29,986 bases of DNA from Promethearchaeota archaeon. Lineage in GTDB: Archaea > Asgardarchaeota > Lokiarchaeia > Sigyniarchaeales > SOKP01. The notes below the pieces were generated by a model. The model searched no databases, had not been told where the DNA came from, and saw nothing but the letters and a program-made list of their open reading frames with translations. The position numbers and the translations under genes were made by a program. This document shows positions 1 to 29,986 of the stretch, piece by piece; positions within the stretch are counted from its first letter, which is position 1, and each line of letters starts with the position of its first letter. Location: positions 1-29,986 of the forward strand of contig RDOA01000001.1 of NCBI GenBank assembly GCA_011364925.1. The letters are read 5' to 3'.

Positions 1-824
1 TTACTAAAAATCTTACTCGAGAAGTTCCTGTTTTCTTATACCTTGGAATAAGATTTTCAATAGCGATTATTGGCTTTATTCCTTATTTTTTTCGCATAAA
101 AAAAATAAATAAGAAGTTACTTTTATACGGAACAATAACAGGATTAATGTATTACTTTGCGATCGTTTTTCAGACGCTTGGTATTCAAACGACTACGGCT
201 GGTAAGGCAGCGTTTATAACTGGGTTAAGTACTATTATGGTCCCCTTTATCACTTGGATTGGATTTAAAAAAGCCATAAGGAAGAGAGTATGGCTTGCGG
301 TGGTCATTTCCATAGTTGGAATGTACTTTCTGCTATTAGAAGGAGAGAGTGGTATTATAATTGGAGATTTTTTAGTTCTAGTATGTGCGGTGTTATACGC
401 TTATTATATAGTTTTAAACGACAAGTATGTTAGATCGGTTGATGTATACTTATATTCCGCGGTGCAATTAATTGTTATTAGTGTTCTTAGTTTTGGAACC
501 TATTATTTGAACGCGTTTTTGTTTAATGAAACGTACGATTTAACTAGTATCAATTTACCATTTTGGTTGATATTAATTTATATGGGGCTAGTAGTCACTT
601 CTGGAAGCTTTATTTTTCAAAATTGGAGCCAACAATATCAAGGACCAGCTCAAACAGCTGTCATATTTACTTTAGAACCAGTCTTTGCCCTATTGTTTGC
701 GTCTTTTATTATTGGAGACGAGACTATGACCGTCTTGGGTTGGATAGGTTGTATTCTAATTTTTATAGCTATTTTTATAACAGTTATAAAAAGCTATGAT
801 AAAGAGATTTTAAGTAAAGAATAA
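1..824 (+). CDS. EamA/DMT family drug/metabolite transporter (5'-truncated by window edge)
   Basis: The frame is open from nt 3 (TKNLTREVPVFLYLGIRFSIA...) into the tracked ORF 147..824. Many TM segments and EamA motifs 'TTAGKAAFITGL', 'GDFLVLVCA', 'AVIFTLEPVFA'. Confidence 0.9.
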   Translation, partial: TKNLTREVPVFLYLGIRFSIAIIGFIPYFFRIKKINKKLLLYGTITGLMYYFAIVFQTLGIQTTTAGKAAFITGLSTIMVPFITWIGFKKAIRKRVWLAVVISIVGMYFLLLEGESGIIIGDFLVLVCAVLYAYYIVLNDKYVRSVDVYLYSAVQLIVISVLSFGTYYLNAFLFNETYDLTSINLPFWLILIYMGLVVTSGSFIFQNWSQQYQGPAQTAVIFTLEPVFALLFASFIIGDETMTVLGWIGCILIFIAIFITVIKSYDKEILSKE

Positions 825-1032
825 CAAAGTTATACTTTATAAGTCCATAGAATCTATTTTTTTCGTCCAAATTTCAATCGAAAAGTTGTTTGTTTTCATT
901 TAAAATAAATTTATTAAGCCGTACCCTATTAATTTAACAAAATTCCTTTTTGGTATTTTTTGGATAAGGATATATTATTAAAGAGTCTCGAGTTTCTTTA
1001 AAATTCTGCATCTGTGTTGATAGTGGATAAAT

Positions 1033-1185
1033 GTGAAAGTGACAGTTGAGAGTTTAAAAATCTGTGAAAAGTGTGGAAATGTAATGGCAAATAGAACTCT
1101 TCGCAGAGATATAAATGGGAACTCGGGCAAACTGGAGCGAATTCTTCAGTGTATCGTATGTAGACATTGGGTGTCGCTTGACTAA
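1033..1185 (+). CDS. Small zinc-ribbon protein, 50 aa (not in ORF track)
   Basis: Manual translation from GTG 1033 to TAA 1185: MKVTVESLKICEKCGNVMANRTLRRDINGNSGKLERILQCIVCRHWVSLD. Two CxxC knuckles. Fills an otherwise empty ~460-nt gap. Alternative start GTG 1039. Confidence 0.8.
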   Translation: MKVTVESLKICEKCGNVMANRTLRRDINGNSGKLERILQCIVCRHWVSLD

Positions 1186-1287
1186 TACTTCTTCTGTAAA
1201 ATCAATAATCTGAAGTAGATTCCAACTTTTCTATAAAAATTTGCCCCTATTGATAAATTGAAGTTTTAAATATCAATTAGACAAACA

Positions 1288-2766
1288 ATGATTATGAACG
1301 ATAATGTTGAACTTCCCGAAGAAAAAGTTTCATTAAAAACAAAATTAAGCTACAGTTTCGGTGGTTTAGCAAATGGATTTTTTAACAGTTTCGTGTTTTC
1401 AAATCTAACCTTCTTTTATAATGTGAAACTAAATTTAGATCAGAGCTTGTTAATTATCGGCTGGCTAATATTCATAATCTGGAATACTCTTAACGATCCT
1501 ATCGCTTCTTATATTGTCGATAACACCAGAACAAAGATTGGGAGAAGAATACCTTATATTCGATATGGTTCAATATTCTATGGATTAGCGTTTATATTTT
1601 GTTGGTTTCCGATTGCTCCTTTAGATAATCAAATTGCATTGTTTGTAAACTTTACTGCGGCTCTTTTCCTCTTGGATACTATGTTTACGATCGTAGGCGT
1701 ATGTTATTTCTCTCTCCCCAACGAAATTGCTGTAACTGCTAAGGGTAGAGCAAGCATTGGAGTTTACAGTTCAGCTGTGGGGTTAATTAACTTTGTTCTT
1801 GGGTTTATCTTACCCGTAATCTTGCTTACTGGTCAAGAAGAACTTCATCCCCTATTTGCCCCAATAATTATAGGCGTTGGTGTTGGAGGTTCTGTAATAT
1901 TATTCGTAACCTCGTTTGGGTTAAAAGAAAACATGTTCGCTCAACTTCAGGAACACGAAGGGTTCATTAAAGGATTAAAGTTAACATTTAAAAATAAACC
2001 GTTTTGGATAATAATGATTCCAGCGTTTTTGATTGCGACTCTGTATCCCATATTTTTCACAGGAATTTTATATTACATTGATTATGTTATACCAGGACAA
2101 TCACCAGTTTATGTTTTACTAAGCACGATTATTGGAATAATCGTTGGATTGGTTTTAACTATGAAAAAGATCCCAAAATGGCAACCAAAAAAAGCTATGA
2201 TATTAAATGCATATTTACTTGTTGGTGGACTGATCCTACTTTTTGCAATTGGATACAATTCCGTTTTAGCTTCGATCTCCACACTGATTCTTGGAACTGG
2301 ATATGGTGGTGCGATAATTGGTAATATGACGATTATGGGGGATGTAATCGATAACGACGAATTAATCACGGGGAAACGAAGAGAAGCAATCTATGGTGGC
2401 GTTAATGCAATCGTTACGAAACCTTCAGTTTCAATCGGAAATGCAATGTTTCTTGCAATAATTAGCGGTTTTGGATTTATCCCGAAGCAGCACCCTCAAC
2501 AACTTGTAGCAATAATAGGGATCATGCTTGCATTTTGCATCGTCCCTGCAATTCTCTTGTTTCTTTCTGCAATTACTCTTCGATGGTATCCTTTAGATGG
2601 TCCTGAGTGGTTAGAAAAAAAGAAGCATATAATGGAAGTTCATAAAAAGAAAGAGAAAAGCTATTTGGAATCTTTATCAAAAAAGTCAAAACCTTCTAAT
2701 TTAGATTCGGATCTTAAAAAAACCAAGTTAAAACTTGAAAATAATCAAAAGAAAAGAAGGGAATGA
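1288..2766 (+). CDS. MFS transporter, glycoside-pentoside-hexuronide (MelB/GPH) family
   Basis: GPH motifs 'WNTLNDPIASYIVDNTRTKIGRRIPY' and 'GDVIDNDELITGKRREAIYGG'; about 12 TM helices. Confidence 0.9.
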   Translation: MIMNDNVELPEEKVSLKTKLSYSFGGLANGFFNSFVFSNLTFFYNVKLNLDQSLLIIGWLIFIIWNTLNDPIASYIVDNTRTKIGRRIPYIRYGSIFYGLAFIFCWFPIAPLDNQIALFVNFTAALFLLDTMFTIVGVCYFSLPNEIAVTAKGRASIGVYSSAVGLINFVLGFILPVILLTGQEELHPLFAPIIIGVGVGGSVILFVTSFGLKENMFAQLQEHEGFIKGLKLTFKNKPFWIIMIPAFLIATLYPIFFTGILYYIDYVIPGQSPVYVLLSTIIGIIVGLVLTMKKIPKWQPKKAMILNAYLLVGGLILLFAIGYNSVLASISTLILGTGYGGAIIGNMTIMGDVIDNDELITGKRREAIYGGVNAIVTKPSVSIGNAMFLAIISGFGFIPKQHPQQLVAIIGIMLAFCIVPAILLFLSAITLRWYPLDGPEWLEKKKHIMEVHKKKEKSYLESLSKKSKPSNLDSDLKKTKLKLENNQKKRRE

Positions 2767-2769
2767 CAT

Positions 2770-2851
2770 ATTTGAGCAAAATATTAATAAACAGGGAGAG
2801 AATTAAACTCAACGAGTTTAATAGAGGGCGAAATCCAATGTTAGCTCAAAT
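2770..2851. other. Nested inverted repeat / stem-loop between convergent genes (possible terminator or structured element)
   Basis: Perfect 9-bp hairpin ATTAAACTC-aac-GAGTTTAAT (2802-2822) enclosed by ATTTGAGC (2770-2777) / GCTCAAAT (2844-2851). Confidence 0.4.
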
Positions 2852-2947
2852 TATCGTTTTAAATTTCCCTTCTAAATAATAATTGTATTTCTCTCTTTTA
2901 AAATAATCGTATTATAAATTAAAGGTGTACTAGTATCAGCAACGATA

Positions 2948-3751
2948 TCAAAAAAATTCCAAAACTCTAATTTTCAAACCATCTTCTGCCGCTATTATTG
3001 TGTTAATATCAGTTTTTTCACGTAATTTTGCAATTTGGCTTGGTACGAAATTTTGTGGTGAAAAATTGCTGTCCATATAGCTCCCAAAATGAGTAGCAAG
3101 AAGACCTTTTAACGGTGGAGTAATTTTATTTAAGTACGGGATAACCTCATCTGTGCAAGTATGCCTTCGACAAGTAATGGAATTGGGTCTGAGTAAATTT
3201 AACACTAAAATATCTATACCTGAAAACTGTTCCGCGAAACCTTCAAAAACCTTGGTATCGCTGCTAAAACCAATTGAATAGTCCTTAAACCTAAAAATAA
3301 CGCCGAATCCTTCAACTTGAGAGTGAACAACCTTAGTACCAACTATTTCCGCTCCCATATAATGATGGATATCACCAGCTTTGAATGGAACAATTTTTTC
3401 AAGCATGTTTTTGTGATACTCCGGTACGAATTTTAATGTTTCTTTAGTCGTAATTAAAGTTCCCTTTTTAAAATAGTTATAATTCTTATCATGAAGCTTT
3501 TCTCGAGATGCTTCAATGATCGCACATAAATCGTTGAAATGATCAATGTGCATATGCGTTACAATAAATAGATTTGTTTTGGTTGGATCTTCGTTATATT
3601 GGTTTATTCTTACAATTGCTCCTGGACCCGGGTCTATATGAGCTTGATTTCCGTTAAACTTAAATAATATACCCCCAGTAGCTCGATATTGCGTTCTAAT
3701 ATGATGCCTTCCACCTCCAGAACCTAAGATAACTAACTCATCATCCATCAT
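2948..3751 (-). CDS. Metallo-beta-lactamase fold hydrolase (archaeal type)
   Basis: 'LGSGGG' N-terminus, 'IDPGPG', HxHxDH motif 'THMHIDH', 'VVHS', 'SSDT', 'THFG'. Confidence 0.9.
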   Translation of the reverse strand: MMDDELVILGSGGGRHHIRTQYRATGGILFKFNGNQAHIDPGPGAIVRINQYNEDPTKTNLFIVTHMHIDHFNDLCAIIEASREKLHDKNYNYFKKGTLITTKETLKFVPEYHKNMLEKIVPFKAGDIHHYMGAEIVGTKVVHSQVEGFGVIFRFKDYSIGFSSDTKVFEGFAEQFSGIDILVLNLLRPNSITCRRHTCTDEVIPYLNKITPPLKGLLATHFGSYMDSNFSPQNFVPSQIAKLREKTDINTIIAAEDGLKIRVLEFF

Positions 3752-3788
3752 TTAACTTTTAAACACGAGCGAATTTTTAAAATAAAAG

Positions 3789-4310
3789 TTAATATTTACT
3801 GTTTTTCATTAATTCTTGTACGATTAAATCAAACACAAGATCAACATTTGTTCCAGTCTTTGATGATGTCTTCACATAATCGATCATGTTGAATGTATTT
3901 TTTATACTATCGGCAGATTCGTCATCTACGGCAATGAATTCTTCCAAATCAAGCTTCGTCCCGACGAGAAGTATTGGAAGATCGAAATCGTGCATTCTTA
4001 CTATATTTACCCAGTTTAAGATGTTTTCTACTTTAGGCATTCGTGTAAGGTCAAACAGTAAGAGTGCACCTTTAGCTCCCATAATAAAACTCTCTAATAG
4101 GTGTCTAAAGCGTTCTTGTCCCCCTAAATCCCATAGTTGGAGCGTGCAATTCCCAACATTTTCGTAAATTACTTGTTTAATGAAAAAATCGACTCCTACT
4201 GTTGCTATGCTGGACTCGTCAAACGTACCATCTACATATTTTCGAAGTAGCGTGGTTTTTCCAACGGCGCCATCACCGGCTACAAGAATTTTGAATACGA
4301 AGTTTTTCAT
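3789..4310 (-). CDS. Rab/Ras-like small GTPase (Asgard eukaryotic signature protein)
   Basis: G1 GDGAVGKT, G2 ATVGVDF, G3 LWDLGGQERF, G4 GTKLD, G5 TSSKTG; 173 aa; no C-terminal Cys. Confidence 0.93.
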   Translation of the reverse strand: MKNFVFKILVAGDGAVGKTTLLRKYVDGTFDESSIATVGVDFFIKQVIYENVGNCTLQLWDLGGQERFRHLLESFIMGAKGALLLFDLTRMPKVENILNWVNIVRMHDFDLPILLVGTKLDLEEFIAVDDESADSIKNTFNMIDYVKTSSKTGTNVDLVFDLIVQELMKNSKY

Positions 4311-4384
4311 TTTGTATCGGGTATTTGCAATATTAGAACGTGACCTTATTATAATAAATAATAAGAATTTGCTCTTTTATTTTA

Positions 4385-6613
4385 TTATGTTATTTCTAAA
4401 ATTAATTGAGATTTTAGTTCATTTTTTACAATTTCATCAATTTGCTCCAAAATATGAGCTATATTCTTATTAATAAGTGCTTGAATTTTAACTTTAGAAC
4501 TCGTACCTCTATCTCTTTTAAGTGCTTCCATCGTAAGAGATTCTGAGATTGAGTGAGCTCTTTTAGCCAAATCAGCTAGTTTTAGGTGATTTATGTTAGT
4601 TTCATCAAATAATTTTATAGGGAGTTCGAATGGAATTTTAAATATATGTCGAGAGCTTTTTTTTATTTGAACTTGTTCAGTCATTAGTGGTGAGTTTAGA
4701 ATAGCTGATAAGTAATACGCTTCTTTTACATTATCCGTTGAATAAAAACTCAAATCTCCTGTAATAAGGAAATCCCCTTGAACCACCGCAGAGTTAACTA
4801 CTGATCCGGAATTATTGTACACTACTTTAATCTGAGATGTTTGTCTAGAATTAATGAGTTTTGACCATCGGTTTAGATTATCCATTAAAGAATTATTCTT
4901 AGTAGATTCTTTTTTGTTTTCCAAATAAAATTGATTTATCTTATCATAGAAATTTTTAGCATTTATCTTTAAATCAGAATAACTAAATGCCAAATTGTCT
5001 TTTTTTAATGGAAGAAATACACTATAATAGTCATACACATAAAATTTTATCAGTTCGGTGCTTTTAATAACCTTAAAAAGATATTCTCGTTCGATTATCT
5101 CGTTCCTAAATATGCCTTGATTCCAAGGTTCCTTAGCCCTTTTAAAGATCCTATCATCAGGGTTAATTTTCACTAGGAAATCATTAAGTTTTTTAAATTT
5201 TACAAAGATTAAATTACGAGGATTCAGATCTGCTCCCTTATGAAATAATTTTTTGTAATTACTAGTTCTAATTGGTATTAGAGTATCATAATCCTCACTT
5301 GAGATTAATTTGTTTGAATAAATTTTTCCTGCTTTTGTTTCGAGATTATATGGTTGCATTAATCCAGTTTCTTCTAATATTAAGTTTACTGAATCAAAGT
5401 AATTCAATTTTTTTCCATTCTGATCAATTGAAAAAAGAAAAAATGGAATCTTCAGATTAGAATTTTGATCCTTAAGAACACTCTTTTGAGCAAAGATACA
5501 AATAAAGTCTATATTGAATATTTCAGCAATTTCCCGCTTAAACATCCACAGTTTGATGTTGCTAAAGCCTTTAAAATTGCGAAAACGAGCTGCGTGAGAA
5601 CCATTTATTACACCTTTAGTGATTACAAAGAAAATCTTTCCATCTTTTTTCATGTGGGTTGTTTTGGCTTTGTAGAAAAATAACGATGCTATTTCAATAT
5701 TTAGCACATTTTTAGGAAGAGGTTTAATTTCTAGAGCCTCTGATAAATCCTTTACCTTAACTTGGTAATCTGGAGAATCTATATCCCTTAAAGTAAACCA
5801 TGGAGGATTACCTATAACCAAATCATAATCTTTATTGGATTCCTCTTTATTTTGGAATAAAAAGTCTGTGATTTTAAAATTATTACAAATTTTTGTGAAT
5901 TTTTCCTTAAGTAGAAAGAGTAAATTAATCTTCGCCAAATACAATGAAATTGGGTTTATATCGTAGCCATATAAATTTTTAAGCGCTCTAATTTTGTTAT
6001 CTTCTGAACTCTTTGTATTTATTATGTTTTTAGTAATCGCAATTAAGAAGTTTCCCGAACCACAACAAGGGTCGATAACTTTATCACCGAAACTATATGC
6101 TTCTTCAACCATGCTTCTAACTATGAATGGGGGTGTATAAAACTCTCCAGACTTGTGTCTTAAATGAGAAGAAAGCAGATGCTGAACTATAGCATCAAAC
6201 ATATATTCAGGATAAATCTTTAAAGAATTCATGCTACTAATTATGATTTCAACTATATGCTTATAGCTATTGGAATCTAGTTCTTTTAAAGCGTCGAAAA
6301 ATGATTCAAAATAATAAAATTCGGATGAAAATACAAATTCATACTTTTTTTCGATATTTTTTTCAACTTCAGAAATGACTTTATACGAATACTGACTAAG
6401 ATTTAGAATATATTTAGCGATGTAGAGCTTGGCTATAAGGCAAATTAAGGAATAAATCGTAAATAATTGAACATTAGTGCGTTTTTTACCATAAATTTTA
6501 ATAAAATAGTAATACCAATCTTTGTAATTATCAGATTGTTGAATTCCTTTCTTTATTATCAAGTTTTCTAAAACCTGCAGTTCCTGTTCAAAATTAGGTA
6601 ACTCAACATTCAT
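4385..6613 (-). CDS. N6-adenine DNA methyltransferase (N-6 DNA methylase / Eco57I-TaqI-like, gamma order) with probable C-terminal target recognition region
   Basis: 'GEFYTPPFIV', motif I 'IDPCCGSGNFL', 'GYDINP', motif IV 'DLVIGNPPW', 'YLSAILNS'. Confidence 0.88.
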   Translation of the reverse strand: MNVELPNFEQELQVLENLIIKKGIQQSDNYKDWYYYFIKIYGKKRTNVQLFTIYSLICLIAKLYIAKYILNLSQYSYKVISEVEKNIEKKYEFVFSSEFYYFESFFDALKELDSNSYKHIVEIIISSMNSLKIYPEYMFDAIVQHLLSSHLRHKSGEFYTPPFIVRSMVEEAYSFGDKVIDPCCGSGNFLIAITKNIINTKSSEDNKIRALKNLYGYDINPISLYLAKINLLFLLKEKFTKICNNFKITDFLFQNKEESNKDYDLVIGNPPWFTLRDIDSPDYQVKVKDLSEALEIKPLPKNVLNIEIASLFFYKAKTTHMKKDGKIFFVITKGVINGSHAARFRNFKGFSNIKLWMFKREIAEIFNIDFICIFAQKSVLKDQNSNLKIPFFLFSIDQNGKKLNYFDSVNLILEETGLMQPYNLETKAGKIYSNKLISSEDYDTLIPIRTSNYKKLFHKGADLNPRNLIFVKFKKLNDFLVKINPDDRIFKRAKEPWNQGIFRNEIIEREYLFKVIKSTELIKFYVYDYYSVFLPLKKDNLAFSYSDLKINAKNFYDKINQFYLENKKESTKNNSLMDNLNRWSKLINSRQTSQIKVVYNNSGSVVNSAVVQGDFLITGDLSFYSTDNVKEAYYLSAILNSPLMTEQVQIKKSSRHIFKIPFELPIKLFDETNINHLKLADLAKRAHSISESLTMEALKRDRGTSSKVKIQALINKNIAHILEQIDEIVKNELKSQLILEIT

Positions 6614-6768
6614 CTTTATACATACAAATAAGCAATTTATCTAACTACTCTCATTCTTCAGAGCTAAGTTTTTTAAGACAATCAATGAATTAATATTTAA
6701 ATATAAATTTACCACACTAACATTATTAAATTATCTGTTAAACAGATCAAGATAGATTTAGCGTAATT

Positions 6769-7362
6769 TTGACATCGACTGAAATAAAACTATCTAAAGC
6801 CCTTGAGAATGGCATTGAGTTCTCTTGTCAAATGTGCGGGGAGTGTTGTCGAGGGTTTGATGAAGGCGAAGTATATTTATACCAAGAGGATATTGAGCGT
6901 TTGATAAAATCATTAAACCTAACAAAGAAATCGGAATTAAAAAAGTTTGCGAAAACCTATTTAAAAGTCGTAGACGATTCTTTTCTTTGGAAGGAGCCTG
7001 GAGCAGAGCGAGGAAGAACATATCGATACAAGAGCCTCGGATTTAAATTCAGAGGCGACGACGAGCACTGTCAATTCCTAATAGATAAAATTTGTTCTAT
7101 TCATGAAGCTAGACCATTTCAATGCAGGTGCTTTCCTTTTTGGCAGATGTTAGTCTCTAATCGTAAAAACTTCATTAATTATTCAAAGAAATGTCCTGGT
7201 TTAAAAGATTTGAAAGGACACTATTATTCTAAAGAAGAAATATTAGAATGGGCGAATAAAGAATACGAGATGGAAAAACAATATTTTCTTGAGATGAAAA
7301 AACATAAGTTTAATATTCTCAAGGTATACCCCTTCTTATCAAAAGATATGCTAGATAAATAA
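6769..7362 (+). CDS. YkgJ family CxxCxxCC cysteine-cluster (Zn/Fe-chelating) protein
   Basis: 'FSCQMCGECC', 'CQFL...CSIHEARPFQCRCFPFW', 'CPG'. Confidence 0.88.
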   Translation: MTSTEIKLSKALENGIEFSCQMCGECCRGFDEGEVYLYQEDIERLIKSLNLTKKSELKKFAKTYLKVVDDSFLWKEPGAERGRTYRYKSLGFKFRGDDEHCQFLIDKICSIHEARPFQCRCFPFWQMLVSNRKNFINYSKKCPGLKDLKGHYYSKEEILEWANKEYEMEKQYFLEMKKHKFNILKVYPFLSKDMLDK

Positions 7363-7401
7363 AGTTTTTTTTTCTTGAGCTCTAATGAAAATTAAAAATG
7401 A

Positions 7402-8793
7402 TTATAGTAATAGCAGGATTCTCCCCCAACATGGATACAACTCAGAAATATGTAGTTGGTTGTTAATAACAGTAAATTTTCTGTTCCCTCCTTGTTCTAA
7501 TAGCTCCTCAAATTCCCGACCATCTAAATTCTGATTCCATAAAGGAATAGTTTTCTCACTTTTTTCAAGGTTCGAATTTATCACAATCAATAGAGTCTGC
7601 TTTGTAGACCGCCTGATAAACGCTAAAATGTTGTTATCAGCAAACACGGGAGTAAGGTCTCCGTGGGTTAACGCGTGATTACTTTTTCTAATTTCTACAA
7701 ATTTTTGAACATTTCTAAAGATATCTTCACCCAATGCTGGCCAACTAGCCGAAGATTTTAACATTGGTTGTCTTACATTATCATCAGAATGCTCTGTTTT
7801 AACTCCTGTAAGACCAATTTCGTCGCCATAATAAATTTTAGGGAATCCGTTAGTAGTGAGAAGGAATAAGAACGCAGGAAAGAGATACCTATCATCCTTT
7901 AAAATGGAACGAATTCTGGTAGAATCATGATTTCCTAAGAAATTTAATAAGGTTATATCCTTAAAAAGTCCCCATTCTTTATGAAAGGATCGCTCTAAAA
8001 TAGCTTTAAGCTCGTACATATTATTGGAATTAATTGCGCTCCAAATTGATTTATATACTTGGTAGCCCGTTCCAGCATCTAGTAAATCTGGACCAACCCA
8101 TTTATCGTAAGGACCATGAATCATTTCTCCTATTAAAAGGCACTCTGGTTTAGCTTTTTTGCATACTTTTCTGAACTCTCGCCAGAAATTGGGACTAATA
8201 AGATAAGCCACATCTAAACGCCAACCGTCTATCCCAATTTCTTTTAACCAATACGTACATACTGAAAAAAGATAATCCTTAACATCGTTTTCATCTAAGT
8301 TTAATTTTACTAGTTCATAATGCCCTTCCCAATTTTTATAATCAAACCCATCACCATAAGGATTATCTCTTGAAAAGTCAATAAAATGCCAATGCTGGAA
8401 ATTAGACTGTTCCCTATGTACTTGAATATCTTTAAAAGAATTAAATTCCCTACTAACATGGTTAAAAACTCCATCAATTATAACTCTTATATTCATATTA
8501 TGGAGCTCAGAAATAATTTGCTCAAAATTATCATTAGTTCCTAATCGATGGTCTATCTTCATATAATCTACTGTATCATAACCATGAGATACAGATTCAA
8601 ATAAAGGTCCAAATTGAATCACATTGACTCCTAATTCTTTGAAATGATCGTAAAAATTTCTAATTTCCAGTAATCGATTAATCGTTCCATTCTCGTCATT
8701 ACCATATTTAGGAGCTCCAAAAAAACCTAAAGGATATATATGGTATACGATCGCTGTTTTTGTCCATTCAGGGATGTAAGTAAGATGTTCCAT
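7402..8793 (-). CDS. GH13 alpha-amylase family glycosidase (cyclomaltodextrinase/neopullulanase-like, cytoplasmic)
   Basis: Conserved regions 'HGYDTVDY', 'DGVFNH', catalytic 'DGWRLDVA', 'GEMIH', 'FLGNHD', 'IYYGDEIG'; no signal peptide. Confidence 0.92.
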   Translation of the reverse strand: MEHLTYIPEWTKTAIVYHIYPLGFFGAPKYGNDENGTINRLLEIRNFYDHFKELGVNVIQFGPLFESVSHGYDTVDYMKIDHRLGTNDNFEQIISELHNMNIRVIIDGVFNHVSREFNSFKDIQVHREQSNFQHWHFIDFSRDNPYGDGFDYKNWEGHYELVKLNLDENDVKDYLFSVCTYWLKEIGIDGWRLDVAYLISPNFWREFRKVCKKAKPECLLIGEMIHGPYDKWVGPDLLDAGTGYQVYKSIWSAINSNNMYELKAILERSFHKEWGLFKDITLLNFLGNHDSTRIRSILKDDRYLFPAFLFLLTTNGFPKIYYGDEIGLTGVKTEHSDDNVRQPMLKSSASWPALGEDIFRNVQKFVEIRKSNHALTHGDLTPVFADNNILAFIRRSTKQTLLIVINSNLEKSEKTIPLWNQNLDGREFEELLEQGGNRKFTVINNQLHISELYPCWGRILLLL

Positions 8794-9036
8794 ACTTGAA
8801 ATAAATTGATTTTAGTTAATCAATTTTAGGAAATTAGGAATTTTATATCTCAATGGTTGTAGATTTCAATAAAAATCATTCGTTTAGAGATATTTTAGAT
8901 AAGCATTCTTTCTAAATTCTTTATTCCTAGCAACAATTAACATTAATTGTAATTGAATATTGGGAACAATTAATATAAACGAGATTTTATATTATTCATA
9001 TATCCGCGAAAAGTCAACATTTATAGAGGTCTCAAA

Positions 9037-11436
9037 TTGAAAGTCGGCTTGTTCATTTGTGATTGTGGGAAAAATATTAGTGGAGTAATTGACAACAACA
9101 AATTAATAGAATACTTTAGGGAATTTCCAGATGTTCATGTTATAAGAGATCAATACCTATGCGCAGAATTAGGTCTAAACAAAATTACTGACGAGATTGT
9201 TGAAAATAAGATTGATCGCGTTGTTATTGCCGCGTGTTCGTTTAAATTGCATGGGCTTTTGTTTAGAAAAACTATTGAAAAAGCGGGAATCAATCGATTT
9301 TTAATTTCATTTGCGAATATAAGAGAACAAAATTCTTGGGTGCATGATGACGATCCAGAGAAAGCAACGATTAAAGCGATCGATCAAATTAATATGGCTA
9401 TTGAACAAGTGAAACTCCTCGAACCTTTAGAGGTTAAACACGCTGATGTAAATCCTGCTACATTGATTATAGGAGGAGGAATTGCCGGGATAAAAGCGTC
9501 GTTAGTCATTGCCGATGCGGGATACAAAGTATATTTAGTAGAAAAAGATTTGACTATTGGGGGTCATATGGCTCTATTTGATAAGACATTTCCTACTTTG
9601 GATTGCTCAATTTGCATTCTTGGACCACTAATGTTAGAAGTTAAGGATCATCCTAATATTGAGTTACTCACATATAGTGAACTCGAGAGTGTAGATGGTT
9701 TCGTTGGAAACTTTAGTGTCAGAGTTAAGAAAAAGCCCCGTTTTGTAAACGAAGAAACTTGTATAGGTTGTTTTAATCTATGTCGAGATGTGTGCCCTAT
9801 TGAAGTCGAAGACACTTTTTTTCCGCGAAAAGCTATTGATGTAGTGTATCCTCAAGCTATACCTCTTTTTCCCAATATCTTAGAAGATTATTGTATTGGG
9901 TGCAAAGCTTGTGCTCAGGCGTGCGACCGGGATGCAATCGATTTTGAGCAAGAAGCAAAAATAATTGAGTTTAAAGTGGGCACTATCATAGCTGCGACTG
10001 GATTTAAAACGTTCAATCCTAGTTTATTGGGTGAATTTAGCTATCAAAGATATGTAGATGTCATTACAACCATGCAAATGGAGAGATTATTAAATAACGA
10101 CGGTCCTACGCATGGAAAAGTAGTAAGACCTTCTAATGGAGAGAAACCTAAAAGAGTATCGTTTGTTTTATGCGTTGGATCAAGAAATAAAGCAATCCAT
10201 CACGATTATTGTAGTCAAGTGTGCTGTAATGTGTCAATAAAACAAGCGGTATTGTTAAAAAAAGAAGATCCTCAAATAGAAATCAATATCTATTATAATG
10301 ATGTGCGAGCTATAGGGAAAAATTGCGAAGAATTTTATAACCGTGCTCAAGATACTTTTGGAATAAGATTTATCAAAAGTAATATATCAGCGATTCTCAA
10401 GGACGACCTTTCTCAAACTGGTGAACTATTAATTAGAGGAGAGGATGTTATCGAAGACCGAATTTTTGAAAATAAAGCGGACATCGTAGTTTTAGCGATT
10501 GGTATTGAACCTGCAGAGAATACAGAAGATCTTAGTCAATTGTTAAACATTTCCCAAGATCCTTACGGCTTTTTACTGGAAAAGCATTTAAAGATTAAAC
10601 CTTCTGAAACATCAGTAAGTGGCATCTATCTCGCAGGAGCTATCCAAGGACCAAAAGACATCCCAAACAGTATTGCGCACGCAGAAAGCGCTGCTGCTAA
10701 AGCGATTTCTTTAATGTCAAAGAAAGTCGTTGAGCTAGATCCTTTGGTAGTCCAGTTCAATCCCGATGAATGCGATATGTGCAGATTATGCGAAAATATA
10801 TGCATTTACAACGCTTTAGAAATTAAAGGAGATACCTTAAATATTACTCAAGCAAATTGTACCGGCTGCGGTGCTTGTGCTGCGATGTGTCATACTGACG
10901 CACTTTCAATACCTGGATTTACTAAAAAGCAAATAAGTGCTCAGCTTCAAGCAATACTTAAACAGAAAAAAGAATTCCCTTTAATTGTTTCGTTTTTATG
11001 TAATTGGTGCTCTTATATGGGAGCAGACTTAGCTGGTACGAGTAAATTAAATTACCCTAGCAATGTAAGATCGATTCACGTAATGTGCACTGCCATGTTA
11101 AATCCTTCTTTAGTGTTTGAAGCCTTCTTTAATGGAGCGGATGGCGTGTTAATTGCGGGGTGTCACCCCCAGGATTGCCACTACGACACTGGTTTTATGA
11201 AAGCTACTAATAGATTTGAAAGTATTAGAGAGATGCTCGGCGAAACTGGAATTAATGTAAATCGTGTTAAAATAGAGAGTATTTCTGCTGGTGAAGGAGA
11301 GAAATTTGCGCAAGTAATTTCAGAATTTAAGTCTGAACTTTTAGAACTTGGCCCAATTAAACCGGGAGAATTCGTAAAAGCATCCACAACAAAGAAAGGA
11401 ACGAAGAAAAAGAAAGCAAAATTAAACGAATTTTAA
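9037..11436 (+). CDS. hdrA: Heterodisulfide reductase subunit A fused to C-terminal MvhD ([2Fe-2S]) domain
   Basis: N-terminal 'VGLFICDCG', 'ANIREQNSWVH', FAD motif 'IGGGIAG', 'KTFPTLDCSICIL', ferredoxin CxxCxxC motifs, 'CVGSR...YCSQVCC'. C-terminal MvhD motifs 'FLCNWCSYMGADLAG' and 'GADGVLIAGCHPQDCHY'. TTG start with upstream GAGGT. Confidence 0.93.
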   Translation: MKVGLFICDCGKNISGVIDNNKLIEYFREFPDVHVIRDQYLCAELGLNKITDEIVENKIDRVVIAACSFKLHGLLFRKTIEKAGINRFLISFANIREQNSWVHDDDPEKATIKAIDQINMAIEQVKLLEPLEVKHADVNPATLIIGGGIAGIKASLVIADAGYKVYLVEKDLTIGGHMALFDKTFPTLDCSICILGPLMLEVKDHPNIELLTYSELESVDGFVGNFSVRVKKKPRFVNEETCIGCFNLCRDVCPIEVEDTFFPRKAIDVVYPQAIPLFPNILEDYCIGCKACAQACDRDAIDFEQEAKIIEFKVGTIIAATGFKTFNPSLLGEFSYQRYVDVITTMQMERLLNNDGPTHGKVVRPSNGEKPKRVSFVLCVGSRNKAIHHDYCSQVCCNVSIKQAVLLKKEDPQIEINIYYNDVRAIGKNCEEFYNRAQDTFGIRFIKSNISAILKDDLSQTGELLIRGEDVIEDRIFENKADIVVLAIGIEPAENTEDLSQLLNISQDPYGFLLEKHLKIKPSETSVSGIYLAGAIQGPKDIPNSIAHAESAAAKAISLMSKKVVELDPLVVQFNPDECDMCRLCENICIYNALEIKGDTLNITQANCTGCGACAAMCHTDALSIPGFTKKQISAQLQAILKQKKEFPLIVSFLCNWCSYMGADLAGTSKLNYPSNVRSIHVMCTAMLNPSLVFEAFFNGADGVLIAGCHPQDCHYDTGFMKATNRFESIREMLGETGINVNRVKIESISAGEGEKFAQVISEFKSELLELGPIKPGEFVKASTTKKGTKKKKAKLNEF

Positions 11437-11506
11437 AGAACTATAAGGATTTTATAGCTGTTTTTCTTTTCTAGATTAATAACCTTGAATCCTTTAATGA
11501 GTAATT

Positions 11507-12790
11507 ATGAAAGTTAGGGCAATTACAGTTGGTCTGAAGATTCCATATTTAACAGAAGATAAGGAGCTCGAGAATTATATGGAACAAAATCTTCAGAGAT
11601 TTTATTCGCTCAATAATGATCTCGTTCAAAATCTCAACAATCTAGGAATTGAAGTGCAAACCAAACGATTATGCTCCCAACCGATTTTAACTTACGATCA
11701 ACAACTTTACTCGAGAAATTTGAATGAGACGTTAATAAAGATACATAAACAGTTAGAAATCTTAGAAAATATTCTAAAAACATATGAATTTGATTATTTC
11801 GCTTCTTGTGCTGTTATTGCAGACGAACAGATTCAAAAATATGGGATTTACGAAAAATTACTTTTAAACGAGATTCCCGCGTTTATAAAGAGAAGAGATA
11901 AATTTTTCACATCTGTACATGTAGCTTCAAGAGAAAACGGTATTAATCTTTCTGCACTTCGCTCCTGTGCTAAAATAGTAAAAGAATTATCTCAACCAGA
12001 CCCTTTTCAAAACCTAAATTTCTGCGTGAGCACAAATGTTCCTCCCGATACACCCTTCTTCCCAGCTGCGTATCACTTGTCAGAGGAACCTTCGTTCGGG
12101 CTAGCATTAGAAATGGCTGACGAAGTCGTTAAGGTGTTCGAAAGCACAGATAGTTTCAAAAAAGCGCAAGAGCGATTAATTGTCAGGTTTAAAGAAATAT
12201 ACGACACACTCGCAAATCTCTGTGAAGAAATCGCCACAAAAAACGGAATTCGATTCAATGGTATTGATTTTTCTCCAGCACCGTATCCATCCCCTGAAAA
12301 AAGCATTGGAACTGCGTTTGAGAAGCTCAATTTCGAGTATTTTGGAGCACCTGGATCGCTTTTAGGTGTAGCGCTGATAAAAAGTGCCATACCCAAACAA
12401 AATAAAGTAATAGGATTTTCCGGTTTTATGCCGTCTGTTCTCGAGGATTTTACCATAGCGAATAGTTTATCAGAAAATAGATTTAATTTAGATACATTAC
12501 TGCTGTATGCAACCATTTGTGGCACAGGTTTAGATTGCGTTCCTTTACCAGGTAATGTTACAGAAAGAGAACTGTTCTATATTTTACTAGATCTTTGTAC
12601 AATATCTTTGAGATTGAATAAACCGCTTACTGCTAGGCTAATGCCTATCCCTGAACGAAGCGCGGGGGATCCAGTTAATTTTGATTTTGAGTATTTTGCC
12701 CCCTCTAAAGTTATGGAAATTCGAAGATTATCGGATACAAGTGAAAACGATTTGTTTTCGAGTAAAGAAAAGAGTATTACATTCCTATAA
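11507..12790 (+). CDS. DUF711 / UPF0210 family protein (PFL-like fold)
   Basis: 'KVRAITVG', 'PFFPAAYH', 'GIDFSPAP', 'GFSGFMPSVLED', 'ICGTGLDCVPLPG', 'KPLTARLMP'. Confidence 0.85.
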   Translation: MKVRAITVGLKIPYLTEDKELENYMEQNLQRFYSLNNDLVQNLNNLGIEVQTKRLCSQPILTYDQQLYSRNLNETLIKIHKQLEILENILKTYEFDYFASCAVIADEQIQKYGIYEKLLLNEIPAFIKRRDKFFTSVHVASRENGINLSALRSCAKIVKELSQPDPFQNLNFCVSTNVPPDTPFFPAAYHLSEEPSFGLALEMADEVVKVFESTDSFKKAQERLIVRFKEIYDTLANLCEEIATKNGIRFNGIDFSPAPYPSPEKSIGTAFEKLNFEYFGAPGSLLGVALIKSAIPKQNKVIGFSGFMPSVLEDFTIANSLSENRFNLDTLLLYATICGTGLDCVPLPGNVTERELFYILLDLCTISLRLNKPLTARLMPIPERSAGDPVNFDFEYFAPSKVMEIRRLSDTSENDLFSSKEKSITFL

Positions 12791-12818
12791 ATTATTATAT
12801 AATTTTGGCAAAAAAAGA

Positions 12819-13157
12819 TTATTCTAAATACTCGATTACTTTTCCACTTTGAGTTATTTCGTAGAAAATCTCATTATTGATTTCGTCTGCAATAGAACTA
12901 ATACAAAATGCTTTGATTAAATAATCGATATTGTAGAGTAGTTGGTTTTCGTCTTGTACTATATTTCTTTCTACCAAAAGAGTAAGTAACTCTTTTTTTG
13001 ATATTTTCTTCTTTTGATTTACTATCTCCAGTATTTCTCTTCTTACTGGATGGTTTACTGCTTTTAAATAAAGACTGTGCAAATATTTTGACCCTTCTAA
13101 TGTTTGACTATATTCTTCCATTGATTTATAGTTTTTAAAATCGAATTCATCTGGCAT
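12819..13157 (-). CDS. Small winged helix-turn-helix protein (ArsR-like), putative regulator
   Basis: 'KAVNHPVRREILEIV' ArsR-type first helices; wing 'FYEITQSGK'. Confidence 0.65.
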   Translation of the reverse strand: MPDEFDFKNYKSMEEYSQTLEGSKYLHSLYLKAVNHPVRREILEIVNQKKKISKKELLTLLVERNIVQDENQLLYNIDYLIKAFCISSIADEINNEIFYEITQSGKVIEYLE

Positions 13158-13295
13158 AAGATCTTTAAAGGGAGAAGAAATTAAAATTTTATTAATTGGT
13201 GGTTATAATCGGCGTTTTTAAAGGATAAGTTAAAATTTTAAAAGAAAAATATTATATATTAGGACTCCTATTTCTTTTTTAAAAATTACGGTGAA

Positions 13296-14363
13296 ATGAA
13301 AATGAATTTTGAAGAAATTAAAAAATTACTTGGTGAAGATGCTAATACTCTATTAAATCACACATGTACCGGTATACCAAAAGAAATGATCCACGCCCCT
13401 GGTCCAGACTATTTAGAAAGAGTTTGGGAACATTCTGATCGAAACAATCTTGTCTTAAATAATATGGAGCGTTTTTTCAACCAGCGTGGTAGATTAGCAG
13501 GTACTGGTTACTTGTCTATCCTTCCAGTGGATCAAGGAATTGAACACTCTGCATCGGCTAGTTTTGCAGTTAATCCACGATATTTTGATCCAGAGAATAT
13601 AATTAAGCTCGCAATAGATGGCGGATGTAACGGTGTTGCATCTACATTAGGTGTCTTAGGTTCTATTAGCAGAAAATATGCCCGTAAAATCCCATTTATT
13701 GTAAAGTTGAACCATAACGAATTACTTACAAAACCAGAACTATCTGATCAAACAATGTTCGCCAGCGTAGATCAAGCGTGGGACATGGGAGCTGCGGCCG
13801 TTGGTTCAACAATATATTTTGGATCCCCTGAATCAAGAAGACAGATACAAGAAACATCAGAAGCGTTTAAATACGCCCACGAACTTGGCTTGGTGTGCGT
13901 TTTGTGGACATATCTTAGAAATAAAGAAGAATTCATAAAAGACGGAAAGGATTATCACACGGCTAACGATTTAGAAAGCCAAGCTAATTATCTTGGCGCT
14001 ACTATTGAAGCTGACATCATAAAGCAAAAACTTTCTACTTTAAATCGCGGATTCTTAGATTTAGGGTTCGGAAAAACGGATAAATTGGTCTACGAAAAAC
14101 TCGCGACAGACCACCCTATTGAATGGAATCGCTATCAAGTAGCTAATTGTTATATGGGCCGCGTTGGATTAATTAACTCTGGTGGGGAAGCAGGAGGAAA
14201 CGATCTTGCCGACGCTGTGAAGGCAGCAGTTATTAATAAACGCTCAGGTGGTACGGGTCTTATACTCGGGAGAAAAGCGTTCAAGAAACCAACGCCTGAA
14301 GGGATAAAAATCATTAATGCAGTTCAGGATGTCTATCTAGCAAAAGAAATAACGCTCGCTTAA
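13296..14363 (+). CDS. fbaB: Class I fructose-bisphosphate aldolase (FbaB/DhnA type)
   Basis: '[22 protein letters not shown]', 'YFDPENII', Schiff-base Lys region 'ADIIKQK', 'GLINSGG', '[19 protein letters not shown]'; strongly resembles bacterial FbaB. Confidence 0.93.
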
Positions 14364-14510
14364 ATTTGACTTCATTTTTTTTCAATTTTTAATAAAACAA
14401 AATATTTAAGTTACAAAAATTGGTCTCCACAACATTAAATAGACTTTAATTCTATATTATTCATAAGTTAAAAGCAGTTTCGATTGAATTATAAAACTAA
14501 AGTAAATAAA

Positions 14511-15209
14511 ATGGGAAACGATAAATATAATCCAAATCCGGGTAATAATCCTTATAGGGTAACTAGGGAGCCAGAAAGAAATTCAAATCCAAATAGTTAT
14601 GGGCATTCTTCTATAGATTTCGATAATCAACGCATATGCCCCGCGTGTGGTAAAGTAATTAAGATTAGTCATAACTTCTGTAAATTCTGTGGCGTAGATT
14701 TAAGTGCAATACCACCTTTGGGATACTCTGATAGGACTCTAAAACAATTAGCTGTTACTGCATTAACAGATCCTGACCCTGGCGTAAGAAAAGATGCTGT
14801 CGAGACATTAGGCGATTTAGGAGAAAACGATGTTTTAGGCGTCTTTGCTTATATTTTACTTAATGACTCTGATGAAGAAGTTCGAAGAGAAGCAGCGGAT
14901 GAGCTAGCTGACTTTCACCATCCCCATTCTCTTGATGTTTTAGCAAAAGCCTTAAAGGATCGCAGTCCAATTGTTCGCAAGGAAGCGATAGAAGGTCTGA
15001 AAAGAATAAAGAAAAAAAACAAACCAGAGAAGAGAGAGGACATCGTTAAAAAAGAAGACAAAGAAGAGGAAAAAGAAGTATCTGAGGTTGTGAAATCAGA
15101 GCCAAAAGTAATAGAATTTACTGAAGAAACAGAAGAGGAAGCAGAAGATACAACCGAAGATGAGGACGACGAAGATTTATTTGAAGAAACCGACAAGGAA
15201 GAATATTAA
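14511..15209 (+). CDS. Zinc-ribbon + HEAT (PBS-lyase-like) repeat protein with acidic C-terminal tail
   Basis: 'CPACG...FCKFCG'; three HEAT repeats (DPDPGVRKDAVETLG, DSDEEVRREAADELA, DRSPIVRKEAIEGL); D/E-rich tail. ATG 14511 preferred over TTG 14484. Confidence 0.85.
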   Translation: MGNDKYNPNPGNNPYRVTREPERNSNPNSYGHSSIDFDNQRICPACGKVIKISHNFCKFCGVDLSAIPPLGYSDRTLKQLAVTALTDPDPGVRKDAVETLGDLGENDVLGVFAYILLNDSDEEVRREAADELADFHHPHSLDVLAKALKDRSPIVRKEAIEGLKRIKKKNKPEKREDIVKKEDKEEEKEVSEVVKSEPKVIEFTEETEEEAEDTTEDEDDEDLFEETDKEEY

Positions 15210-15251
15210 ATATAATCCTCCGACTTTTTAATAAACGTACAAAGAAATGGC

Positions 15252-16160
15252 TTAATCGTTATCACTTGGAATTTTTGGTAGGTTTCTGTTCGGTGAAGAA
15301 GAATTATTATTATCTTCCACCTTTCCAGCTTTTTCTCCTTTTTTAAGTACTTCTACGGCTTCAATGATTCCTTTTTTATCATTAAAATAAACTCTAAAGA
15401 TATTATTATTTAACTCCATTACGCCTTTAGGAAGTTTTGTCACCTCTTCCCACACTATTTCTTTAACATTTTCACCTAACACATCAGTTACTTTTAAGAC
15501 GGCACCATATAATTTATGACCAAGAATTAGGTTTTGGCGCTCTAAATTTTCGGGAACGCTAATCCTTAATATTTTTTCTTTAATATTTTCCTTGTCCTCA
15601 TCTGATAATTCTTTTATGTTCTCTATTTTGGATTTCTTTTTTGCAACTGGTGTTCCTAGAGCAAATGTTGAAATAACTACATCATCAGTTGACTTTGTTA
15701 ATCCTAGACTATAATATTCTTTATTATCTTTTTGTACGCTTGCTTTTTGTTCTTTTTTATGCCGTTCTAATTCTATAAGGCGATCGCGTTCAATATTTCT
15801 TACATATCGCATATCTGGAAGTCTTTCTGTTACTTCCATCGATTCCAACATAAAAGCGTTCAAGAATTCTTGAAGCTCGTCTCCTTGATCTATAGAGATT
15901 ATTTTGCATCTATGATATCGAGCGTCTTGAGTCAAGTCTCGTTGCAAATCTTGCGCAACTCGAGAGCTTATAAATCTTTTCCTTACGGGAGATTTCGAAC
16001 CTTTCCAAATGTATATTCTTCTGAGGTCTTCTCTTATAATTATTAACACTTGTTCAGGATTCAAATAACTTTGAAGTTCTTCGGGGCGAATATTTAGCTT
16101 AGTACGTTCTCCAGTGTCTTCAAGGTCATATACTATGAATTCCTCGTAGGTTTCAGTCAA
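15252..16160 (-). CDS. Gelsolin-domain protein (single gelsolin domain plus uncharacterised C-terminal domain; 1DGelX-like)
   Basis: 'LNPEQVLIIIREDLRRIYIWKGSKSPVRKRFISSRVAQDL...KIISIDQGDELQEFLNAF' matches the gelsolin repeat pattern (LnsxdvfIld...IyxWxGxxs...r..A..........eGxE...F). Confidence 0.8.
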   Translation of the reverse strand: MTETYEEFIVYDLEDTGERTKLNIRPEELQSYLNPEQVLIIIREDLRRIYIWKGSKSPVRKRFISSRVAQDLQRDLTQDARYHRCKIISIDQGDELQEFLNAFMLESMEVTERLPDMRYVRNIERDRLIELERHKKEQKASVQKDNKEYYSLGLTKSTDDVVISTFALGTPVAKKKSKIENIKELSDEDKENIKEKILRISVPENLERQNLILGHKLYGAVLKVTDVLGENVKEIVWEEVTKLPKGVMELNNNIFRVYFNDKKGIIEAVEVLKKGEKAGKVEDNNNSSSPNRNLPKIPSDND

Positions 16161-16385
16161 TTTTCCACTCCCTTTTACGTTTGAATTGAATATAGCGACT
16201 TAATATTTACTTAATGTCTATTAAACAAAATAGTCTTTTACCCAAATATAAAATTTCCATAATAAAAATCTATTCAAAAACTAAGACAAAGATACTATTT
16301 TCAAATTAAATTGATGCTCCTCAAATAACAATAGAATAAACAAAGCTGAAAAAGAAATTGAAAACCATGTCTTTAAATAATTTTA

Positions 16386-17180
16386 TTAAAATCTGCGACG
16401 GGGACCACCAAATGGACCTGGAAACCTTCCACGACGGATAGGACCTCCTATCATTGGACCCACTCCCTGAGTATCGTGCATTACGTTATCAATGGATAGG
16501 ACAAATCCTACTAAAATCCTTCTATCAGTCTCATTATCTAAAATACGGAGCGCGTACCGATCTGCGTAATCAAAAATCCCTCCTAAGAATATATCTCTCC
16601 ACCGATCAGCTTTTTCTATCTCTGCTACTAATTTTCCCGTCGATATGTCAAAGACTTTGAATGACCAACCAAAGAAGTCTCCATCTGCCTCATACCATCG
16701 ATTTCCCATAGGATCTTCCAGAAAAAACTTTGATCTGAAAAAGGTTAAAATTTTCTTTTTGATACGCGCAATTAACTGTCCATCTGGAGTCTTTAAATCT
16801 TGAGCACCTCGCGCAGAGACTATCTTACTGTGAATCGTAGCTACAACTGTACCATCTAATTCTTGAAGTTCGACTCGTCTTCTTATACTAAATATTATCC
16901 GATTCATTCTTCCAATTAACTTTCCTTTTTCGTCCATAATATCGCCATATCCAAGATCCCAAGCGCGTTCATGAATCACATAATAGGTTCTACTAAGGTC
17001 AAACAAACTAGCTCCATCTGAAGGAGTTTGCGCTGGTTTCGAAGGAGCGACCGTATTTTCCTCACTCTTCTTTTTTTTTTCAACCAAGGGTAATTCGGTA
17101 CCACATTTTTCGCAAAACTTTTGATCTTCGCTTGTATAGGCTCCACAATTCGGGCAATTCATAAAATCAACTTTTTCCAT
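16386..17180 (-). CDS. Zinc-ribbon + LURP-one/Tubby-C/scramblase-like domain protein
   Basis: N-terminal 'CPNCG...FCEKCG'; repeated beta-hairpin units 'IMDEKGKLIG', 'LQELDGTVVA', 'LKTPDGQLIARIKKK', 'GDFFGWSFKV...GKLVAEIEK', 'DRYALRI', and terminal helix 'LVGFVLSIDNV'. Confidence 0.8.
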   Translation of the reverse strand: MEKVDFMNCPNCGAYTSEDQKFCEKCGTELPLVEKKKKSEENTVAPSKPAQTPSDGASLFDLSRTYYVIHERAWDLGYGDIMDEKGKLIGRMNRIIFSIRRRVELQELDGTVVATIHSKIVSARGAQDLKTPDGQLIARIKKKILTFFRSKFFLEDPMGNRWYEADGDFFGWSFKVFDISTGKLVAEIEKADRWRDIFLGGIFDYADRYALRILDNETDRRILVGFVLSIDNVMHDTQGVGPMIGGPIRRGRFPGPFGGPRRRF

Positions 17181-17325
17181 TTTACAATTTAATTATGATT
17201 TAATCACTATTAGTAAAATTAATCTAATAAATATAAGGATAGCTATGAAATTCTACACTAATTTAAAGAAATGTTTTAATTAAACTAAGGTTTTAATAAT
17301 ACTATATAAAAGAAAAAGGAATTAT

Positions 17326-18114
17326 ATGTCAGATAAATCTACTATACCACGTTTGTTAAAATTAAAAGACTATGTTACGCTTTTAGGAACAACAATCGGG
17401 ATAATCGCGTTGATTTGCGGTTCGTTTGGGCACCGAGACGCAATATCATTAGGTTTTTTCTTAATCTCGATCACATTAGGGACCGATTTAATTGATGGAT
17501 ATATTGCGAGAAAGACGAAAACAGTAAATGAAATGGGTAAAGAACTTGATTCTTTAAGCGATTCATTAACTTTTGGGATAGTACCTGCCATATTATCTTT
17601 CTTAGCGTTTAAAACAGGCACCTTTTACGATTTCATACTCGGAATCGGATGCGTATGCTTTGCGCTTGGTGCGATTTTAAGGTTAGCTAGATTTAACATT
17701 TTAGCAAACCCGGGCTATACAGGAGTACCCACACCTGTAAGTTGTCTATTAGTAATCAATTTCTTCTATACAAATTACTTTTATGCGCTTGCAAATGGTG
17801 GTTGGAGCGTCCCTTTTTTAGATATTGCCTATTATGTAGCACCGTTTTTCTTAATCACTCTAGGTTGGTTGAACATTACTACTTATATTAAGTTTAGTGA
17901 AAAAGGGAAAGTTGTATATGTTATGTTCATAATTCTTGCCCCTCTAGCCCCTATATTTGGTATAACTGGCATTTTAAACCCAAGTCCTATCGTAGCGATC
18001 ACAATTTCAATAGTATTTTTATCGTTTCTTATATTGATATTCGGCTGGGTGGCAACACACTCTTTTATACTTAGTCTATTAAAAAAAAAAAAGAATGGCA
18101 ACGAAAAAGAGTAG
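17326..18114 (+). CDS. CDP-alcohol phosphatidyltransferase, PssA-like (archaetidylserine/phosphatidylserine synthase-like)
   Basis: Family signature 'DLIDGYIARKTKTVNEMGKELDSLSD'; PssA-type 'LRLARFN' and 'YTGVPTP'. Confidence 0.85.
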   Translation: MSDKSTIPRLLKLKDYVTLLGTTIGIIALICGSFGHRDAISLGFFLISITLGTDLIDGYIARKTKTVNEMGKELDSLSDSLTFGIVPAILSFLAFKTGTFYDFILGIGCVCFALGAILRLARFNILANPGYTGVPTPVSCLLVINFFYTNYFYALANGGWSVPFLDIAYYVAPFFLITLGWLNITTYIKFSEKGKVVYVMFIILAPLAPIFGITGILNPSPIVAITISIVFLSFLILIFGWVATHSFILSLLKKKKNGNEKE

Positions 18115-18152
18115 ATTTAAACGTTTAATTCAAAAAGGGATGAATCTAAAAT

Positions 18153-20096
18153 CTACAGAATGTGTTTTTCCCATTCTTCAATGCTCTCTATAATATGATT
18201 TATATCTACATCGCTTAGATGACCGAGATGAGTTTTGTATTGGTTTATTTTACTTCTTATCTTATGCAGTGTTACGCTGAAACCCTTCTTCTCCAAGATC
18301 AAGTCCGCGATTTTTTCCATTTCTTCACTGAATTCTTCTCCGTTGAGTTTGTGAAGCTTTTGAATTAAAGTTTTAAATGCAGTTTTTATAAACACAGAAG
18401 AATCTTCATTCGCTTCTATTGGTTCTTTATCTTTTATTGACTCATGTGCGACATTAACTTTTTCAGAGGGAATTTCAATTTTTTTTTGGATTTTTTCAGA
18501 TACAGTGGTAAACTTATCACTAAGCTTTACTTCTTGGAAAGAAGGTTCTTCTTTTACTGGAGTTTTGGATTTTGTTTGAGTTACTTTAAAGTGCGAAGAA
18601 GAAATCGGATTTGAAGTTTTTACTACATTACTTTCTTTTAAAGGACTGATACCAAGAGATTTTGGCGTCTCATATAAACTGGATGTTGCAGTATCCCACA
18701 CTGTGTTAACAACAGATAAAAATAATTTAATCACAGATTTATTACTTGTTGCAAATCCAATAAAATCTGATAACGAATCTTGGGAAGATTCTCTTATCAA
18801 TCCGATAAGTAAATAATTATCATCACTTTTACAGACCATAATATTATCGTTTTTAAGAGTTCGAAATTCTAGATTCTTCAATTCTTTTAACGCTTTAACG
18901 TGACTATTAGTGTGCGGCTCTGAAGATGCTAATTCAATTTTAACACCTTTGGATATGTCTTTAAAATCATCATATGCAATATGGTCCTCTAACTTGGGAA
19001 CAATTACCATAAATTTTTGTCGTGATTGTGAAATGTTAAATATGATTTCTTCGTTAGCTCTTGACACACTATTTATATCCCAGAAATCAATGTCTCCTAC
19101 GGTTGTAGTTAATTTTAAATAGCTTTCCAAAGAGTTATTAATAGGATTATTTAATGCAGCAACAGAATCAATAGAATGATATATGATTTCCTTGAAATTT
19201 TCTATAATCACATTCTCAAAGTCATTTAGATCAGCGTCTAGGGTATCTCGTTTTGTTTTTATTAGTTCAATTATTACATTAATCTTTTTCTCGTAACTAT
19301 TTAACATGTTAAGTAAAACTAATTGAAAATCGTTTCGAAATTGGAAGGTTGAATTCACAATATTATTTAAGGACTCGATTGTATTTTTAAACTCCGCCTC
19401 TATTAATCTGTGCAAGTTTGCAGTAAAATCTTTCAAAAATTTATTGAAGTTCTCCTTAAATACGTTTTCTATTGCGTCTAAGACAGGCTTTTCATTTTTT
19501 TTTAATTCTAAGTATCCAATTTGATTGTTAATATCAGTTTTAATGTTTGTAATTAATTTAATAAGATATGAAAACTGAGTCTGAGTTATTCCTTTTATAG
19601 ACTGTTGTAAGTTTTCTATAACCTTTTCTATCACTTTCAAGTTTTCCATACCCTGGACTATATCTTCAATGTCTTGTTTCTGAATGATTACGTCCTCTTC
19701 GATATCCTTCCATAGATCTTGTGTAGCCTTATACATAGAATCTAATTCGACCAATTTATTCTCTTGAAAGATAGTACTTAAGGAATTCGATATTAGCAAT
19801 TGTAATTGACCTTTAAGGACGTCTAGGTTCGTATTTATATTGTTATAATAATTAAGGATAGGATTAATTGGAGGAAGTGATAGATATTGTAAAAACAACT
19901 CTGAGCCTTGAAGTTTAATCGGTACGAACAAACCTGCTTCAGTTAATTCTTTAATTATATTAGAAAAATCTTCTTGAGAAATATTTGGTAAAATCGAAAA
20001 TAATTCAAAAGAAGATAATGGCGCTTGACCAACACAACGGAGGTACAACTCGAGTGCTGTATCTGAAAGTTGGATACTTTTTAATAAGTCTTTCAT
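18153..20096 (-). CDS. TrmB-like protein: N-terminal wHTH, long coiled-coil region, TrmB/PLD-like effector domain, low-complexity linker, C-terminal helical domain
   Basis: N-terminus 'LSDTALELYL...LSSFELFSILP...IIKELTEAGLF...YLSLPP' resembles the TrmB HTH. About 250 aa of heptad-like helices. 'FWDINSVSRANEEIIFNISQSRQKFMVIVP' resembles the start of the TrmB C-domain. No HKD motif. Confidence 0.6.
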   Translation of the reverse strand: MKDLLKSIQLSDTALELYLRCVGQAPLSSFELFSILPNISQEDFSNIIKELTEAGLFVPIKLQGSELFLQYLSLPPINPILNYYNNINTNLDVLKGQLQLLISNSLSTIFQENKLVELDSMYKATQDLWKDIEEDVIIQKQDIEDIVQGMENLKVIEKVIENLQQSIKGITQTQFSYLIKLITNIKTDINNQIGYLELKKNEKPVLDAIENVFKENFNKFLKDFTANLHRLIEAEFKNTIESLNNIVNSTFQFRNDFQLVLLNMLNSYEKKINVIIELIKTKRDTLDADLNDFENVIIENFKEIIYHSIDSVAALNNPINNSLESYLKLTTTVGDIDFWDINSVSRANEEIIFNISQSRQKFMVIVPKLEDHIAYDDFKDISKGVKIELASSEPHTNSHVKALKELKNLEFRTLKNDNIMVCKSDDNYLLIGLIRESSQDSLSDFIGFATSNKSVIKLFLSVVNTVWDTATSSLYETPKSLGISPLKESNVVKTSNPISSSHFKVTQTKSKTPVKEEPSFQEVKLSDKFTTVSEKIQKKIEIPSEKVNVAHESIKDKEPIEANEDSSVFIKTAFKTLIQKLHKLNGEEFSEEMEKIADLILEKKGFSVTLHKIRSKINQYKTHLGHLSDVDINHIIESIEEWEKHIL

Positions 20097-20231
20097 ATTG
20101 GTCTTGTTCCTTTTTGGTTTTAATAATATGTAAGATCAATATCTAAATTTTAAAGTTTTTTAGATTAAAAAAAATATTTAAACTATAACTTTCTACACTA
20201 AATTATAAAGACTTTAGGTATTAACAGTATT

Positions 20232-21635
20232 ATGAGCCCCTATGAGGATATTTTCTTCTACTTGGATTTAACAAAAGAAATATTAAAAAAAAAAGAAGTA
20301 GTTAAGGCAATAAAGTTTTACATCTCTGAAAGGAATAAAACGAATGTTAAAGGCAATTATGGATTATTGATCTTCCAAGAAGCAGGGGATCCAATATTTA
20401 TAACTGATAAGGCGGATTCCGATATCATTGAGAACGCTATTGAAGAAAACTGGAAAAATCGTCCTAAGGAGCAATCTTTTTTTGAAAATGGGCTATTTTA
20501 CATCTTTTCATATATAGCTGAGACTATAAGAAAGAAATCAAGACATAATAGAATTATTATTATCACCGATACGCCTAGCGATCTGGCTGAAGAATACACT
20601 GAAGCACTGTTCGGTTTGGTCTCAAAAATCAAAGGAATACCTACTTTTATAGATATTATCAGAATCTCAGAGAAAGAAGAACGATTCTTTAGAGACGATG
20701 TTAAACTCAATATTTTAGCAAACGATACGAAGGGGAGAATTTTCTACTTATCAGATCGGAAAGATTTCATGGATATTATAAAAAGTTTAACAAAATCTAA
20801 AGAAATTTTGAACTTATTTCAACAAGATTCAGATAAATTTAAAATTAAAAAAGAGGATTATGATTTCTATTCCCGTTTAGCCAAAAATTTAATTCCCGCA
20901 CAGACGACTGAAGTAGGTTTGAAATGTCACCTCTGTCAAGAAGAAATTTGTCCTAGTTGTGCCGATGTAAACGATACATTGCAATTATGCGAAAACTGTA
21001 AAAGTCCATTTCATAATTGTTGTGTGACTAATTACACAATACAGAATAATATTGGAATACCATTTATTTTTCGGTGTCCCAATACCGAATGCCAGATACT
21101 TTTAAAAATCGATCAAGAGGAAATTGTGACACCAAATGAAGATACAGCTGAATCAATCGAAGAGTTTATAGAAAAGGATGGAAATATTCCAACTTTTGCT
21201 GAGGACCTGATTGAGGATAGCCCTGGGTTATCTGATGCTGAACGGCACTACCAAGAGACTGAATCAGTATCAGAGAACAATCAGGGAAAAAAATCCGAAC
21301 AAAGCGTGCGAAAAGTCAGAATTGGAGGATTTTTTGGTAAAACATATACTATTAAAAAAGAAGGCGATAAAATTATATATCAAAAGATATCTACCCCGAA
21401 TGGTTCAAGTGAGTTTGAAGATATAGAAGAAAAAGAAATTAATCTCCCTCCGAAACCAAGGCTTGAAAAAGTTATGGTTCCCCAATCTTGGAGCCCTTCA
21501 AGAAAAACTAACGAGGCAGATAATGATAAAAATAAGCCAAGTGAAATAAATTGTCCTAGTTGTGGCACACAAATAAATGATTTAAATAGTAAGATCCAGT
21601 TATGCCCGTATTGCGGACATAGGTTAGAATTATAA
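20232..21635 (+). CDS. vWA-like domain + Cys-rich RING/PHD-like finger + C-terminal zinc ribbon protein (paralog 1)
   Basis: vWA-type strands/helices 'IFFYLDL', 'YGLLIF', 'SFFENGL', 'RIIIITD', 'FIDIIRI', 'LANDTKGRIFY'; finger CHLC-x4-CPSC-x9-CENC-x4-HNCC-x17-CPNTEC; terminal CPSC...CPYC. Confidence 0.7.
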   Translation: MSPYEDIFFYLDLTKEILKKKEVVKAIKFYISERNKTNVKGNYGLLIFQEAGDPIFITDKADSDIIENAIEENWKNRPKEQSFFENGLFYIFSYIAETIRKKSRHNRIIIITDTPSDLAEEYTEALFGLVSKIKGIPTFIDIIRISEKEERFFRDDVKLNILANDTKGRIFYLSDRKDFMDIIKSLTKSKEILNLFQQDSDKFKIKKEDYDFYSRLAKNLIPAQTTEVGLKCHLCQEEICPSCADVNDTLQLCENCKSPFHNCCVTNYTIQNNIGIPFIFRCPNTECQILLKIDQEEIVTPNEDTAESIEEFIEKDGNIPTFAEDLIEDSPGLSDAERHYQETESVSENNQGKKSEQSVRKVRIGGFFGKTYTIKKEGDKIIYQKISTPNGSSEFEDIEEKEINLPPKPRLEKVMVPQSWSPSRKTNEADNDKNKPSEINCPSCGTQINDLNSKIQLCPYCGHRLEL

Positions 21636-21783
21636 TTTTTAATTGAGTACTCTTCGAACGAAATTATTGATAAATAAAATTAGAATGAACCAAGGATCAA
21701 TAAAAATAAATAAAAAATCTGTTATCATTCTATGTAACTTCACTTGATTATTGGATAAAATTTTTAGTGCTCTTGGTTTTAAT

Positions 21784-23175
21784 ATGTTTAAGAAATCAGC
21801 GGTGAATTCAGAGGAATTTATTTTTTACATCGATCTCATAACAGAATTTATTAAAAAGAAGAATTTTATCAAAAGTATTGGCGCTTTCATAAAAGATAAA
21901 GCTAAATTTAACACGGTAAGCTCATATGGATTATTAATTTTTCAAAAGGACGATAATCCTGTATCGTTATACGATGAAACCGATTTTGAACCGATCAGTG
22001 AAATTATGGAAGAAAAGTGGGAGTTTAGAGAAACGAGCCAAAGTTTTTTTGAGAACGGTCTATTTGAAATACTAGCCTATGTCTTTAGAAGAAGTAGAGA
22101 AGCACGCAAAAATTATAGAATAATAATTATTTCTGATACTCCTAGCACCTTATCAGAAGATTACCATAACGCGCTTTATGATCTTTTAATTAAAGCTAAA
22201 AATTTCGATACATTCATCGACATTATCCGCGTAGGAGAGGAAAAATTTTACGACGACGATGTTAAATTAAAAATTATAACAAGCGAAACGCATGGCGGCG
22301 TGCTCTATTGCAACGATCCAAAATCATTTTATAATATCTTAGGATCCTTAGTTCAGAGTAAATCAGAATTTAATGTCGTTCAACCAGAAGCAAGTAACCT
22401 AATTTTAAAAGAGGACAAGATATTCTACGAAAAATTAGCTGTAGATTTAATTTCATTAAACGCTGGAGAGGAGGAAAAGTGCGATATATGCGAAAAGGAA
22501 GTATGTCCTTTTTGTAATGCATACTCGGATGAAGTACACAAGTGCTTTAACTGTAATGCGAAATATCACGCTTGTTGTGCTGCTGATTATTCTATTTCAA
22601 ATAACATAGGTTTTAATCATCTATTTAGATGTATTCAATGCGATACTCTGTTAAAATTAGATGAAGATTACGTTGAGATGATTTACGAAGAGGAATACGA
22701 AGAAGAAATGCAAGAAGTTCCAGCTGAAGAAACTGAACCTGATGTAACACCTCCCAAAATTGAAGATCATATTAATATAGAAGAAGTAGTAGAAGAAATT
22801 CAAGTAGAACAACAAAGTGTTGACGAAAATATTGAAGAAGTAATTATTGGAGAGAGCATTCTCAACCCAGAAAAACTCAAATCTCCACCGAGTCTAAGCA
22901 AACCTCCTTCGCTTACAACTACAGTCAAAAAAGTAAGGATTGGTGGATATTTTGGTCAAGAAGTTAGTGTTAAGTCTAACGGTTCTGGTAATGGCCTTAT
23001 TCCTTCAATAAGAAAGTCAGTCTCGAAAGATACGGAAGTATTAACCCACGCGGAAGAGAAAATTTCAATAACTACATTAAAACCACCTAAAAAAAGCACC
23101 ATTAAATTATGTAAAATGTGCGGTCAAACTCTTATGAGTACTTCCACATGTCCTAAGTGTGGATTTAAAAATTAA
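21784..23175 (+). CDS. vWA-like domain + Cys-rich RING/PHD-like finger + C-terminal zinc ribbon protein (paralog 2)
   Basis: Colinear with the upstream paralog ('FIFYIDL', 'YGLLIFQ', 'QSFFENGLF', 'RIIIISDTPS', 'TFIDIIRV', 'DDVKL', 'ETHGG'); finger CDIC-x4-CPFC-x9-CFNC-x4-HACC-x17-CIQC; terminal CKMC...CPKC. ATG 21784 preferred over TTG 21751. Confidence 0.7.
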   Translation: MFKKSAVNSEEFIFYIDLITEFIKKKNFIKSIGAFIKDKAKFNTVSSYGLLIFQKDDNPVSLYDETDFEPISEIMEEKWEFRETSQSFFENGLFEILAYVFRRSREARKNYRIIIISDTPSTLSEDYHNALYDLLIKAKNFDTFIDIIRVGEEKFYDDDVKLKIITSETHGGVLYCNDPKSFYNILGSLVQSKSEFNVVQPEASNLILKEDKIFYEKLAVDLISLNAGEEEKCDICEKEVCPFCNAYSDEVHKCFNCNAKYHACCAADYSISNNIGFNHLFRCIQCDTLLKLDEDYVEMIYEEEYEEEMQEVPAEETEPDVTPPKIEDHINIEEVVEEIQVEQQSVDENIEEVIIGESILNPEKLKSPPSLSKPPSLTTTVKKVRIGGYFGQEVSVKSNGSGNGLIPSIRKSVSKDTEVLTHAEEKISITTLKPPKKSTIKLCKMCGQTLMSTSTCPKCGFKN

Positions 23176-23277
23176 ATCTATTTCTCAGCTTAAATTATGA
23201 ACAAGATTTAAGTGATGGAAGATTCTTTACTTTTAATTCGTTTTTAAAGATTTAAAATGAGATTTTTAATGATTTAG

Positions 23278-24618
23278 ATGTTTCTTAAAGAAGAATTAGG
23301 AATTTTCGAGAGAAATCACCCAAAATCTAAAAAGCTTTGGGAAAAGGCTATTAAAGTCCTGCCAGGGGGTATTTCTCACAACATTCGGACATTTGGATTG
23401 CCAATAATTGGAGGATTTCCAATATTCATAAGTTCGTCATCTGGACCTTACGTTAAGGATATTGACGATAATAAGTATCTCGATTTTTGGAACGGTCATT
23501 TTGCTATGATCTTAGGACACAATCCTCCAGAGATTCAAGAAATAATCAAACAGCATTTACAAAATGGGTGGCATTTTGGTACGAATACTCCATATCAAAT
23601 TGAGTTAGCTTCCAAGTTAATTGATGACAATCCTGGCGTTGAAAAAGTGAGATTTTGTACTAGTGGAACTGAGGCTACCATGTACGCTACAAGGTTAGCT
23701 CGAGCATACACTAATAGAAAACTCATTGCTAAAGCAGTAATGGGGTGGCATGGTGCGAGTGACACATTATGTTACGATGTTGGTGGTTTAGTAAATGGAA
23801 AAGCTCCTTTAGGACAACTAAAGGCAGAAGAAGCTGGCATTATCACCTTCACAATCAACCAAGACGATTCCTTTGATATGATTCAAAAAAATTCGAGTCA
23901 ATTAGCAGCTATTATTTTAGAACCAATATTAGGCGGAGGAGGAGGCTTCGCTGTGAATGTCGAGTTTTTGAAAAGATTAAGGGAGGAAACTGAAAAATAT
24001 GGAATTCTTCTTATCTTTGATGAAGTTATAACGGGTTATCGATTCAATGATTCCTTACTTCAAAATAACTTAAAAATAATACCGGATTTAACGACAATGG
24101 GCAAAATTATTGGTGGCGGGTTTCCAATAGGTGCTATTGGCGGGAAAGAAGAAATAATTGAGCTTTCTAGTCCTCAAAGTAAAAGTCAAGTGTTAATTGG
24201 CGGAGGAACATTTTCTGGTTATCCTCTTAGTATGATTGCTGGATTGAAAACTTTAGAAGTGTTGAAAAAATCTCAACAAAATTATAGTAGGATAAATGAA
24301 GAGGGAACTAGCTTGATTCATCGTTTAAACAACTTCTTTAATGATCATAAATTACCTGTTGTAGCTACAGGTTTTAAATCGATTGTCATGCTCCATGTAA
24401 TGTCAAAATGGATTAAAAACCCTTCGTTTAACGAGATACTTGAATTTGCTGATAAAAGGAGAGAGGCACTCCTTCAATTAGCTCTTTTTAATCGCGGAAT
24501 CTCTGGTTTACATGGTTTAGGTGCTCTTTCGATGGCAAATACACACGAACATATCATACAAGTTATGAATGTAATGGAAGAGATCGCAGAACCAGTCTCC
24601 CAATCTTCTCTCAATTAA
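23278..24618 (+). CDS. Class III PLP aminotransferase, glutamate-1-semialdehyde aminomutase (HemL)-like
   Basis: 'VLPGGISHN', 'YLDFWNG...ILGH', 'RFCTSGTEATMYATRLARAYT', 'LIFDEVITGYR', 'PDLTTMGKIIGGGFPIGA'. Confidence 0.85.
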   Translation: MFLKEELGIFERNHPKSKKLWEKAIKVLPGGISHNIRTFGLPIIGGFPIFISSSSGPYVKDIDDNKYLDFWNGHFAMILGHNPPEIQEIIKQHLQNGWHFGTNTPYQIELASKLIDDNPGVEKVRFCTSGTEATMYATRLARAYTNRKLIAKAVMGWHGASDTLCYDVGGLVNGKAPLGQLKAEEAGIITFTINQDDSFDMIQKNSSQLAAIILEPILGGGGGFAVNVEFLKRLREETEKYGILLIFDEVITGYRFNDSLLQNNLKIIPDLTTMGKIIGGGFPIGAIGGKEEIIELSSPQSKSQVLIGGGTFSGYPLSMIAGLKTLEVLKKSQQNYSRINEEGTSLIHRLNNFFNDHKLPVVATGFKSIVMLHVMSKWIKNPSFNEILEFADKRREALLQLALFNRGISGLHGLGALSMANTHEHIIQVMNVMEEIAEPVSQSSLN

Positions 24619-24664
24619 TTATAATTATTGTACAATTAAATCTAATATATGGAGTGAATGCTTT

Positions 24665-25690
24665 ATGAAAAACAAATTTGAAGTAGTGCAGGTGGGTTTA
24701 GGACCAATGGGGAAAATTATAGCGCAACTTATTATCAATCGAGAAAACATTTCTTTAAGAGGGGTAGTAGACATTGATCCTGAACTTCAAGGAAAAGATT
24801 TAGATGAGCTTCTTAACGAGAGTAAAGGGAAGAACTTAGTAATAAACTCTGATTTAAAAAAAGTTCTTTCTGAAAACAGAATTGATGTGACCATAATTGC
24901 AACTTCTTCCTCACTTGAGAAAGTTGCACCGTTAATCGCACTTGCCGTTGAATCTGGAAGCAATGTTATCTCAATATGCGAAGAGTTATCTTACCCTTTT
25001 CAATACTTTCCAAAACTTTCAGAAGAGTTAAACGCATTGGCTGTTTCTAACAATGTTACGCTTGTCGGAACTGGGATAAATCCGGGATATCTTATGGACT
25101 TATTACCAATTATTATTACTGCTCCATGTCAGAGAGTCAAATCCATTGTGGTCAGAAGAATGATGAATTCTGCTAAGCGAAGAGTGCCCTTTCAGCGAAA
25201 GATAGGAACAGGTCTTAGTCCTAGTGAATTTAGGCAAAAAATTGACGATAAGGAAATTACAGGTCATGTTGGATTAACACAATCAATTCAGATGATTTGT
25301 GATGCCCTAGGACTTAGTTACGATGAGATTAACGAGTTCCCACCTCAGGAAGTAATCACTGAGAAAGAATTTACGACTTCTTACGGTGAAAACGTTCCAA
25401 AAGGTTATGTTTGTGGGTTGCAAAGCAAAGCTGTGGCAATAAAAGATGGTAAGGAATTTATCCTTTTAGATTTTTTAGCATACGCTGGTGATCACGAAGA
25501 ATACGACAGTATAGACATAAAAGGGATTCCTAATATACATCAAAAGATTATTGGTGGCGTTCATGGAGATTTAGGAACTTCTGCAATGGTCGTTAATTTG
25601 ATTCCAATTGTAATAAAAGCAAGGAGTGGTTTGCTTACGATGAAAGATCTCCCAACGCCTTGTAATACTGAAAATATATGGAAAGAATAA
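24665..25690 (+). CDS. 2,4-diaminopentanoate dehydrogenase (Ord)/amine dehydrogenase-like NAD(P)-dependent oxidoreductase (DapB-like N-terminus)
   Basis: Rossmann 'QVGLGPMG', 'NVISICEELSYP', 'GTGINPGYLMD', 'GHVGL', 'GGVHGDLGTSAMVVNLIP', 'GLLTMKDLP'. Confidence 0.8.
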   Translation: MKNKFEVVQVGLGPMGKIIAQLIINRENISLRGVVDIDPELQGKDLDELLNESKGKNLVINSDLKKVLSENRIDVTIIATSSSLEKVAPLIALAVESGSNVISICEELSYPFQYFPKLSEELNALAVSNNVTLVGTGINPGYLMDLLPIIITAPCQRVKSIVVRRMMNSAKRRVPFQRKIGTGLSPSEFRQKIDDKEITGHVGLTQSIQMICDALGLSYDEINEFPPQEVITEKEFTTSYGENVPKGYVCGLQSKAVAIKDGKEFILLDFLAYAGDHEEYDSIDIKGIPNIHQKIIGGVHGDLGTSAMVVNLIPIVIKARSGLLTMKDLPTPCNTENIWKE

Positions 25691-25754
25691 GAAATTATCA
25701 AAAAATTGAAATTAATTCAAATTTTAATTACACATAAACAGTAAGGTGTTCTCT

Positions 25755-26471
25755 ATGTCAGAAAAGAACCAAAAAACCGTATCTCGAATTAAAGAAGTCG
25801 AAAGCACAAATTTAGCTCCAGACAATATAAGAAACGAAGTAATTGAAACAAAAAAAGCTGTTGAAAAGGACAACGATTTGTTAGCCGAGAGAATCCACCA
25901 AAACTTTAAGGAACACAATGTTAAATCTTTCGATATTGTCGGTGCGATCGGAGCTGGGAAAACGGCTCTGCTAGAAACGATATCTCAAAGGTTAACAACT
26001 AAATATCGCGTGTTAGTTATTTGTGGGGATATTACAACTCGAGTAGATGCTGATCGAATAGAAAAACACAATGCTGAGACAATTCAGATAAACACAGGTA
26101 GAGAATGCGCCTTAAATGCCTATCACATTCACCAGATTATAAAAAATAAAGATTTAAATAAGTATGACATCGTCTTTATTGAGAACGTAGGAAATCTAAT
26201 TTGTCCATCTGATTTCATTTTGGGTACAGATCAACGCATAATTATAGTTTCTATTACTGAAGGAGAATGGGTCGTAGAAAAACATCCAATGTTATTTAAA
26301 ATGTCAGATATTGCTGTAATTAATAAAATCGATTTAAAAGAGCGCCTCGGAACTAATGTTGATAAAATGATTTCCGACGCTAAAAAAATAAACCCCAATA
26401 TTAAAGTTATTACTACTAGTGCAAAAACGGGGGAAAATGTTGAAAAATTAATGAGTTTAATGGGTTTTTAA
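25755..26471 (+). CDS. hypB: Hydrogenase nickel incorporation GTPase HypB (archaeal type)
   Basis: 'FDIVGAIGAGKT', 'GD....DADR', 'INTGREC', 'FIENVGNLICP', 'SITEG', 'INKID', 'TSAKTGE'. ATG 25755 is preceded by AAGGTG (track start GTG 25746). Confidence 0.9.
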   Translation: MSEKNQKTVSRIKEVESTNLAPDNIRNEVIETKKAVEKDNDLLAERIHQNFKEHNVKSFDIVGAIGAGKTALLETISQRLTTKYRVLVICGDITTRVDADRIEKHNAETIQINTGRECALNAYHIHQIIKNKDLNKYDIVFIENVGNLICPSDFILGTDQRIIIVSITEGEWVVEKHPMLFKMSDIAVINKIDLKERLGTNVDKMISDAKKINPNIKVITTSAKTGENVEKLMSLMGF

Positions 26472-26491
26472 AACTAATTTGATGAGATAAT

Positions 26492-26911
26492 ATGAAAGAA
26501 GAATTAAGTAAGATCGAAGAACTAAGCAAGGAGTACGAAAATATTGATATTTCAGATATTAAAATGTTAATGCAAAAGTTCTTCACAAAATTAAGAAACC
26601 GCCTTGAAAATTATGTAGGAGATTATCCCACATTTATTGAACCAGTTTACTTAGAAGACAATGTAAAAATTGGCGACGATGTTCTTATTGGACCCAATGT
26701 CTACATAGGAGCAAATTCAGAAATTCAAGACTATGTTGAGATCTCAAACACAATTATCTTTGAAAATGTGAAAGTTGGTCAGAACTTTAAACTCGAAAAT
26801 TGTATTGTAGCTAAGAATAGTTCCTTTAATTTCAACAACTTAAATATGAAAAATAGCGTTCTGTTTGGAGTAGCTGAGTCAAAGGATGAACTAAAAACTA
26901 AGGACTTCTAA
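26492..26911 (+). CDS. Left-handed beta-helix (hexapeptide repeat) protein, resembling the C-terminal domain of NDP-sugar pyrophosphorylases
   Basis: 'PVYLEDNVKIGDDVLIGPNVYIGANSEI...ISNTIIFENVKVG'. Confidence 0.8.
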   Translation: MKEELSKIEELSKEYENIDISDIKMLMQKFFTKLRNRLENYVGDYPTFIEPVYLEDNVKIGDDVLIGPNVYIGANSEIQDYVEISNTIIFENVKVGQNFKLENCIVAKNSSFNFNNLNMKNSVLFGVAESKDELKTKDF

Positions 26912-27020
26912 TATTGTTAGATAATCCTTTGGGTAAATCTTTATCAAGAGTGCTTCTTTTAGGTTGATCGTTATATAAATATTTGGCTTTAAAGTTATAA
27001 TAAGTATAAGTGAAAAACGA

Positions 27021-27839
27021 GTGAGTGAGAAATATTTTGATGTAAACAAAGAACTTTGGGATGAATTTGCAAAGCTACATTATGAGACAGAAAGCGAAGA
27101 ATATAGTGTAGAATCATTTTTGAAGGGTCAGACTACTTTAAAACCCTATGAATTAAAAGAAATGGGAGATGTAAAAGGAAAGTCTTTATTACATCTACAA
27201 TGTCATTTTGGTCTTGATACACTTTCTTGGGCGAGAAAAGGAGCTAAAGTTACTGGAATTGATATTTCGAGTGAAGGTATACGATTAGCAAAATTACTCG
27301 CTGAGCGTGCTAAGCTTGACGCGAATTTCATCCAATCAAACATTTACGATTTACCTAAAGTTCTATTCGAGAAATTTGATATTGTGTATACATCAATTGG
27401 AGTATTAGTGTGGTTAAACGATCTAAAGGAATGGGGTAAGATCGTTACGAATTTCTTAAAGCCAGAAGGATTTTTTTATTTAGCTGAAATTCATCCTTTT
27501 TCTATGGTTTTTGATAACGAAACCGAGAATATTAAAGACTTACAAGTGTATTTCGATTATTTCCATGATCCTAAACCATTAGAATTTATTACAGATACAT
27601 CCTATGGCTCAGCAGGGAAAAAAATGGAACCAAAGAAAGAATATGAATGGGCTCACAGTATGTCAGATATAATAAATTCACTTATTCAAGCTGGTTTGAG
27701 AATTGAGTTTCTGAACGAATATCCTTTCACAGTTTGGAGGCAATTTCCTTTTGCTGAGCGTGAATCCGATGGATATTTCTATTTAAAAAATCAAAAAGTT
27801 GAAATTCCTCTCCTATTCACACTAAAGGCTGTAAAGTAA
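27021..27839 (+). CDS. Class I SAM-dependent methyltransferase
   Basis: 'GKSLLHLQCHFGLDTLSWA', 'VTGIDIS', 'FDIVYTSIGVLVW', 'LKPEGFFYLAEIHP'. Confidence 0.9.
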   Translation: MSEKYFDVNKELWDEFAKLHYETESEEYSVESFLKGQTTLKPYELKEMGDVKGKSLLHLQCHFGLDTLSWARKGAKVTGIDISSEGIRLAKLLAERAKLDANFIQSNIYDLPKVLFEKFDIVYTSIGVLVWLNDLKEWGKIVTNFLKPEGFFYLAEIHPFSMVFDNETENIKDLQVYFDYFHDPKPLEFITDTSYGSAGKKMEPKKEYEWAHSMSDIINSLIQAGLRIEFLNEYPFTVWRQFPFAERESDGYFYLKNQKVEIPLLFTLKAVK

Positions 27840-28079
27840 TTTAAATAAAAACACTAATTTTTTTTCTTTCCTAAATTCTGCTATAGATAAATACTTCAGA
27901 GGAATCTTTAAAAAAATAAATACAAAAAGGTAAGCATAAAGCATACCTTCTTCTCTTAAATTCTCTTAAATCAACACTTCGAGCATAATGGGAAAGATAT
28001 GGGCAGAAAATAAGATAATCTTTTTCAATAGTTCCCAATTACTTAAAATTAAGAATAAATTTTTTACGAAGTGAAATAA

Positions 28080-29453
28080 TTGAACGGTCCAGCAGAACCC
28101 TTTAAGATTAAAGTTGTTGAGCCTGTAAATCTTCCTTCGGAACAAAGAAGGAAAGAAGCAATAAGAGAAGCAGGATATAACACATTTTTATTGTTATCTG
28201 ACGATGTGTATATTGATCTCCTAACAGATTCCGGCACTGCGGCTATGTCTGATAATCAATGGGCTGGGATGATGCTCGGAGATGAAGCGTATGCCGGGAG
28301 TAAAAACTTTTATCATCTTGACCAGGCTATTAAGGATGTTCTCGGTTATAACTATACCGTGCCTACTCATCAAGGTCGAGGCGCAGAACACTTAATGTAT
28401 AGCTATCTTGTAAAGCCAGGCCAAATAGTTCCCCGAAACATGTATTTTACCACATCCAAAGTTCACGTAGAACTTCCTGGGGGCAAAATGGTTGATACTA
28501 TTATCGATGAGGCTCATGATCCAGAAAGTACTCATCCATTTAAAGGGAATGTAGATTTTAAAAAACTACAAGGATTTATAGATACGTATGGAGCAGATAA
28601 AATCGCATTTGTTAATGTGGAAATGGATGTCAATATGGCAGGTGGTCAACCAGTCTCAATGGAAAATCTGCGTAAATTACGGGAGTTTTGCGATGATTAT
28701 AAGCTTAAAATTATATTTGATGCAACCCGTTCCAGCGAGAATGCTTACTTCATCAGAGAGAGAGAAAAAGGCTATGAAAGCACACCCATAATTGAAATAT
28801 TAAGAGAAATGATGAGTTACTCTGACGGGTGCATATACAGTTCTAAAAAAGACTGTCTCGTTAACATCGGGGGTTTTCTAGCTACTCATGATAAAGAAAT
28901 CTTTGAAGCGACGCGCAGTATGGTCGTAGTTTACGAAGGTTTACATACGTATGGTGGAATGGCGGGGAGGGATATGGAAGCAGTAGCTCGTGGTCTAAGG
29001 GAAGGTGCTCAATATGAATATCTTAAATATAGAATAAACCAAGTTAGATATTTAGGCGAATTATTGATAAAAGTGGGTGTTCCAATTGTAAGGCCTATAG
29101 GGGGTCATGCCGTATTTTTAAATGCATTAAAGTTTTTACCACACCTTCCTAGAGATCAGTGGCCCGCACAAACTCTTGCTGGAGCGATTTATGAGGATTC
29201 AGCCGTCCGGACTATGGAAAGAGGCGCAATTTCGAAAGGAAGAGACTCAGAAACAGGCGAAAATATTTTCCCGAAGCTTGAACTAGTTAGACTTACAATC
29301 CCGCGTCGAGTTTATACTAATACTCACATGGAATATACAGCAGAATCAGTTATAAACTTATATGGAAAGAGAAATGAGATTAATGGATTGAAAATGGTGT
29401 ACGAGCCAAAATACCTTCGATTTTTCCAAGCCCGTTTTGAAAAGTTAGAGTAG
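28080..29453 (+). CDS. tpl: Tyrosine phenol-lyase (beta-eliminating lyase)
   Basis: 'AEPFKIK', 'IDLLTDSGT', 'GDEAYAGS', PLP Lys in 'SSKKDCLVNIGG'. TPL-type rather than tryptophanase-type residues: 'NMYFTT', 'MERG', 'LRFF'. Confidence 0.88.
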   Translation: MNGPAEPFKIKVVEPVNLPSEQRRKEAIREAGYNTFLLLSDDVYIDLLTDSGTAAMSDNQWAGMMLGDEAYAGSKNFYHLDQAIKDVLGYNYTVPTHQGRGAEHLMYSYLVKPGQIVPRNMYFTTSKVHVELPGGKMVDTIIDEAHDPESTHPFKGNVDFKKLQGFIDTYGADKIAFVNVEMDVNMAGGQPVSMENLRKLREFCDDYKLKIIFDATRSSENAYFIREREKGYESTPIIEILREMMSYSDGCIYSSKKDCLVNIGGFLATHDKEIFEATRSMVVVYEGLHTYGGMAGRDMEAVARGLREGAQYEYLKYRINQVRYLGELLIKVGVPIVRPIGGHAVFLNALKFLPHLPRDQWPAQTLAGAIYEDSAVRTMERGAISKGRDSETGENIFPKLELVRLTIPRRVYTNTHMEYTAESVINLYGKRNEINGLKMVYEPKYLRFFQARFEKLE

Positions 29454-29470
29454 TTATATGATCTGATAAA

Positions 29471-29986
29471 TCAATCTTTCAATAGCCTATATGCTATAAT
29501 TATAAAAATTATAGGTATTCCGAAACCCAATAGTAATTTAATCCAATCCGGCATTAATTCCCCGAAAGAAATAGCTCCAATAAAATCCAAGACTAAACTC
29601 CCTAAAGCAAAAACGCCAAGAAAGGTTAAAAATAACTCTACACGCCTACTTCTTCTGGAACTTTCAATTTCATCTAATTGACCAATTAAATCTTTTAGGA
29701 TTTCCATTTTTGAGGTAGCTGCCTCTAATATCTCTCCTGTACGCCATGCGTCACTGATTTGTTCAATAAAATACATACTGTAGTAAGTAGAAGTGAGATT
29801 TCGGGATTTATGAGTATCAAGAACTAAGATAATGTGATTTATCAACGCGTTGACAGCATAAACATCGCGATATTGTTCAGCCCTTTTATGCTTCAAGTGG
29901 GATGTTACAACATTAAGGAGAATGTAAAAACCCCGATCGAGTTCCCACACAGTCTTCCAAGTATAATGATGAATTGCTATCCATGG
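29471..29986 (-). CDS. Membrane protein with helical region and two C-terminal TM helices (CorA-like topology); 5' end beyond window
   Basis: The frame is open to the window edge (PWIAIHHYTWKTVWELD...). Helical region followed by TM1 'VELFLTFLGVFALGSLVLDFI' and TM2 'WIKLLLGFGIPIIFIIIAY'; no GMN motif. Confidence 0.55.
   Translation of the reverse strand, partial: PWIAIHHYTWKTVWELDRGFYILLNVVTSHLKHKRAEQYRDVYAVNALINHIILVLDTHKSRNLTSTYYSMYFIEQISDAWRTGEILEAATSKMEILKDLIGQLDEIESSRRSRRVELFLTFLGVFALGSLVLDFIGAISFGELMPDWIKLLLGFGIPIIFIIIAYRLLKD

Follow-up and report, generated by a model that had tools for sequence, protein, structure and literature searches.

A tandem pair of vWA-RING genes in a Lokiarchaeial genome, probably lineage-specific duplicates of a cytosolic adaptor

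Two neighbouring genes, P1 and P2, in the window (the whole 29,986 nt stretch of DNA analysed here) are best explained as products of a lineage-specific tandem duplication of a cytosolic adaptor gene, one belonging to a vWA-RING superfamily detected only in Lokiarchaeia-type genomes, a reading to which we assign a probability of about 55%. Most likely, so we infer, they function as a docking adaptor or a ubiquitin-ligase-like scaffold. Eukaryotic machines such as TFIIH are built around scaffolds that combine vWA and RING domains (p44/p34), and Rpn10 and MERIT40 contain related vWA domains. A literature search for Asgard or Lokiarchaeal vWA-RING, p44 or Rpn10 links found no description of this family.

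P1 and P2 are tandem paralogs

20232..21635, plus strand: P1, open reading frame of 467 aa with vWA domain, helix, RING-type finger, disordered linker, beta-meander and zinc ribbon (model m36bb2dfec2e6)
21784..23175, plus strand: P2, 463 aa counted from ATG 21784, same architecture as P1

The initial annotation described two adjacent sister genes on the same strand with a common architecture. This is confirmed by the open reading frames and by BLASTP, which aligns the co-oriented neighbours with 38% identity over 397 aa (E 3e-81). The likeness is far beyond chance and P1 and P2 are true tandem paralogs. Sequence blocks highlighted earlier as common to the two genes are invariant or nearly so in an alignment of 26 sequences from both paralog groups. 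The P2 frame opens at TTG 21751, giving 474 aa up to 23175. Its orthologs align to 98% of the query and have the N-terminus MF(K/R)K. Since they begin at the internal Met, the real start of P2 is probably ATG 21784. P1 has 364 homologs at E ≤ 1e-3, all of them from Asgard archaea as far as source names are given. Pfam yields no vWA, Ssl1, Tfb4, RING or PHD match for either protein, only a sub-threshold zinc ribbon. The AlphaFold model of the whole P1 chain is of moderate quality (mean pLDDT 63).

vWA fold and degenerate MIDAS of the N-terminal domain

20232..20795, plus strand: P1 vWA domain (aa 1-188), pLDDT mostly 70-92, Foldseek probability 1.0, degenerate MIDAS

The N-terminal domain adopts the vWA fold suggested for it. 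Compared with single vWA domains, its AlphaFold model reaches a Foldseek probability of 1.0 (target-normalised TM 0.63-0.71), and VIA returns Z-scores of 14-18 over about 175-185 residues (170-187 aligned at 2.6-3.5 A). The suspected degeneration of the MIDAS was evaluated by profile alignment to canonical paralogs and is real. The DxSxS element reads D-L-T-K-E in P1 and D-L-I-T-E in P2, and the full DxSxS...T...D signature is absent from both. Only the two Asp (D12, D113) are retained; the Ser, Ser and Thr positions hold T/I, E and F. Invariant in P1 are D12, E85/N86/G87 and D113-T114-P115-S116, the Ser/Thr ligands being gone.

TFIIH p44 heads the VIA ranking (Z 18.0), followed by ArnB (17.7) and Rpn10 (17.6), and these three are statistically tied. 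Sec23/24 trunk domains rank below them with Z-scores of 15.2-15.6. The top Foldseek rows are p44, Ssl1, Tfb4 and p34 (E 4e-9 to 1e-7), with alignments that extend into the zinc regions. Past the archaeal clusters, the nearest named eukaryotic ones by pLM features are TF2H2 (0.88) and Tfb4 (0.81). Searched against PDB sequences up to E 10, the profile of the pair's own family yields weak RING/PHD and ribbon matches and not a single vWA protein. Motifs likened to Ssl1 in the initial annotation (SFFENGL; TxGGxxY...F..I) turned out to lie on generic vWA elements. These align to bacterial BatA-type proteins as well, and the motifs were rejected as specific evidence.

The central finger is of the RING type

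20844..21116, plus strand: P1 linker helix and RING-type C4HC3 finger, ligands at 20925-21092, invariant Cys/His and four extra conserved ligand positions
22480..22641, plus strand: P2 RING-type finger with an 11-ligand pattern like that of P1 and a last knuckle of x2, from alignments

The central Cys/His cluster consists of 10 Cys and 1 His in an 11-ligand pattern, and 239 of 240 cluster representatives retain it. Its core spacing, C-x2-C-x17-C-x2-C-x4-H-x2-C-x17-C-x2/4-C, is invariant; both spacing and fold are those of a RING cross-brace. P1 of this genome has Phe instead of the usual His278, and an x4 last knuckle. Absence of the His278 ligand is a rare state of P1 (2/119).

The finger is modelled with a pLDDT of 86. 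Its best matches among those listed by Foldseek and VIA are RING-type, with FANCL first (Z 7.3 over 62 residues). Listerin (6.6), APC11 (5.8) and Nse1 (5.7) follow, and the p44 RING holds rank 11 (5.3). The C4HC3 spacing fits a PHD as well; in structure, RING E3 domains match best, with few PHD entries among those listed. In sequence, the family profile gives weak PHD/RING matches among PDB sequences (PHD at E 0.1-3), and the Pfam RING and PHD models stay under their cut-offs for P1 and P2. Against Prok-RING_1 (PF14446, cut-off 29.1 bits) P1 scores 11.9 bits (E 0.23) through its C-terminal ribbon only; remote superfamily members score 17-27 bits, still below the cut-off. Taken together, the earlier description of a RING/PHD-like domain built on a Cys/His cluster holds.

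The pair shares the arrangement C-x2-C ... C-x2-C-x4-H-x2-C ... C-x2-C with C4HC3 RING E3 domains (FANCL, listerin/Ltn1, RING-CH/Doa10, Slx1, Nse1; best structural matches at Z 7.3-5.7) but differs in that its RING is joined to a preceding vWA domain. Judging from their conservation, the four extra ligands probably make up a third zinc site. Rbx1 and APC11, which are three-zinc RINGs, carry their extra zinc in the loop that separates ligand pairs 1 and 2, and in P1/P2 extra ligands lie in this loop too.

Hydrophobic residues occupy the usual E2-contact positions: I, L or F precedes Cys2 in nearly all sequences, Pro follows Cys7 in 118 of 119 P1 proteins, and the helix carries Tyr in 229 of 239. 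Two E2 (UQ_con) genes are present in the genome, in line with the ubiquitin-system components that the initial annotation mentioned for Asgard archaea. P1 has Pro after Cys7 where P2 has Ile/Val, and a division of labour of the BRCA1/BARD1 type was considered on this basis. It was rejected: the P2 orthologs of genera g2, g3, g5 and g6 keep Pro, hence the asymmetry is limited to close relatives of this P2.

A disordered linker, a short meander and a zinc ribbon follow

21126..21305, plus strand: P1 acidic disordered linker (aa 299-358), pLDDT 27-38, unalignable between P1 and P2
21306..21386, plus strand: P1 conserved VRKVRIGGFFG motif with a short beta-meander of three strands (aa 359-385); G365, G366, F368 and G369 invariant in both paralog groups
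21552..21614, plus strand: P1 C-terminal C4 zinc ribbon (C441, C444, C458, C461), invariant Cys
22924..22956, plus strand: P2 VKKVRIGGYFG motif, aligning to the P1 motif while its flanks do not
23110..23172, plus strand: P2 C-terminal C4 zinc ribbon, from alignment; orthologs have a conserved EKISIT.L.PP ahead of it

Two stretches of P1 (aa 299-358 and 386-436) have a pLDDT below 50 and are predicted to be disordered. The linker was originally called acidic and Pro-rich; it is indeed acidic and predicted as disordered, but a marked richness in Pro is confined to that of P2. The meander strands (360-364, 370-377, 380-385) have low pLDDT in the model. The proposed terminal zinc ribbon is present as CxxC...CxxC, and in P1 it matches Pfam Zn_ribbon_3 weakly (E 9e-4, under the curated cut-off). 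In P2 the tether ahead of the ribbon is Ser/Thr/Pro-rich.

P1 and P2 belong to an order-restricted superfamily

Profile comparison places P1 and P2 as a divergent branch of a vWA-RING superfamily whose members were found in no order other than that of the window. Canonical, MIDAS-bearing vWA-RING-RING paralogs are encoded in the same genome outside the window (L001:1462-2649 and L002:1459-2658), and hhalign matches the pair to them with 99.5% (E 4e-23, 283 columns). The homology covers the vWA domain, the linker helix and the first RING. The superfamily was detected in 28 of 28 genomes of the order and in none of 123 sampled genomes of other Asgard families. By family, the counts are 25/25 genomes of f1 and 2/2 of f2, as against 0/123 elsewhere in the phylum. 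Each genome carries 3-6 matching loci. The canonical members show the same restriction to the order. They have Pfam matches to VWA_2 and VWA; in this genome one of the two exceeds the Ssl1 threshold and the other is just below. They keep the DxSxS MIDAS and lack the extra CxxC/C/H ligands, the opposite of the pair. Moreover they end in a second RING where P1 and P2 have linker, meander and ribbon, and they are not arranged in tandem.

The best match of the wider-superfamily profile is Rpn10 (8e-9). Profiles of the canonical members reach Rpn10 at 1e-17 and p44 at 1.3e-14, the latter almost equalled by bacterial BatA-type vWA proteins (6e-13). Together with the likeness of the vWA fold to that of Rpn10/S5a (Z 17.6), these values raise the idea of an Rpn10-like receptor, in which the vWA domain would bind to a proteasome- or Cdc48-type machine, with the zinc modules recognising ubiquitin-like modifiers. 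We consider this very unlikely. The link comes from the canonical paralogs and not from P1/P2, whose own profile reaches neither Rpn10 nor any other vWA protein in the PDB at E ≤ 10. Rpn10 also carries UIMs and has no zinc modules; Pfam lists no UIM in P1 or P2 at E ≤ 1, a search in which such short motifs are easily missed.

The duplication is independent of that of p44/p34

In the tree, the clade holding P1 and P2 has a support of 99/99 with single-copy lineages outside. The tree covers archaeal sequences, and the comparison with eukaryotic p44, p34 and Rpn10 consists of the ranks of PDB profile matches. In this tree the duplication, a recent one, falls within a single GTDB family. P1 has been lost in genus g6 and persists as a remnant in genus g5. 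The pair is conserved in related genomes. An ancient duplication of the p44/p34 type, suggested at first, does not agree with this history. Because the duplication occurred within one GTDB family and earlier branches are single-copy, it is independent of the one behind p44 and p34.

The initial annotation had regarded the pair as a candidate counterpart of p44/p34. As TFIIH p44/Ssl1 and p34/Tfb4 do, P1 and P2 combine an intracellular vWA domain with subsequent zinc modules including a RING-type finger, and in both cases there are two vWA paralogs. By Foldseek, VIA and pLM features, p44/Ssl1 and p34/Tfb4 are indeed among the nearest solved look-alikes. Orthology is not supported. In the window, hmmscan finds no Ssl1 (PF04056) at E ≤ 1 (the genome-wide matches at E ≤ 10 are restricted to C48, C29 and C38), no Tfb4 (PF03850, a vWA domain with a C-terminal C4 finger; the sole match in the genome, C29, has 20.8 bits and is under the cut-off) and, at E ≤ 10, no C1_4 (PF07975), the C4C4 RING that comes after a C4 zinc finger in p44. 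Instead, the finger is C4HC3 with extra ligands and nearer to FANCL, listerin and APC11. The tail of acidic linker, RIGGFFG meander and zinc ribbon differs from p44/p34, too. The likeness is not specific to p44 either: it ties with ArnB and Rpn10 in Z, and the better p44-like genes of this genome lie elsewhere. P1/P2 resemble p44/p34 in architecture, yet they are probably not orthologs and were duplicated independently.

A functional counterpart, i.e. a heterodimer that binds and regulates archaeal XPD/XPB in repair or transcription, would accord with the Foldseek and pLM ranks, the top VIA score of p44 and the presence of an XPD-type helicase in the genome. This helicase is encoded on a contig other than that of the pair, and XPD-type helicases also occur in archaeal control genomes. 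Tfb2/p52 was not found in a genome-wide Pfam search, and no link of the pair to XPD or p52 was found. Considering also the independent duplication, the missing Pfam matches, the low rank of the p44 RING and the failure to find the family in the 123 sampled genomes of other Asgard families, we regard this role as most improbable.

Proposed role of the pair

We favour the lineage-specific adaptor. The top-face loops of the vWA domain are invariant, and this face would dock a protein partner as in p44, Rpn10, MERIT40 and ArnB. The RING may recruit one of the organism's E2 enzymes in an E3-like role. Alternatively, it could serve for structural docking, in the way the p44 RING does for p34. In genomes that retain the two copies, P1 and P2 would probably form a hetero-oligomer derived from an ancestral homo-oligomer. 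Since P1 is dispensable in g5 and g6, any P1-P2 heterodimer is not obligatory. Points against the adaptor or ligase reading are this dispensability, the missing His278 ligand in this P1, and the occurrence of RING-type folds in non-E3 roles (p44, Nse1, PHD readers); a linchpin Arg after the last finger ligand is not evident.

A far-reaching version would be that the Lokiarchaeial superfamily shares specific ancestry with the eukaryotic p44, p34 and Rpn10 clade and that P1 and P2 act together as a heterodimeric ubiquitin ligase with a three-zinc RING. We think this improbable. If true, it would provide an archaeal model for the origin of vWA-zinc-finger scaffolds such as the TFIIH core. A RING that recruits an archaeal E2 would offer an archaeal E3 that is tractable and has its docking domain built in, and a superfamily sister to p44 and Rpn10 would bear on eukaryogenesis. 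Such prospects are tempered by the restriction to one order, the recent duplication and the closeness of BatA-type proteins to p44 in score. Within the superfamily, the tandem pair is a derived, metal-site-less and apparently three-zinc variant.

Gene neighbourhood

Synteny was reconstructed from genome regions of related genera. In family f1 the conserved neighbourhood includes gelsolin-domain, LOR/scramblase-like and CDP-alcohol phosphatidyltransferase genes; in f2 the single copy adjoins Ras-family GTPase and actin genes. This context suits a membrane or cytoskeleton role just as well as the adaptor reading preferred above. One could imagine a Sec23/24-like adaptor whose vWA and zinc modules recruit cargo or the lipid-remodelling and actin factors encoded nearby. 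Both the Sec23/24 trunk (Z about 15.5) and ArnB/ArnA of Sulfolobales (Z 17.7 for ArnB) are cytosolic systems in which a vWA domain works with a zinc-ribbon finger, a combination of modules also seen in the pair. P1 and P2 differ from them by lacking the beta-sandwich, helical and gelsolin domains, by having a RING as finger and by tethering the ribbon in cis. The model comprises vWA domain, one helix, RING and disorder, and the ArnB and Sec23/24 matches cover the vWA domain only. Sec23/24 has a zinc finger ahead of the vWA domain followed by beta-barrel, helical and gelsolin domains, an order not seen in the pair, and ranks below p44, Rpn10 and ArnB. Since genes for small GTPases and actin-related proteins are frequent in these genomes, the adjacency may be due to chance. 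All in all a Sec23/24-like function is unlikely.

18153..20096, minus strand: TrmB-like neighbour of 647 aa with a putative TrmB-type wHTH, a long coiled coil and further domains; context, outside the pair
20097..20231, no strand: AT-rich divergent intergenic region of 135 nt common to P1 and the TrmB-like gene, as read from the sequence

In genera g1, g2, g3, g5 and g6 the TrmB-like gene lies next to the pair or, where there is one copy, next to that copy. Its assignment is weak: Pfam TrmB is found on 25-33% of the members of its own Atlas clusters, and the g4 ortholog matches PF01978 with an E of 0.004. Expression of P1/P2 is probably coupled to this divergently transcribed gene.

The conserved divergent neighbour with its wHTH signal would also fit regulation of the ArnA/ArnB kind. 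In an ArnAB-like switch, the vWA domain and a tethered ribbon, in cis or from the partner, would form a signal-dependent complex that controls gene expression together with the TrmB-like neighbour. The ArnB Z-score tied with the top and the Ser/Thr/Pro-rich tether before the P2 ribbon are consistent with this, as is the ArnAB crystal structure, in which a zinc-ribbon finger docks on ArnB (PMC12852372). What speaks against it is that the beta-sandwich and helical domains of ArnB, the binding place of the ArnA finger, are absent and a RING follows the vWA domain instead. Moreover, neither an FHA domain nor a kinase is found nearby, and the TrmB assignment is weak. We rate such a switch as rather unlikely.

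In g4, two genes lie between the TrmB-like gene and the single copy. They were considered as hidden P1 copies and rejected; they encode a luciferase-like monooxygenase and an unassigned protein and are not relatives.

Sequence conservation of the tandem pair

The window has a G+C content of ~33% and carries a Ras-family GTPase, gelsolin and other genes typical of Loki-type Asgard archaea. The paralogs P1 and P2 are adjacent and co-oriented:

20232-21635, co-oriented with P2: P1, ORF of 467 aa
21751-23175, co-oriented with P1: P2, ORF

Since P2 orthologs begin with MF(K/R)K, the true start of P2 is probably the ATG at 21784. The two proteins show 38% identity across 397 residues (E 3e-81). Every source name given for their homologs is that of an Asgard archaeon, in most cases from Lokiarchaeota or Promethearchaeota. 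An alignment of 26 sequences covering both ortholog groups has 71 invariant columns, including the Cys/His cluster, the four terminal Cys and a GG-FG motif within an otherwise unalignable linker. All conserved blocks named in the initial annotation are found among these columns.

Pfam returns nothing for P1 and P2 beyond a sub-threshold zinc ribbon, and searching PDB sequences with a profile of the pair's family brings up no vWA protein. Two further, unlinked vWA-RING-RING proteins (canonical paralogs) are encoded in the same genome:

L001:1462-2649 (G000:C48): canonical paralog of 395 aa, on a contig other than the window's
L002:1459-2658 (G000:C29): canonical paralog of 399 aa, on a contig other than the window's

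Each consists of a vWA domain with intact DxSxS, a C4HC3 finger and a second RING-type finger at the C-terminus.

Predicted structure of the vWA domain and the RING-type finger

The AlphaFold model of P1 has a mean pLDDT of 63 and comprises the following regions:

aa 1-188: alpha/beta domain, well predicted
aa 207-216: helix
aa 226-295: compact zinc-type domain
aa 299-358 and 386-436: disorder
aa 360-385: three-strand meander, weakly predicted
C-terminal: terminal ribbon

That the N-terminal domain adopts a vWA fold, as had been proposed from the sequence, is beyond doubt according to the model. Foldseek relates it to vWA folds with probability 1.0, and VIA-align yields Z scores of 18.0 for human p44, 17.7 for ArnB, 17.6 for plant Rpn10, 17.5 and 17.4 for Ssl1 and 14-16.5 for dozens of further vWA domains. 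Human p44 ranks first but is not set apart, since rows at most one Z unit apart count as ties. The metal site (MIDAS, DxSxS...T...D) is degenerate as described before; aligned to the canonical paralogs, P1 and P2 retain the two Asp alone. Although the site is degenerate, the loops of the MIDAS face are invariant across the family (D12, E85-N86-G87, D113-T114-P115-S116), which points to a surface conserved for docking and not for metal binding.

The zinc domain modelled by itself reaches a pLDDT of 86, and its best matches examined in both Foldseek and VIA searches are RING-type. VIA Z scores are 7.3 for FANCL (62 residues, 2.5 Å), 6.6 for listerin, 6.0 for HOIL-1L and Deltex, 5.8 for APC11 and 5.7 for Nse1; the RING of p44 follows at rank 11 (5.3). 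No Foldseek E-value is as good as 0.001, which is usual at a domain size of 65 residues. The eight core ligands follow C4HC3 spacing and are accompanied by four extra conserved positions (C240, C243, C263 and His278), the full ligand pattern being kept in 239 of 240 cluster representatives. Unlike in the window pair, these four positions are missing from the first finger of the canonical paralogs. Hence it is natural to infer that the extra ligands form a third zinc site, and each chain would then be expected to hold four zinc ions, three in the RING and one in the ribbon. In P1 of this genome that putative site may be weakened. This copy of P1 has Phe at position 278 (2/119) and a last knuckle of x4 (11/119):

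21065-21067: Phe replacing the putative third-site His, which is His in 236 of 239 family representatives
21080-21092: last zinc knuckle of P1 with a two-residue insertion (x4, not x2)

Hydrophobic residues occupy the positions that usually contact E2 enzymes (I/L/F ahead of Cys2, Pro following Cys7 in P1, Tyr on the helix). Two E2 enzymes above Pfam threshold are encoded in the genome (G000:C41:13-450 and C19:27737-28153).

Beyond the fold, ligand pattern, homology and evolutionary history, which are established for the pair, we slightly favour a function as adaptor or E3-like scaffold (probability about 55%). Here the vWA face would dock a protein partner, by analogy with p44-XPD, Rpn10-proteasome, MERIT40 and ArnB. 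The RING might recruit an E2 or serve as a structural docking module, while the tethered meander and ribbon could bind in cis or in trans.

Relationship to the canonical paralogs and to eukaryotic vWA proteins

When 1.84 billion cluster representatives were searched exhaustively with a profile, only 201 proteins reached E<=0.001. The remoter ones among them are ~350-460 aa long and give weak VWA_2, PHD, C1 and Prok-RING_1 signals. Comparison of the window pair with the canonical group by hhalign (99.5%, E 4e-23, 283 columns) shows that the two are homologous across the vWA domain, the helix and the first RING. Both canonical paralogs match Pfam VWA_2 (64-66 bits) and VWA. Their Ssl1 scores are 33 and 24 bits, with a cut-off of 27, and the one on L002 scores 24 bits against Tfb4.

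The profile of the canonical group matches Rpn10 (1e-17), human S5a (9e-16) and human p44 (1.3e-14). Below these come a BatA-like protein of bacterial origin (6e-13), Ssl1 (8e-9) and an integrin I domain (1e-6). With the profile of the wider superfamily the ranking is unchanged at weaker values, and MERIT40 and Tfb4 appear in addition at ~1e-5. By protein-language-model features, P1 lies nearest to its own clusters. Next come the canonical Lokiarchaeial clusters (0.94 and 0.93), in which 76-92% of members carry Ssl1, followed by eukaryotic TF2H2 at 0.88-0.86 and Tfb4 at 0.81; scores <0.9 count as leads only. Judged from these comparisons, the connection with the eukaryotic clade of intracellular vWA proteins is real at superfamily level and runs via the canonical paralogs, which are, rather than the window pair, the best p44-like candidates. 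This connection fails to tell p44 from Rpn10, both being only marginally apart from the bacterial BatA type. An Rpn10-like receptor, with Rpn10 among the matches of the canonical group and close to p44 in the structural comparison, is given smaller weight than the adaptor or scaffold reading. A full-text literature search found no paper on an Asgard vWA-RING family or its link to p44. The paper on ArnAB (PMC12852372) notes only a recurrence of ArnB-like architectures in WAV3-type E3 ligases and Sec23/24.

The C29 canonical paralog lies head-to-head with a 402-aa protein (L002:77-1285, minus strand) whose middle part looks small-GTPase-like by eye. Domain shuffling occurs in metagenomic relatives. 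In P0338 (519 aa), a patatin-like phospholipase is joined to a vWA domain of the MIDAS-less type (E 6e-19). P0337, P0339, P0341, P0354, P0358 and P0360 (~1100 aa) carry the linker helix and RING at residues 220-400, and no other domain was recognised in them.

Distribution and duplication history

We searched 150 genomes spread evenly across the phylum and the window's own genome. At E<=1e-5 the pair's family was found in every genome searched of the window's GTDB family (f1, 25/25) and of the sister family (f2, 2/2), and in 0/123 from 25 other Asgard families, where these sample counts mean "not found in those searched" and not "absent". The wider superfamily (E<=1e-8) shows an identical split. 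Ssl1 exceeds the Pfam cut-off in 28/28 genomes of the window's order, usually with two matches per genome; there were no matches at E<=0.001 in the 123 other Asgard genomes sampled and none at or above cut-off in 14 control genomes. Within the vWA-RING theme, the pair represents a real variant, uncharacterised so far and confined to a single lineage.

For the vWA-RING region, a maximum-likelihood tree (LG+C20 PMSF) was computed from 43 sequences and rooted at the midpoint, the remoter superfamily members falling outside. P1 of genera g1, g2 and g3 of f1 forms a clade (support 100/100). The single copies of g4 group with the P2 clade (g1, g2, g3, g5, g6), and together with the P1 clade they form one clade (99/99). 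The sequences of f2 and several clades of metagenomic origin branch off earlier. In g4 and f2 each genome possesses a single copy. The one copy of g6 is placed inside the P2 clade, P1 being absent (L019, G141), and in g5 P1 has shrunk to a remnant of 166 aa that is broken by a stop codon (L020:9543-10043, G132). P2 is intact beside the TrmB-like gene in both g5 and g6.

Based on the tree and these copy states, the tandem duplication took place inside a single archaeal family and was followed by at least two losses of P1. The initial annotation had assumed an old duplication with both copies retained; the duplication is instead recent. Its location inside one archaeal family, with single copies in g4 and f2, also rules out that the pair corresponds, on the archaeal side, to the duplication behind p44/p34. 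This history, as reconstructed, means that any heterodimer would have arisen from a protein acting alone or as homo-oligomer. The evidence supports an architectural, not an ancestral, analogy with p44/p34.

Gene neighbourhood and genome context

Synteny is kept on the upstream side across g1-g6; the downstream side is variable. The conserved upstream order is a divergent 500-670-aa protein, a CDP-alcohol phosphatidyltransferase, a zinc-ribbon + LOR/scramblase-like protein and a gelsolin-domain protein. In the window, the block 15252-18114, whose gene order is kept across genera of the family, lies upstream of the TrmB-like gene:

15252-16160: gelsolin-domain protein
16386-17180: zinc-ribbon + LOR/scramblase-like protein
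17326-18114: CDP-alcohol phosphatidyltransferase
18153-20096, minus strand: TrmB-like neighbour of 647 aa, divergent from P1 and separated from it by a 135-nt intergenic region, conserved beside the pair or single copy in g1-g6

The single copy of f2 (L021:6004-7869, G089) has a Ras-family GTPase and an actin homolog as its neighbours. A membrane or cytoskeleton adaptor, which such a setting would suit, receives smaller weight.

In the 18153-20096 protein, a TrmB-type wHTH is weakly indicated at the N-terminus and the middle part is long and helical; the protein has neither an above-threshold Pfam match nor a sequence match in the PDB. PF01978 is matched by the g4 ortholog at E 0.004, and in the Atlas clusters of the window protein itself 25-33% of members carry a TrmB-type domain. 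An ArnAB-like regulatory switch formed together with this neighbour is likewise ranked lower. The same applies to a true TFIIH-type role. An XPD-type helicase is encoded in the genome (contig C26), unlinked to the pair, and a Pfam search found no p52/Tfb2 there.

Elsewhere in the window (3789-6613, minus strand), a Ras/Roc-family small GTPase (173 aa) adjoins a 742-aa Eco57I/MmeI-type N6-adenine methylase, which may represent a type IIG restriction-modification enzyme.
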